Below are positions 1-64,000 of a stretch of DNA of 64,000 bases, one piece after another. Numbering within the stretch: the stretch's first letter is position 1; each line of letters starts with the position of its first letter. The notes beneath the pieces were generated by a model that saw nothing but the letters and a program-made list of their open reading frames with translations, had not been told where the DNA came from and ran no database searches. The position numbers and the translations under genes were made by a program. Source of the DNA: Oikopleura dioica (taxonomy: Eukaryota; Animalia; Chordata); NCBI GenBank assembly GCA_907165135.1, contig OU015568.1:7254001-7318000 (forward strand), written 5' to 3'.

Positions 1-3000
1 TTCAGGAACTTGACTACTTCGTTTATTGTCATTCCCATTGAGCTGGTTAAAACAGGATTGTTCATCGGATGGATATATTTTGCATAAAAGGTTTGCTTGT
101 TTGAATCAGTTACTGCCTGCGTCGAATCATCAGATGTCTTGTTTCGCGTTGAAACGACTGCGACATCCAAAAGAGGGAAGACATCACAAATTGCTTGATG
201 ACCATTGTCGTGTCTTGATTTGAAAGTTTCGTGAAGCCAGTATCGAGTTCTCAGAAAAATCTTGTGCAAAAGTTGTGACTTGTTTCCATATCTTTTCTTT
301 ACAGCCGGCGGCTGACTTTCATACAACTCTTCAAATGTCGTCGCCGTCATTTGCGGATGTCTAGTTCGCATATCATCGAGATAAAGCTTCTTCAAATCGC
401 TCTCCGTGATAAGAAATAAAACGAGGGTCTTGTTCGCCTCTGGTTTTCGCTCGTACTCGCGAATAAGATTGTTCCACTCAGAAATATGCTTGCCGTTGGG
501 AATCTTCTTAGTCATGTGCAGATCAAGATATTCGTTCGGACACAGGAAGTCATTTTCGCTTATTCCAGACACACGGGTGGAGATATCCGTCTCCTCTCCA
601 GTCGTCCGATTCAACATGTACAAATTACTGGACTTGATGCCAAGCGAGAATTTGATCGTCTGTCCATTATTGTCTTCTTTGATGCGAATGTAAACCCTGG
701 CGCTCCGTGTGAATTCCATGTTTTTCGCAAAAAGAGTTTGAAGAGACTGGTTCTGCTGAATTTTAACAGGGTAGGACGGCTTTTGAATTTTACTTCCGCC
801 GTTTTCTTGAGGCCTTTTCTTCGTGCTCGAAAAATGGCAAGGTGTAAAAGAAAAAATAGCTTTACTTTCATTTGCATCCTGCTGTATCTCAATATTCCAC
901 GTCGTTCCAGCAACTGATGTCAGGTTTAAGAAGGACAGCGAAGTCAGCGCATCAGAGCCCTTGATGGTCAAACAATCAATTTCTCGTAAAGATTTGAAAG
1001 CTTTGTCCACCTTGCTCATTCCGCCATCTACCGACTCAATCAGCTTTTCATCCTTTATCGAAATCACCATTCCTCCATTCGTTCGAATCTTTTCGCAGCC
1101 AACGATCGCTTTCAACCCAACATCGTCAAATATCTCGAGTCCGAGACTCTGAGTCGCCGACTGAACTTGATATCCGAGATCCACGTCCCATTTACCACAA
1201 AAGTCACAAACGTAGGTTTCGCACTTGTCGTAGCATTTCGTACAAATAAAGTCGGTTGCGTTGCTCAATTTCTTGCTGAATCCTTTGTTGCATCTGTAGG
1301 TTTCTAAATCTGGCGTTTCATCGCCTTGGCTTGGCATGACACTATCACTAATCATATTCTGGACATCGGTTTCAAGCTCATTGCATCGATAAACTCGATA
1401 AGTTCCGAGAGAAGTGATTGAAGGGCCTTGACAGGAGCCAGAGACGCAGCTTTCATCGTCACAATGAAAAATTGTCTTTGAGTTTTCGTCGACTTTGTCT
1501 GTGTATAAATCGTAGCACTCCTGCTTTGTGACGCATCTCCACCCATGAATTCCTTCTGGATACAACTCGTCTAAATCTGACACAAGTTCTCCCGCTCGCC
1601 ATGGAAACTCTGCCGGACAACCATGATAGAACGTCACAGGCTCTTCTCCGTTCTTTACGCATTTTTCCAAATTCGGCTTCTCCAAATCAGCATCGCAATA
1701 CTTTCCGTGGAGCTTTCTTGAAAAGCAGACAGAGGCGAATTCGTCACGCCAGCTCTCATGAATGAACGAGACGGAATTCGCCCAATTACAACCGGCGCAA
1801 TCGAGAGCCAAGGGCGCATCTTCTGGGGCAGTTGTCAATGCATTATCGATAAATCTTTGAAGAGGAGTTAGAGAAGGCAACGCGTTATTCGAAGACTCAA
1901 ATCGAAAGCGATCAATGGGGACTGGCTTCACGAAATTGTACTTGCATCCGCCTAGACAGAGCGAGTTGCATTCAGCTTCTACAATCACACGCTCTACGTC
2001 AATCTGACAGTAGTAGGACTGTAGAGTTGCGTTGGAATCGGGAAAGACAGGGCCTTCGTCCCAGCAAGAATCTTTGTTATCACGGCCTGTTTTTTCGTAG
2101 CAAAAACGATAGTCTTTGCTGTTCTTAACTTCAGACAAGTCTTTTGGATTCTGACAATTGGCGGTTTCACTTATTGCCGTCGTAGTTATAACTTCCGCGT
2201 CTTTGTCGAGGAGCAGTTTCTTGAATGTGCCAGATGGACCAGTATTGAAAGTTCTCAACTGATTGGCTTCGCCAATTCCGCCGCCTTCCAGCTTAACACC
2301 GTTGCGAACGATGGCGACGAGATTCTCAAGACGAATTTTGCGGAAATAGCTTTTCTTCACATACAGACTCTGTTTGTACCCATACGAATTTCCGCGGATA
2401 ATTCGGAGACTCGGGAAGAGTTGACCGAGTGATTCGACTTCGATGTCGCTGTATTTCAGCTGTTGAACATGATTGACATAAAGTGCTCCTGTTATTTCGA
2501 CCAGGTTCTTCGTGTATTTCAAAATCCTATGCTTAGCCAATTCTTTTTTGAATCCAGGATGGTTCACATTTATCCCGCCGTTGTCGATATGCGACTGGAG
2601 CCGCGCGGGAGTTTCAAACGACTCATCCAAATGGTCATACAAGCATTGTTCATAGTCATCGCTGGTAGATTTTCCTCCCTCTTCCAACGAATTATAACGA
2701 TGGAGATCGATGACAATTGTTCCGTCGAAAATGGTGCAATGCTCCAGCGCTCGAAGATGGCACAACGTCAGATATGGGAGCGGCAACGTCGGTCTTAGGT
2801 AAATGTACATGAATCCTCGACATACTGGCCCTAGAAATCGCGGTTTATAAAAGAAAGAGTCGAATCAGTCAACCTTTGAATTTCTCCAACTTGTGGCATT
2901 CGTTCAAGTCATAATCGTTTGGCGCTTTCTGTACCTCATTGAGGCATCTTGAAATGGGGTCAACCTCACTGCTGACATCTTGCTCATCCGAGGACTGTCC

Positions 3001-3054
3001 CTGCACATATGTTAGAGAAACAAGTGCCAAAGCGACAAACAAGTCGCGTCTCAT
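1..3054 (-). CDS. Insulin/IGF receptor-family protein, N-terminal ectodomain (signal peptide, L1, furin-like Cys-rich, L2); 3' part lies beyond the window start
   Basis: Exon 1 (3054-2874) encodes signal peptide MRRDLFVALALVSLTYVQG. A 43-bp GT-AG intron (2873-2831) follows. Exon 2 (2830-1) is stop-free by manual translation and is absent from the ORF track because it is incomplete. InsR-like motifs: LEHCTIFDG, LVEITGALYV, ESLGQLFPSLRIIRG, ECNSLCLGGC, GWRCVTKQEC, CTKCYDKC, GSDALTSLSFL, NGHQAICD. Confidence 0.9.
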
Positions 3055-3546
3055 TTTCGCCGTCGCATCTGATTTTCCGACTTCAATTTCTAATTCATCA
3101 AAGTAACAGTTTTATTTCTTCAAGACTTTGACAAATATTGACTCACGAGTTTTCTTTTTATTGTTTTGAATAATTAACTCCTTTTTGTAGAAAATAATTT
3201 TTCTCGAAATAAACGCAATTTTGATTTATATTGTGTTTTATTTTGTACAGCTCTTCTTCAGACTGAAGGAAGAATATTCGTTTGAAAGAGATAGAAAATG
3301 CTCAAATGAATGAGAAACAGATAGTTTTAACTTGTTTTTGCCTGATTCTCTTTTCTTGATTTTCAGAAGCAAATACGCACATACATAAACTTAAAATGGG
3401 GATGAACTTGAGAACCTTGATGGAGCTGTCAATCTTCAAATATCTGTAGTAGAAGCTTTTGAAATACTGCGCTTTCGGAAAAATACTGGAAATTAATTTC
3501 TGAGAATAGAACAGGGGAGTAATGAAGAGGTAAAATTGAGTAATGT

Positions 3547-5490
3547 TCAATCGTCGCTGTCGCACTCGCTGTCGTGGCCGTACGCCCAGTGATGTTCCTG
3601 GCACGTTTTGGAACAGTAGTAGGCTTTAGAGCAACCCCTGCAGCGCCATTCTGCTTTTTTGAAGCACGAACGATTCGAGCATTTTTTCTTTTGCATGGGA
3701 TGGAAAAATCTTCGAAGAAAAGTCGCTAAACTAGAGAAAGAAAGTCCCTTTCCTGAGCAGATTCCATCATAGATGTATCTGAATTGGTGCGTCTCTTGTC
3801 AAGATAGTTTTGTTTCCTCCTCGCTTGATATTCTGCTGGGGCTGATCTCGGCTCAATCTCTTGCTGGCCGTTGATTTCGCCCGGCGAGTCGCTCTGGCGT
3901 GCTTTTCTGTTGCGACAATACGTCAATAAGCTCAGGTTTAGCCGATCTGTCTCCGTGCTTATTGCCTAAACGACAACTTGTAATGGAAAAGGTAATGAGT
4001 CGATTTTGATTTACCTTGAATCCTTCGGCAAAACTTGCCTTCATCGATTTCAGCTCTTCCTGCATTTGTTGAATTTTATTTTCAAACGCGCCGATGGACG
4101 AAATGTAGTCCCCTTGCAATCGCTCGCGATCTAGGCGATTCTGTTCTAGTGCCGCTTCGATCAGCTCGAGCTCGTCGCCGGACGGTAATCGGGACGGATC
4201 TGTTGGGTACTCGACAATGATATTGATTTGCAAAGGTAAGTTTTTGACAAAATTTGATTGACGACCAATATCATGGAATAAGTATGCACCCGAGGCGTCG
4301 GATCCGGAAAGAAGTGACGAGTCAGTCGAGGATCCATATGAGGATGAATGTGCGCCCTCTTGGGCGTGTTTTCTATCGAAGATAAATTTCCTTCTTTTGG
4401 CCGTTTTCGTCGAATCTCCATTTCGTACTTTGGTTTTGATGTTCCCGTCTCAGGAGAACAAATCGAACAGTTACATGACTTAATGGTCGAATTAGAGGGT
4501 CTTGTGCAATAAGACGATAAGCTACCTGAGCGTGAACATTCAAGATCTTACACTTGATAAGCACTTTTATGTGATCGCCGGCGAAATGAATACTTCTTCG
4601 CCAGTCCCTCGAGTTTCCGAGATTGCAGGCTTTCTCGAACTCGCAGGGAGTCAGCATTTTGTTTTCATACTCGATGCATTTTCCCTTTGTTCCATTTGCG
4701 AGCTTTTCTTTGTAGAGCTTTCCGCAGATCTTTGCGCCTCCAGGAGCGTTACTGATAGAAATTGTTAGAACATATAAAGAAACGGATGAGTAATTACCAG
4801 TAGACTTGAAGCGGGTTTGTATTTTTGCATCTTCGATTAGAGAGTCGATGCGTTCTTCTTCGTAGCGCGCGACTGCTGGCGGGCTTGCAGGGACCATGCC
4901 CATCGGGTGCCAAGGGTGGCGGTTGAAGCTGTGTCCGAGCGCGATCTGATAAGGGGTCAGGGGTCGGTGGCCGGGATTGGGTACGATTGTCCGGTACTGA
5001 AAACGGGATTCGCTATTTGAAAAGAGAAAATCTCTAGGAAAATTTAAATAAAGTTTGTAAATGAGGTCGAGATTCCGAATCCATGCCTTTGGCGTACGAG
5101 CATAACGGGATACTGAGTCAAGTGAAGCTTTGCGCGATGAAGCAGGAAGTGTCGAAGAAGGAAGCGAAGAAGAGGGGGTCGAGAGGTGAGTGACAAGAGG
5201 CGATGTAACGACGCGAACTGAAGTGGGCGGTTTTTGATGGGAAATGGAGTCCGATTTTGAAATTGCGGCGGAACCAGATGAGGAGGCGTTTGAAGAAGAG
5301 GAGCTTGATTTGGCGGCTTCGGGAGTCGTTGAGGCAATTATCAGCGATTTAGCAGAGATAGCTTCCGATTGCCTTATCAAAGGATAAGAAAAATACAAGA
5401 AGTAAGTACTTACGTTGAAGAGTTGAAAACATTATCATCATCGGTGTCTTCTACTTCCACTTCGCTCGTCCCCGATCTTTCCTCTCCCAT
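3547..5490 (-). CDS. DEAF1: DEAF1-like transcription factor (SAND domain, coiled coil, C-terminal MYND zinc finger)
   Basis: SAND motif GTKGKCIEYENKMLTPCEFEK..SRDWRRSIHFAG..KILNVHAQ, spliced to SCNCSIC. Last exon reads CSNRSCFKKAEWRCRGCSKAYYCSKTCQEHHWAYGHDSEC (MYND). Start MGEERSGT at 5490, stop at 3547-3549. Confidence 0.9.
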
Positions 5491-5894
5491 CTTAAAAAAT
5501 CTCTTTGTGAAAAATCTTAATTTTTCTGATGTCGACTTTGAACTTTTTTTTGAACACGAAATTGTCACATGTTACATGTAAGATGATGATGAAGGAATAA
5601 CGCAAAGGTAAAAATAAAATAGTTGTTATGAAGAAATTTTAATAAAAACGACGTGACTTATCCAAATGCTCTGTTGCTTCTGATCGAGTGTGTCGTGCTT
5701 GATACGCAGCGCTACCCACTTTTCTTCGCCTCGCTCTTCCACGTCCTCAGCTTGATAGGTACTGATAGGGTTGCTCAAAAATTCAAAATTAAGAACATGT
5801 TCTACGATCCACGAACTATAGTTGTTATATTGCGCGACCAAGCGTACGATTTATCATATATAATTTTCTATCCGCAAAAATATTTTCCAGTTAA

Positions 5895-6425
5895 CCGCAT
5901 GGGACAGATCGGGGGATAGAGGCGCTCGGACAGAAGGTGTATTCCACTGCACTTAAGAAAACTACTGGTCGGATAAACTTGAAAATTATACCCAATACTA
6001 ATTTTGGGGTGTAGATTTCAAATCCGCTATCAAAATTTGCATAGCGCTTTTTCTTATTGCAGAAAAAATGCCATTTTTCTATGGAGGGTTTGAAAAATTA
6101 TCTCTTATTAAGATTTCTCGAAAAAGTAAATTCAATATTTGAAATCAGCAGTATCGAAAACATATAAAACCCCTTTTAGTAGACAAAATTCTTGATATTG
6201 GTTCGGTTTCAATGTGCAAACACTCAGCGGGAGGGCAATTAGGCCGCATATAATCCGGTGCAGAGGGCGGTCGGTAACCGATAATTCCTTGAAACTTGGC
6301 AGACATGCTTCAATAAAGTGAAGGAACCACCATTTTAATTTTTATCTAATTTGGACTATTCGTTCGGAAGTTATTTAGCTGAAAAGTCCTTAAGTGCAGT
6401 GGAATACACCTTCTGTCCCATGCGG
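5895..6425. mobile_element. Non-autonomous TIR element with TTAA target duplication (piggyBac-like MITE)
   Basis: TTAA|CCGCATGGGACAG...AAGGTGTATTCCACTGCACTTAAG at the left. Its reverse complement CTTAAGTGCAGTGGAATACACCTTCTGTCCCATGCGG|TTAA is at the right (TTAA at 5891-94 and 6426-29). The left TIR carries a 26-bp insert with a duplicated GGACAG. Confidence 0.75.
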
Positions 6426-6470
6426 TTAACTTGGAAGTCATAAGTACCGTTCCAATTTTATCGGAGGGCG

Positions 6471-8817
6471 TTATATGTAGACTTTGACGTCAATCTTTGA
6501 AGCAAGATCAAAACTCCATCTGGGCGACTTTCACGGACTTGTGGTTTAAATTCTTGCGAAAGGAATTCAATCAATAGTAGCGCCTTACGAGTCGTAAGAT
6601 ATCGCTACTAGCGATTTATACAATCATCTTTGATAATCTTCGAAAAGAAATTACATGCTTCTTTATGATAAGTCATGAAGGACACGACTTATGAAATCTT
6701 GAAGAATATCAATTACGAAACTAAGTAAGTACTTCTTTCATAAAATTCAGCAACCCTACACAATTAAACGCGACTTTATTCGGCTGGGGAAGTACTATTT
6801 TCCCATCCTCCGACTGCGGTAGATTTTCCGTCGTTTTCGTAAGACAAGAATAGTCCAAAAGAGTATCTTTTGCTGGAATTTCGTAGCTATCCGTCGGCAG
6901 CATAATCTTTCCGGTTATTACTGGAAAATTCCGCTTCGTTCTTTCATCTTCTGGTAGTTCATCGCAGAAGGGCTAGGATAAAAGGTCTCTTCTCTGGCGG
7001 AAAAAAAAAGATAAAGGAAGTAAAATCTCATTTTTTAAATAGAACTGCGCTCGTATTTGTTCTCTTCATTATCTATTCTGAGAGATTCTCTTTCCGCTGG
7101 AGAATCTCAAAATGCAAACAAAATATGAAACGACGCACATTTACGTTATTATAAATTGTTGTTCTTGGAACAAAGCCAGGCTTGTTTGTTTGGAAAGCTC
7201 TTATCAAAAAACGTATGATAAATAACAACTATTAAGCTTTGATGTAAGAGTTGTGGAGACATACCAATAGAATGATATTCATCGGACTGTGTGTTGGATT
7301 CGTCACGGTCAAGTACACTTGTGCAGATAAACCATCTGCAGAAAATTCAGACGGCTTGAACAATCGAATTTCAGGAATGAAGCTAACCATTTTTTTCATT
7401 TCAATCGAAAATTTACATTATGACGAACCTGGTGGCTATCAAGTGCATTTTAAATTTGATCGAGCTGGGGGAAAACTCTGGCTTGAGCAAATTGTGATCG
7501 CATTTGCGGCAGCGGAGGGATCTCTTGACGCCCATTGTCAGCCGGCTGAACATATCGGTAAACACACTTGACACATTTTTCTTTTGGAAAGTCTGTTATA
7601 TTAAAATTTACGAACCGAGGGTAGAGATCCTTCGTCAACTCCGGTTGATGCTCTGGCTGATCGAATCGTTGTTTGAGCGACGTAGTTTTCCAGAAATCGA
7701 GACCGTCTTCGGACAAATATTCTTCCGGAAGACCTTCCATTTCTTCCAGCGTTCTTGTCTCTGGATTCTCCAATTCCACTTGCTTCTTTTTCTGCCCATC
7801 GTCTTTCAACAATTGATTCAAAGTCAGCGAACGAAGAAAACCTACCTCTCAAGGAAATATTCAACAGCATCGGAGAAAGACCCCGATTTTCCCAGCGACT
7901 TTTGTGATCTTGCGAGCTGATTTACTTCTGGAAATAGATGCCTGCTGGAGCGACACTTGCTTCGTGTATTCATAGAGCTCGTTTATGCGCGACTGATTAT
8001 ATATTAGCACGAGTACTTGTATAAAAATATATTTGAAAGTAGGGTCTCAAATTATGTTCAAAGTAATTATCTGTCCCGAATTTTATGCAAAGGGTAGATG
8101 GGTTAAAAACATTCTTTCAAACCTCTTAGTTTAAAAAAATGATATCATGGAAGACTCACCTGATTGAGATTTTCTTTCTCCGGCCAAGAACCGGCCGTGG
8201 GAGCATCTGGAATACCAACATCTCGGGTCGACCAGTGACAAAATGGGCACTGCATAAAATGCGTTTTTCGCTGAAACGGTTCTTCCGGCTTCTCTGGATT
8301 TTCTTCAATCACCCACGACTGTTTCTGAGTGAGGACAGATGGACACGCAGGGCATTGCCAAAACGATCTGAAAATAACATTCCATATTGATTCTATTCAG
8401 TAAGAAACGTCAACAGTGCGCTGGGAGAAATGATCATCATTAGATTTCCGTCGCACCAGAGTCTGCCCAAGAATCTTGGGCGCATCTTGAGTCAAGATGG
8501 GAAGAATCTGACGATAGAATGAATGTTCTTTTCCTTTGGAGGAAAATCGATAAATAAATCCTTACTAACCTAGATCTGTTCTTCTTCATAATCGCCTCTG
8601 TAGTCGGAACATTGTCCAGCGCGTGCATACAGTAATGCGAGTCGACTTCGACTTGAATAAGATTGGAGTTGTAGTACCGCAGGTCATTGCAAAAGCGACA
8701 ATATAAAAGTCTTTCTTTTAGGTTCCCTCTATTGCCAGGAAAGCTCAGGACGAATTCCTTATCGCGAAAAAAAGACATGCAAACATGGAGACGTTTTAGA
8801 TAAGAAGAATTCGACAA
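6471..8817 (-). CDS. DCTN4: Dynactin subunit 4 (p62), multi-exon; terminal exons uncertain
   Basis: N-terminus [33 protein letters not shown]. Further exons read [52 protein letters not shown] and [15 protein letters not shown], collinear with metazoan DCTN4. The 3' end at 6471 (…KIDVKVYI*) is tentative. Confidence 0.85.
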
Positions 8818-9065
8818 TATTCTTCAACCTAATTCATGCGTAGCGCATGATACGTTTATCATCCCTTTTTATTTAAAGTCTGCCTAAATAAGTTAGACTG
8901 GGGACCATTTCCTGCACAAGGGTTTCGCAACGGTACCGTGTTTGTACAGTACGCGTTCTACATCGTACAGTGTGCATTTTTCCTGTTCAAAGATATAAAT
9001 TATAGAAACAGTGTTTTCAAGAGAAAGTTACTGACACCTAAGCTTCAATCGAAACAAATCATTCT

Positions 9066-9180
9066 GGTCTCAGCAACCTGCGTAAAAAACCTGAGTCAGG
9101 ATTCGAAAACTCCTCTTCTGGGCTTTTTGCTAAAGCTTTTTCAAATCCTGACTCAGGTTTTTTACTTTGGTGCTGAGGCC
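9066..9180. mobile_element. Short copy of the CCTGAGTCAGG-TIR MITE family
   Basis: CTCAGCAACCTGCGTAAAAAACCTGAGTCAGGAT ... ATCCTGACTCAGGTTTTTTACTTTGGTGCTGAG form inverted ends that match copies at 36.5, 37.6, 38.3, 47.6 and 49.9 kb. Confidence 0.75.
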
Positions 9181-9380
9181 ATATCATAATAAAAAAGCAA
9201 TTAACTTTGCTTATTAATTCTAGTGGTATCTAAAGAATATCTTCCCTTTCATGGCCATCTTTTGAGATCCAAATAAGTCGCATTTGGCAGCTGCTGATCA
9301 TGATTTTCTAACTTCACCATTTTCCCCAATTTCAGTTTTTTTTTTTCCAAATTCCAAAGATTCTTCTTCGATCCCTCTTA

Positions 9381-11086
9381 TCAGTAAATGCGATGGGCAG
9401 TTACATCTAAATCTTCATCGAAGTCAATTATAATTTTATTATTTTTTGTGGAGATTCGGATAATCCGTGGGGACACTCGGCCAAAAATGTCCCTCTCAGC
9501 AGAATGACTAATGGCTTTGTGGCCTACGCGGAAATGACGTAACTCCATTGGCCAGTGCGATGGGAAGGCGTGGGCGACAATGGCGATTTCCAAATGCGAA
9601 AGGCATCTTCACAAGCTGCCGATTAGAAAAGAGAGAATGCAGCAAATTTCAAATCTCATAAATAAACCCTTTTCTACATTTCTAGATATTTATCGACTCG
9701 GAGAAGACATCACAGAGCTTTTTGAAATTCGTCAAGATCAATATAGAGTCATCTTTATTGGCCTATATTATAATAAAATTATCTTCGTCACAATTTTAAT
9801 ATTCAGTTCCAGTTAGAAATTATATCCAATAATACAATTAACGTAATAATATACAATTTTATTATTGACGTCACAAGTATTTCTTGACAATATCTTATAA
9901 TTTGAAAACCTTTTTTCTAATAGAAAACTCAGCATAATTTTATTTATAGATTTCTCTCTTTTGAATTCTGATGATTTTATCAGTCAAATCGATCATTTAT
10001 ACTCTCCCCAGAATCCACCCTTGATCCACCTTTATAATTTATTCATCCGTTTCTTTTTCTTATGGAAAACCGTCATTATTGCGACCATCAGACACACAAA
10101 ACAGAGCATTTTTCGTAGCAATGACGTTAATTTCTTACGCTAACGAATTTTCTCCTTAGACTGGAAAGTCGGTACTGGGGTTAATTTCCCGACAAAACCA
10201 ATTCTCATTTTGTCGCTCCAAAGAAGGAAAAAGAGTTTTTCGATCGAAGGGACAAATTCATCCTCCAGCGAGTGAAAAACAACCAACCACAGCTGGGTCG
10301 AGTTGTTTATGACTTTTCTGAATACACAAGGTAATTTTACAATTTAGTAATTATTCTGGAATTTCAAGCATTAGTGTCTTTGGGCTTTATTGGGCACTTT
10401 ATTGTTCAATCAGTCAAAATTGTCTTTTATTGGTACGAAGATTCAAATTTCTGACCAATTTAGTTAGTCAGGATAATTTTATTAAAATTATTGATAAATT
10501 GCCAAGTTTTGCAAAAGAATCTAGAGCGGTGTATTCTTGTGTAGGCGCTTCCGGCGCAAATAGGACGATATTTGCATAACTTAGAATTTGAAATGGCAGT
10601 CATTTATGATCTTGACTTTTTTCCTTCAGAATTGGCAATCATTGTTAGCTTGAGTGAATCCAATCAACAGGAAAGGCTTTTTATATTCTCATTAGTCGCC
10701 ACGCGTATGCGTACATACAGTACAATACAGTACATCAATTTTGAAATGACGAGAAAATAAGCTCATTACAGGCGGCCTTTGCTGCGAGTGAATGTCCAGT
10801 ACATTTTTCTGACACCAGTTCAAATCATCAGGATCAGGTAGGGCAAAATTCCATCCATTCGATTCCCTAACCAGCTCGTTTTTAGAAACAATACGTCGAG
10901 GAATTGTATGACTATATAGCTGAATTGACGAACCGAACGTATAGAAGACGGAAAAAGAAAACATCGACCAGTAGTATCGACTTCAGTGAACCCAACTCGC
11001 CGCGATGTCCAAGGTAGTTTATTTTTTCTAGAGCAGTAATGATTATGTAACCAATTATTATTCTCTCGCGCAAAATAATTACCCAT
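9381..11086 (-). CDS. Possible multi-exon gene of unknown function, divergent from EIF5
   Basis: Coding-like stretches such as YYWSMFSFSVFYTFGSSIQLYSHTIPRR..WNFALPDPDDLNWCQKNVLDIHSQQRPP and LWLVVFHSLEDEFVP lie between AT-rich gaps. No family recognised. Confidence 0.25.
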
Positions 11087-11090
11087 AAAA

Positions 11091-12748
11091 ATGAGAGGAT
11101 CGGCTGTAAGTGGCGATATTCAATAGTTCAGTTAAATCAATTCTAACAGCGCGTTTTCAGAAACAATATAATGTTAACCGAGAGGTTAATGATCCCTTCT
11201 ACCGATACAAAATGCCCGGAATAGTGGCGAAAGTCGAAGGCCAGGGAAATGGTATCAAAACCGTCATCGTCAACATGGTCGACATCGCCAGAGCGCTAAA
11301 CCGAGAGCCAATCTGTAAGTCATCCCCTCCTTCCCTTCCTTTTCAATAACTTCTTTAGTTCCAACAAAATACTTTGGAATGGAATTGGGAGCTCAGACTC
11401 AAATCGACGAGAAGAACGATCGATTCATCGTCAACGGATCTCACGACGAAGCAAAGCTCCAGGACATTCTTGGTAAAGAACACTTTTAATTTGCCCCTTT
11501 CATTGATTTTTAGATGGGTACATCAAGAAATTCGTACTTTGCTCCAAGTGCGAGAACCCAGAGACGACTCTGACTGTCAAACGAGACGACATCATCGAGG
11601 TATGTCTCATCGTCTTTTGATAAGACCTTCCCTTATCTTTTCTTTCCAGTGCTGCAAAGCTTGTGGTCACAAGGGCCTGATCCGCAGCATGGCTCACTCG
11701 CTCTCCAACTTCATCGTTCGCCAACACAAGAACAAGAAGATCGCTGACAAGGGCGCCAAGGGAAAGAAAGGCGAGAAGGAGCAGAAGTCGACTACCAAGG
11801 ACATCTACGCCGGCGAAGGAACGGAAGATATTGCCAAGGCGAAAGTGAACGGAAAAGCTGCCAAGGACGAGTGGGAAGGCGAAGAATGGGCGGAATCTGA
11901 TTCCGAGGACGAAGATGCTCTTGCGAGCAAGCTGTCTTTGTTGGAAATGAAGCCGTCGACGATGTCAAGCGAGCAGAAGGGCGAAGCGTTCGAGCTGTAT
12001 CTGCAGCAGTTGATTGATGATGGTTCCCTTCCGGAGATGATGAAGGCAAAAGAAAAGATCATGCAGATCGTGCTCAAGGCCGAGTATTACGGGCTCAAGC
12101 AAAAAGGTAAATCCCTCCCTTACTGACAAAAATTGATCCTCAATCTTATAGCTTGCTTCGGTTTGTTTGAAAAGCTCATGCCAAACGGCGAATTCGTCCC
12201 GGCCATGAAGAAGTACCGACCGCTTTTTGTTTTCATCAATCGAAACATGGACGAGACTCCCGATTTGAAAGCGATGAAATACTGCATTTCCGCCTTGGAA
12301 GTTTTCGTCAACGAGCACAACTTGACGGAAAAGATTGCCATCTTCCTCAAGGTAAAGAACAACTTGATTGGGAGCGCATAATTGACGCTGCTTGTAGATC
12401 ATGTACGACCAAGACATTTTGGACGAGGAGGCAATTATCGAATGGGGCGACTCGAAGCCATCGAAGAAATATATTTCGAAGGAGCTGAGCGCGAAGCTGA
12501 AGGAAACCTCGCGCAAATTGATCGACTGGCTCAAGACTGCCGAGTCGGAGTCCGAGGAAGAGTCCGACGACGATGATATTGAAATGACGGATAAAAAGGT
12601 AAACATTGATGCTTTCTAATCCTCTCTAATTTCTGCCTACTAGGTCGCTGGAATTCACGAAGTCGAGGAAGAAAAGGCCCCCGCGCCCGCAGCGGCTGTT
12701 GAAGAAGAATCCGACGATGGCGAAGATGTCGACATCGAGGATATTTAA
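11091..12748 (+). CDS. EIF5: Eukaryotic translation initiation factor 5 (eIF5), multi-exon
   Basis: [36 protein letters not shown]; zinc-binding [14 protein letters not shown]; W2 domain with [12 protein letters not shown] and [12 protein letters not shown]; ends DVDIEDI*. Introns are GT-AG. The start exon (MRGSA, 11091) is inferred. Confidence 0.95.
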
Positions 12749-13953
12749 TTTGTATTTCTTTTTGATTTTTTAATTTACGCATTTCGCAGTTCTGAAATGC
12801 CCAAAATCCAATCCCCATTATTATTATTAGCTCCATTTTACTTGCTACTGATTTCATGAAAAAAAACTATAGCTCGCCTTTATTTAAAAAACCAAACCAC
12901 GCTTCTCCCAATTAATAATAAAACTAATCAAACTACTATTTTCTTAGCTGAACAAAAAAACTCTTTCTTACAAAAAACCCAATAATATTAATCTGCCCAC
13001 GAAAAATTGATCTATCAAGTTTAAAATATTCAACATCAGTTTCATAGGTGCATGTATGTTTTTTTTAATAATTTGATCGGTCTTGAAATAAAATTTCTTT
13101 GAAAAATCTTTGTTGTTTGAACTTCCACTTTCTTAGTAAAGGCATTATCTGAAAAGCGCGATATTTCGCTAGTATATTTGATCCGCTCGGGTTTTTGTGC
13201 GTCGCTCAATTTTGAAAAGAGCTTCTTTTTTCTTTGAGAAGAACAATCGATTCTTCTGGGAAGGCACCAAGTGCAGAATCAGAACAGGGCACTTGCCAGG
13301 CCCCGTGACTATTTTTTGCATATTCAATGCGCAGCTCTAGAGTCTTTTTCTTGAGTCGCGGAGAGATAAATAAATGAGGATTGACAGAGGTTTCCAAGAC
13401 GCGGGTAGAAAATTAACGCTCTATTAGGGCACTGACTCAGGTTTCTACACAATTCGTACGGTTTAGCATCAAGTTGACTGTATTTAGGGCTAGAATTAGA
13501 CGAAAAAGAATTCTACTGAAGATAAATACTAGTTTGAAACTTGTTAAAATAAAAATTTCTTGAATATTTTCCATGCGAAGTGATCATATATTCTTTTTTC
13601 AGCGCTAGAAATCCGAAAATTCAAGAAAAACTTTTTGAAAGAAGGTCAATAGGAAAGTAGGTCAACTTGATTTGGTGGGAATTTCCATCGATATTCATTT
13701 CGAGACCGATAGAGTTGATCATGTTTTGCGATGTCTTCTGCTTTCACCTCGATTTTCGCCAAGAGAAAAACAACTTTTATGATAACTTCGATATTTTTCG
13801 GCTTACGTAGTGTGCGAAACTTGAAACCTCTCATGTGTCGGGTTATCAACGACATCAGTGGAAGAGTTTGATAGCGTGGCTATATAATTGCTCCGCGGGT
13901 TGAGGAAGGCATCATTTTTTAAAAAGAAAAATTGTTCAGAAATTCACTGCTCG

Positions 13954-16900
13954 ATGATCGGTTTCGACACGATTTTGGAGAAAATTGGTGGGTCTGGCAA
14001 GTACCAGTACCGACAGGTGAGATTTTTTAACAGTATGAATGCTGCTCGAGCCCTGTAGCACAAAAACTAACACATAAAACCCAGAAGGAAAAACAGAAAT
14101 GGACAGGTAGTAAATTTATTATTTGCGCAACGATTGATTTTGCGATGTGAATGCTGTTAATTTAACCAAACCTCGCTGATTTAAAATGAGAAACCCAACA
14201 TTTGATCTTCTTGATTGAAAATGAAAAGAAGAGTTGTATTCGGGCCGCTAAGATTGATTTCAGTGCATGCCACTGGTGTTGGTACTGCCGCTCATGTCCT
14301 GGCATTTGCTTGGAAACGCTTTTCTTTTTGCCATTCCGGAAAAACGCTGCCAAATGGATAAAATTGTGCCTGATGCTTGCTCGAATCAACTCTCCCTCCC
14401 CAATGGTGCACCTCCAGTTTATTTCTTCTTTTTGAATTCGATTTAGGGATGGGAAATTACTCGCTTGGGGAAAATGATGATCTCCTGCGGCATCTATTCA
14501 TTGTGAAATCTGACGATGCAAAGAATGGAAATTGCAAATACAGAAAGTTTCCGGATTTTAATGAAGATAATTTTCAGAGCATATGCAATGATTTACAGAG
14601 GTAAATATTATATATTATAGATTTTTTCCTTAGATACCTGAATTACCCATCACTTGGTTATAGTTCTGATTTCATTTTATAACTCTTGGATACAAAGGCA
14701 GTCCGGAAACATTCTTTTATTTAATTATTCACCAAAAGAGGGCGCTAGAAATCGAATGTCACAGCGGGATTCTCCAAAGATCTTGATAATCTTCTCATTT
14801 CTTCGTGTGAGATCCCATATCTGATCACTTGATTCTAGTTTTCCCGAAAAAACTTTGTACAAAACGGCTGAAAACGGAACGAACTTCCGCGACCCCGTCG
14901 TTTTAGCGAGCTTCGAAAAACTCGCCAACGACCATGGTTTTACTGAATCTTGGTACGAGGACGAAACGAATTATATCAAGTGCGATGCTTGGTATTACGA
15001 CGATACTTTTGGCGTGACTGGTTTGACTGAGAATAACTGGGCTTGTCCTGGCTCTGCTCAACAAAATCTACAGGTGAATTTTCTTTTGGAAGGAGATGGG
15101 AATGATGGGTGTTTTAGATTGCTGTGATGATCGGTGTCTTCTGGGGTTCTCCTCTCTTTGGCTACACTTCTGATAAATATGGTCGAAAACCCACGATTGT
15201 TGCGTGTCTTTCTCTCTGTCTGATTTCCATGTCGATGATTCGCTTCGCTAGGCCCGGCTTTACGTTAATAATCCATCACTTTTTTAATTACTCGTTTCAA
15301 TAAGCGAGCATTTTTCAATCAAAGATCGTTAAATTCCAGTTTTTACTCACTTCTTTTTAATTTTATGAAAAGCCGACTAAAAGACACAGTTGGTGGGCTT
15401 TGCTTGCTCTGCGAATGTTTGACGGCGCTGGCGCTATTGGAGCGATTGCTGCTGCTTTTGTCCTAATTTCTGAAGTTTTTGAAAGTGTGGGTTATCACAA
15501 AATCATGGTGCTTCAAGTGGCCCAGGCTTGCTTTGGCATTTCCCAAGTTGGCCTTGCTTATCTAGGTATTGTCCCTTCTCCAGCTGCATTTTATTGTCTA
15601 TTCTAGCGAAGGGATTGGCTGACTGGAGCCCCTTGTCGACCTACATCGCCGCCCCATGCCTCCTCGTCATTTTCATCCAAGTCTTCAACGATGAATCTGC
15701 TCGATGGCTACTCGGAAAAGGCTTCACCCATGAAGCAAACGAGCTTTGCAAGAAAATTGCGAGAGTGAACGGCAAAGACGTTGAAAAAAATTATTTTGGT
15801 TCGCAAGAAAAGTTAAACGAAGAGGAAGAGGATGGAGAAGTGCAACAAGAAAGCTTCCTGCTTGCAATGAAGAAGCCGAGACTTAGAAAGACGATTTTGA
15901 ATCTGTGTTATCAGGTTGGATATTTTATTGCAATATAAACTTATTCGATGGTATACAAATGTATAGTACCAGAAGGGTCTTCTGTAGTAAAAAGTGCCAC
16001 CAAAAAATATTCGAAATTAGGAATTCATTTTATTCTCTAGCGGCTAGAGTCTAGCCTATGCAAACTAACTATAAACATCATTCCGGGTTTTGTTTCATTT
16101 TCTGTTCGTATTATGCCATCCCCTACTTTCGATCTTATTTATACGATTCACGATCTCTCTGGCGCTATTTACAATCAGAGTAATTCAATCAGACTCTTTA
16201 GTTCTTACTATTTACTTGCCCCAGAATAGTATGTTACAGCGTCTAATAAAAACTTTAGTGGTTTATGCTCTCGGGTCTTTACTACACGCTGGCGATCAAA
16301 GCAACTGAGTTTGCCAAAGGCAAGCCGCATCTAAGTTTCTCCATCTCTGGTCTTCTCGAAGCTCCTGCTTGTTTTGGAACTCTTATTATGTATCAATTCA
16401 TTGGTTTGTATCTCTTTTTGCTTTCAAAGTCTAAAAAATATCTAGGTCGTCGACCATCGACGTTTTACATGGAAGTTATCGGTGGTCTTTCTCTCCTTTT
16501 CCTGATTTTTGCGGAACCTGGTTCTTCTATCGCCAATACTCTTCCACAAATTGGAAAGTTCGCGCTTTCAGCAGCTTATGGAGGAATCTACATCTATTCC
16601 GCGGAGATCTTTCCAACTTCGATTAAGAATTTCGGCATTGGAATGTGCTCGGCCACAGCGAGAGTCGCTGGAGTCGGTATGTAAACTTTTTAAGAATCAG
16701 ACAATATATCGTCTTTCGTAAAATCTAATATTATTTTCTAGCCGCTCAAGGAATCGAGATGATTCCAGCTCTTTGTGGGGTTCAGAAAGAAGACGATTGG
16801 ATCAGTTGTGATAAGATCCCATACTTTACTTATTGCATCCTAACGATAATTGGATGTTTTCTGATGTTTGGTTTGCCAGAAACCAACGGTCACACATCGC

Positions 16901-17137
16901 CAGATTCAATAAATGAAGGAGAAGCATTCGGACAGGTTTTCCCGCATTTTTCTTTTCCAGAATTCATTTTCTTTTTAGAATCAAATGAGCCTGACAGTCC
17001 AAATTTTGAGCTGCAACAAATCTGCTGTCACGAATCTGGGAAAAAACAAGTCAAACAATAATCTCGAAGTTCCGGATCAGGAACTCCACCCGCTCACTCA
17101 TTCGGCTGATGACTCGGGCCCAGAAACTGACCTTTAA
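13954..17137 (+). CDS. SLC22-family organic cation/anion transporter (MFS)
   Basis: MIGFDTILEKIGGSGKYQ N-terminus; Cys-containing first loop ending ENNWAC; GYTSDKYGRK MFS motif; YSAEIFPTSIKNFGIGMC; LPETNG; stop at 17135-37. Confidence 0.9.
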
Positions 17138-17343
17138 CTCTCGTTATCCATTTATTTATTAAAAGATAGAATGCCGAAATAGAATCTTCTCAATTTCTCT
17201 CACTTATAATTATAACTAATCGAGCAGTATTTACCTCTTTCACGGAAATCAGCCAGAAAAAGCGCAATTTCCTTTTTTTTCTCTTCTTCTTTCTAAGTTC
17301 AACTTACACTTTTTTCACACACTTATTACTGTAGTTCTAAGTT

Positions 17344-17564
17344 GGGAGACGCTCGGTTCGTGTACCAATTTCCTCAAAAGTCCAAATTTGATGTAGCAAA
17401 AGAGACCCTATGCGCTCCGCGCCTGTCTTGTAGGAACCTTTGGGAGTAGTTTAGTAGTTTTTTGAAGGAAAAAATATGATCTGGTAAAAAAAAATATGGT
17501 ATTCGAATACCAATTTTTGGTATTCGAATACCAAAAAATTTTGGTACACGAATCGAGCGTCCCC
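17344..17564. mobile_element. ~220-bp MITE with ~28-bp TIRs
   Basis: GGGAGACGCTCGGTTCGTGTACCAATT at the left versus AATTTTGGTACACGAATCGAGCGTCCCC at the right; internal tandem palindromes GGTATTCGAATACC. Confidence 0.7.
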
Positions 17565-18453
17565 GTCTAAGTTCACTACACTCTCTTCTGTTCTTTATGA
17601 AAAAAATCTACGACCAGTTTCGCTCACCTGTTATTTCCTTTAAAAATTGATCACATTTCTCTGTTCGCAAGTTGCAAAATGTTGAAAGTTGCGTTATAGC
17701 CAGAAAAAAATCCTAGCGTCTCAAGACTTTTTACGGTGTTAAACTTTGTATCATTGCTTTTTCGCTTTATTTATTGAAGAAAGGCCTGTTTTCGTGTTTG
17801 ACAGAAAAATTAAACGATAGGAAATTGACTTGATTTAGCAAGAAAGCTCTCATTGAATGATTTTATGAAAGAAAACAGAACAATCGACTGATAAAACAGG
17901 TCTTGTCTTCCAAAATGCCGCCATTCGTAATTTATTGCTGTTTGAACTTTTATAAATTTTATCTTATTTAATTTATTTTTTAACATATCGCTCGTTGATT
18001 TACTGTTGATTAGTACCGACTTCCAGAGTGAAGTTCTGGAGCTTACAATGTCCACCTGCCGATATTTTATTACTAGTATTTACTTAATTATCTCATCGCT
18101 TCGATCTTCCATTTTTAGATGGCGGATTCGTTCCTATCATTTCCTAGTCGATGATCGTTTCCTCCAAGAATTTTTGAGGTGAGCTTGCGAATAATATTCC
18201 TTTCGAAATTGCAAACTTGTTCATCAACTTGACATTTTGGTAAGCATTTTTTAAGGCCGGAGAATTTTACGCTAATTTTTTTTAATCAAAGAAACTGAAT
18301 TCATTGATCTTTTTTATTTGAGACAGACTTGGGCTGAAATAGAACGTGGCTTTTTAGAGAAATTTAGGACTAATTATGAAGCCGATTTTTATTTTTATCA
18401 AAGAAGTACCCAATGAGAGAATTCTATGGATTCAACTCTAAAAATGATTTTAG

Positions 18454-19999
18454 ATGGTGGACAAATACCTATTCTACGCCCTCTGCCTCGCAGTCATCGT
18501 GTACATAAAGTCTGTATCTATCTATGATTTCGCCAGCCTCTCCCTCGACAGAAGACAAGCCAGTACCTCTTCTTATTGTAGATTCACAAAGCCACACGAG
18601 AACTTACCCGTTGAACGAGATTTCCACGTAAGCTGTGATGCCATCGCCAAGGTAAAAAATCCTTCATCAAAGGGCTAGAATCATCTTTAGAACGACCAAT
18701 TTATGCACAAAATGCTCGAGCTGAAGCTCCTTCGCGCTAGAAAAGAAAAAAGAGTTCTTTCGAGCAGCTGGCACGACGAAGCCTTCACGCACTTTATCAG
18801 CCACAACAAATGCCCGAAATTCATCAACGAGCGAAACTACGTCATGCACTCTGTTTCGAAGGAAGAAGAAGACTTTCCTCTAGCGTATTCTTTCGTCGTC
18901 CACAAAGATGCAGGGCAAGTAGAAAGGATTCTCCGCGCCGTCTATCGCCCGCAAAATGTCTACTGTCTCCATGTCGATAAAAAGTCACCATCGGCGTTTT
19001 ACAACGCGCTGAAGGATATTGCGAGTTGTCTACCGAATGTATTTCTAGCGAAGAAAAGGGAAGACGTCGTGTATGCCTCCTACTCGAGGCTACAGGCCGA
19101 TCTCAACTGTATGGAAGAGCTCTTAGAGGTACAAACAACCATTTATCGACAGAAATAAACCTTTTCAGCATCGAGTCAAGTGGAAATATCTAGTCAATGT
19201 CTGCGGCCAAGACTTTCCGCTGAAAACAAACCGGCAAATGGTCACCTACCTTCGCTACAACTATCCATACAACGAGATTGAAAGCTTCATTCTACCGCCA
19301 ACGAAGCAAAGCCGCTACTCGATGCATTGGGAGATTCAGGCTAGCGATGGAGAGTACGACAAGATTCCCAAAATGACCAAGACGAAAAAGATAATCCTCC
19401 AGGTACGAATATTCATTTTATCCAAAAAATATTTTTATTGTAGCAAATTTAAAATTCTATGGCGGATCTGCGTATCTTGTCGCTACTCGAGAATTCATCT
19501 ATTGGTCTCTTCACAACGAAACGATCCGAAGCATCTTTGAATGGTCACGTGACACGTATTCTCCCGACGAAATGATTTGGGCTTCAATATCGCGAATGCC
19601 TGGTGCTCCTGGATACCGCCATCCTCATGCGAAATGGGATCTCAATGAATTACAGGTAGAGTTTCGAAAGAAATATTTCCGAATGAGGCTTTAGACTTAT
19701 TCGCGCATGGTGAAATGGCACTCGCTAGAGGAGATCGACCAGGTGCCGGAAGAGGACCGCGTTTATCCCAAATGTCACGGCTACCATAAACGAACTGTGT
19801 GCGTCTATGGCACGGGTGACGTCGGATGGGTAAGTTCACTCGCCAAATTCCTAGAAAACAACTCACTCTCTTTCAGTTGCTCCAACAAAAGCACTTCTTC
19901 GCCAACAAATTCGACCCCAATTACGACGACTTCGCGCTGCAGTGCCTTGAAAAAGTCCTCCGAGATCGCGAAGTTATCGACGCCTGTTCCAATTCTTAG
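18454..19999 (+). CDS. Core-2/I-branching beta-1,6-N-acetylglucosaminyltransferase (GT14, GCNT family)
   Basis: Type II TM N-terminus; [38 protein letters not shown]; [10 protein letters not shown]; [17 protein letters not shown]; YSPDEMIWA; CVYGTGD; FANKFD. Confidence 0.93.
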
Positions 20000-20579
20000 A
20001 ATCTTTTATTCCCCAATTCAACCAATTTTTTCCTTGCCTTTTCTTCAAAAAATTTCTGTCTATGCACTGTCAAACTTCTGATTTAAAAAAAAACGTAAGC
20101 TCTTCTTAGTTCCAATTTTTAATTGTAAATATTTTATTGCTCTTGTAGATTTCCATTTTTTTATTTCTGTATTACTCTTGTTGATTTCGACAATTTGTAT
20201 TCTCATCTATGATTTCTGTATTTATTTTTTTGCTCCAATAAAGTTGCTGATTGAATTCGATCCCGAGTAATATCATGCCATTCTCCTTAAAATGCATCAG
20301 ATGAGATAATTAAAATTATGAAAATAAATATTCTTTTCAACAAAGATCCTTGGGTTCTTTTCCGTCCAGATAGCCCGTAAACTTATCTATCTATTTGCTC
20401 TGTGCTCGTTTTCCGCATGGCGAGATTATAAAAACCATTTTTATAAAATACTGCAAATAGGAGGCGGACTTAGTGCGCCATCGGACCCTGCATCCGAATT
20501 TTTTAATATTTTTTTTGCTTCGGAAAAGATGAAGATTTTCATTTGGAAAACAAGTGAACAATGAAAAAAGGGGCTTTTT

Positions 20580-23500
20580 ATGAAAGAGATATTTGAATAT
20601 AATGCCACAGAAGATGGATCCCTGACCTGCTTTTATCCGGACGATCCTTATCAGGAAATGATTTTTGAATATTTTCTTATTAAAGTTAAAATTTTTAACT
20701 TAAAAAGCTTCTTTCTTTTAAAAATCATTCGACAGGGATCACCGTCTCTGACCAGGGTCTCGAAAAATTGGATGCGCGGCGGTTGTTTTGGCGCCCCCTC
20801 TCGCTTTCAACCCCCGCGCCCTAGATGTTTGCGCGAGAAAACAACGGTGGGCTGGATGTTGCGCCACCCTCCGCGGACAGTTGTGCGCAACGGGAGCCGA
20901 TTGTTAACAACGGGCGCTCGGTTGTCACCAACAAGTACGCGGTCCTCGCGTCATAGAAATAAACAAATTAGTACCCTACGTCGCCATTCCAAGTAAATGA
21001 TTAAATTAATCAAATTTATTTTAAAAAAATCATATGTGATTTATCAAAATAGATGTTTTTATCCAAATAATTTTGAGATATCTTTATAATCTTAGTTTTT
21101 AATCGGTATTTTCATGAAAAATCCAAGAAACACTCAGAAGAAAATATTTCAGATTGCCCCAGCTGCCTAGTTAGGGATTTTATCAGGTGTTTAGATGACT
21201 GAGTGTAAGTGGCAGTGCGCTAGTGCTTTGCGCGCTCCCCGGGGCACCCAAAAGGCCCATAATCTCAGTGGGTGCACACTCTGACCTACTGAAACAAAAA
21301 TCACCGGGTGATCTATACAAAACAGTTCTCGGAAGTGGTAAGCTACCTGTTTGCGAAAAAATCGAATTCATAGGCAAGTATTACGTCCAAAATGTGCTAG
21401 TTACTTGAAAGTGTATTTGGTGATCTGTCAATCTTAAATAGCTAAATGCCCCGAATCTCAAATTAATTTTTACATATTCGGAAATTCCGAATCGGAATCA
21501 GCGGAAAAAGTTGTATCAGGAGTCTAAGTTTCACTGAATTTGAACATTTTTGCATATTTTTACAGCGTAACTTTCCCTTTGGCGCGAGCCTATATTTCAA
21601 ACATCCAGCCCAAATTGTTTTTGAAAGTGAACAACGAGCGCGCCGATGTTGAGAGCGAGAGGGGGCGCCCTAACAACCGCCCCACATCCAATTTTTCGAG
21701 ACCCTGTCTCTGACAATATGTGGTCTGTCTCCGTTCTGCAAGTCGGAGAACGACTGCAGCCAACTGCAGCTCATCATCTCGCTGGTAATTTTCGCCGCCT
21801 TTATGATCCTTCAAATAGCAGGAAATCTCATTTATCTGATAACTTATTTGAAACACAAAAAGCTTCGCAAAAAACGACACTACCTCATTAGGTAAAACCT
21901 CACCTTCTAGCTCGTTTTAATCCGCTTCAAGAACTTCTTATTCTTTCATCGACCTAACATCAGCTCTTGTTGAGCTTCCAATGGCAGTTATTTATCTCCT
22001 AAAAGAACTGGATTACGAAAATTACAATTATTACGCGGACGTTTGCTCAATGTCCGACAGCTGGGTGGCGGTTGTATGTGGAACAGTCACTCTCACGCTT
22101 ATTATTTGCTCAGTATGGCGAAGGGTCGAAATTTTGCATTGAATGCATGTCTGTTTGACGCTGAATCATATGATGCTACTACTACCGTTTCATTTTTGAC
22201 CCTTTTCGAAGCACATCCTTTGGATGCAAGTTGACCGATACATCGCCATTTGTCACCCTTTTATCTATTCACAAAAGAGCATGTACTCCTCTCGGCATAT
22301 TATTTACTGTCTGGTCATAACTTGGTTGGTCTCTGGCGTGTTATCAGTGATACCAGGCGCGAGCTCATAAATTTACGCCCCAAGGTACTCGACTGACAAC
22401 TACTGCGCGCGATAACGACTCGTCGCAGTTACTGTTTACTTCCGTTTACAGAGATATGAGCTCGTTTTACAGTCATGTCGAATTCAGTGCACTTCGTGCT
22501 TTCTCCAACACTTCTTGTGTATATTGCCTATCCAGATGAAGCCGTCAGAGAGGTTCGGACTTGGAAGAAAATGACTGTTCATGGAACCGTTTTTGTCCTC
22601 CCGTTTCTTCTTTCAGTCGCGTTTGCTGGTGCCTAAAGAATCTTTTTTTTTTGCGAAATAAACGAAATATTTAGTTCGAACTGGAAAAGAAGTTCTGAAG
22701 ATTCTCAACAGCGCTAATGGCCCGATGATCTTTGACTTTATGAAAGATAAGGTCAAGAAAGAGAACTCTGACGCAACTGCTGTTTTCAAGATGACTCTAC
22801 TCTGGAATTTCTGCTACTCCATTTGCATCATCCCTTTCATTACAGTAACGGTTCTTATGTACGAGGTCGAGGTTAATTCAATATTTTCGAAAAGGTCACA
22901 TCTGCTTGATAGCGTGATACAACTCATCCGGTCTCGTCGCAAAAAGAAATTTTATGTTCCGTAAAAGCATTTTTATTGTAAAAATTTCGTCAGAATTGCG
23001 ACTCCGCGGCTGTCCGAATGGACGGTCATGATATTTTTCTTCTTATTATGCTAGAATCTAGCAGCTAGATCAAAGTAATCTTGAATTCTGAATTGTATTG
23101 CTGAATTGAAATTGCATGCTGAAATCTGGTTAGTCCTCCTTGATTTCTGCACAATTCTGATTCCTCGTAAAATACCCCCTATTGATTTAATCTAACTCGT
23201 TTCGACAGAGCGCGTTAGGATAAAATAAATTCTCGTTTTATAACCTCGTTGAAGGGCATCCTCAACTGCTCATCGCTACCGCTGCCGTTTTTCCTCTCCT
23301 TCTATCTCACCCACTTGAACGGCATGATCAACCTCTTCATGCACTTTTATCAAGATGAAGTCTTCATCTCTATATTTCGAGAGTCGCTTCCCAGAATGTG
23401 TCGTCCAGTTCAAGGCTCGTTTTTACCAAAACATTATCTTTTTAACACAATTTTAATATGAAATATAATTTAAAAAGCGTCCAAAAGTCAACTCAAGCCA

Positions 23501-24028
23501 TGGTTCTCGCCGCGAGAGCAAAGTTCACTGGCAGTTGGACGACTGCTTGGTCGAGTACTACAAAGCCGATAAGACGGGCAAGAGACCATTCCGCGTTATT
23601 AGTAAGATATGCGAGCGGAATCTCACAGGTTAACTGTTGGTATTTTTAGAGCCCGTGGATGAAAATGGGAGAAAGCTTTCTTTGGCGACGATTGGTAGCT
23701 CCAGACAAGGGTCTATCTCGCACGGGTAAGGATTTCCCCTTTTCGTGATAAAGAATGACTTAGATTTCATATTCCTCGCGTTCCATCCGGTTCCTGTGTC
23801 ACTCAAGTGACCGAAATTCCCGGATCGATCAACATTGGTTCCACTCGTCGAGGTTCTTTTTTGACAATCGGTTCAATCACCCGTCAGAGTTTCTCCGCCG
23901 AATGCGCCGTTCCTAATCTCCAAACCATCGTTCAAGAAGAAGAAGACGCTCTCCTGGAAGTTCGACCATCTTCGAATGACCCACTGAACTCTGAACCCGA
24001 AGAAAATGAAAGTGATTCCGAAAACTGA
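20580..24028 (+). CDS. Class A (rhodopsin-like) GPCR, multi-exon, N-terminal exon interrupted by a hAT element
   Basis: TM1 LIISLVIFAAFMILQIAGNLIYL + KHKKLRKKRHYLI; TM2 SFIDLTSALVELP; TM3 ..MQVDRYIAICHP; TM4 W..SGVLSVIP; TM5 TVFVLPF; TM6 NFCYSICIIPF; TM7 HLNGMINLFMH; acidic C-tail ending at 24028. The first exon (NAT glycosylation sequon) is inferred. Confidence 0.85.
20753..21706. mobile_element. Non-autonomous hAT-like DNA transposon (954 bp) with 8-bp TSD
   Basis: The TIR CAGGGTCTCGAAAAATTGGATG is perfect for 22 nt and recognisable for ~110 nt. Identical 8-bp flanks TCTCTGAC lie at 20745-52 and 21707-14. No transposase ORF is seen. Confidence 0.92.
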
Positions 24029-24201
24029 TTATTTATTCTAAATTATTCTTCAAATGACCTCACTGTGATGTAATTTTTTGTACAAAAGTAAAAGCAAACG
24101 TTCCACTGACCACAGCACTGCCAGAGTATTAAATTTCCAATAAAAAATTGTCCGAAGTTCAACTCGTTTCTCATCGTTCGTCTTTTTAGTTTTTCGAGGA
24201 A

Positions 24202-24402
24202 ATGATCGGTCGTCAGCTTTCCAAGGGGATTCTTGCCAAATCCGCCACGATCACGGCTACGCCCATGCGCTCGCTCACCCCAGGACAGTGGTCCAATATC
24301 TGGCTTGCCAGTAAGGTCAAGTGCATCTTGCTCGGCGGTTATGTTCTACATCTTCTGAACGAGCAAACCTCCAACCAGTTTCCGGAATATATGCGAGCCT
24401 GA
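24202..24402 (+). CDS. 66-aa protein with mitochondrial-presequence-like N-terminus and one hydrophobic segment
   Basis: ATG just after AG acceptors; basic/hydroxylated, acid-free N-terminus; hydrophobic CILLGGYVLHLL; AATAAA downstream at ~24480. Confidence 0.5.
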   Translation: MIGRQLSKGILAKSATITATPMRSLTPGQWSNIWLASKVKCILLGGYVLHLLNEQTSNQFPEYMRA

Positions 24403-24530
24403 AATCTGATATTTCATCTTGTTCCTCTTAACTTATTCACTGATAATTTCATTTTACCCACTGATTTACTCCCTCTTTTAATAAATTGAAATCGTAACCC
24501 GCAGATCGCTAATTGCATTTGATCCTAGAC

Positions 24531-24884
24531 ATGCAGTTAAGTCGGTTACCGATCCGTCGACTGTCAGTCACCATTTTACGTGGAGCTGCAGGTGTCTCCA
24601 GTAATCCCGCGCGGCCAATGAAATCTATCAAATGGTCGAAAGTCGACCCAAAAGTTAATCTCGGCGGAACGTACTACGAACTTTTCGATCTGGACCTGAG
24701 TAATGTTTCCCCTAAATCAACTTCAGGCGAGTAACAAGCGTTCTTAGATTTCACTCCAAAGGAGTTATCGGCTGCGCGACTACGCTTGTTGAAAGAGTAC
24801 CACCCCGATAAAGGAGGCTCAAAAGATCACTACGCCACGATCGAAAAGGCGCACAAGATCTTTTCTAGGAACGGCGCTCCTTGA
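24531..24884 (+). CDS. Small J-domain (DnaJ) protein, probably mitochondrial
   Basis: Presequence-like MQLSRLPIRRLSVTILRG; YYELFDL; after one intron ELSAARLRLLKEYHPDKGGS (HPD motif) ... stop at 24882-84. Confidence 0.8.
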
Positions 24885-25016
24885 AAAGTTCACTTACACT
24901 TTAGTTGAAAAATAATGACTTTTTGAAATGATACATAAAACGTAAACATATCTATTCGAATAATTCTCGTAACAATTTTATTGAGAAACTTTGAGTAGCA
25001 CCGAAAAAGTCAGAAA

Positions 25017-25253
25017 ATGCTGTCCGAATACCAACAAAGGTGTGGAATGTTCCAAGGGACGGAGCTCGGGGAAACAAATGATTCTCCACGAAACAGAAGA
25101 ATCGTAATCTTCTTATTGTTCTTGGCCGTCGTTGTGGCCGGCTGCGCGCAGCAGTTTCTCTACACTCACATGACACAGCCAGCAGATACGAGATTTCCTG
25201 ATAGACATTCTACTCCTCTTTCTGCTCTTCAAAGTTCTGTACCCAAAAACTAA
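25017..25253 (+). CDS. Small single-pass membrane ORF
   Basis: RNRRIVIFLLFLAVVVAGCAQQF hydrophobic segment; lies between two co-oriented genes; AATAAA overlaps the stop. Confidence 0.4.
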   Translation: MLSEYQQRCGMFQGTELGETNDSPRNRRIVIFLLFLAVVVAGCAQQFLYTHMTQPADTRFPDRHSTPLSALQSSVPKN

Positions 25254-25310
25254 ATAAATGCATTTCTATTTCCTTTCTTTGAGCTTTATTTTGTTAAGAA
25301 ATCGGCGAAA

Positions 25311-27502
25311 ATGAATCTCGATAAAATGCTCGCTTGGATCAAAAAGTGCAAATACTTGCCAGAAAACGATCTAAAGCAGTTGTGCGACTACGTGTGTGAT
25401 ATTCTAGTGTGCGAGCCAAATGTTATTCCAGTACCTTCTCCAGTGTCGATTTGTGGCGATATTCATGGTCAATTTTATGATCTTTTGGAGCTCTTCAACG
25501 TTGGCGGGGAGCTGCCAGAGACCTCTTATGTTTTTCTTGGCGATTTTGGTTAGTTCTTACCAACCGCACTAACTAATATATTATTTCACAGTCGATAGAG
25601 GATACTACTCGCTAGAAACGTTCACTTTTCTCCTTGTCTTGAAAGCTCGATATCCAGATAGAATTGTTCTGCTGCGTGGAAACCACGAGTCCCGTCAAAT
25701 CACTCAGGTAGATTCCTACCAGCTATCTTGCTAGTCGTAGCTAGTCCAGCTTCAAATTTGATCGATCACCCAATTCGAAATTTTTTCGTGGATCAGATCT
25801 AGATCGACTCGTTTTTTCTCAGTAGCTAGATCTGAGAAATTCTTACATAATTCTAGGTTTACGGCTTTTACGACGAATGCATGACAAAATACGGCTCGAA
25901 CAACGCCTGGAAATATTGCACCAGAGTGTTTGATTTACTAACAGTGGCCGCTCTAATCGACAATAAAGTGTTGTGCGTTCATGGAGGATTGAGTCCAGAC
26001 ATAAATTCCATCGGTAACAAATGATCAAAACAATTCCACGAGTAAATTAATCATTAATAACAGATCAAATCCGCGCGTTGAAGAGAGACCAAGAAATTCC
26101 CCACAAAGGTGCTCTTTGCGATATTGTTTGGTCAGATCCAGAGGAAGTCGGTTAGTACGGACGATTAGGAACAGTCTGCTTATTTTGCATTCTAGCTACT
26201 TGGGAGATATCTCCGCGAGGAGCCGGATATCTTTTCGGAAAGAGCGTCACCGAAGAATTTATGGAAATCAACAATTTGGATTTGATTTGCCGCGCCCATC
26301 AGGTACAAAAACGAACCGTGAAGCTGCTAATTAGTTACGTTAACCCTGTTCCTTAGGTCGTGCAAGAGGGCCACAAGTACATGTTTAACGAGAAACTTGT
26401 TACGGTCTGGTCGGCGCCAAATTACTGCTACAGATGCGGTAATATCGCCTCGATATTGAAAATCGACGGATCAAAGGAACGGTTAATATTTTGATTATAG
26501 AACTTTATTTTTTCAAGAGAGTGGTGAAAAAGGCAGAAAGTGAATCAAAGTCGTTGGTTTCAATTTTCTCCTCTAAGACTCGCTTTTTCACTTTCACTTG
26601 AACAGGCGTGATTTGCACATTCTTCCTTGAGCGAGAGGCTTTTAGGACGCTTTTCAAAATGTTTTCGAATTCTTTTCCGTCGCTCATTTTTTTCGATTTT
26701 TTCTTGGCTTTCTGAATTCCCCTTTTCTTTTTATTGGCTCCGATGCTCATAGCGCCATCAGCTGGATGCGATAGCTACCCACAGATGGTCCAGAAGGAGA
26801 ATCGGAAGGAGGCCGATTCTAATCAGGGTGATCGTTCTAATTTGATTTCCAAGAAGTTCCAATTTGCCCTGATCTGATAAGAAATTTTCACTTTCCCGTA
26901 CAAAATGCTTTTTGGAGAGATTTCTCAGTGCTGAGGACGAACTGACCAGGATTAAAAAAATTAACTATTATTTTTATATTTTCGCCACTAATATAGCCTT
27001 CATCGGCCGCTTCTTAACGTTAAAATGCTGAGAAAAAAATTATAATCATCGCGAAAAAGGAAGAAATATTGGTCAGAAAAATGCCAACCAAGATTTAGAT
27101 AAGAATTTATTTTAAAATCTTGAATCTGACACTATTATCGCGTTAATTAACGGTTAATCAACGTTATATTATCGATGAAAAAAAAAAGATTTTTTTTTTT
27201 GGGAATAAATACCGATACGTTCGGTATTACCGCATTTATCAGTAACCCCGTGGCTCAAACGTCGACACCGTAATTCGCTTGTCTGCTTTATCTTTACGCC
27301 CTATCCTTGTAATGTCGCTAAACCCCCCGGTACGTGTTATGTCGAGTCAAAAACTTCTCGGAAGACAAATCGCCAGATAAAACAACCATGCAGCATTATT
27401 TCAAAATTAACCGCGAAAAAGAAATCTGCAATCAACTTCGAAGCCGTGAGCGACTCAAACCGGGTGCATCCGAATACCGTCACAACTCCTTACTTTTTAT
27501 AG
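25311..27502 (+). CDS. PPP6C: Serine/threonine protein phosphatase 6 catalytic subunit
   Basis: [67 protein letters not shown]. The terminal exon lies ~0.95 kb downstream (27422-27502) and reads [21 protein letters not shown], matching the PP6 TTTPYFL tail. Confidence 0.93.
26505..26750 (-). CDS. Lys-rich ORF nested antisense in the last PPP6C intron (possibly the last exon of a small gene)
   Basis: 81-aa [24 protein letters not shown]..; coding-like sequence continues upstream to ~26960; no family recognised. Confidence 0.3.
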   Translation of the reverse strand: MSIGANKKKRGIQKAKKKSKKMSDGKEFENILKSVLKASRSRKNVQITPVQVKVKKRVLEEKIETNDFDSLSAFFTTLLKK

Positions 27503-29085
27503 CGCCTTCGCAGTGAGGTAACTGTCCCAGATACGTGTTTCTTTGAAGCTTATCCGTCTATTTTCAGCAAGAAATGATATAAATTTAACTTATTGCAAAA
27601 AAAACTACTCCGCTCGAGCTCGAGTTCCTCCTCCTCCTCTTCTGGCAGAAAACTTCAACGTTTCTGAAAAAATAAGTTCAACAAAAAAATCTTTAAAAAC
27701 CTTTTTGCTGCCTCACGATTCCATCCCTATGAACAAAAAGATGCATCCATTCAAAATAGAATATAAAACGTTACTGATCTTTCAATTAGACTCGGAGCTT
27801 TCAAATGGCTTTCTTTGGAAGCTTCGATCAAGGGATTTTTAGCAGGAAAACAGGCCTCTTTTGAGAAAAGCAAGAAAATTTTTCCTCAAAAAGTCGTCGT
27901 TTTTTAAGTTTATCTTTTTATGAAAAGTGATGTCTTGAAAATCCTCGGGCGGATATTCCAGTGATCTGATAATTTTTTTTTCGAAAGCGATCTTTTTCGC
28001 AGTAAATTGTTTGACAAAACTGTTATCAGTTGTTACAAGGCCCGTCCTTTATCCACGTCTTTACTAAAAACACTCGCAATATACAGTCTGGCAGTCCGAC
28101 ACGTTAGCTCATCCGAGAAGTTCCTCCTGGTCGCAGAACAGACCGGTAATTCGGCTACTTGGCAGCCATATCAACTTTTCGGCAGGTTCCGTTAACCGGG
28201 TGTTTTCTTGTCATTTTCCTTGAATGCACATTTGCTCCTGAAAATATACGATTCTTTGTTTTCCTGCTAAGAAAGACAAAATAAGAAAGAAATAAAGTTT
28301 TGGTGCATTTATTTAGAAGCAAAGCCAAAATATTGGGGCACGCCGAAATAAGGGTATCCCCTTTTGAAATTATTTTTCACAAAAAAAAGTTAAATGGCCA
28401 TTTTGGGCGACACATTTTGATAACGCGAAAAATTGTGTCCCCGAAATCGAAAAAGGTCTGGCCACTTGTTGTCGTTTTATCATTGGTTGAAGTTTCGTTG
28501 AAATTATTTAAAAGTTTATCAGTTTTCGAAAAGGCAAAATAAGGAAGTTGAGGTCGCGTGGCTGGGCCCGCTGTCGCAGTACTTGCCAGCACATTTATCA
28601 TCATTGTACACTATTATTGGAAAGAAATCCTTAGTGTAGATAGTTAGACTCTACTTGATTACGTTTTGTTGTGAAGGTCTACTCGACATTTAAGCGGGAA
28701 GCCGACCACGCGATTTCACGAGATCCGGTTCTATTTCTTAGGGCCGATTTGGGAAGGAAAAATTCATGTTGGAAAATTGAAAATCCGAGGGCTGACTATG
28801 GTTTAAATTAAATATACATTTCTATGTGAAAATTGGCACCAATTTAAGAAACATCGTTCATAAGGAGATGCGGCAGTTTTTGGGCACACGGGGGTGTACC
28901 CTTAAAGAATTTTTACAGCAGGTCTTTTCTGGAGAGAAAAAGATGATATTGACTTGCTAGAACGAGGATGACGAGTTGTTCATGATTTTTTTCAAGAAAA
29001 AAAAAACTCAAAAAGAATCAATTTTAACGCTAATAACTCGTCAACCTTTTCCTCAAATCGTCGAGCAAGTTCAATGATCAGCAAA

Positions 29086-30622
29086 TTATTGCTGAGCAGA
29101 TCGCTTCCATCGCTGGGCGCCACCGTGGAATCCTCGAGTTCCATCTGGTCCACTAAAATCACAAAAGTTAATTACTATTCGCGGTGATTTCGGAGTTGAA
29201 CCAAGGCTCTCGGATCACGGAGAGTTGTCGGTATCGGTAGTTGGTCTTCTCGTCGGTCGAGTCGGACTCGGATGTGGTGGTCAGCTGGACGGAGGAGTCG
29301 GTGACACTCTTGCCCCATGGTCGGGGGTCACAGTAGTCCTCGGAGGAAGTGACTGACTGGAGGTCATCAGTTCCGCGCTCCTGAATGTAAGTTTTAAAAC
29401 TCGAAGAAGAAAATACAACTTTACCTTTCGCTTGCTGAGTCGCTTGTTTCGTCCGCTCATGTCAAACTGGTTGCTGCTGCTGTTATCACTGGTAGCACCA
29501 GAGACATCAGCATCATCGCCCATGCTGGCAGAGTCGCATCCGGAATCGCCACCCTCGATCTTAGAAGCACCGGCGAGCTTGAGTAGCTCGGCTTCCTTCT
29601 CCTCTTCGGTTGGGACCTTGTAGAGGTTTCGTCGGAGTCGAGGACCGAGGAGAGCGGCGCGCATGCCATTCTCGTTCTGTCGAGCGTTCAGTTCTTTGAC
29701 GCATCGAGTGGCTTCTTCTTCTGTTTCGAATTCAACGACGGCGCAGAGGGACTGGCCCATGTCTGGAACTTGCGTGGCGTAGTTTCGGAGATCGCATGGG
29801 ACTGGCTTGCCTTCGAGAAGGACGCGGACGAGGGAGATGGCGCCGAATTCAGCGAACATGGCGGTGACAGCACCGACGGAACCAAGAGTCTTTGGCATCT
29901 TGATGCAAAGAACGTTTGTGATGGTTCGTGCCTTGAGGACGTACTCGGGGAGAGCGTCGATTCGTCGGACCTTGGTGTTCTCCTCGTTGAGCTGGAGCTT
30001 CTGGGATTTTTTCAAGCAGTGAGCGGTCACTCGCCAGTCCTTAGTGAGCTTTTTGACGTTCTTCAAAGCAGTAAGAAGCTTGATGGAGAGGAATCCCTCG
30101 CTCTTTTGGCAGATCTGTCGAAGGAGGTAGTGGTCCTTGGCCAAGTTCTCGTTGGAGAAGTAGAATTCGGCGGCTTCAATGATGGCTCGCTGGGTTTCGT
30201 GGTCTGGGAGGATCATTTGACCTTCATCAGGTCGGAGTTTTGGGGCCTTGGTGGTCTTCTTGGCGCTGGTTCGGCCGGAACCGACGGCCTTGTTCTTGTT
30301 TCCAAAGAGTTGCTGAGAGCGCTGGCCCCAGAGACCGAGAGCTTCTCGTCCAAGGTTCTGGTTTTGCATCGCCTGAGCCTTGGAGAGAAAAGTTAGGTTT
30401 TGAATATTCATTGTTGATTTTTACCTGAAGCTGTTGGTGAAGCGCCTGCTGTTGCTGGATCAACATGGCGACAGTAGATGGGTCCTGGAGCGCCTGGTAG
30501 AGGTTGATCTGGTTCTGGTAAAGCATAGCTGGGTTCAACATAGCAGGGTTCATCATCTGAGCCATGTCAGGAGAGTTCTTCTGGGACTGGAGGAGCTGCT
30601 GCATCATAGCAAGGTTGTTCAT
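29086..30622 (-). CDS. LARP6: La-related protein 6 (La motif, RRM, C-terminal LSA/SUZ-C motif) with Gln/Met-rich N-terminus
   Basis: EFYFSNENLAKDHYLL..GFLSIKLLTALKNVKKLTKDWRVTAHCL (La motif); CAVVEFE RRM; spliced C-terminus VIREPCGPDGTRGFHGG; stop at 29086-88. Confidence 0.92.
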
Positions 30623-33600
30623 TTTGCACGTAGTAGAGTTTGTACGTTTAAGGAAATTTAAGAACGTTTAAGGTTTTAAGAAAGGATTGACAAAGATTGA
30701 CTGAAGAAAATTTAAAAATTAAGGATTAGAAAATTGAAGAAATGGAAGAGCTGACAAAGTCGTTCTCCGATATCAAGTTGAATTTGACGGTTCAAATGTG
30801 CGTGAGGCAAAGTTTTCACAAAGTTGGGTCAAGCAGTGTTGACGTGAAATTATTCAGTTAGGCACAAGGTTGTCGCTTGGGTTGATATACTTTCGCAGTG
30901 CGGAGATGTTACAACCTAGGAGTCGGCATTAGTAAAAAAATTATTGAATAAGAATTGGGTTTTTCAAAAAAAGCGGTTGATTTTCAGTTTAATCACTGTA
31001 AATGTCTTTCTGCGAAAAGCTGTCATAACCAGTTTGTGGTTGGGATCGGCACCCTAAGCTTATGCAATGTGGAGTTTGGTGGAGCATTGTGGTGGCGCTG
31101 GTAAAGCCGGGTGTGGTGCTTCTCAAAGATAGAGCGCGCTGTCTAGTACTGTTGTATGATTATATGAAAGGGACCAAATTGGTCGAAAAGACACGTCTAT
31201 TAGCTAAGCTCGGCGGGTCTAGTGCCCTGATCACATAACGGAACCCAAAGAGAGCGCTCCAGTGTGGTACCCTTTACCCCTCCGCGCACCTTCACGAATA
31301 CCGCGCGGTTTTGGTGGCGCTCGTGAGCAGTAACGCGCGCGTTGATAGCGCCGGTCTCCGCGCGCTAGGAACATTCACGAATCGGTGTTGCACCCAAAAT
31401 ATCGATCAACTGCACGTTGCCAAGAAAAAATCAAACGTCATAAAATTCTTGGAAAATTCGTAACGAAAATCGCAACGCTAATTCTTTGAAAAATTACAAA
31501 ATATTCAATAACTAGTCAAAAACAACGATTTTCACAGCTAAATTTACCGGGGAACTCGTTTTATTATGGAAAAAAACATGAAGTAATGAACAACCCGTAC
31601 ACTTTTTCTCAATGTCATCGACACTTTTTATCTCGCTTAGTCTCTGAAGCCCTAGACTGTTCTTGTTAAAATTGGGAAGAGCCATGTTTTTGAATCGGGA
31701 TCGCTCTTTTTCTCGGCGGAAAAAAAGTAATTTACTGAGAATCCTAGTTTTAGGAAATATGCTCAAGGTGAGCTGGACTTGGATGATCCAGCACCGGCAC
31801 CAGACCGAACCATTTTGCGCCAATAGAAACGGTGCAAGCAGCATGATGGTGGAGGTGCTGGAGCAGGGCCAACCTTGAGACCGTTGGCTCGAAGCCAAGG
31901 CCAGCTCAACTGCCGCCGATGGGCAGATTTCCGGGAAACATACGCGTTTGTTTTGCCCAAAATACAAAACATTTTCGCGAATAAGTGGTCCTTCTCGGAA
32001 AATGCTAGAATTTGCATTTTACTCACTAGTTTTTTTCTTCTAAAACTGAACGAATCATCATAAATGCTTTATAATTAGATAAACAATAACCTATATTTTC
32101 GCGAATTCTGTTAAAAATTTTTGATAAAACTGAAAAACATTAAAATTCTAAAGTTTTATTCAATGATAATTTTGCCATAGAAATAAAGATAATGAATCCT
32201 AGATAACATGATCATCGCATTAGTAAAATTTCACGGCTCTCGAAAGGACCGGTTGCAAATGAAGCAAGTGGCACCTGCGTAAACCGCGCGCCCAACCGCC
32301 CAGAATGTAATTACGCCGCTGATTTTTACTCTCTCTCTGATCTTATTACCAAAGGAAACCATACAGTTTGATACTTAGACGACCCATCAAATACATGGCT
32401 TTTCCTTGATTGTATAAATAAGCCAATTCATTGTTGATTTCAATTTGAGAATCGAAAATTTTAAATGAAATTTATTCATGAGAATTTTTAATAGAAATAA
32501 TGAATTTAATAAAAATTGAAATCGAAGTTCAAAAAAATGAAGCCAACAATGAAAATTTACCTCATTTGAAATAACAAAAAAATATTAATTGGCACCAAAA
32601 TAACTTTCTCTTAAATATTTGATAAGGGGAAATGTTTATGGGACATGGGTAGCGCCACGTGACCAGCAAAATGATCAAGGGCTTGAAGCCAATGAGCCAT
32701 AAAGATTTCCTTGAACGCGAAATTGATCGAGCGTGAATTCCCTTGAACCCTAAGTTCCAAAATTTATTCCGTTATTTTCAAAAAGTTAGGAAAATCAACC
32801 GTTTTTTTCGTCTCCAATCCTGTTTCTGCAGTAGATTCGATGATTGAAGTCTCTATCCATCAAGTTGAAAAGGAGAAAAAAAAACTTACTTTTGGATCAG
32901 CTGATGGCAATCTTTCGTCGGAAAATATGAGAAATTGAATCCCTTTCCGGTAATAAAAGTGTTCGAAAGGCTCGTAGCTACTTGAGATTCGCTTGAGACT
33001 GGTGAATGTTGTTCACGTAACTCAGAAGGATCCTTTAAGCGGCGCGCTGAGGAGCGCCACTGCTGCTCCACCAAGCACCACCGCCGCGCTCCACCAAACC
33101 AACCGACCCAACCTTCCCCAAGCTCAATCGAGATAAAAACAACGTTGTTTATAGCAAATGCAACGCGATCAAACATCAAACTATTTCATAATAACGAAAC
33201 TCGTTAAATTTAAAGAAAATAGTAGAAAAGTGGCTCAAACTACTAGTAAGACAAATTTTCCAATAAAACACCAAATTCTCATGTTAACTTCGACAACCTA
33301 AAACAACCTCAAAACCAACTAACCACAACGAAACCACAACAAATACAGAAAAACAAAGATATACACACTTTCAGTGAAAATTGATTTTATTCAGGAAAAG
33401 GCTCAGAAGATAGATGACTTTGTGTCATCGGAATCTGTACTTTCGATTTTTTCAGCTCGGAAAGTACTTTCTTCTAACCTTGAAAACTCCCTTTTCAGGA
33501 GTTTTTCGGCTTGCCATTTTGTTTTTTTCTGAATAAGTCATATTAGTTCTCATAATATATTTCATGTTCTGACTCGTTTTAATATAGAACTTACCTGACA

Positions 33601-36482
33601 AAAGCGGCTATTCGGACAGTTGAAATCCGAAGACTAGTGGACTTTGGTTTTTAGCCCTGACAACAACAGTGTATCTAGAAGAATTAACCTTCTTTTTACA
33701 TTTATTGAAAACTTGTCTAAACAATCCATCCCTTCAAAACTGCTCTAGAACTGAACTTCAATTTATGCCAGGTTGGTTGTTTTCGTACTTTTGCTTAGAT
33801 TTGACATTAGATTCTTGTGCGTATATTTGAAATGTGTGAATTAACAAGGCCCTGAGAAGATCTCGAGGGTGCGCGCGTCCAAACAGTTAACGGGAAGAGA
33901 TTTATTTTGCCGAGAGTTCCAGCGTCGCTAACCGAGTTAGGGATGAAAAAGGCCATCGCTATTAATCGATCTTGGCTAGATTCACGCAATATTTTCGTCC
34001 TCGCTAATGGAGCGCTTCGGCGAAGTGAAGTCACTTTCTGTGAACGCTTTCATACCTTCTGACAGGAGAGACGTCAAATTTCCGGCTTCGATTTCACCTG
34101 AACGTGAGAGCCCCCGTCCACAATAGATCATCTAAATCATTACACGAATAACCACAAGACAGTTTGCATAATTTATAATTATACATAGTGACACCCTTAT
34201 TTTAACAACCAAAAGAAAGTTTAAACCTTTGTAAATCAAAATTTAAATTGCGACTTACACTGTTGACGCCCTTAATTCTGGCTGGACAAGAAAAATACTC
34301 AAGAAAAACTCTTTTTCTTTTATCTGTTATGTCAGCGCTAGAAAAAGCTTCGTAACCAAAGAGAGAGCTTTTTACAGCGTAAAATGGTAGTGAATAAATT
34401 CTACGGATTCCGCTACCGTTACATGAAAAACTCGTCGGTTGACGGAAATACCGGCGAATTGACTGGTTTCTCATAGTATCTTAATTTTTAGTACAGCTGG
34501 TGCTTATGAAGACGTCATTGATATTTCTACCTTCATGATAATTCCTATAAAATGCGTTAAGCTTACGTTGATAATAAATTTAGCTTGCTATTTTTCGCTG
34601 GCGTTGCATGTTAAATTGATGCGTTATTTCTACCCTAGCGATTTGACTATAAATACTTTGAGCCGTTTCTTTCGCCGAACGAATCGCTTGAATGGGAACA
34701 TGCGTTGCCAATACCAGTAGTTGAAAATAACGACTTATTTTTGATGAAAATTAGACAAGTTTACACGTAAGGAAGAAGATGTTAATTTAGCAAGGAAAAG
34801 TCACAAGTCCACAAGAAGAATTATCTAAAACTCAAAGGCCATAATTTTTATATTGATAAGAAAGAAAGTATTTGATAAGAAATCTCCTGGGGAGCGGAAG
34901 CGGCTAGAATTTAGAAAAAAATGTGAGCGGAGAGCTTTAGCAAATTGAAAAAGACCCCTGCACCTGCAAAGATTTCTAGAGCACCTGTCAGAAGATGGAA
35001 AGCCTATTAGCGTACGCTTTTCTTTTAGCAAAAGAGTCGGTTTTATACAAGGGTTCACGTAACGTGAAATTTGGAAGAGAGACAAAAATGGACGGGGGAA
35101 GGGTCAAGTTTTAGATTTCTGACGGATAGGTTAGAGCGATTTCTACGGAGGTGAAAAGATGATGATTTGGTACTTTTATTTGTCGAGGAAAAAAGTCGGA
35201 TTTCGTTTTATTTTCGGAACTAGCTGCATAAAATGACGTGGCAGCGGGCTTTGGCGGCGGACAAGGTGGAGTGAATAGGTCAAATCGGCTCCTTGATTCA
35301 CTTCCCCAGATTGAGCAATTGACACGACAACAAGTTGCTCATTATCTGACACGACCTTACTTTAATAGCTCTCAAAATTTAGATTCAACCAAATTACGCG
35401 GTCTATTTATATTTCAGTCTTTTCTAATTACAATCACTTACAGTTACTGAAACCGGTTGTTGCGTAACGTAAAAATTATGTTGTTCTGAATTTCTTTAAA
35501 CCAAAATATTTTAAGGTTTATTATCCCCAATTTCTTGCCGGTTTAGAATTTGCGCCCAACCGGCTCTCGCTCTATGTTATTTCATAATCCCAAGCGTCCC
35601 CTCAACATTCAATTTAAATGCTATCAGGAGCTTGGCCCTCCTTCCTTCATCCCCTTTTCTTTCCAAATTTCTTATCTTCCGCCTTCTGTTTGGCCTTCAG
35701 TTTCAAACTGGCCTTTCACAGTTTCAGAAAACAGCAGATAATTTTCAAGCTCTTCTTTCGATACTCTATCGCGAAAACGCCCAAAAATGATAACAAGGAG
35801 GAATTGATGGTTCTTAGACTTGTTTAACAAACAAATATTGGGGCACCCTTAATTATGGGGCATCGGATTTCGTTGTCTTTCGCGAAGAACACCTCGAAAC
35901 TCGTGACGAAATAAGGAAGTGTCTAGTAAAAATAGCAACGTTGAAAATCACGGCAATAAAAAATGCTATTTTCTTCTTGGAGTCTCGGCGGGATATCAGC
36001 GCCACTTTGCGCTGATTAGTTTTCGGAAACAACGTTGTGGCCTGACGTCATTCAACTCCAGCGCCAAATAATAAAACGAAATAAATGTCAGCGTTATAAG
36101 CAGCAGCGGATTCACACGCAACGCGCGATTGACTTATCATTTGAGCAACTCGAGAAAGATCGCCAAGTTCGTCGATGTTTGTAAGTGACTCAAATCCCTT
36201 CTTTCGGCGAATGCTTGACTTTGAGTCCAAAAAAGAACAAAAGTGGGCGTACAACAAGAAAGGGTCAATGGCTTGATCCGGCCGATTTGCTCGGTCAAAT
36301 GACGACTGAGATTCGGGCTAATCCTTCTGCATAAGATGATCCACGTTTGCGCAAGTCAACGGGCAGCTTTACCTAAGATTTTCAAGATTGGTTTGTTTTA
36401 TTTCACGACATCGGTACCCGATTATCTGGATGAATGTATAGTCAAAATTTTTCTGTTCAAATAGGCATTGTACTTGAAAATT

Positions 36483-37045
36483 GCAATCCTGTGAAGAAAA
36501 CCTGAGTCAGGCTCCAAAGAGCTAAATTGAAAAGCCGCATATCGGCTTTTTAGAAACGAAGCCAAAAAGCGGCTTCGCAAAAATCATTTTTATCAATTAA
36601 GGACCCCCGTCAACAAATTTCTTCAAAAAATCGAAAATTTCAAAACAGCCATATTTTGGCTTCTTAGTGTGCCCAGAAGTTCAATACGTCATAAAAACTT
36701 TTTCGGACCACTTTTTGACCAACGAAAATCTGAAATTTCAGCAAAATTGGGACTTTTTCGTCATGTTTTGTCAAAAAGTCCAATTTTCAAACGCGATTTT
36801 GAGGGTGTTAGAGTCGAGATATACCCCAAAAAATGAAGCCTCAAAATCGTTTTTTGACCTGTAGAATCCATTTCCGGGGTCAAAATTATGAGATTCCGAA
36901 AATAGATTTTTCAAAAATTGTTGACGGGGGTCCTTAATAAATCCTAGCGAAGCCGCTTTGCGGCTTCCTTATTAAAAGCCGCTATGCGGCTTTTGATTTT
37001 AGCTCTTTAGAACCTGACTTAGGTTTTCTACACAAGTCCCGCGCC
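36483..37045. mobile_element. CCTGAGTCAGG-TIR MITE interrupted by a nested element
   Basis: AAAACCTGAGTCAGG left end and AACCTGACTTAGGTTTTCTACAC right end, with GCCGC-NNN-GCGGC hairpins on both sides of the insert. Confidence 0.75.
36601..36933. mobile_element. Nested 333-bp TIR element flanked by TTAA
   Basis: TTAA|GGACCCCCGTCAACAA ... TTGTTGACGGGGGTCC|TTAA (TTAA at 36597-600 and 36934-37). This reads either as a TTAA TSD with RR termini (Kolobok-like) or as a TA TSD. Confidence 0.8.
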
Positions 37046-37554
37046 TAAATCCAAATCACGAGTTTCTCTTGGCTAAAAGGAGCTCTTTGGCTTACTACAA
37101 TTCGCGTCTGACCACATATTTATGGTATCAAATGTAATCCCCCGATGGAACATAAAATAATCCAGCATTGAATAACGATTGCTGCTCAGTGGATCCTTGG
37201 TGTTTCGTAGAAACCACATAATCAAGTGGGGCATCATAATTATGCTCACTTTGCTAGTTCGCTGCTGCTCAAAGCAAGCCCTTGGTGATTAGGAGCGCCC
37301 TGGATCGCTCGCGCAGCGGGAGACGCGCGGTCGCCGGAGCCGCCTGTGGCGCTTTTTCAGCTTCGCGAAGCGCACGTTGCGCTACTTAGAAGCCAAACGC
37401 GCTTCTTGGAATGTCCTTCACGTAAAATTTATGATTTCGGACATTTTTCAAGAATTTTTTTAATTTTAAAAGTCTTTTGAAAGGATTCATAAGACGACCA
37501 ATCTGTTTGTTGCTTGATTTTTTTACAAAAAATGTTAAGAAAAATGACCGATAT

Positions 37555-37780
37555 TGGAAACCTGTGTTGAAAACCTGAGTCAGGGTCTGAAAGATTTCTA
37601 CTGAAAAGCCGCAAAGCGGCTTTTTAAAAAAAAAACGGCTTCGCTATAATTTGAAAAAAACTTTGGAAGGGTAACTTTGCGAAGCCGCTATGCGGCTTCG
37701 TTTTTAAAAAAGCCGCTTCGCGGCTTTTCTGTAGAGATCTTTCAGACCCTGACTCAGGTTTTCCAGACAGGTGGCCGAGC
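37555..37780. mobile_element. CCTGAGTCAGG-TIR MITE
   Basis: ACCTGTGTTGAAAACCTGAGTCAGGGTCTGAAAGAT ... ATCTTTCAGACCCTGACTCAGGTTTTCCAGACAGGT; internal GCCGC/GCGGC hairpins. Confidence 0.85.
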
Positions 37781-38252
37781 CCTGACTTTGGGATTCCTTC
37801 CAGCTTGAGTCAGAAGTCATCACGTAAAATCTAAATTACGAGAAATTCCAAGCTCTCGTTAGTTATTACATCGTACTTTGTAGCACAAATACTTTTCTTA
37901 TAAAAACTGGTTCAATCTCGACCTTCTACAAATTGCTTAACATCGAGAAGAAATTGCGGTAACTTTTGTATATTGTAGAAAACCATTTGTTAGGAGCAGA
38001 TGGAACATTTTGTTTCTCTTGAAATTGAACTCACGTTTACTTGTTGGAGCAAGTTTTCAGAAGCAACGAAAGCTGTGCAGCCGCTTAGACCGGGGATGTA
38101 ATCGAATTCGACCGCAATCGCGTTAAACATGCCCAGAAATTAGCATATTATGCAATACCGTTCTCATCTCATCTTAGATTTTCCCAGCGCTGTTTTGAGT
38201 TGAACCTGAAGGTAAATTTCTTGATTGATAGGTCAATTTCCTTGCTTCCTGT

Positions 38253-38404
38253 CTCGGCAACCTGTGTAAAAAACCTGAGTCAGGGTCTCAAAGATCTTCA
38301 ATGAAAAGCCGCTTTGCGGCTTCGCTTTTGAAAAAGCCGCGACGCAGCTTCTCATTTGAAATCTTTCAGACCCTGACTCAGGTTTTCTACACAGGCTGTC
38401 GAGC
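38253..38404. mobile_element. CCTGAGTCAGG-TIR MITE
   Basis: CTCGGCAACCTGTGTAAAAAACCTGAGTCAGGGTCT ... AGACCCTGACTCAGGTTTTCTACACAGGCTGTCGAG. Confidence 0.85.
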
Positions 38405-39094
38405 CCGGAATGTCTGTAAATGTGTGTACTTGTAATGCTGTGATTGATATTTTCCAAGAAGGAAGCGTTTTTATGTTTATCGGGCTGGTATCTTTCGTCA
38501 GTGAATGCAGCTGGGAAGGGAGATATGAACTAATTATGTCGCCACTCAATGATAAGATACGTGTGGCGAGGCAAGGGACTTGCTGGGGAAGAGTCCTTGA
38601 GCATGTTGCCGTTCCATGAAGTTGAAAAAGGGGCCTTCAAGCCATTGACAGCCAACTTGACAAATCTCATCCAAGAGGGCAGATCAAGACGTGCAGGAAG
38701 TGCCAATCACGGGAAGATGCATCATGCACTGAATACGCTTCTTCGCATAACGTGACTGCTTGAAAAGAATCGTGAGTAAATGACATGAATAAGGATTTTG
38801 AGCAATGCTTGAGTTGAAAATTTTCAAATCGAATTTGGAAGTTCTGCTGGAGTGACGATAAATTGAATCGATTCAATTTTCGGAATTGAAGTTGCTTGAC
38901 GCTGTTTATATTTGTTGCATCTTGTGTTATGTTTTCTGCGTTGCCGCTCCAGGAAACCGGATGACCCGACTCCGTGAACTGTTTATCTTGCTATCTTTTT
39001 CTTTCAGCTACTGAAATACAGTAATTTAACTACTGAAAGGGGAAAAGTGATGAGGGGACAATCTTCTTCTTTCAATAACGTAATTCTTGTTTTG

Positions 39095-40310
39095 CCAAAA
39101 TAGGAAGCCATGTGACATTGAATCGTCGCCTTATCGGGTTAAAGTTATGTTTTCGCATTAATAAATCTAATCTACGTGGATTTTCGCAGAACGAACGGCT
39201 GGATGAGCTGGTTGGCGATCTGCGAGCAGATTATTTTCAAAACAACAATTTTTTATATTCGCTGAAATTTCGTTCAAAGAATTTTCGTTAGCCATAGGAG
39301 CAATGAAAAAATAGATCCATTGATAACTTTGGCAGTCTTATGGGCGGTAAACTTCCTTAGATATCATTTAGATTCAACCGTAAATGCTCCAAGAAACATC
39401 ATTAGTCGCTTGCGCTCCACCCAGACTGGCGTTTTCGTCGAACGATTTCAAGGATGATTTAGCCGCGGCCAACGTGAAGATGGCCTGTTTGTCCACGGCA
39501 ATTTGAATTGAGCACAAACTGTAGTGTTTCATTTTGGGCGGCGATGCTGACTCCTTCCCTCACCACCACGATTTTCCGGCAAGAACAGATTTCAAGCGCA
39601 GCTTGTGGGAGGCCAGCCAGATTTCGCAGAATGGCACGCATCCGCCAGATACTTGGTAACTAACAAGGTATTTAGACATACTGAGAAACTGTAATGATCG
39701 CTCGATTGATTGAACGCTCAAAAATACATATTTTGAAATCAAGGAAGATTCTACCTAGTAAAAGCTTTGAAAGTAAATACAGTCATCAAAGCGGGTTTAT
39801 GGCAAAATAATCCTTACACCGCTTTTTTAAGATAATACGTGAACAAGACAAGGGAGCGATCACAAATGACACTGACGAATAATAATTCTACGAAAGTGCG
39901 TAGAGCCAAATTATTACACTATTTTCTTACTTCTTACTAAGTGGCACCTGTGTCAAATAAAAAGAGATTTGGACGTAGAAAAAGAAACCTCATAAATAAC
40001 GCCTTATTATCAGGTTTTAGCAACGCGAACTTTCTTTTACTCGCTTACTCGCCCTCTGATGGTGCGAATGTGTCACTCTTAAATCTCATAAAAAGGCCAT
40101 TTCCGGCGGATAGTGCTGGAAGGCTCCCCACTGTGAGTTCAGGGTGACAATCTGTAAGACCGGCTTGGTTTTGTCAGTTTGTTATGTGAAGGAGGCAGTT
40201 TGGGTATAAAAATGAATGGAATACCTCAAATTCAACATTCTACTCAAGACTCGAAAGAAAACTTGAGAAGGTAAGGCAAAAGAGAATCATCCTTCTTTTC
40301 CAAATTGTAG
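39095..40310 (+). promoter_or_regulatory. Probable muscle promoter of the myosin gene: CArG box, E-box, TATA box, untranslated leader exon and intron
   Basis: CCAAAATAGG (CC[A/T]6GG) at 39095-104; CACCTG at 39945-50; TATAAAA at 40205-11; donor GAAG|GTAAG at 40271; acceptor TTGTAG|ATG at 40310. Confidence 0.5.
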
Positions 40311-43300
40311 ATGTCGCTTTGGGATCCCGAGGCAGCTGGCAATGCCGCCAACTATCTTCGACTTCCTGACAAGGAAATGCTGGAGATCCGAAACCAGCCA
40401 TTCGAGGGTGCTAAAGCCGTCTGGGTTCCATTCGCTGATACTGGCTACTGCAAAGGCGAATTGATCGGTGATGGTGACAAGCCCGGAACTAAAAGGTCCT
40501 CCGAGCTGCTGACCGAAAAGAGAAGGATCTCAAGCAAGAACTTGTAAGTCACAAATTTGTCTTATTTGATTTTTATATTTTTCATAGATTGAGAAGCAGA
40601 ACCCTCCAAAATACGAGCTTCTTGAAGATTTGGCCAACATGACTTACCTTTCCGAAGCTTCCGTTGTCTACAACTTGGACGAGCGATACCGACGATTCTT
40701 GATCTACACCTACTCCGGTCTCTTCTGTGTCACTGTCAACCCCTACAAATGGCTTCCCGTTTATGACAACCACGTTGTCGGCTGCTACAAGGGCAAGAGA
40801 AAGTCTGAAATGCCTCCTCACATTTTCTCTATCTCCGATAACGCCTACAACGATATGTTGCGAGAGCGACACAACCAGTCCATGTTGATCACTGGTGAGT
40901 CCGGAGCTGGTAAAACTGTCAACACCAAGCGAGTCATCCAGTACTTCGCCGTCGTTGCTGCCCTCGGTGCCTCTGGTAAAGTCGGTGATGCTGCTGATGA
41001 GGGACCATCGCTCAAGGGTGGTGGAACTCTTGAAGATCAGATTGTCGCTGCCAACCCCGCTATGGAGGCTTTCGGTAATGCCAAGACTACTCGTAACGAT
41101 AACTCTTCTCGATTCGGTAAATTCATCCGAATTCACTTCGGTTTGACTGGTAAACTCGCTTCTGGTGATATCGATACCTATCTTCTCGAAAAATCTCGAG
41201 TCGTCTTCCAGCTCAAGGCCGAGCGATGCTTCCACATCTTCTACCAAATTTGCTGCGAGCATATGGTCGAAATCAACGAGATGACCCAGATTTCTCACAA
41301 TCCTTACGACTACAAGTTCTGCTCCATGGGTGAGATCAAGGTCAAGTCCATCGACGATAAGGAAGAACTCGCTGCCACTGACGAGTCCTTTGATATTCTC
41401 GGTTTCAACCAGGAAGAAAAGAACGGTATCTACATGATTACTGCTGGTCTTATGCACTCCGGAAACATGGAATTCAAGCAAAAGCCCCGAGAAGAACAGG
41501 CCGAGCCCGACGGTCACGAAGCTGCCGAACTTGCCGGATATATGTTCGGTATTTCTGGAGCTGAGTACACTAAGGCCCTCTGTACCCCACGAATCAAGGT
41601 CGGTACTGAGTACGTCACCAAGGGTCAGACCGTTGACCAGGTCAACTTCGCCCTCAAAGCCATCTGCAAGGCTGTCTTCGATCGACTCTTCAAATGGCTT
41701 GTCGAAGTCGTCAACCGAGCTCTCTCCACCGATCTCCCTCGATCTTTCTTCATCGGTATCCTCGATATCGCCGGCTTCGAAATTTTCGAGTTCAACACTT
41801 TCGAACAGCTTTGCATCAACTACACCAACGAAAAGCTCCAGCAGTTCTTCAACCATCACATGTTCGTTCTTGAACAGGAAGAATACAAGAAGGAAGGCAT
41901 CGAGTGGGAGATGATCGATTTCGGTATGGATTTGGCCGCTACCATTGACTTGATCGAGAAGCCTCTTGGTATTATGTCCACCCTCGAAGAAGAGTGCATG
42001 TTCCCTAAAGCTACTGACATGACCTTCCGAGACAAGCTCTTCCAGCAACATTTGGGTAAGAACGACAAGATTGGCAAGCCCAACCCGAAGAACCATAAGA
42101 ACGCTGATGTGCCTGCTCCTCACTTTGAATTGTACCACTACGCTGGCACTGTCGGTTACAACGTCACCGATTGGCTCCTCAAGAACAAGGATCCTCTCAA
42201 CCCCTCTGTTGTCGGTCTTCTTAAGAAGTCCAACAATAAATGTATTGTCATGCAGTGGGAGTCTTACATGTCCGCTGAAGACGCCGCCGAAGCCGCCAAG
42301 AAGGGTGGCGGAGGAAAAGGTGGCAAGCGACAGAAGGGTGGTTCTTTCCAGACTGTCTCTGGTCTCCATCGAGAATCTCTCGGTCGCTTGATGGCCAACC
42401 TTCGATCTACTCAGCCTCATTTCGTCCGTTGCATCATTCCCAACGAGAAGAAGAAGCCCGGTTTCATGGACTGGAACCTTGTTCTCCATCAGCTTCGATG
42501 TAACGGTGTCTTGGAAGGTATTCGAATTTGTCGAAAGGGTTTCCCTTCCCGAGTCCAGTACGAAGAATTCGCCAAGCGATACGTCATTCTTCATGCCGAA
42601 GCCAAGAAAGACCAAGAATTCTGCGACTGGAAAGCGATGTCTAAGGAAATCTGCGCCGGTATCGCCCTTGATGAAGCCAAGCACAAGTTCGGTCACACTA
42701 AACTCTTCTTCAAAGCCGGTGTTATTGGTGACTTGGAAGATGAGCGAGACGAAAAGATTGCTAAGATCCTTACTTCTCTCCAGTCTTACATGAGATATCG
42801 ACTCGCCGAGCGAACTTACGCTGAGATGGTCAAGCGACGAGACTGTATCGAACTCATTCAGGGCAACATCCGAGCCTTCCAGTATTTGAAAGATTGGGAA
42901 TGGATGAAGATCATCTTCAAGATCAAGCCTCTCATCTCTCAGGCCGAGGAGGGCAAGAAGATGCAGGAGCTTGAGAAGAATTACGAAGAGGTCAAAACCA
43001 AGCTCGAAAAGGAGAAAAAGCGACGAATCGAGCTCGAAGAGCAGGCCGTTTCATTCGAACAAGAAAGAAACGAGCTTATGCAAAAGTCTGAAGCTCAGAA
43101 CGCATTGCTTGATGATGCTGAAGGTCGATGCGAAGAACTTATCGCCGCCAAGATCGAACTCGATGGTAAGATTCGAGATCTTCAGGAGCGACTTGAAGAC
43201 GAAGAAGAAATGAACAACGAGCTCGTCGCTAAGAAGCGAAAGCTCGAAGATGAGTCCTCCGAGCTCAAGAAGGACATTGATGATCTTGAACTTACTCTTG

Positions 43301-46249
43301 CCAAGATCGAGAAAGAAAAACACGCCACTGAAAACAAAGTGAAGAACGTCACCGAAGAGCTTGCTACCATCAACGAAAATATCCACAAACTTGAGAAGGA
43401 GAAGAAGGCTCTTCAGGAAGCCCACAAGCAAACCCTTGGAGATCTCCAAAGTGAAGAAGAAAAGGTCGTTACCCTCACCAAGTCTAAGGGCAAACTCGAA
43501 CAGCAAGTCGATGATCTCGAAATTGGCCTTGAATCTGAAAAGAAGGCTCGAATGGATCTCGAGCGAGGTAAACGAAAGCTCGAAGGAGACATCCGACTTT
43601 CTCAGGAGCAGATCATGGATCTCGAAAACGATAAGGCTGGCCAGGAAGAAAAACTGAAGAAGTCTGAGTTTGACTTCACCCAGCTCAATGCCAAACTTGA
43701 AGATGAAAGCGCCCTTGTTGGTCAGCTCCAGAAGAAAATTAAGGAACTTCAAGGCCGATCAGAAGAAGTCGAAGAAGAGCTTGAGTCTGAGCGAGGTTCT
43801 CGTGCTCGATCTGAAAAGACTCGAGCTGATCTCTCCCGAGAGCTCGAAGAACTCGCTGAGCGACTTGAAGAGGCTGGTTCCAATACTCAGGCTCAGATTG
43901 AGGTCGCCAAGCGACGAGATGCCGAAGCTGCAAAGGTCCGACGAGAACTGGAAGAAGCAACTCTCAACCACGAATCGACTATCTCCAACATTCGTAAGAA
44001 GCAAGGTGACCAATCTAGCAGCCTCAATGAGCAGATCGAAAACCTCAACCGAGTCAAGCAAAAGCTCGAGAAGGAAAAATCCGAGGCTAAACTTGAAGTC
44101 GATGAGCTCCACGTCAACGTTGAATCATTGACCAAGTCTAAGCTCAATTACGAAAAACAGACCCGAAACCTCGAAGATAGCATCGCCGATCTCAAGATGA
44201 AGCTCGAAGAAGGCGCTGCTCAGCTTTCTGAGTCTCAGGGCGACTGCGGAAAGATGACTATGGAGATCAATGAAATTCGTCGACACATTGAAGAAAAAGA
44301 CACCGTCAACTCTCAACTCGTCCGAAACAAAAACTCTCTTTCTCAGACTCACGACGAGCTCAAGCGACAATGCGATGAAGAGGGCAAGACTAAGAACGCT
44401 CTTGCTCATCAGCTCCAGGCTCAGCGACACGATACTGATATGCTCCGCGAACACATGGAAGAGGAGCAGGAGTCTAAGCAAGAACTCCAGCGTAACTTGA
44501 CTAAATCCAACAACGAGTGCGTCCAGTGGCGAAACAAGTATGAGACTGATGCTATTCAGCGAACTGAAGAGCTCGAAGAGGCTAAGAAGAAGCTAGTCGC
44601 GCGACTCCAGGAGTCCGAAGAACAGGTTGAGGCAGCTCAAGGACGATGCGGTTCCCTCGAAAAGACCAAGACCCGACTTCAGGGCGAAGTTGAAGATCTT
44701 TCTGCTGATTTGGAGCGATCTAACGCCGCCGCCGCTCAACTCGACAAGAAACAGCGAAACTTCGACAAGCTCCTGTCCGAAGCTAAACAAAAGCAGGAAG
44801 AAGCCGCCGTTGAACTCGAAATTGCGCAAAAGGAAGTTCGATCTCAGCAGAGTGAGCTCTTCAAGCTCAAGAACTCTACTGAAGAGGCCGTTGATCACCT
44901 CGAATCTATCCGACGAGAGAACAAGAACCTTGCCGAGGAAGTTCAAGAGCTCGTTGACCAGCTCCAGGAAGGATCCAAGACCATCCACGAACTCGAAAAG
45001 AGCAAGCGAATCGCTGACCAAGAACGATCTGATATCCAGGGTACTCTTGAGGAAGCTGAAGCTGCTATCGAAACCGAAGAAGCCAAGACCCTCCGAGTTT
45101 CTGTTGAGCTCCAGCAGCTCAAGCAAGAGATCGACCGACGAATCAGCGAGAAGGATGAGGAAATCGACAGTTCCCGACGAAACGCCGCCCGAGCTGTTGA
45201 GCAGATTCAAGCCTCCCTTGATAATGAGATGCGAGCCCGAGGAGAAGCTATCCGAGCTCGAAAGAAGATGGAATCCGATCTTAACGACCTCGAAGTTTCC
45301 CTTGCTACTTCCACTCGACAGGCTAACGATGCCCAGAAGAACACCAAGGATCTTATGTTGCAGCTCAAGGACTTGAATCAGCGACTTGATGACAGCCAGC
45401 GAAGCACCGAGGATATGCGAGAGCAGTCTGCTGTTTGCGAACGACGAGTTGGTCTCATGACAACTGAAATTGAAGAGCTCCGAAACGGACTTGAACAGGC
45501 TGAGCGAACGCGAAAGCAGGCTGAGAACGATTTGATGGAAGCCAACGAGCGATCCAACATGCTCCACACCCAGAACGGCGCTTTCATCAACCAGAAGCGA
45601 AAGATCGAATCCGAACTTCACGGCGTCAAGAATGAAGTCGAAGAAGCTATCGGTGAAGCTCGATCTGCTGAAGATGCCGCCAAAAAGGCTCTTACTACCG
45701 CTGCTCTCCTGTCCGAGGATTTGAAGAAGGAGCAGGATCAGTCCCAGCATCTTGACCGAATGAAGAAGAATCAGGAGAACTCCCTCAAGGATCTTCAGAT
45801 GCGACTTGACGAAGCCGAGCAGGTCGCTCTCAAGGGCGGTAAGAAGGCCGTCCAGCGATTGGAGAACAAGTGCCGAGAAGTTGAGATGGAACTCGAAGCC
45901 GAACAGAGACGAACTTCCGATAACACCAAGGTAAGCAGCAGCTTAGAAAATTGTCTTTTACAAAGTCATTTTTAAGGTCATCCGAAAGCTCGAGCGAAAG
46001 TACAAAGAAGCCCTCTACGCTAACGATGAAGACAAGAAGAACCTCCAGCGACTCTCTGACAGCATCGACAAGCTCAACTCCAAGGCCAAGTCTTACAAAA
46101 AGTCTGCTGAAGACGCCACTGAGTCCGCTTCCTCCGCCATGTCTCGATACCGAAAGGTTCAGCACGAACTCGACGAAGCAAACGAGCGAGCTGAGATGGC
46201 CGAATCTGCTGTCAACAAGGCTCGATCCAAGGCTCTTGAGTCCAAGTAA
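40311..46249 (+). CDS. Striated-muscle class II myosin heavy chain; 3 coding exons; apparent 1-nt frameshift in coding exon 1
   Basis: GESGAGKT P-loop, [32 protein letters not shown] region and long heptad rod. Exons are 40311-40543, 40588-45930 and 45977-46249; AATAAA at ~46279. Confidence 0.97.
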
Positions 46250-46379
46250 CTTTCTCTGCAGCTTATTTGTTTTTTGAAATAAATCTTTCAATCCAATATT
46301 TTTGAAGGCATATATTTCATATAATTCTAAACAAAAGTCTGATCCGCTTGTGAGGAGTCAAGAGAGTACGTGTTCGAGT

Positions 46380-46862
46380 GAGAAATTTTCGAACTTCTTT
46401 GTTTTCGATTTTTTATGACATGCGTTGAATTCAGCTTCTTTTTTCGATGTGGCTTGCCGGTCATCAAAAATTTCCTCCCAAGTCGAAGTTTCTTCATACT
46501 TTCCTTTTGCGTATTTCCATTCTTAGAAAGATAAATCTATGACAGAATAGATTACACAGAATAGACCCTTCGCAAACCTCTTCGTCGCGAATTTTCTTCC
46601 TTGATTTTCGACGACAGAAAATGAACATCAAGATTCCCGAAATCAGCATCAATGCAACGACCAAAGCCAGTCCCCCAAGTCCTGACGCGCAGTTTTGCCT
46701 CAGTTCTTCATATTGCTCCTGATAAAATTGGCAGTTGACTGTTGCTCCGCTGTTTGATGGTCCAATTTTGCTGGAGCTAGAAATTGAGGATTCATAAACG
46801 AACAATTTGATGTAAATTTTCACCTGTTTGATGCTGGGCTTGCATTTGTCTGAGTTGAGCAA
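46380..46862 (-). CDS. 3' part of a possible type I membrane protein gene (may extend upstream to ~49.5 kb)
   Basis: CASGLGGLALVVALMLISGILMFIFCRRKSRKK: TM helix followed by a basic stop-transfer stretch. Upstream exons are not resolved. Confidence 0.4.
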
Positions 46863-47551
46863 TGTGTATTTACGCTTATTTGAATCTTTTTTTCATGATG
46901 AAATTAGTCAAATAATTATTCAAATAAAAAACATAGGAAAACGAAACTCTTGAAGCCAATTTCATCGTCATGTTCCTTTGGGGACTGTTTTTCCTCCATT
47001 TTATCCGCAATAATTTTCTCTGTTTTCATTTTTTGATTTATTGTCTTAGTTATTTAGACATACGGAAGAGAGTCTCAGAATTATCCAAGATATCCCTTTT
47101 TATATCGAATCTAGTGATAAGTGTCGGAGACGGGTCCTGACGTCCCTACTCCTTCTAACTCGATTTATTTCTAATTACTTTTTCTGATTACTCAATTACA
47201 ACTAATCCGAATGCATTCCGTACCTTTTTCTCGTGCCAAGGAATGTATCCAAGTCTGGTTTTATTCAATCAAAAACCTAACTCCCAGGTTTACAAAAAGC
47301 ACTAAAATCAAACAAGAAGTTTTGATAAAGTGATGAAAAGCGATTTAAAATGGGTCATTTGAACTGCCACACTTTCAATAAATCATCACTCCATACCAAA
47401 TTATTGAGAAAGCTAAAATGAAAGATTTTGGGAAGAGTAACGAGTTCTTCGCCCAACACAATGTTCCAGGCTTTTGGGAAGGAATGGATAGATTGATTTG
47501 GATCTCGTTGGGGGCAGTTACTCTCGCATTGGCAAGGGTCTTCCTAACTGG

Positions 47552-47682
47552 GCTCGGCAACCTGTGCAGAAAACCTGAGTCAGGGCCTGCGTCTTTCCCT
47601 TCGTTTAAAAAAAAGCCCCAATGCGGCTTTTCATTTTAGCTTTTCAGACCCTGACTCAGGTTTTCTACACAGGTTGCCGAGC
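47552..47682. mobile_element. CCTGAGTCAGG-TIR MITE
   Basis: GCTCGGCAACCTGTGCAGAAAACCTGAGTCAGGG ... CCCTGACTCAGGTTTTCTACACAGGTTGCCGAGC. Confidence 0.85.
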
Positions 47683-48208
47683 GTGGATTAATAGCAAGAG
47701 CGTAGTAAACACCAATTTTGCAGACCTTTGCATCAGATCCTGGTATTCTGGATTGTCTGGTTACTCACCGAAGACAAACTCCCCACTTATGTCTATGGAT
47801 ACGGAGATGAGTTTATCAGACTCGAAGCTCCTGAATCTCAGGAAATGACTTGATCAAAACATGACTTCGACGGTCGACCACGTAAAAGAGTTGTCATTCA
47901 AAGAAAAAGAAGCAACTGAAGCTCCCTTCAAAGCTGAAAACGTCTGTCTATTATCAACGCATATGCTGAGTGATATAAAAATTCGAAAATATTATTCGAA
48001 TACTTCATCCACATTTGTGTTATTCACAGCGTGGGACAGCCCGTCTGGTTTTCACACGTCTAAGCACGGTATTTTTCCAGTTGTAGTCAACGAGATGACG
48101 AATAAAGTGTGACTGCAGCAGTCGTCATCGAGAGATCGTCCACGTGTTAATTGCCAGGCGAGGTCTTTCGAAAAGAGTTCGCCCTTCCGTTCGAGCTCTA
48201 GAACAGGG

Positions 48209-48795
48209 GATAGATGAAAATGACTTCTGCGGAGCAAAATCCTGACCCCAATATTTTTAGTGCTTAGTTTGTAGCGCAGAATCTAAGGAGTCGAATGGTA
48301 CAATTTTTATGTGTCCAAGCCACGAAGAATGTCAAATTCTAGCGCCTAAAGTACCTGAAAATGACAGGTCATGAAGCCCTGTATCTCCAAAAATTTTCGA
48401 AAAAAGTATGGACATATGGGTATCATTCGAAAGCCCAGCTGAAACTGTGTATGGGCACCTGGTGCGCAAGTTATGATTCTGAAAAAAAATTTTGATTGAA
48501 AATTTTTTGTCTCAAAAAATATTTTTTCGCTTGGAATTTTCTCTTGCGCAGTAGGTGCCCATACACAGTTTGAGCTGAGCTTTTCAACGATATCAAAATC
48601 TCCATATAATTCTGAAAATTTTCGGAGATACAGGGCTTCATGACCATTTTTCAAAAGGGGGCCTTTATGACGTCATACGTGATGACTCAGACCCTCAAAA
48701 TTATACCATTCGAATCCTTAGGCGTTGTTCTTTCGAATGAGCACAAGAAATATAGGGGCTAGAATTTTGCTCCGCAAAAGTCATTTTCAAGTATC
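48209..48795. repeat. ~590-bp foldback (long imperfect palindrome) element
   Basis: Nested inverted arms: GAAAATGACTTCTGCGGAGCAAAAT / ATTTTGCTCCGCAAAAGTCATTTTC; perfect 22-mer GGTCATGAAGCCCTGTATCTCC (48367-88 / 48624-45); perfect 19-mer AAACTGTGTATGGGCACCT (48442-60 / 48553-71). Confidence 0.85.
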
Positions 48796-49635
48796 AGGGC
48801 GACATTACACCATTCGAGTCACACTAGAAAATTCACAGAAAAGTGAATAACCGGATAGAGCCACTGGCTAACCGTGAGTCAGAGAGAGAGAGAAACCAGA
48901 TCATTCCAGCCGCAAGTCTGACTACTACGATTGATTACTCACTTGCCATCTCGATCTGGACAAAGCTGGCCTCAAGCGGAATCAGCGACTGAGTTTTTCA
49001 AGACATTCATAAAGCTCGGCAAAAGGCGGTTTTTCAAGGTAAATTTCCCTTTTTCCTTTTTACCCTCTTTTTATCCATAAAAGTGAGAGATTCGTGAAAA
49101 ACTTTTCATACGAGAAAAAAATTTTTCAACCAAAAGAAGAAGGTTTGATAGAGAAAATAACGGGTACCGACATAACGTTTGCTTATTATCATTGAATTTG
49201 TTGAATTTTCGTTGTAATTTTCCATGATTCCAATCGACATCGTTATGCAACAACTTCCATTGAAAGCTGGATTAACTGGCGGTAAATGGACTCGTTATAT
49301 AACAACCCCTTTTCCAGCATTTTCATCGTTTTTCATGCTCAACAACTTCCAATGAAGAAGCGTAATTGGGTCAATTTCTAGTCATAAATTTTCATCATAA
49401 AATCCATCAAATAATCACCCATTGTCTCCGGCGGTAGGGAAAAGAAGTTGCGGGTCACGAGTAATCAATGAGTAATCTTTAAAGAAAATAAGAATTGATC
49501 ATCATTGAGTTCATCTGCGCGTGGTCGCTCTCGTGATGTTTGATCCGCGCTGAGGCAAAGTAAATTTCAACGTTTTACTACGACCCCTCAATCTACAACT
49601 CGCAAATTCAGACTTTTCACAAATTTACTCTAGTG

Positions 49636-50702
49636 ATGAAACCAAATGAAAATGAAGAAGAAAAACGACGAAAACGCAAGAGACTCACTGCCGCGATAAA
49701 GAGGTGCATCCTGTCCAGGAGCTTCGCGGAGAGTCCTGTTCAAGAAGATCCTGCCAGAAATGAGTTCTTTCACTGGTAAGCACTTTCAGATACAAATGAA
49801 TTGGATAAAGATAGTTACGAATTCCCTGGTCTAGTGGGTAGGTTTGCCAAGCTGCGTAGAAAACCGTAGTTAGGGTCTGAAAGATCTTAAATGAAAAGCC
49901 GCGTAGCGGCTTTTTGAAAACGAAGCCGCAAAGCTGCTTCGCAACACAATCAATCTATATTAATATTTTAGCGAAGCCGCTTCGCGGCTTTTCATTTAAG
50001 CTCTTCAAAGCTTGACTCAGGTTTTCTACACAGCCTGCCGAGCTCAGTCAATGTAGTCATCGTTAATTGCTCCCACAAACGCATAAATTTCAAAAGTGCC
50101 ACTTTCGTCAATTTTGCTCGAAAGTGACTCAGTTCCTCAAAAGTGGCTCAACACGTCATAAACTTTTATCTTCATTGATTTTGAAAGCATCGAAGCGTTT
50201 TACTGGGCAAGCTTTTCAAGGCCAAAACATGCCGTTTTGCAACAGTCTTTCAAAGTCAAACCAGAACGTGCTCGGCTATAATTTCATGGAAATTGAGTGT
50301 TTATCGACCAAGGTCGGGCGCGTTTGACGTATATTTGCGCCTGAAAAGAAAGGCATTTTCGTTCAGGGTGAAATCCACTTCCCGTTTCCAAGTATCTGAC
50401 ATTCTGATTTTAGCCAACCCCGACGAACCGGATCTTCCTGCTCTACCGACTCACAGAGCTCTACCGACTCTCAGAGCTCCACTGACTCCCAGAGCTCTTC
50501 GTATTCCTCATCGTCGTCTTCCGAAATGACGAGTCCGACAAGCCCCGACTTCGCACCCGCTGGTTCTGGGCTGCCCTTTTCCTTATCACCTCAGCCTTCG
50601 TCTCAGTCCGCCTCTACTTCCTCGGCAGCGCCCCAAACCGGCAACTGCTCCTTTCTCAAACGCAAGAATCGCAAGAAACTCTCGCTGAAGCTATCAAATT
50701 AG
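49636..50702 (+). CDS. Orphan two-exon gene, ~143 aa, basic/Ser-rich
   Basis: Exon 1 (49636-49775) reads MKPNENEEEKRRKRKRL..EFFH. A GT-AG phase-2 intron (49776-50413) contains a MITE. Exon 2 continues in frame with CQPRRTGSSC(STDSQS)x3..KRKNRKKLSLKLSN*. Confidence 0.55.
49842..50043. mobile_element. CCTGAGTCAGG-TIR MITE (degenerate), intronic
   Basis: GCTGCGTAGAAAACCGTAGTTAGGGTCTGAAAGATC ... TTGACTCAGGTTTTCTACACAGCCTGCCGAGC with GCCGC/GCGGC hairpins. Confidence 0.75.
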
Positions 50703-51304
50703 TCAATCTCTAGTCAATGTTTTCCACCAAACGAATTCTTTCTCAAAAGTTCAGGAGCTTATAATTTTGACATTTCCGCAACTTTTAAAACAAATAATAT
50801 TTAATATTTGTTGGTTTAAAATTCTTTTGTTCTGAAATGCCAAAAATAACTGACAATTTGAGAATAAAAAAAAACGCTTTGCTTGTAATCCTCCTGAAAC
50901 TGTACAGATGAGTACTCAATAAATAAAAACAAAGAAAACTACGAGGCCAGCTTTTCGCTATTTGTCCAAGTCTTGAGCAGGTTAAGAGACGATAAAGCTC
51001 AAAATTGTTGGAGAATGTCAATTCTTTTTTCGGACGGGAAATTTGAACGATAAAAACGATAAATAAGCTTCAGGGGGATTGAATGCCCGGTCAAAGTTTA
51101 CTTTGGATTATAAAAACGATCGTCGCCGTTATTGATTATCCTTGATTTGAGGGATGAGTCCGCGAGAGGTGTGCGAGAGCATGACGAAAAACCGGAAGCT
51201 CATCCCTTCCCACACACAAATCGTTTTTACGATCGGCCACACTGAATCAGTACTATTGATTGAATACAATTTTATCCAATTTTCTGCGTAAAAGCTGTTG
51301 AAAA

Positions 51305-51703
51305 ATGCTCGTTACTTATGAATTGAAAAGAGTAAAAGCAAGCGTGGAAGGCCGACCGCAACCAGATAAATGGACCGCGGGAAAAAAAGTTCTGAAAAAC
51401 CTCGAAGAATATTTTGAAGAGCTTGAAGATCTCAGGAGAAGACGAGAAGTTCTACAGAAAAAGCTCCAAGAGGAAGAAAGAAACTGTTTACTCAAGTTGG
51501 CGGGATTGCCAGTAGAGCCAAATGAGCCTGTGAAAAAACGAAGAAAAAATACAGTTTGGAACAACTTTGTCCCAGGAAAGAGAGCGAAATTAGATGATCG
51601 AATCAATCGAGGACTCGCGCGTGCAAAACGGAAATACGAGGAAAATCGAAAGCTCATTCAACAAATGGAGAGCATCATCTACCGCTGCCTTGCTCGAAAA
51701 TGA
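51305..51703 (+). CDS. Intronless 132-aa charged coiled-coil ORF with NLS-like KKRRK
   Basis: Intact ATG-to-stop ORF with E/K/R-rich heptads; partial copies at ~55010-55157 and ~59010-59105. Confidence 0.5.
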   Translation: MLVTYELKRVKASVEGRPQPDKWTAGKKVLKNLEEYFEELEDLRRRREVLQKKLQEEERNCLLKLAGLPVEPNEPVKKRRKNTVWNNFVPGKRAKLDDRINRGLARAKRKYEENRKLIQQMESIIYRCLARK

Positions 51704-51814
51704 ATTACTGTGAAATACAACTGTTGCTTATTGAATATGAACGCTTTTTTCTGATAGAGAAAGATAATTCTATCTTCAACTTCTCAACTATAAGAACAAG
51801 TAATACGCTTTATT

Positions 51815-52039
51815 AGATTCCACCCAATCAGCTAAACTAAATCGGTACTCATTGGCGTGTAAGGCCAGATAAAGATAACTACTAAGCGCGCAGCTGGTCG
51901 CGGCACGGCTGGACGCTCCGATTTAACTAGTTTGGGCTTCCTGGACATGATTCCCGCTGGGCGGGCGCTAAGTTATCTTGTTTATGTGGCCTTACACACC
52001 AATGAGTACCGATTTAGTTTAGCTGATTGGGTGGAATCT
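51815..52039. mobile_element. ~225-bp MITE with ~53-bp near-perfect TIRs
   Basis: AGATTCCACCCAATCAGCTAAACTAAATCGGTACTCATTGGCGTGTAAGGCCA ... TGGCCTTACACACCAATGAGTACCGATTTAGTTTAGCTGATTGGGTGGAATCT. Confidence 0.85.
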
Positions 52040-52292
52040 GTTCAGAATTTAACGCGCTTTTCAATGGTGCTAGTTTCATGAAGAAAAAAAAATAAAGTTT
52101 GCAAGACTTGATGCATTTTGAAGCTGGGCTTCTTTTTTCTCGCTTGATCATCAACCAAGAATGATAGAGAAAAGCTTCTGCTCGCGCTCCCTAACTCACG
52201 TTAAAATCGCGCTCGCTCACTCAGGAAAAAAAATCGGGGTGCTCTGCTCGCACTCACTCGCTCATCTTAGTTTCGACCATTTTTTCAAACAC

Positions 52293-53280
52293 TGGTGACG
52301 GCCGTCTTCTTTGACGTCTTTTGATGACAAAGAAGAGATTTCCTCCTTGCAATTTGCATGCATCTTTGGAAAGGTCGAGGTCTTTTCAGACGAAAGATAA
52401 ATTCCTCTCAAATTCAACCCCTTCCTATCGCATTCTGGACAGCTTCATCAGCATCTAATCCCAAATCGTCAATGTTTTCTTATACGTACGCTTCAAATGT
52501 CTCCTGTTTTATATTCAGGACAACTTTTACTTGATCATCAGCCATTCTCAAACGATCGAGTATTATCTCTACTTTTGAATGGAACTTTGAGTACCTCTTT
52601 CATCTCGAAAACGGTCCGACAGCTAAAAGTACATTCCGACGAGAATATTTCAATTGACAAATTGGTGAACGCTTCGTTCAGGGGGTAGGACCAACTCGTC
52701 TTCCCCCCCCCCACTCCGGCGGGTGACAAAAAATGGCCGGACCAAGCGGATGACAAGCCCAACACGGCCGAACTGCCCGACTCCGCGGAAAACAGCGAGT
52801 CTCTCTCCATCAAAGTTCACGCTGTTCTAATCTAATTTTAATCCAGCTGTGCTATGATCTTCTCTTCCGTTTGAAAAGTCTTTTCTCATCATCCAGCTGA
52901 TCTCTAATTATCTTTCATCTTTTCCCAGCTGATCTTCAGACTCTGTCGGCGCCATTACATCTGTTTCTTTGTTGTCGCAAAAGCAAATTCCAATCGGAAG
53001 AGCTGGCTCTAGGATCCTTCCGCATATCTATGCTATTACGCCTGGCGAGCGGGAAAGGTCTCGTCAGTTTCACTTCAAACATGGACAATCGAATACTCGC
53101 CGTATCTTCACTATTAAAAATGTTTACAAGGATGTTCTTAATCAGCGTATTTGGATCAGTGGGATGAAGGTTGACCTGAGCTCGCATTTCTACCTTCTTC
53201 ATTTTCACTATCAACAAGAACGCGGGCAACATCCCAGGCTTCCATCAGACCATCTTCTTCTCTGTCTGCTACTTCTGGTT
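52293..53280 (-). pseudogene. Mosaic of duplicated gene fragments: ARMC6 5' end, TAF5 3' end, unidentified fragments, and an internally deleted TAF5 piece
   Basis: 52293-52690 matches 60690-61085; 53160-53238 matches 61140-61217 and is fused directly to 53240-53280, which matches ~62472-62512. Confidence 0.85.
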
Positions 53281-53460
53281 AATCGTATGGGAGAGATCGT
53301 GGGATAGAGGCGCTGGGACAGAAGAAAAACTGGTCGGATTGACTTGAAAATTTCAGTCAATACTAATTCAGGGCCGTAGATTTTAAATGGGTTACAAAAA
53401 TATGATTAAACTTTAAGAAAATGCTTTTTTGGAAAAAAAGTTCGAACCAGAGTTATCATT
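53279..53460. mobile_element. Left end of the piggyBac-like MITE family (truncated)
   Basis: TTAATCGTATGGGAGAGATCGTGGGATAGAGGCGCTGGGACAGAAG..ACTGGTCGGAT resembles 5891-6060. Confidence 0.7.
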
Positions 53461-53694
53461 ATAAAATGGACAAAATCTCTTCTCTCTTACCAAAGTGTGG
53501 AACTTCTTGGACAACTAATCTTACTGATTATCATCTGATCATCTTCCTGCGTAAGACGTCAGCGGGAGCTCAGTCTCAGTAGGACATGGGCCCAGGAAAC
53601 GCCCTCTTTTGGCGATGACTGTTCGCCCCTCGAACCTCTCGCGCGCCCTTTTCGAACTCGCTCTGGAAAACGTCTCTTAATCAAAACATCAAAA

Positions 53695-54660
53695 ATGCAA
53701 AACCAAGTTGTTTTCAACCAACTCGGCGGTGCCTTCGTCCATGGTCGCCCCCTCGATCTGGAAACACGCGAGAAGATCGTCCAAATGTCTCAAATGGGAA
53801 TCCGCCGCTGCGTTATTTCTCGTGATCTGCGCGTTTCTATCGGCTCCGTTAGAAATATTCTCTCCCGCTTCAACAAAACTGGCCAAATCAAGCCTGGCGA
53901 GAAGAGAAGATCCAATGTCAGCAAGGAGCACGAATACCTGATCGTCGAGTACCGCAAGCAATTTGCCTGTGCCTGGGAAATACGAGAAGAAATGTTCAAA
54001 GAAGGCTTCCAGAAAGTCCCTTCCGTCGATCAAATCAAACGAGTGCTCCGCAAAAAAGGCTGCCCAGAAGAAGGCGACACCACCGACCCCGCTTCCGATC
54101 TCGATCTTTCCCCACCAACCAAGCCTCGTCGAGCTCCAACCAAATTCACTCAAGCTCAAGTCGACGCTTTCGAAGGCGCCTTTCTCAAAACCCACTATCC
54201 TGATGCCTGCGTCCGCGAAGAACTCTCGGTCCTCACCGGCATAGATATGAGTCGCATTCTAAACTGGTTCAAACACCGACGACGTCGCTACCGAAAAGAA
54301 TGCCCCGCACAGCAAGTCTCAAATCAGCCGATTCAAACTGCACCCTGCCCTTCAAATGCTCCAGCGGTTCCAACAATGGTGCCTTCTCCTCCTCCAATGG
54401 CCGATTCTCCACCAACCTCTTGGCTTCAAGAATTTATCGCTGAAACGATCGGTCCTCAACAATATTTTGACGTCCAGGAAGTCCACCAGCAAGGCAACTC
54501 TTCCGGCGGAAACAGCCCCAATGAATCTGGCTGCTACTATCCACCAGCTTCCGCTCCCGTTCCCGAAGCAGCCCAAGAGCAAATCTACAGCGCTCCAATC
54601 AATCCACCATTCGATTTTTTCAGCCCCGAAGACACCTTCCAGCAATACTTTACGCTATAA
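53695..54660 (+). CDS. Intronless Pax3/7-derived protein: paired domain plus one divergent homeodomain (321 aa)
   Basis: NQLGGAFVHGRPLDLETREKIVQM..GIRRCVISRDLRVS..WEIRE..VPSVDQIKRVLR (paired); HD PRRAPTKFTQAQVDAFEGAFLKTHYPD..REEL..WFKHRRRRYRK; no octapeptide. Confidence 0.9.
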   Translation: MQNQVVFNQLGGAFVHGRPLDLETREKIVQMSQMGIRRCVISRDLRVSIGSVRNILSRFNKTGQIKPGEKRRSNVSKEHEYLIVEYRKQFACAWEIREEMFKEGFQKVPSVDQIKRVLRKKGCPEEGDTTDPASDLDLSPPTKPRRAPTKFTQAQVDAFEGAFLKTHYPDACVREELSVLTGIDMSRILNWFKHRRRRYRKECPAQQVSNQPIQTAPCPSNAPAVPTMVPSPPPMADSPPTSWLQEFIAETIGPQQYFDVQEVHQQGNSSGGNSPNESGCYYPPASAPVPEAAQEQIYSAPINPPFDFFSPEDTFQQYFTL

Positions 54661-54799
54661 TTTTATTTTCAATTACATTCATTTTCGCTCTTTGTAAATT
54701 TTTTTTTCTTCTTAATTTTTTCTTGCACCAATTCTTACTTGTTTTTATAATAAAATCTTCAAAAATATTTCTTCTCAGCTTTTTTTTTATCAGACAAAT

Positions 54800-56160
54800 T
54801 CTAACACAAATAATAAATCTCGTTTTAAAATTCTTTTGATCTGAAATGCCAAAAATAACTGACACTTTGAGAATAAAAAAACGCTTTGCTTGTAATCCTC
54901 CTGAAATTGTACAGATGAGTACTCAATAAAAGAAAACAAATGAAAAAACAGGCCAGTCTTTCGTTCCTAATCAGTGATTAGTAATCACTATGTCAAAGTC
55001 TTAAACAGGTCAAGATCTCACGAGAACACGAGAAGTTCTACAGAAAAAGCTCCGAGAGGAAGAAAGAGACTGTTTACTCAAGTTGGCAGGGTTATCAGTG
55101 CATCCGAATGAGACCGTGGAGAAACGAAGAAAAAATACTGTTTGGAACAACTTTGGATTCGTCGGATTCTTCGGGAGCAGCACGGATCAGATTTATTGCA
55201 AGTTCTCCGCAGTTCATACTAGCCGCGTCTTTACAGAAATCTTTCGAGACCAAAAGAGAAGAAATGAGAGTCAAAACTTTTAACTTAAAAGTTTGTTCGA
55301 GCAGCTTCCTTTGCTCTTTTCAAGAAGTTTTTCAGCAAGACGAATCGAGTTTTCCAATAAATTGTGATCGACAACATAAGTTTTTGCTCTTTGATGCGCT
55401 AGAAATCTTTAACTTCTCTATACACGGGCGCGCGAGTAAGCGCTCAAAACACGGGGTCGGGAAAACCGACCACCAAGCATTATTCAGCCCTGCGCGGCGC
55501 GCTAAATCCGGAGTGTGAAAAATAGCGCCCACTATTTTGATCCCTCATTCATATTTCCGTCCAGGTAATAAGTTCAAAATAATACTGTTAGAAAGCTTGA
55601 ACACTCAGCTATTTACTCATATTATTATTAAGGAGAAAAAACCTGCAAATTTTTCGATAATGAGCTCGAAAGAGATCTGGTGCAAAGCGCCATCCCTCTT
55701 GAAAAATTTCACGAAACTTCGCAGAGTGGTTCGGTTTGTTCATATAACTTATATGATAAGTGCACATTGCAAAAATAAGGTCAAATGGATTGCCTCATTT
55801 GAAGTAACTGAGGGCCAAAGCCGCCGTGGTCGGTTTTTTCATATTCAACCCGCTTAGTCACCTTGGGATGATCCCAATGGGATCCCTGACTTCGATGATC
55901 ATCATCAACAAGCTGAGCCTGGAACATGGCACAAGCGCTCAAAACAGCGTTTTCAAACTCATCAGTGATCTCGTGATCCGGACGCAGTATTTTACAAAGT
56001 TGGCCTTGAATACCTTCAGTCATCATCGCGCATCTGTTTTCTTCGTGATTTTCAGAAACGCGTTTTACAAATCTATTCAGAGCAGCGAGGAACTCCCAGG
56101 TGCTCGTTTAGTTATCATACTTAAAACTTCTAAAAGCGGGAATTTCTCCAATAAAATCTC
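54800..56160. pseudogene. Mosaic of duplicated fragments: orphan 3' region, 5' half of the 132-aa ORF, two ARMC6 internal pieces
   Basis: 54800-54950 matches ~50780-50940; 55010-55157 matches ~51425-51570; 55165-55410 matches ~59910-60140; 55860-56110 matches ~60170-60415 with a 14-bp insertion. Confidence 0.85.
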
Positions 56161-56211
56161 CATCAAAGTTCACGCTGTTCTAATCTAATTTTAGTCCAGC
56201 TGTGTTATGAT

Positions 56212-56654
56212 TAGGGTGGCACGCAAAAAAAATCAACTTTTGCATTAAATATCGTATAGGGATCATTTTCGGATATAATATAATCTTGCCGCCGAAAATT
56301 CCAAATCTGAAAGAAAAAATTTTTTGTGACCTCAGAAAGTACTTTTTTTATATTTATATTTTATAGTTATCGGTCGATTAGTACTCGACAACTGTGATGA
56401 CCAAAACATTTTCTTTTTGATTCTGACTAAATCGAGTGCGCTCTTTTCAATGGTGAGCTTCGTTTTTCTCTATCTTCGGTTGCTCAAAATATTGATTTTT
56501 TAGTACTTTTGGAGGCTAGAAAATAGTACTTTTTTTCAAAATTTTGAAAAAAAAATTTTAGGCTCGTTCAGACACTCTGATATCTCGAACATATCCAAAA
56601 ATGAGATATCTAGATCTTTTACATCAAAAGCTGATTTTTTTGCGCGCCACCCTA
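56212..56654. mobile_element. hAT-like MITE (443 bp) with 8-bp TSD
   Basis: TAGGGTGGCACGCAAAAAAAATCAACTTTTG / CAAAAGCTGATTTTTTTGCGCGCCACCCTA; TSD GTTATGAT at 56204-11 and 56655-62; empty site GCTATGAT present once in the paralogous block at ~52851. Confidence 0.92.
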
Positions 56655-56662
56655 GTTATGAT

Positions 56663-57250
56663 CTTCTCTTCCGTTTGAAAAGTCTTTTCTCATCATCCAG
56701 CTGATCTCTAATTATTTTTCATCTTTTCCCAGCTGATCTTCAGACTCTGTCGGCGCAATTACATCTGTTTCTTCGTTGTCTCAAAAAGCAAATTCCAATC
56801 GGAAGAGCTGGCTCTAGGATCCTGGCGAGCGGGAAGGGTCTCGTCAGTTTCACTTCAAACATGGACAATCGAATACTCGCCGTATCTTCACTATTAAAAA
56901 TGTTTTCAAGGATGTTCTTAATCAGCGTATTTAGGATCAGTGGGATGAAGGTTGACCTGAGCTCGCATTTCTACCTTCTTCATTTTCACTATAAACAAGA
57001 ACGCGGGCAACATCCCAGGCTTCCATCAGATGATCTTCTTCAATGTCGGCTACTTCTGGTTAACCGCATGGGAGAGATCGTGGGATAGAGGCGCTGTTAC
57101 AGAAGGTGTATTCCACTGCATTTAAGAAAAATACTGGTCGGATCGACTTGAAAATTTCAGTCAATTCTAATTCTGGACTGTAGATTTTAAATCTGCTTAC
57201 AAAAATAAGATTAAACTTTAAGAAGATGCTATTTTTTGGAAAAATAACTT
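56663..57250. repeat. Second copy of the fragment/TAF5/piggyBac-end cassette upstream of the Pax gene
   Basis: Near-identical to ~52859-53460, including TTAACCGCATGGGAGAGATCGTGGGATAGAGGCGC..AGAAGGTGTATTCCACTGC at 57060. Confidence 0.85.
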
Positions 57251-57529
57251 ATTTTTCAAATGAGTCTCGAACCAGAATTATCATAATAAAATGGACAAAA
57301 TCTCTTCTCTCTTACAAAAGTGTGGAACTTCTTGGAAAACGAATCTTACTGATTATCATCTGATCATCTTCTTGCGTAAAAACTCCACAGGAGCTCAGTC
57401 TCAGTGGGACATGCGCCCAAGAAACGCCCTCTTTTGGCGATGACTGTTCGCCCCTCGAACCTCTCGCGCGCCCTTTTCGAACTCGCTCTGGGCTTGGCCT
57501 GGGAAACGTCTCTTTATCAAAACATCAAA

Positions 57530-58873
57530 ATGCAAAACCAAGTTGTTTTCAACCAACTCGGCGGTGCCTTCGTCAATGGTAGCCCCCTCCCCCTGGAAAC
57601 TCGCGAGAAGATCGTCCAAATGTCTCAAATGGGAATACGCCCCTGCGTCATTTCTCGTGATCTGCGCGTTTCTAACGGCACCGTCTCCAATATTCTCTCC
57701 TGCTTCAACAAAACTGGCCAAATCAAGGCTTCAAGAAACGTTTCCGGCGGCTCGAAGAGAAGATCCAATATCAGCAAGGAGCACGAATACCTGATCGTCG
57801 AGTACCGCAAGCAATTTGCCTACGCCTGGGAAATACGAGAAGAAATGGTCAAAGAAGGCTTCCAAAAAGCCCCTTCCGTCTATCAAATCAAACGAGTGCT
57901 CCGCCAAAAAGGCTGCCCAGAAGAAGGCGACACCCCCGACCCCGCTTCCGATCTCGATCTTTTCCGACCAAAGGCTCGTCAAGCTCGAACCAAATTCACT
58001 CAAGCTCAAGTCGACACTCTCGAAGGCGCCTTCCTCAAAACCCACCATCCCGATGTCTGCGTACGAGAAGAACTCTCCGTACTCACCGGCATAAATACGA
58101 CTCACATTCGAGAGTGGTTCTCCAACCGACGAGCTCGCTACCGAAGACAGTACCGAGACGCGCAGCAACTCTCAAATCAGCCGATTCAAACTGCACCCTG
58201 CCCTTCAAATGCTCCAGCGGTTCAAACAACGGTGCTTTCTCCTTCTCCAATGGCCGATTCTCCACCAACCAAGCCTCGTCGAACTCGATCCAAATTCACT
58301 CAAGCTCAAGTCGACGCTCTCGAAGGCGCCTTCCTCAAAACCCACCATCCCGATGTCTGCGTCCGCGAAGAACTCTCCGTCCTCACCGGCATAGATATGT
58401 TTCGCATTCGGCAGTGGTTCTCCAACCGACGACGTCGCTACCGAAATGAATGCCCCGCGCAGCAAGTCTCGAACCAGCCGATTCAAACTGCACTCTGCCC
58501 TTCAAATGCTCCAACGGTTCCAACAATGGTGCCTTCTCCTTCTCCCACCGATTCTCCACCAACTTCTTGCCCTCAAGAATTCAACGCTGGAATGACTGCT
58601 CACGACGCTCAGTTCATGCAAGAATCCGACGCCACTCAACAAGCCCAGATTTACCAGAACATCGGTCCTCAACAATATTTTGACGTCCAGGAAATCCACC
58701 AGCAAGCCAACTCTTCCGGCGGAAACAGCCCCAATGAATCTGGCTGCTACTCTCCACTAGCTTCCGCTCCCGTTCCCGAAGCAGCCCAAGAGCAAATCTA
58801 CAGCGTTCCAATCAATCCACCATCCGTTTCTTTCAGCCCCGAAGACAGCTTCCAGCAATACTTTATGCTCTAA
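57530..58873 (+). CDS. Intronless Pax3/7-derived protein: paired domain plus TWO tandem homeodomains (447 aa from ATG 57530)
   Basis: NQLGGAFVNGSPLPLETREKIVQM..GIRPCVISRDLRVS..GGSK..WEIRE (paired); HD1 ..HPDVCVREELSVLTGINTTHIREWFSNRRARYRR; HD2 ..WFSNRRRRYRN, offset by exactly 300 bp. Confidence 0.93.
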   Translation: MQNQVVFNQLGGAFVNGSPLPLETREKIVQMSQMGIRPCVISRDLRVSNGTVSNILSCFNKTGQIKASRNVSGGSKRRSNISKEHEYLIVEYRKQFAYAWEIREEMVKEGFQKAPSVYQIKRVLRQKGCPEEGDTPDPASDLDLFRPKARQARTKFTQAQVDTLEGAFLKTHHPDVCVREELSVLTGINTTHIREWFSNRRARYRRQYRDAQQLSNQPIQTAPCPSNAPAVQTTVLSPSPMADSPPTKPRRTRSKFTQAQVDALEGAFLKTHHPDVCVREELSVLTGIDMFRIRQWFSNRRRRYRNECPAQQVSNQPIQTALCPSNAPTVPTMVPSPSPTDSPPTSCPQEFNAGMTAHDAQFMQESDATQQAQIYQNIGPQQYFDVQEIHQQANSSGGNSPNESGCYSPLASAPVPEAAQEQIYSVPINPPSVSFSPEDSFQQYFML

Positions 58874-59311
58874 TTTAACCTTCTAATTTATTTTCCTCTC
58901 ATTTTCGCTCTCTGTAAATTTCTTCTTGCACCGATTTTTACTTGTTTTTATAATAAAATCTTCAAAAATATTTCTTCTCAGTTTTTTTTATCAGACAAAT
59001 TATGAAAATAGAAGAAAAGCCAAATTAGATGATCGAATATATCGAGGCTTTGCGCGTGCAAAACAGTTTTTTTCATTTTGCTCGAAAGTAAAATATCACT
59101 GCTGCTAAAGTAATTCGTTTTTTTTTCTGAAACAGGAAGAGAGAAACAAAATCCAATCTTCCACTTTTAATTATAAGAACAATTAATACGCTTTATTAGT
59201 CTCAAAAAGACAGGAATGATTAGAATAGAAAAATATATATCAATAAATTGTGAAGTGAAATACAGTGAACTGGTTCAAACAGAAATCTAAGTTATCCGTG
59301 AAGTGAAAATT

Positions 59312-60941
59312 TTAAGAAATGTCCATGGCTTTGAGTCTGTCAGTTGTTCCATGCTCGAGTTTCTTCCCGCTCCCAGTCCAAATGCACTTGAGGGCGACTT
59401 CGCAGCCAAGATCTCGGAGGCAGGCTTTCGCTTCGTCCAGTTTGTGGGCTTGAAGGGCGGCGTTTGCGATGCTTTCAATGTGAAGTTCGAGGAATGGTTT
59501 TCGCAATTCTGGAGCGCGGACAACGCAGTTTCGAACTGCCATCAGTCCTGAAAGGAGTCAAGTTACTGCTTTTTCCGAAGGATGTACCTGCTCTTGTGAT
59601 AGATTTTGATTTACTATGCGCGTTGATAGCACTAACTACAGCTTCAGCGCCATTCATTTTGATGATTTCCTTGGCGCACTCTGGGTTTCTCAATGTCAAG
59701 GCAGTAACGGAGCTAGAAAGATTCATGTCATAATTTGTTAAAATCAAAATCTAACCGAAGAGCAGCTAGGGCAACGCCTGGCTGGGAAAAGTGCCTCATA
59801 AGAGCGCCAATGACATCTTCATGAACTTTGAGCTGAGTGACCATTTTGTGCTTGACCTCGTCATTTCCGATCAGAGCTTTGATCAGATTCAGACACGCCT
59901 TGACTCTATCAGATTCTTCTGGAGCAGCACGGATCAGGTTTATTGCAAGTTCCCCACAGTTCATACTAGCCGCGTCCTTACAGAAATCGTTCGAGACCAA
60001 CAAAGAAGAAATGAGAGTCAAAAGTTTATTCGAGCAGCTTCCTTTGCTCTTTTCAAGAAGTTGTTCAGCAAGACGAATCGAGTTTTCTAGTAAATTGTGA
60101 TCGACAACATATGCTTTCGCTCTTTGATGCGCTAGAAATTTTTAATATTCATATTCAACCCTCTCAATTACCTTGGGATCCTTGACTTCGATGATCATCA
60201 TCAACAAGCTGAGCCTGGAACATGGCACAAGCGCTCAAAACAGCGCTTTCAAACTCATCAGTGATCTCGTGATCTGGACGCAGTATTTTACAAAGTTGGC
60301 CTTGAATACCTTCTGTCATCATCGCGCATCTATTTTCTTCGTGATTTTCAGAAACGCGTTTTACAAGTCTAGCCAGAGCAGCGATGAACTCCCAGGTGCT
60401 CGCTTTATCTTCAAGCTTTCCCCAATTTTCGGCCATTTTGCTTATTTCGAACATCATAAACGAGTTAATCCAATCGGGTTGTCCACGAATGATGACAGAC
60501 AATCCACGAATGAGAATAGTCTTTTCTCCACCTTCGGCAGTTTTTATTCTATCCATAATTTTCTGATGCGCTTTGTAAAAATCAGTAGCGTAGTGTCTGG
60601 GCTCAAAGTCCTTGCATTCTTTTTGAAGATCTTCAAGAGCTTCTTTTGATGGTGAAGCAAGAAAGTTGTCGATTAAATGTAGGATCAAGTGACGGCCGTC
60701 TTCTTCGACGTTTTTCTTGATGACAAAGTAGAGATTTCCTCCTTGCACTTTGCACGTATCTTTTGATGGGTTTAAATACTTTCAAGCAAAAGATAAACTC
60801 TTTCTCAATTCAACCCCTTCCTATGGCATCTTGAACAGCTTCATCAGCATCTAATCCCAAATCGTCAATATTTTCTTTCACGTACGCATCAAATGTCTCC
60901 TGCTTTATATTCAGGACAACTTTTACTTGATCCTCGGCCAT
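59312..60941 (-). CDS. ARMC6: Armadillo repeat-containing protein 6
   Basis: IKQETFDAYVKENIDDLGLDADEAVQDA; VDDDHRSQGSQAHQRAK; LLVSNDFCKD; LIGNDEVK; LTLRNPE; AVRNCV; AKACLRDLGCEVALKCIWTG, collinear with ARMC6. Confidence 0.9.
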
Positions 60942-60997
60942 TCTAAATAAGAAGCAAGTAAAATCTTGAGTTTTGAACGGAACTTTGAGTAACTCTT

Positions 60998-63467
60998 TCA
61001 TCTCGAAAACGGTCCGGCAGCTAAAAGTACATTGCGGCGAGAATATTGCAATTGACAGATTGGTGAACGCTTCGTTCGGTAGGGTTGGTGGTATCGGTAG
61101 TTTTTCGCGAAACCAGTGGCAGTTGTCGAAACTAAAAAATGGGATGAACGTTGATCTGAGATCGCATTTCTACCTTCTTCATTTTCACTATCAACAAGAA
61201 CTCGGGCAACATCCCAGCTGATGATTTCTCCTTTGATAGTGCCGGCAGTGAGTACGGATCCGCAGCGCGAAAATGTCAGGGCGGTGATATGTTGATGTTG
61301 CACGGGAAGTTTAACAGTTCCCTAATGAGATTAGCTTTCAGTACTTAATTTGACGACTTTAACCTTTTGTTCATCGATTGAAAATCGCGCAACGAGAATC
61401 TCATCAGATTTGGTTGACTTTGACAAGTCCCAGAAAAGAACGTGGCCTCCAATATCCGCTGTGGCCAAGTATTTTCCGCCTTTGAGAATAAAATTAAAAT
61501 TCATTCTAGAGAAGAAAGACTCTTACAAGCACCGGACCAGGAAACTGTAGAAAGGCTGGAACGATGGCCAGTCAGTTGACGAACGCATTTTCCATCGAGA
61601 AGGTCCCAGATTCGGATACAGCGGTCTTCGCCGCCAGTAGCGATGTAATTTCCATTCGGGTGGAATCGGCAAACGGTAACGTCGGAATAATGACCTGCCA
61701 TCATGCGGACTGGGCTTTCTTTGTCAGTCACCCAAACGCTAGGAATTACAAGTTTTCAATCCAACTTGAGTAAGATAATACCGAAGCGATCTATCCATAC
61801 CAGCCGAGCAAAAGTAGTGTCCATAGGGACTAAAGTGAACATCCCAAATGGGCCACATATGTCCTCTATGAACAATCACACAAGTATACACTAGAAGTGA
61901 CCATAGCCTGACTGTGCCATCTTCTCCGCCACTGACCAAAAAGTCCTTTCTCGGAGAAATAGAAACGCCATAGACAGCGCCCGTATGGCCGAGGAGTTTT
62001 CGCGTGGCAGCTTCAGATACTTGAAGAATATTATCGAGCTCAAGGCGATCTTTGTCAAGCATTTCTAGTTGAGGAAGACTTTTGATTTCGCGCAGGTTGT
62101 CGTTGCCGATTGCGTTGACTCTGATACAGCCGTCTTCGAAGCCAGCGGCGAGCACAGTTGAGTCGTCAGAAATTGTGATCGAAGCTGGAAGGCAATCGGG
62201 ATCAGAGTTTAAAACAGAGTAGAATACGCAGCTCAATTTTTGATCCCCTTCAAATGTGATTCACAATTTTCATATACAGAACTCTTACCGGTTAGTTTAA
62301 CGCGATATTCAAGGTCTTTGTAGTACGAAAGCCAATCTGCTTTATCCCCAGCGGTCAGTAGATGTTCCTGAAGTCCAAGAAGCGGAACCCGAGTTGGGTT
62401 GGGTGCATTGGCATCATTTTTTGTCTTTCTCAAGGTTGGAGCTCGAGCTTTTTTCTTCTTTTTGGGCTCGTCTTCCATCAGATCATCTTCTTCTATGTCG
62501 GCAACTTCTGGTTGACGAAGTAAACCAAGTTGGATTTTTGACTAAAAAGATGAATTTCAACCGCAGAGTAGAGCCACCGTTCTTACCTTGTTGGCATCTC
62601 TTTTGCTTCGCCTAACAAGCCTCCGGAAACAGCATCAATCTGCTCTCGCGTTCTCGGAAGCCCGTCAAATTGATCAATGAAGAGATGATCTTCGAGAATA
62701 TCGATTAGCACTTGAATATTTCTATCGTTGATATGTCTCTTCAAACTCAGCAGAGAATCACGAGTCATTCGAATAATAAAATGACGGACTTTGAAAGTAG
62801 TTATCACATCGTTTTGCGCCAGTTGCTTCTTATTTGTAACTGTAGCAAGGCGTCTGATATCTTCAATATATGGAGAGTCTTCGCCAAAGCCCTTGGCGAA
62901 TTCGTTGTAGAAATTGCGACCTTCAATTTCGTAGTTGTTTACTAGCAGTTTTATGTAAATGTGAGCAAAGCAAGGAAACAGCAGTTGTGAAAGCTCAGCG
63001 CGACTCGAATCTTTTCAAGAGTTTGAAAACGAGATCTTCCAAATGATCAGAAATCGAGAAGAAAAACCCTTTCCTAATGATTGATCAACGAATCTCTGCA
63101 GCGCAACATAAGCTTCTTTATACGAGTCTTTATCGGTTTTTGATTCATATTGTCCAAGAACTTGTCTCACATCCGTCTCGATCGTCAAATCTTTTATATC
63201 GTCCTTGTTGATTCCAGTTTCTCGCTCAAGCGCGCCCAGAGCAAAAGTAAGCCCGTGATCTCCAAGTAGTTTCATGATGGATGCGATTTCACGCTTTTCT
63301 TGTGCATTTTTAGGTTCTTTTCTACTGAACTCTTCCGCTTGTGCAGGCTCGAATCCGATTTCTTCAACATCTCTTCCGGTTTCTTCCGGTACCGGAGCAG
63401 CTGGAGCTTCTTCTTTTAACTCCGGAGACTCAACTAGCTCCGGTTTTGGGAGCTCTTCCATATCCAT
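60998..63467 (-). CDS. TAF5: TFIID subunit TAF5 (LisH/NTD2 plus WD40 repeats)
   Basis: RAELSQLLFP NTD2; LLGHTGAVYGVSISP..SGGEDGTVRLWSL; GHMWPIWDVHFSPYGHYFCSAGMDR; GHYSDVTVCRFHPNGNYIATGGEDR; ends YRTKRSPICQLQYSRRNVLLAAG. Confidence 0.95.
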
Positions 63468-63496
63468 ACTAAATTGAAGAAAGTTTCCAAGAGAAT

Positions 63497-64000
63497 TTAG
63501 GTATAGTTGAAATGAAAATTGCCACTAATAACCCCCTTGAACCACCTGAAAGAGTACGAATAGAGTATAATCGCAAGAAAAAGGAAAATACTGGCCCAGA
63601 AGAGCGAAGCAAATACAGAAAATGAACTGTTTTTAAATGAATCGAAAAAGACAAGAACATGTCGCAGTATAACAGCGTCGTCGTTTTGAACAATGACGTA
63701 GGTTTGAGGAGTTTTCGAAGCTGCTGAGGACTTTGACTCGAATTTGACGCCTTTGACACCTTCGGCGACTTCACAAAGAGCGATAGTTCTGATGGATGTT
63801 ACGGTTTTGTCGCCGAACTAGAATCATTTAGAATTTATACGAATTTAAAGTCTTACAGGAAGGTGAACACGCTGCGGAGTAGCAAAGCCCAACGCCACAT
63901 CAATTTCAGTGGAAAGATACGTTCCTTCTCCAAAGGCAGCGCGTTCGTTCAGATTGTTTATCAGACCATGCTGGAGGATTGAATACATATTCTCGCTTTT
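63497..64000 (-). CDS. PARP16: PARP16-like mono-ADP-ribosyltransferase, 3' part with C-terminal TM anchor
   Basis: ENMYSILQHGLINNLNERAAFGEGTYLS; IALCEV; TPQTYVIVQNDDAVILRHVLVF; tail SLFWASIFLFLAIILYSYS; stop at 63497-99. Confidence 0.85.

Follow-up and report, generated by a model that had tools for sequence, protein, structure and literature searches.

Copy A, an intact and intronless Pax3/7-like gene at positions 53,695 to 54,660 of the window (the whole 64,000-nt stretch of Oikopleura dioica DNA analysed here, on whose plus strand all features described below lie), is on balance probably a young, rapidly diverging paralogue that is still coding but in which the DNA recognition of its parent has been lost or altered. 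It descends from the conserved O. dioica gene chr1.g1548 and stands in tandem with a sister, copy B. Residues that contact DNA have been replaced in both of its DNA-binding domains and in the linker of the paired domain, its amino acid sequence has evolved under strongly reduced constraint, and its reading frame has nonetheless been protected from frameshifts for most of its history; the consequences for DNA binding and for a role in the cell are proposed from the sequence.

Gene structure and domains of copy A

The listing of open reading frames in the window gave copy A as 321 codons from ATG to TAA, with zero internal stops and a product of 321 aa. An intact 321-codon frame had been reported in a preliminary description of this DNA, and was borne out as an uninterrupted open reading frame with a paired domain and a homeodomain. 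The paired domain, at residues 6-119 (53,710..54,051; Pfam and codon alignment), matched the PAX family (PF00292) with 99.6 bits against a cut-off of 22 (E 1.6e-28), and its best relative of solved structure was the Prd paired domain (1pdn, E 1.6e-22). The homeodomain, at residues 144-203 (54,124..54,303; codon table and Pfam), matched PF00046 over residues 145-201 with 47.7 bits against a cut-off of 22.9 (E 1.4e-12). By reading, an octapeptide-like HSIDGILG motif was absent from the 24-36 inter-domain residues of copy A and of the parent; since the parent also lacks it, its absence was inherited and is not specific to the copy.

An AATAAA poly(A) signal is located at 54,749..54,754, within a 28-nt block that both copies share with the parent without a single difference. 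A run of this length is not rare by chance, and the block counts only as a retained signal. The exact copy A protein is already present in NCBI, in an O. dioica record, as an automatic model; a second NCBI model at the same place is 137 aa long and begins within the homeodomain. A scan of JGI metagenome contigs for copy-A-like loci returned none.

Origin of the tandem pair

The closest intact relative of copy A is CAG5104794.1 (OKI2018_I69 chr1.g1548, 362 aa), referred to here as the parent, which is a single-exon gene on chromosome 1 (L001:6001-7089), a chromosome other than that of copies A and B. Marine metagenomes and further O. dioica lineages contain conserved orthologues of chr1.g1548; the Pax3/7 label of the parent family rests on the JGI name 'paired box protein 3/7' (P0002/P0003) and on a preprint. 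At the nucleotide level, each copy resembles the parent over a stretch that begins some 8 nt ahead of the ATG and ends roughly 120 nt beyond the stop codon, about 45 nt further than the poly(A) signal, and these limits indicate that a promoter-less, roughly transcript-sized piece was copied. Copy A came without the parent's promoter. With respect to the hallmarks of a retrocopy, it is roughly transcript-sized and carries no disabling mutations, there is no A-tail at its end, and no remnant matching the spliced-leader sequence used was found upstream; the parent is itself intronless and had no introns to lose.

Sister copy B (57,530..58,873) encodes 447 aa, with a paired domain and two homeodomains, and is as derived from the parent as copy A. 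The two copies, both intronless, each belong to a unit of about 3.8-4.3 kb, and the units stand in tandem; their flanks match at 91-98% identity and contain pieces of neighbouring genes. The upstream flank common to both copies (52,853..53,694) is absent from the parent locus; with 7.0% mismatches and 8 indels, 0 of them multiples of 3, it was used as the neutral control. Trees were built from the unduplicated parts and from the homeodomain unit; copies A and B grouped with each other and then with the Okinawan parent, apart from the two other lineages (supports of 67 and 93). The synonymous divergence (dS) was 0.11 between A and B, 0.27 between the copies and the parent, and 0.33-0.41 between the parent and the two other lineages. 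Together, the tree and dS values indicate that the copy pair is specific to the Okinawan lineage.

It is very improbable that the two copies are an artefact of assembly, in which two haplotypes or a collapsed repeat were set in tandem. Such an error might be expected in a highly heterozygous source species, and in an independent DNA run (X4) the joints 53,753>57,590 and 57,071>53,364 connect the two units; each of these joints, however, is carried by only one short contig, whose sides measure 23-83 nt, and lies within a repeat. Copies A and B differ by 7-8% in addition to indels of 18, 297, 3 and 66 nt, and their flanking mosaics are unlike. With the 6-kb stretch divided into 30 bins, X4 contigs span every bin (many with a match of at least 99%), and six DNA runs from three studies contain sequence words of copy A.

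Replacement of DNA-contacting residues

Copy A was aligned with copy B, the parent and the orthologues, and its paired domain was additionally aligned with those of Prd, Pax5, Pax6 and Pax8. The preliminary description had taken the neighbouring copy as its reference, which is unsuitable because copy B is no less derived than copy A; chr1.g1548 is the gene to compare with. The residue changes that it reported in the paired domain nevertheless held: IRPC is changed to IRRC in copy A when compared with the sister, the parent and the orthologues, and in the same-family alignment the linker reads GQIKPGEKRRS, without GGSK. This linker is 6 residues shorter than that of copy B (GQIKASRNVSGGSKRRS), which carries a 2-residue insertion of its own, and 4 residues shorter than the ancestral GQIKPGASGGSKRRS. 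Nucleotide alignments and the codon table placed the in-frame linker deletion at 53,893..53,901; it measures 12 nt when the parent is the reference and 18 nt against copy B, and takes out A67-S68-G69-G70, while S71 is replaced by E.

The PAI subdomain of copy A carries P36R and, beyond the changes described earlier, N14H (codon 53,740-53,742; FVNGRP to FVHGRP), H47I, C49S, S51R and K52N, of which H47I passed via N on the shared stem. The PAI recognition helix is altered from VSHGCVSKIL to VSIGSVRNIL; the RED recognition helix, PSVDQIKRVLR, is identical to that of the parent. Where the conserved contact set of the paired domain consists of Asn14, S-H/N-G-C-V-S-K and G-G-S-K, copy A has H14, SIGSVRN and PG-EK, and the paired-domain changes of the young copies fall in the beta-turn (N14H in A, R16S in B), in PAI helix 3 and in the linker. 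By our own numbering, in which the PAX3 paired domain starts at residue 34, we take Asn47 of PAX3 to be Asn14 of the paired domain. The PAX3 allele p.Asn47His leads to Waardenburg syndrome type 3 (PMC12557235). In the complex of Pax6 with DNA, bases are touched by Asn14, Gly15, position 47 and one linker glycine, Asn14 of the paired domain hydrogen-bonds a guanine, and the linker is crucial for DNA binding (PMC4330359).

Homeodomain numbering was anchored in copy A at F151 (position 8) and W191 (position 48), by which P148, K193 and H194 are positions 5, 50 and 51. The two homeodomain motifs singled out in the preliminary description were likewise recovered: copy A reads WFKHRR where the family has WFSNRR, aligning as S50K and N51H, and its N-terminal arm, described as RRAPT, reads PRRAPT against PRRAR(T/S) in the family, which gives R5P. 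The codons concerned are 54,136-54,138 for R5P and 54,271-54,276 for S50K with N51H (TCCAAC to AAACAC). Further changes, absent from the earlier account, are L16F, I47N and A54R. Positions listed as unchanged in all three young homeodomains are 8-24 (though L16F is listed for copy A), 30-35, 48-49, 52-53 and 55-57; at positions 43, 46 and 47, each of the three carries a different residue.

A serine at homeodomain position 50 is the signature of the PRD class (PMC4901127). It is found in the parent, in all orthologues and in both homeodomains of copy B (TCC/TCT), and is absent from copy A, which has K50 (AAA). K50 arose from S50 on the copy's own branch, and copy A is therefore not a K50 paired-like gene of the Otx, Gsc, Pitx or Bicoid type by descent. 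The K50-type recognition set for TAATCC combines Lys50 with Asn51, Arg5 and Ile/Val47, in place of which copy A has H51, P5 and N47. A word search with the homeodomain only, for other K50/H51 proteins, gave no match, a blank that carries no information.

The classical base-contact positions of the homeodomain are 3, 5, 7, 47, 50, 51 and 54. Along the stem and the copy A branch, 16 of the 60 homeodomain positions changed, among them 5, 7, 47, 50, 51 and 54; the inclusion of 6 of the 7 contact positions corresponds to a hypergeometric p = 9e-4 (p = 0.003 when 50 and 51 are treated as a single event, p = 0.013 without position 7), an enrichment that is supportive only, because the contact set is a general one and was fixed after the data had been seen. 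The concentration of changes at contacts asserted in the preliminary description is thus real in the homeodomain, at 5-6 of the 7 positions (p about 0.003), but is post hoc and depends on this general contact set.

S50K (TCC to AAA) adjoins N51H (AAC to CAC), making 4 changes in 6 bases, and further codons with triple changes are found in the paired domain: S51R (TCC to AGA) and S19D (TCC to GAT). Adjacent mismatch pairs numbered 19 in the non-coding flank against 7.7 expected, and 17 in the coding region against 10.8 expected. Multi-nucleotide mutations seem to be common at this locus, and the K50/H51 pair of copy A was probably produced by a single mutational event. Triple-hit codons were considered as proof of positive selection and were ruled out as such, since the non-coding flank shows clustered mismatches no less often; for the same reason, no claim of positive selection on copy A is made here.

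Substitution rates

A maximum likelihood (ML) branch model (GY94-F3x4, own implementation) was applied to 311 codons of 7 sequences. Omega was 0.059 in the background and 0.63 in the young clade as a whole, far higher (2dlnL = 108.8), from which we conclude that constraint on residues fell about ten-fold; the young-clade value also differed from 1 (2dlnL 4.8, p about 0.03). Among the individual branches, omega was 0.44 on the shared stem (2dlnL against omega = 1, 5.7), 0.61 on the copy A branch (1.8, not significant) and 1.17 on the copy B branch (not significantly different from 1). As the value of 0.61 is not separable from 1, constraint on the own branch of copy A is indistinguishable from none.

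Parsimony assigned 13.5 synonymous and 33.5 non-synonymous changes to the copy A branch, 11 and 28 to the copy B branch, and 17 and 30 to the shared stem, compared with 20 and 4 on the parent branch. Nei-Gojobori estimates of omega were 0.76 for A versus B (1.1 in the homeodomain) and 0.04-0.10 for the parent orthologues. Within the homeodomain, the ratio of non-synonymous to synonymous changes was 12:2 on the stem, 8.5:2.5 on the A branch and 9:2 on the B branch, with omega at or above 1. The divergence between A and B in the coding region (7.7%) equals that in the upstream non-coding flank (7.0%). Neutral dN/dS, named in the preliminary description as a mark of simple decay, was found in part: the copy A branch gave 0.61 by ML and 0.75 by parsimony, values not separable from 1.

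Protection of the reading frame

In the nucleotide alignment of the units, the coding regions of A and B differ by indels of 18, 297, 3 and 66 nt, 4 of 4 being multiples of 3, whereas 0 of the 10 indels in the well-aligned flank are (1, 25, 1, 23, 1, 20, 11, 1, 10 and 2 nt; Fisher exact p = 0.001). At the density of indels seen in the flank, about 10 frame-breaking indels would be expected in the coding sequence, and 0 were observed; for the copy A branch alone the expectation is about 5, and the probability of finding none is 0.007. Relative to the parent, copy A has indels of -12, -24 (common to B) and -81 nt and a shortened end, and copy B has indels of +6, -3 and -15 nt and the homeodomain duplication, all of them in frame; the last residues of the parent are missing from both copies alike. 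The 81-nt deletion of copy A lies downstream of the homeodomain, with its junction at 54,447..54,448 (66 nt relative to copy B).

When neutral evolution was simulated, the probability that no stop codon would arise was 0.145 for the copy A branch (about 47 substitutions) and 0.023 for the stem plus copy A (about 94 substitutions). In the comparison of X4 with the window, 12 of the 12 listed indels fell outside both coding regions (p = 0.003), 3 further indels not being displayed. The restriction of coding indels to in-frame lengths, the X4 pattern and the lack of stop codons together indicate that, through most of the history of A and B, frameshifts were purged by selection in both. Such protection is not what plain decay would produce; it may, though, have ceased too recently in copy A to be visible in the sequence.

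Expression data and predicted structure

Three runs of raw RNA reads were placed on positions 53,300-59,299 at 90% likeness, and 0 reads fell on A or B; the runs appear to come from another lineage. The reads that were placed matched only in pieces of about 44 nt, at 56,007-56,050 and 59,227-59,272, and their tails were found nowhere in the window, nor in the true neighbouring gene. The RNA blank on the two copies is uninformative, since the runs are not traceable to the Okinawan lineage. Sequence words of copy A were present in no run recorded as RNA, and in 0 of twelve contig-kept runs that were guessed to be RNA and may be DNA.

AlphaFold2, supplied with an 11-sequence alignment, predicted a homeodomain of three helices with a pLDDT of about 80 in copy A and in the parent control alike. 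For the paired domain, the prediction was of low confidence in both copy A and the parent, and no folding difference can be read from it.

Interpretation of copy A

These observations point to the following course of events. Within the Okinawan lineage, a promoter-less piece of chr1.g1548, roughly the size of a transcript, was copied onto a different chromosome, where a tandem duplication that also took in its new flanks gave rise to copies A and B. Amino acid constraint then dropped about ten-fold, and base-reading residues were replaced in three elements: the PAI subdomain (N14H, H47I, S51R, K52N), the linker (loss of G69-G70) and the homeodomain (R5P, I47N, S50K with N51H, A54R), some of the changes probably through mutations of several nucleotides at once. 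Copy A retained its reading frame, its helix cores and its RED recognition helix. Given the contact replacements, the copy A protein most likely no longer recognises the target sites of the parent; if made, it might act with changed or weakened specificity, through RED and a K50/R54-type helix, or might titrate the partners of the parent. Loss of N51, R5, N14 and the GGSK linker normally abolishes binding, and decay would yield the same.

That copy A is a non-functional relic, promoter-less, unexpressed and decaying neutrally, with an open reading frame only for lack of time, is something we consider unlikely, though it draws on several of the observations: an omega of 0.61-0.75 that is indistinguishable from 1, coding divergence equal to flank divergence, near-invariant residues gone from all DNA-binding modules, the lack of RNA reads (in runs apparently from another lineage) and a location among truncated fragments of neighbouring genes. 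It is harder to reconcile with a frame free of stops after about 47 substitutions on the own branch (P = 0.145) and about 94 when the stem is included (P = 0.023), or with at least 2 A-specific indels (-12 and -81), both in frame where 0 of 10 flank indels are. The probability of 0.007 for zero frame-breaking indels on the copy A branch weighs in the same direction, as do the indels of another individual, which avoid the coding sequence, and the helix cores, which are untouched in all three young homeodomains. Neofunctionalisation or a dominant-negative role, on one side, and early pseudogenisation, on the other, had been offered as alternatives in the preliminary description; simple decay is disfavoured by the absence of stops and by coding indels that are all in frame against 0 of 10 in the flank, and positive selection is not shown.

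An adaptively neofunctionalised factor, in which selection rewired K50, R54, positions 46, 47 and 51 and PAI helix 3 for a new motif, would fit the concentration of changes at base contacts (p = 0.003), the homeodomain omega of at least 1 on the stem and on both copies, the independent changes at positions 43, 46 and 47 in the three young homeodomains and the retained reading frame, and there is a precedent in Bicoid, where Q50K and M54R gave a new specificity after tandem duplication (PMC6177261). We nevertheless hold it to be improbable: omega above 1 is not significant and concerns few sites, clustered multi-nucleotide changes are as frequent in the non-coding flank, and H51 and P5 abolish contacts that almost any homeodomain-DNA complex needs. 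Similarly doubtful is a bolder proposal, that copy A and its two-homeodomain sister form a newborn selected regulator whose rewired contacts (K50/R54 with the almost unknown H51) read a new motif, or that, in one cryptic species of O. dioica, copy A works as a natural dominant-negative against the parental Pax37 gene, either in the nervous system or in the epithelium that builds the house.

Read as a still-coding young paralogue, copy A is of wider interest because few developmental regulators are as conserved as the Pax and homeobox genes, and near-invariant base contacts such as N51, R5, the paired-domain N14 and the GGSK linker seldom change in a gene whose reading frame is still under selection. 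If it is expressed, copy A would be a very young natural experiment (A-B dS about 0.1) in which a duplicated transcription factor escapes the targets of its parent, and direct comparison would be possible within the same genome, which also contains the parent, the sister copy and two more homeodomains; O. dioica is a species complex noted for its extreme genome change. Without expression, copy A would be an ordinary dying duplicate, useful as a calibration of how long an open reading frame can look healthy.

Comparison with known systems

The nearest comparison is with the Pax37 genes of O. dioica, which share with copy A both the organism group and the pairing of a paired domain with a homeodomain. 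Pax37A/B are conserved and Pax37C/D divergent, and oikopleurid genomes contain 2-8 Pax37-like genes, some copies of which diverge fast, the expansions being given as 'data not shown' (bioRxiv 10.1101/2023.07.18.549157). Copies A and B, which arose inside the Okinawan lineage, are not included in that preprint; copy A fits the known tendency of Pax37-like genes to expand, yet is not described there.

A second parallel is provided by the ETCHbox genes (Argfx, Dprx, Leutx and Tprx; Obox and Crxos), which are PRD-class tandem duplicates derived from CRX (PMC4904359, PMC8208926, PMC5787275). They resemble copy A in forming a fast-diverging daughter line beside a conserved parent, a line that in ETCHbox has undergone repeated gain and loss, and one mouse ETCHbox gene has a double homeodomain, as does sister copy B. 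Unlike copy A, they have a known preimplantation expression and function, lack a paired domain and have kept N51.

Bicoid, derived from a Zen/Hox3 duplicate, gained K50 and R54 in its recognition helix after tandem duplication (PMC6177261), and copy A has the same two residues. The helix of Bicoid reads WFKNRRRR, and that of copy A reads WFKHRRRR. N51 and R5 are retained in Bicoid, as is a hydrophobic residue at position 47, where copy A has H51, P5 and N47. With these three residues, recognition of TAATCC by copy A is not to be assumed.

In the Pax6(5a) isoform, the PAI subdomain is disabled and binding takes place through RED. This arrangement recalls copy A, in which the PAI subdomain and linker are damaged and the RED helix is intact. 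The PAX3 alleles p.Asn47His and p.Asn47Lys (PMC12557235) affect the residue equivalent to Asn14 of the paired domain, and in the former it is replaced by His, as in copy A. The PAX3 alleles are human loss-of-function alleles and Pax6(5a) is a splice isoform, whereas the change in copy A is fixed in a separate gene; by analogy with the isoform, any DNA binding by copy A may be driven by RED.

Structure of the tandem Pax region

The tandem Pax units, blocks of ~3.8-4.3 kb that each comprise one Pax copy with its flanks, have spacers that hold truncated pieces of neighbouring genes located at window 60164-61217; these pieces, at 55878-56122 and 52295-52679, were compared with 60174-60418 and 60689-61077, and the spacer pieces are 86-96% identical to the neighbouring genes. 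Because the spacers contain such fragments, the region is a mosaic of recent segmental copies.

In X4, an independent DNA run, a single short contig links unit A to unit B (joint 53753/57590), skipping 3836 nt, and another single short contig leads from upstream of copy B back to upstream of copy A (joint 57071/53364), 3708 nt backwards. These unit-joining contigs could mean that the tandem array is polymorphic in copy number, or could be a repeat artefact of short contigs.

Divergence between the duplicated units

The flanks of unit A (window 52840-53694 and 54661-54800) were set against those of unit B (56644-57529 and 58874-59005), and in this non-coding DNA too the mismatches were strongly clustered: 19 adjacent mismatch pairs were observed upstream against 7.7 expected, and 18 downstream against 8.5 expected. 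Because these non-coding mismatches cluster, the data suggest either that multi-nucleotide mutations are frequent in the lineage, or that alignment is affected near indels.

The single homeodomain of copy A (54108-54395) was compared with the first (57958-58245) and second (58258-58545) homeodomains of copy B, the tandem sister gene. It grouped weakly (65%) with the second, and not outside both; yet single derived states (TAPC) were common to it and the first, and an SPSP state present in both copy B homeodomains was absent from it.

Annotation and neighbouring genes

The public annotation carries short alternative models, of 137 aa for copy A (54247-54660) and 158 aa for copy B (58397-58873), each with its start methionine within the homeodomain (MSRILNWFKH... 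and MFRIRQWFSN..., respectively).

Downstream of the orthologue of the parent gene, chr1.g1548, the same unannotated 145-aa ORF was seen after ~380 nt in two marine metagenome contigs (L002:1759-2196 and L003:1492-1929), and at the OKI parent locus a 150-aa gene (L001:7756-8397) matches it in place.

Elsewhere in the window, a myosin heavy chain ORF (40630-45975, forward strand), with a motor domain and a long coiled coil, runs uninterrupted for 1781 codons, a length unusual for one exon in an animal genome.

Follow-up and report, generated by a model that had tools for sequence, protein, structure and literature searches.

Does a Pax gene of Oikopleura dioica really carry two homeodomains behind its paired domain, and if so, is it a new kind of regulator, a copy on its way to decay, or an error of assembly? 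The question is raised by a gene, here called gene D, in a 64,000-nucleotide stretch of contig OU015568.1 (positions 7,254,001 to 7,318,000 of the forward strand; hereafter, the window), which a first-pass annotation, made from the sequence alone, had put forward as a novel, DUX-like Pax architecture. Taking all of the evidence together, we give somewhat better than even chances to the reading that gene D is real and young, a lineage-restricted paralogue in Okinawan O. dioica that derives from the gene chr1.g1548 of the same genome, fast evolving but with its frames kept.

RESULTS

Gene D combines a paired domain with two homeodomains

Gene D lies at OU015568.1:7,311,530-7,312,873 in the OKI2018_I69 assembly of O. 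dioica (GCA_907165135.1), on chromosome PAR. Its 447-aa product, read without internal stops, has the order paired domain, homeodomain 1 (HD1), linker, homeodomain 2 (HD2), and C-terminal tail. The features of gene D and of its sister, gene S, are as follows (window coordinates).

53695..54660, + strand: gene S, single-homeodomain protein of 321 aa; tandem paralogue of gene D
56657..57529, + strand: upstream segment, common to gene S (there 52853-53694), 94% identity
57530..58873, + strand: gene D, intronless open reading frame of 447 codons plus stop
57545..57904, + strand: paired domain, aa 6-125 (Pfam PF00292, E value of 1e-32, full model length)
57971..58270, + strand: repeat unit 1, 100 codons, HD1 plus Pro/Ala/Gln/Ser-rich linker
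57974..58153, + strand: HD1, positions 1-60, aa 149-208
58154..58273, + strand: inter-homeodomain linker, 40 aa, Pro/Ala/Gln/Ser-rich, predicted to be disordered
58262..58270, + strand: CCACCAACC microhomology at the unit 1/unit 2 junction
58271..58567, + strand: repeat unit 2, 99 codons, HD2 plus linker
58274..58453, + strand: HD2, aa 249-308
58952..58957, + strand: AATAAA, 79 nt past the gene D stop; homology to the parent gene stops ~50 nt beyond

The basic layout given in the first-pass annotation, a Pax3/7-type paired domain and two S50 homeodomains, holds: Pfam, the check that it had suggested, matches gene D with PAX and, in two separate full-length stretches, with Homeodomain (PF00046), and WFSNRR occurs twice. 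Both homeodomains retain R5, W48, F49, S50, N51, and R53, all of which except S50 had been listed as kept. The best named matches are “paired box protein 3/7,” Pax-7, and segmentation protein paired, and, as judged by these database names, gene D is of the Pax3/7 type. An octapeptide pattern ([HY]S[IV]..[IL]L[GS]-like) has no match in D, S, or the parent gene; the conserved parent shares the loss, which therefore characterizes this O. dioica subfamily. In the AlphaFold2 model of gene D, both homeodomains form three-helix bundles (block pLDDT of 77-91) and the RED subdomain of the paired domain scores 82-86, with low values for the PAI subdomain and about 34-45 for the linker. On this model, both homeodomains and the RED subdomain have probably retained their folds.

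NCBI nr and UniRef already list the 447-aa protein as an unnamed AUGUSTUS model, and the public OKI2018_I69 annotation shows gene D as one exon with PAX, Homeodomain, and Homeodomain. NCBI also lists shorter products, of 158 aa for gene D and 137 aa for gene S, whose start Met lies inside homeodomain helix 3. These are probably second isoforms of the AUGUSTUS models, and, given them, the mRNA produced may cover the 3′ part only and not encode the double-homeodomain protein. The locus has ARMC6 and a TAF5-like WD40 gene as its neighbors, each on the minus strand, and an Rfam scan of 50-64 kb of the window returned no match.

A paired domain with two homeodomains is rare among relatives

Scanned in full with phmmer, 1.84 billion representative proteins gave 7,843 matches. 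Among the 204 top relatives from the two protein searches, 194 have one paired domain plus one homeodomain and none combines a paired domain with two or more homeodomains, which bears out the rarity previously claimed for this combination; multihomeodomain proteins that lack a paired domain do occur. A metagenome scan for D-like genes recovered single-homeodomain canonical relatives only, and a literature search for a paired domain with two homeodomains turned up no described case and no paper on gene D.

The label “novel” can be retained only in part: no such architecture has been described in the literature that we searched, but a PAX plus Homeodomain plus Homeodomain model already stands in the public annotation, and extra Pax37-like copies have been published (bioRxiv 10.1101/2023.07.18.549157). 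Oikopleurid genomes contain two to eight Pax37 genes, comprising Pax37A/B and variable, more divergent Pax37C/D-like copies (Lagman et al., bioRxiv 10.1101/2023.07.18.549157). D and S fit this pattern of lineage-specific extra copies, and the paper describing the expansion makes no mention of a two-homeodomain member. Like canonical Pax3/7 proteins (PAX3, PAX7, and Drosophila paired/gsb), gene D has a paired domain and an S50 paired-type homeodomain; unlike them, it is intronless, lacks the octapeptide, has one extra homeodomain, and has replaced conserved DNA-contacting residues in helix 3 of PAI and of the homeodomain, with 36-46% identity over the domain-containing part. Gene D is a real gene, present in the public annotation yet undescribed, and a lineage-restricted variant of a family already known to be prone to expansion; any function is putative.

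Independent DNA data support the double homeodomain

The OKI2018_I69 assembly combines Nanopore, Illumina, and Hi-C data, with genes annotated by AUGUSTUS (PMC8008620). That the second homeodomain or the D/S tandem stems from misjoined haplotypes is a concern because the assembly derives from one individual with ~3.6% heterozygosity, and software was used to merge its haplotypes (PMC8008620). Each of six DNA runs contains 35-73% of the words sampled, and Logan contigs from two DNA runs of different studies cover the whole gene, including the junction bin, at 95-100% identity at the junction, with no joint skipping 300 nt reported in these two runs; one contig of run X3 extends at least 56 nt to each side of 58291 and so crosses 58270/58271. 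These contigs are short (at most about 300 nt), and no single one spans both homeodomains, let alone gene D. Against misjoining, however, the two units differ by 10-15%, more than alleles do, they meet in frame at a microhomology, and a 300-bp repeat fits well within single Nanopore reads. We regard an assembly artifact as very improbable, and the position of the first-pass annotation, which had taken the divergence between the units as an argument against one, is supported.

None of the listed RNA runs that were searched holds gene D sequence, and two raw RNA runs have zero reads on D or S, although these runs may be of another cryptic-species lineage. Three partial RNA reads at about 55922-56050 were considered as proof that the runs are Okinawan and were rejected, their loose-end sequence being absent from the window. 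With this lineage control failed, the lack of D and S reads is uninformative and is no evidence of silence.

The gene derives from chr1.g1548, followed by duplication at a microhomology

The parent of both copies is chr1.g1548 (CAG5104794.1, 362 aa; P0208/L008) in the same genome, a conserved, intronless, Pax3/7-like (“Pax37-like”) gene with one homeodomain. D and S are 85% identical to it in nucleotides across the coding sequence and 120 nt of the 3′ untranslated region, and the homology is confined to L008 positions 5995-7209, beginning 6 nt ahead of the ATG and ending ~120 nt beyond the stop. Because homology ends at these transcript-like bounds and the flanks are unrelated, a transcript-sized piece must have been copied between chromosomes. 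As for signs of a retrocopy, gene D has no A-run at its 3′ end and no stops or frameshifts, and the parent itself has no introns to lose. Outside the gene, the loci of relatives showed no synteny with the window, and the upstream segment common to D and S is unrelated to the upstream region of the parent and holds fragments of the neighboring WD40/TAF5-like gene. The parent shares with gene D the lack of introns and octapeptide and the order of paired domain, S50 homeodomain, and Pro/Gln/Ser tail, but it has one homeodomain, a dN/dS of 0.04 (versus ~0.8-1 in D), and a different chromosome and upstream region.

Two candidate relationships were discarded along the way. The relatives of g1548 (P0001-P0008, including OKI chr1.g3919 and Bergen CBY30607.1) were considered as orthologues from other lineages, but the P0001-like g1548 and P0006 (g3919) both belong to the OKI2018_I69 genome, as paralogues. 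An apparent joint, 53899 to 57742 in run X1, suggested a third copy or a recombinant; its sequence exactly matches the parent (L008) and thus reflects cross-mapping.

The first-pass annotation had called the internal duplication exact. Only the period is exact: the start-to-start spacing of the units is 300 and then 297, in line with the 100-codon unit that had been claimed, but the copies are 85-90% identical (87-91% in ungapped blocks and 85% globally, with one 3-nt indel). Its microhomology proposal fared better. The SPPT-coding CCACCAACC occurs at 54112 and 54409, around the S unit, and at 58262, at the D junction (4 matches in the window versus 0.13 expected by chance), and an alignment of five boundaries shows that the D junction has downstream-type sequence on its left side and upstream-type sequence on its right. 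The anatomy of the junction and the sites together support a microhomology model. The parent has 24 more bases upstream, which indicates that a deletion in the ancestor common to D and S gave rise to the upstream CCACCAACC.

Taken as a sequence of events, a piece of g1548 was copied to chromosome PAR, beside ARMC6 and the TAF5-like gene; a 24-nt deletion in the copy then produced a second CCACCAACC (SPPT) upstream of the homeodomain; and a tandem duplication of the copy yielded S and D. Within D, and at roughly that time, 100 codons were doubled when the two CCACCAACC sites underwent unequal exchange or slippage, giving a paired domain, a homeodomain, a 40-aa flexible linker, and a homeodomain. 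Thereafter, the amino acids of D and S changed ~20 times faster than those of the parent, with recognition residues hit repeatedly and frames kept.

D and S are young and evolve rapidly

Nei-Gojobori estimates of the rates are as follows.

Parent versus relative L001: dS 0.33, dN/dS 0.04
Conserved relatives among themselves, paired domain: dN/dS 0.01-0.15
Conserved relatives among themselves, homeodomain: dN/dS 0.04-0.12
D or S versus parent: dS 0.25-0.27, dN/dS 0.36-0.39
D versus S: dS 0.11, dN/dS 0.76-0.91
HD1 versus HD2 of D: dS 0.12, dN/dS 1.05

The values for D versus S agree with the earlier description of a young, diverging pair. Parsimony assigns 7 synonymous and 18 nonsynonymous changes to the D branch and 10.5 and 26.5, respectively, to the S branch.

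The internal duplication is not recent relative to the gene pair: in a maximum-likelihood tree of the units, D unit 1 (U1), D unit 2 (U2), and the S unit form one clade, supported at 100/99, with a trichotomy inside, which makes the internal duplication about as old as the D/S duplication. Shared-derived sites are mosaic, with six common to U2 and S (clustered in helix 3), four to U1 and U2, and two to U1 and S. HD2 was compared with the S homeodomain for signs of unequal crossover between already diverged paralogues; with mosaic sites and a trichotomous tree, such an exchange, or gene conversion, is possible in the history of D and S.

DNA recognition residues have changed in both domain types

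Taking as invariant those positions that are conserved in five conserved relatives, the paired domain of D has changed at R16S, H47N, C49T, K52N, and R56C, and NGRPL has become NGSPL; in the PAI recognition helix, the family-invariant RVSHGCVSKILSR is replaced by RVSNGTVSNILSC (RVSHGCVSKIL to RVSNGTVSNIL). HD1 departs from the invariant residues at R3Q, Y25H, R44H, Q46R, and I47E, HD2 at Y25H, Q46R, I47Q, and A54R, and the homeodomain of gene S carries R5P, S50K, and N51H. Six sites have a different residue in each of the parent, D, and S, and all six lie in or beside recognition elements: homeodomain positions 43, 46, and 47, plus alignment columns 21, 49, and 51, which correspond to a Ser beside the N-terminal hairpin and to H47 and C49 in helix 3 of PAI. 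Hydrophobic core residues are kept in all three homeodomains, and changes concentrate at positions 40-47, where the nonsynonymous density relative to the parent is 0.41-0.56; over the rest of the homeodomain it is ~0.08-0.10, and pS across the gene is ~0.2.

In established homeodomain structures, the side chain at 47 touches the TAAT core and Tyr25 touches the backbone, so altered or weaker DNA binding by D is likely. The first-pass annotation had suggested that both homeodomains still bind DNA, but it counted five kept residues only and ignored I47E/I47Q, Q46R, Y25H, and R3Q as well as the losses in the paired domain. We infer that D is a still translatable nuclear DNA-binding protein whose specificity or affinity is altered or weakened and whose PAI subdomain is compromised.

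DISCUSSION

Selection, decay, or new function

The high rates invite the view that D and S are decaying duplicates, released from selection with their open reading frames not yet broken and with a double-homeodomain layout that has no role. We judge this unlikely, though by no means negligible. It accounts for a dN/dS of 0.76-1.05 between D, S, and the two units, for the loss of family-invariant DNA-contact residues in the paired domain and all three homeodomains, and for eroded Pfam scores (Homeodomain, with units scanned alone, 59 bits for D unit 1, 53 for D unit 2, and 49 for S, versus 75.9 for the parent; PAX, 116 for D and 102 for S, versus 141). Strain variants in S (9 nonsynonymous and 3 synonymous), the patchwork of neighbor-gene fragments upstream of both copies, and the zero RNA reads, from runs whose lineage may not be Okinawan, would also fit. 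Indels, however, tell against plain decay: the coding indels between D and S (3, 3, 3, 18, and 66 nt) are multiples of 3 in five of five cases, whereas none of the nine in their shared noncoding flanks is (1, 1, 1, 11, 20, 23, 25, 2, and 10 nt; Fisher's exact test, p of ~0.0005). So do the open frames themselves: when neutral drift from the D/S split was simulated, 5.8% of runs left D open and 14.7% left S open, a joint probability of ~0.009, which is far lower when reckoned from the split with the parent. Decay also sits poorly with the intact hydrophobic cores, the gathering of changes at positions 40-47, and the clustering of multihit sites in recognition elements.

The opposite view, in essence that of the first-pass annotation, takes the same changes as adaptive neofunctionalization, with diversifying selection on the recognition surfaces of D and S and with D as a putative, covalently predimerized, DUX-like homeodomain pair joined to a RED subdomain. 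Frames preserved despite high dN, the excess of nonsynonymous change at positions 40-47, and repeated hits at H47 and C49 of the paired domain and at homeodomain positions 43, 46, and 47 point in this direction, as does a coding divergence between D and S (7.8-8.7%) that exceeds that of their shared upstream noncoding sequence (6.1%); DUX4, moreover, shows that a tethered PRD-class, Pax3/7-like pair from an internal duplication can work as a DNA-binding module (PMC4730607). Yet the windows were partly chosen post hoc and the counts are small, and the enrichment of changes at a fixed set of DNA-contact positions is significant for S (p of 0.004-0.005) but not for the D homeodomains (p of 0.09-0.47). 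The changes to E47 or Q47 and to H25 may do no more than weaken binding, the RNA search was negative for both genes in runs that may not be Okinawan, and the copies were not found outside Okinawan-lineage runs, any long-term retention being conjectural. We consider adaptive neofunctionalization doubtful.

We thus return to a young, fast-evolving Okinawan paralogue of g1548. To judge from the sequences, the reading frames of D and S are under selection, and their proteins are evolving rapidly under relaxed, and possibly in part diversifying, selection. The D/S dN/dS near 1 is also expected of a dying copy and counts against this reading. Most simply, the second homeodomain of D is a tolerated by-product of the exchange rather than a demonstrated innovation.

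Relation to DUX genes

DUX4 contains two Pax3/7-like PRD homeodomains that arose by internal duplication (PMC4730607), and it is, by analogy, the nearest functional counterpart of gene D. Members of the eutherian DUX family (DUX4, Dux, and DUXA/B/C) resemble D in having tandem PRD-class homeodomains generated by internal duplication and in being young and fast evolving; they differ in lacking a paired domain, and the homeodomains of D carry E47 and Q47. The linker between DUX homeodomains is ~15-20 aa long, versus 40 aa in D. Since both D homeodomains group with the O. dioica parent (100/99), the likeness to DUX is one of convergence only. The stronger proposition that D and S would be the Oikopleura counterpart of mammalian DUX/ETCHbox-type genes, i.e., young, tandemly amplified PRD-class genes with diversifying DNA-reading surfaces, and that D would be the first natural combination of a paired domain (with RED functional) and a tethered homeodomain pair reading a new composite site, strikes us as speculative and rather unlikely.

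What gene D may mean

Gene D is a curiosity of evolution and does not establish a new class of regulator. Should it prove silent, it would be another short-lived copy in a family with variable larvacean expansion. If the protein is made and binds DNA, gene D would be a natural experiment, in which a three-module factor arose by a one-step, microhomology-mediated, exon-free duplication, and it would parallel, independently, the way in which DUX arose from a Pax3/7-like homeodomain. O. dioica is amenable to CRISPR. With the parent, S, and D present in one small, tractable genome, domain duplication and the turnover of recognition helices become directly testable.

Amino acid changes and short products at the two Pax loci

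In S, the single-homeodomain tandem paralogue of the double-homeodomain Pax gene D, amino acid changes are significantly concentrated at the DNA-contact positions of the homeodomain, where five of the six strict contact positions are altered (among them R5P, S50K, and N51H), compared with 11 of the 54 other positions (P = 0.004).

The NCBI nr database also holds a shorter product from each locus, as follows.

Window 58397-58873: P0206, 158 aa, starting at a Met in helix 3 of the second homeodomain of D
Window 54247-54660: P0061, 137 aa, starting at a Met in homeodomain helix 3 of S

Neither P0206 nor P0061 has a separate gene entry on record, and they are therefore probably second AUGUSTUS isoforms at the D and S loci.

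Duplicated fragments and repeats around the Pax copies

Both Pax copies are surrounded by a mosaic of duplicated fragments (window 50779-62516) that includes pieces of the regions of two neighboring minus-strand genes, an ARMC6 gene and a WD40/TAF5-like gene.

59909-60405 and 60689-61077: ARMC6-region pieces, found again at 55162-56109 and 52295-52679
61140-61217 and 62472-62516: WD40/TAF5-like gene-region pieces, both found again at 53160-53280 and at 56941-57064

In the WD40/TAF5-like copies, which lie upstream of each Pax gene, the pieces are adjacent to each other, and the 1.25 kb that separates the source pieces is missing. Between the two Pax copies, window 55340-55727 looks like a high-copy repeat because of a jump in summed Logan word depth, which reaches 4,870 and 3,938 in the bin at 55340-55533 (DNA runs X1 and X3, respectively) and 769 and 1,243 in the bin at 55534-55727, versus only about 100 to 430 in the adjoining bins. 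Other features are as follows.

Window 47547-47682, 49848-50048, and 37556-38406, and L008 (the sequence with the chromosome 1 parent locus) 1104-1227, both strands: short inverted-repeat element, about 40 to 130 nt
Window 48209-48795 and 51815-52039: two long imperfect palindromes, each resembling its own reverse complement (71% similarity across 600 nt for the first, 75% across 236 nt for the second)

The inverted-repeat element, which recurs at several sites in the window and near the parent gene on chromosome 1, has the appearance of a MITE.

A relative of the parent gene in a second lineage

The Logan contig L001 (SRR23998815), which carries a relative of the Pax3/7-like parent gene, is syntenic with the chromosome 1 parent locus in L008, with a lipase gene upstream. 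Identity between the two is only 93% in the coding sequence (dS of 0.33) and 89% in the flanks; judged from this divergence, the SRR23998815 sample and OKI2018_I69 represent different lineages, and the lineage of the sample split off before D and S arose.
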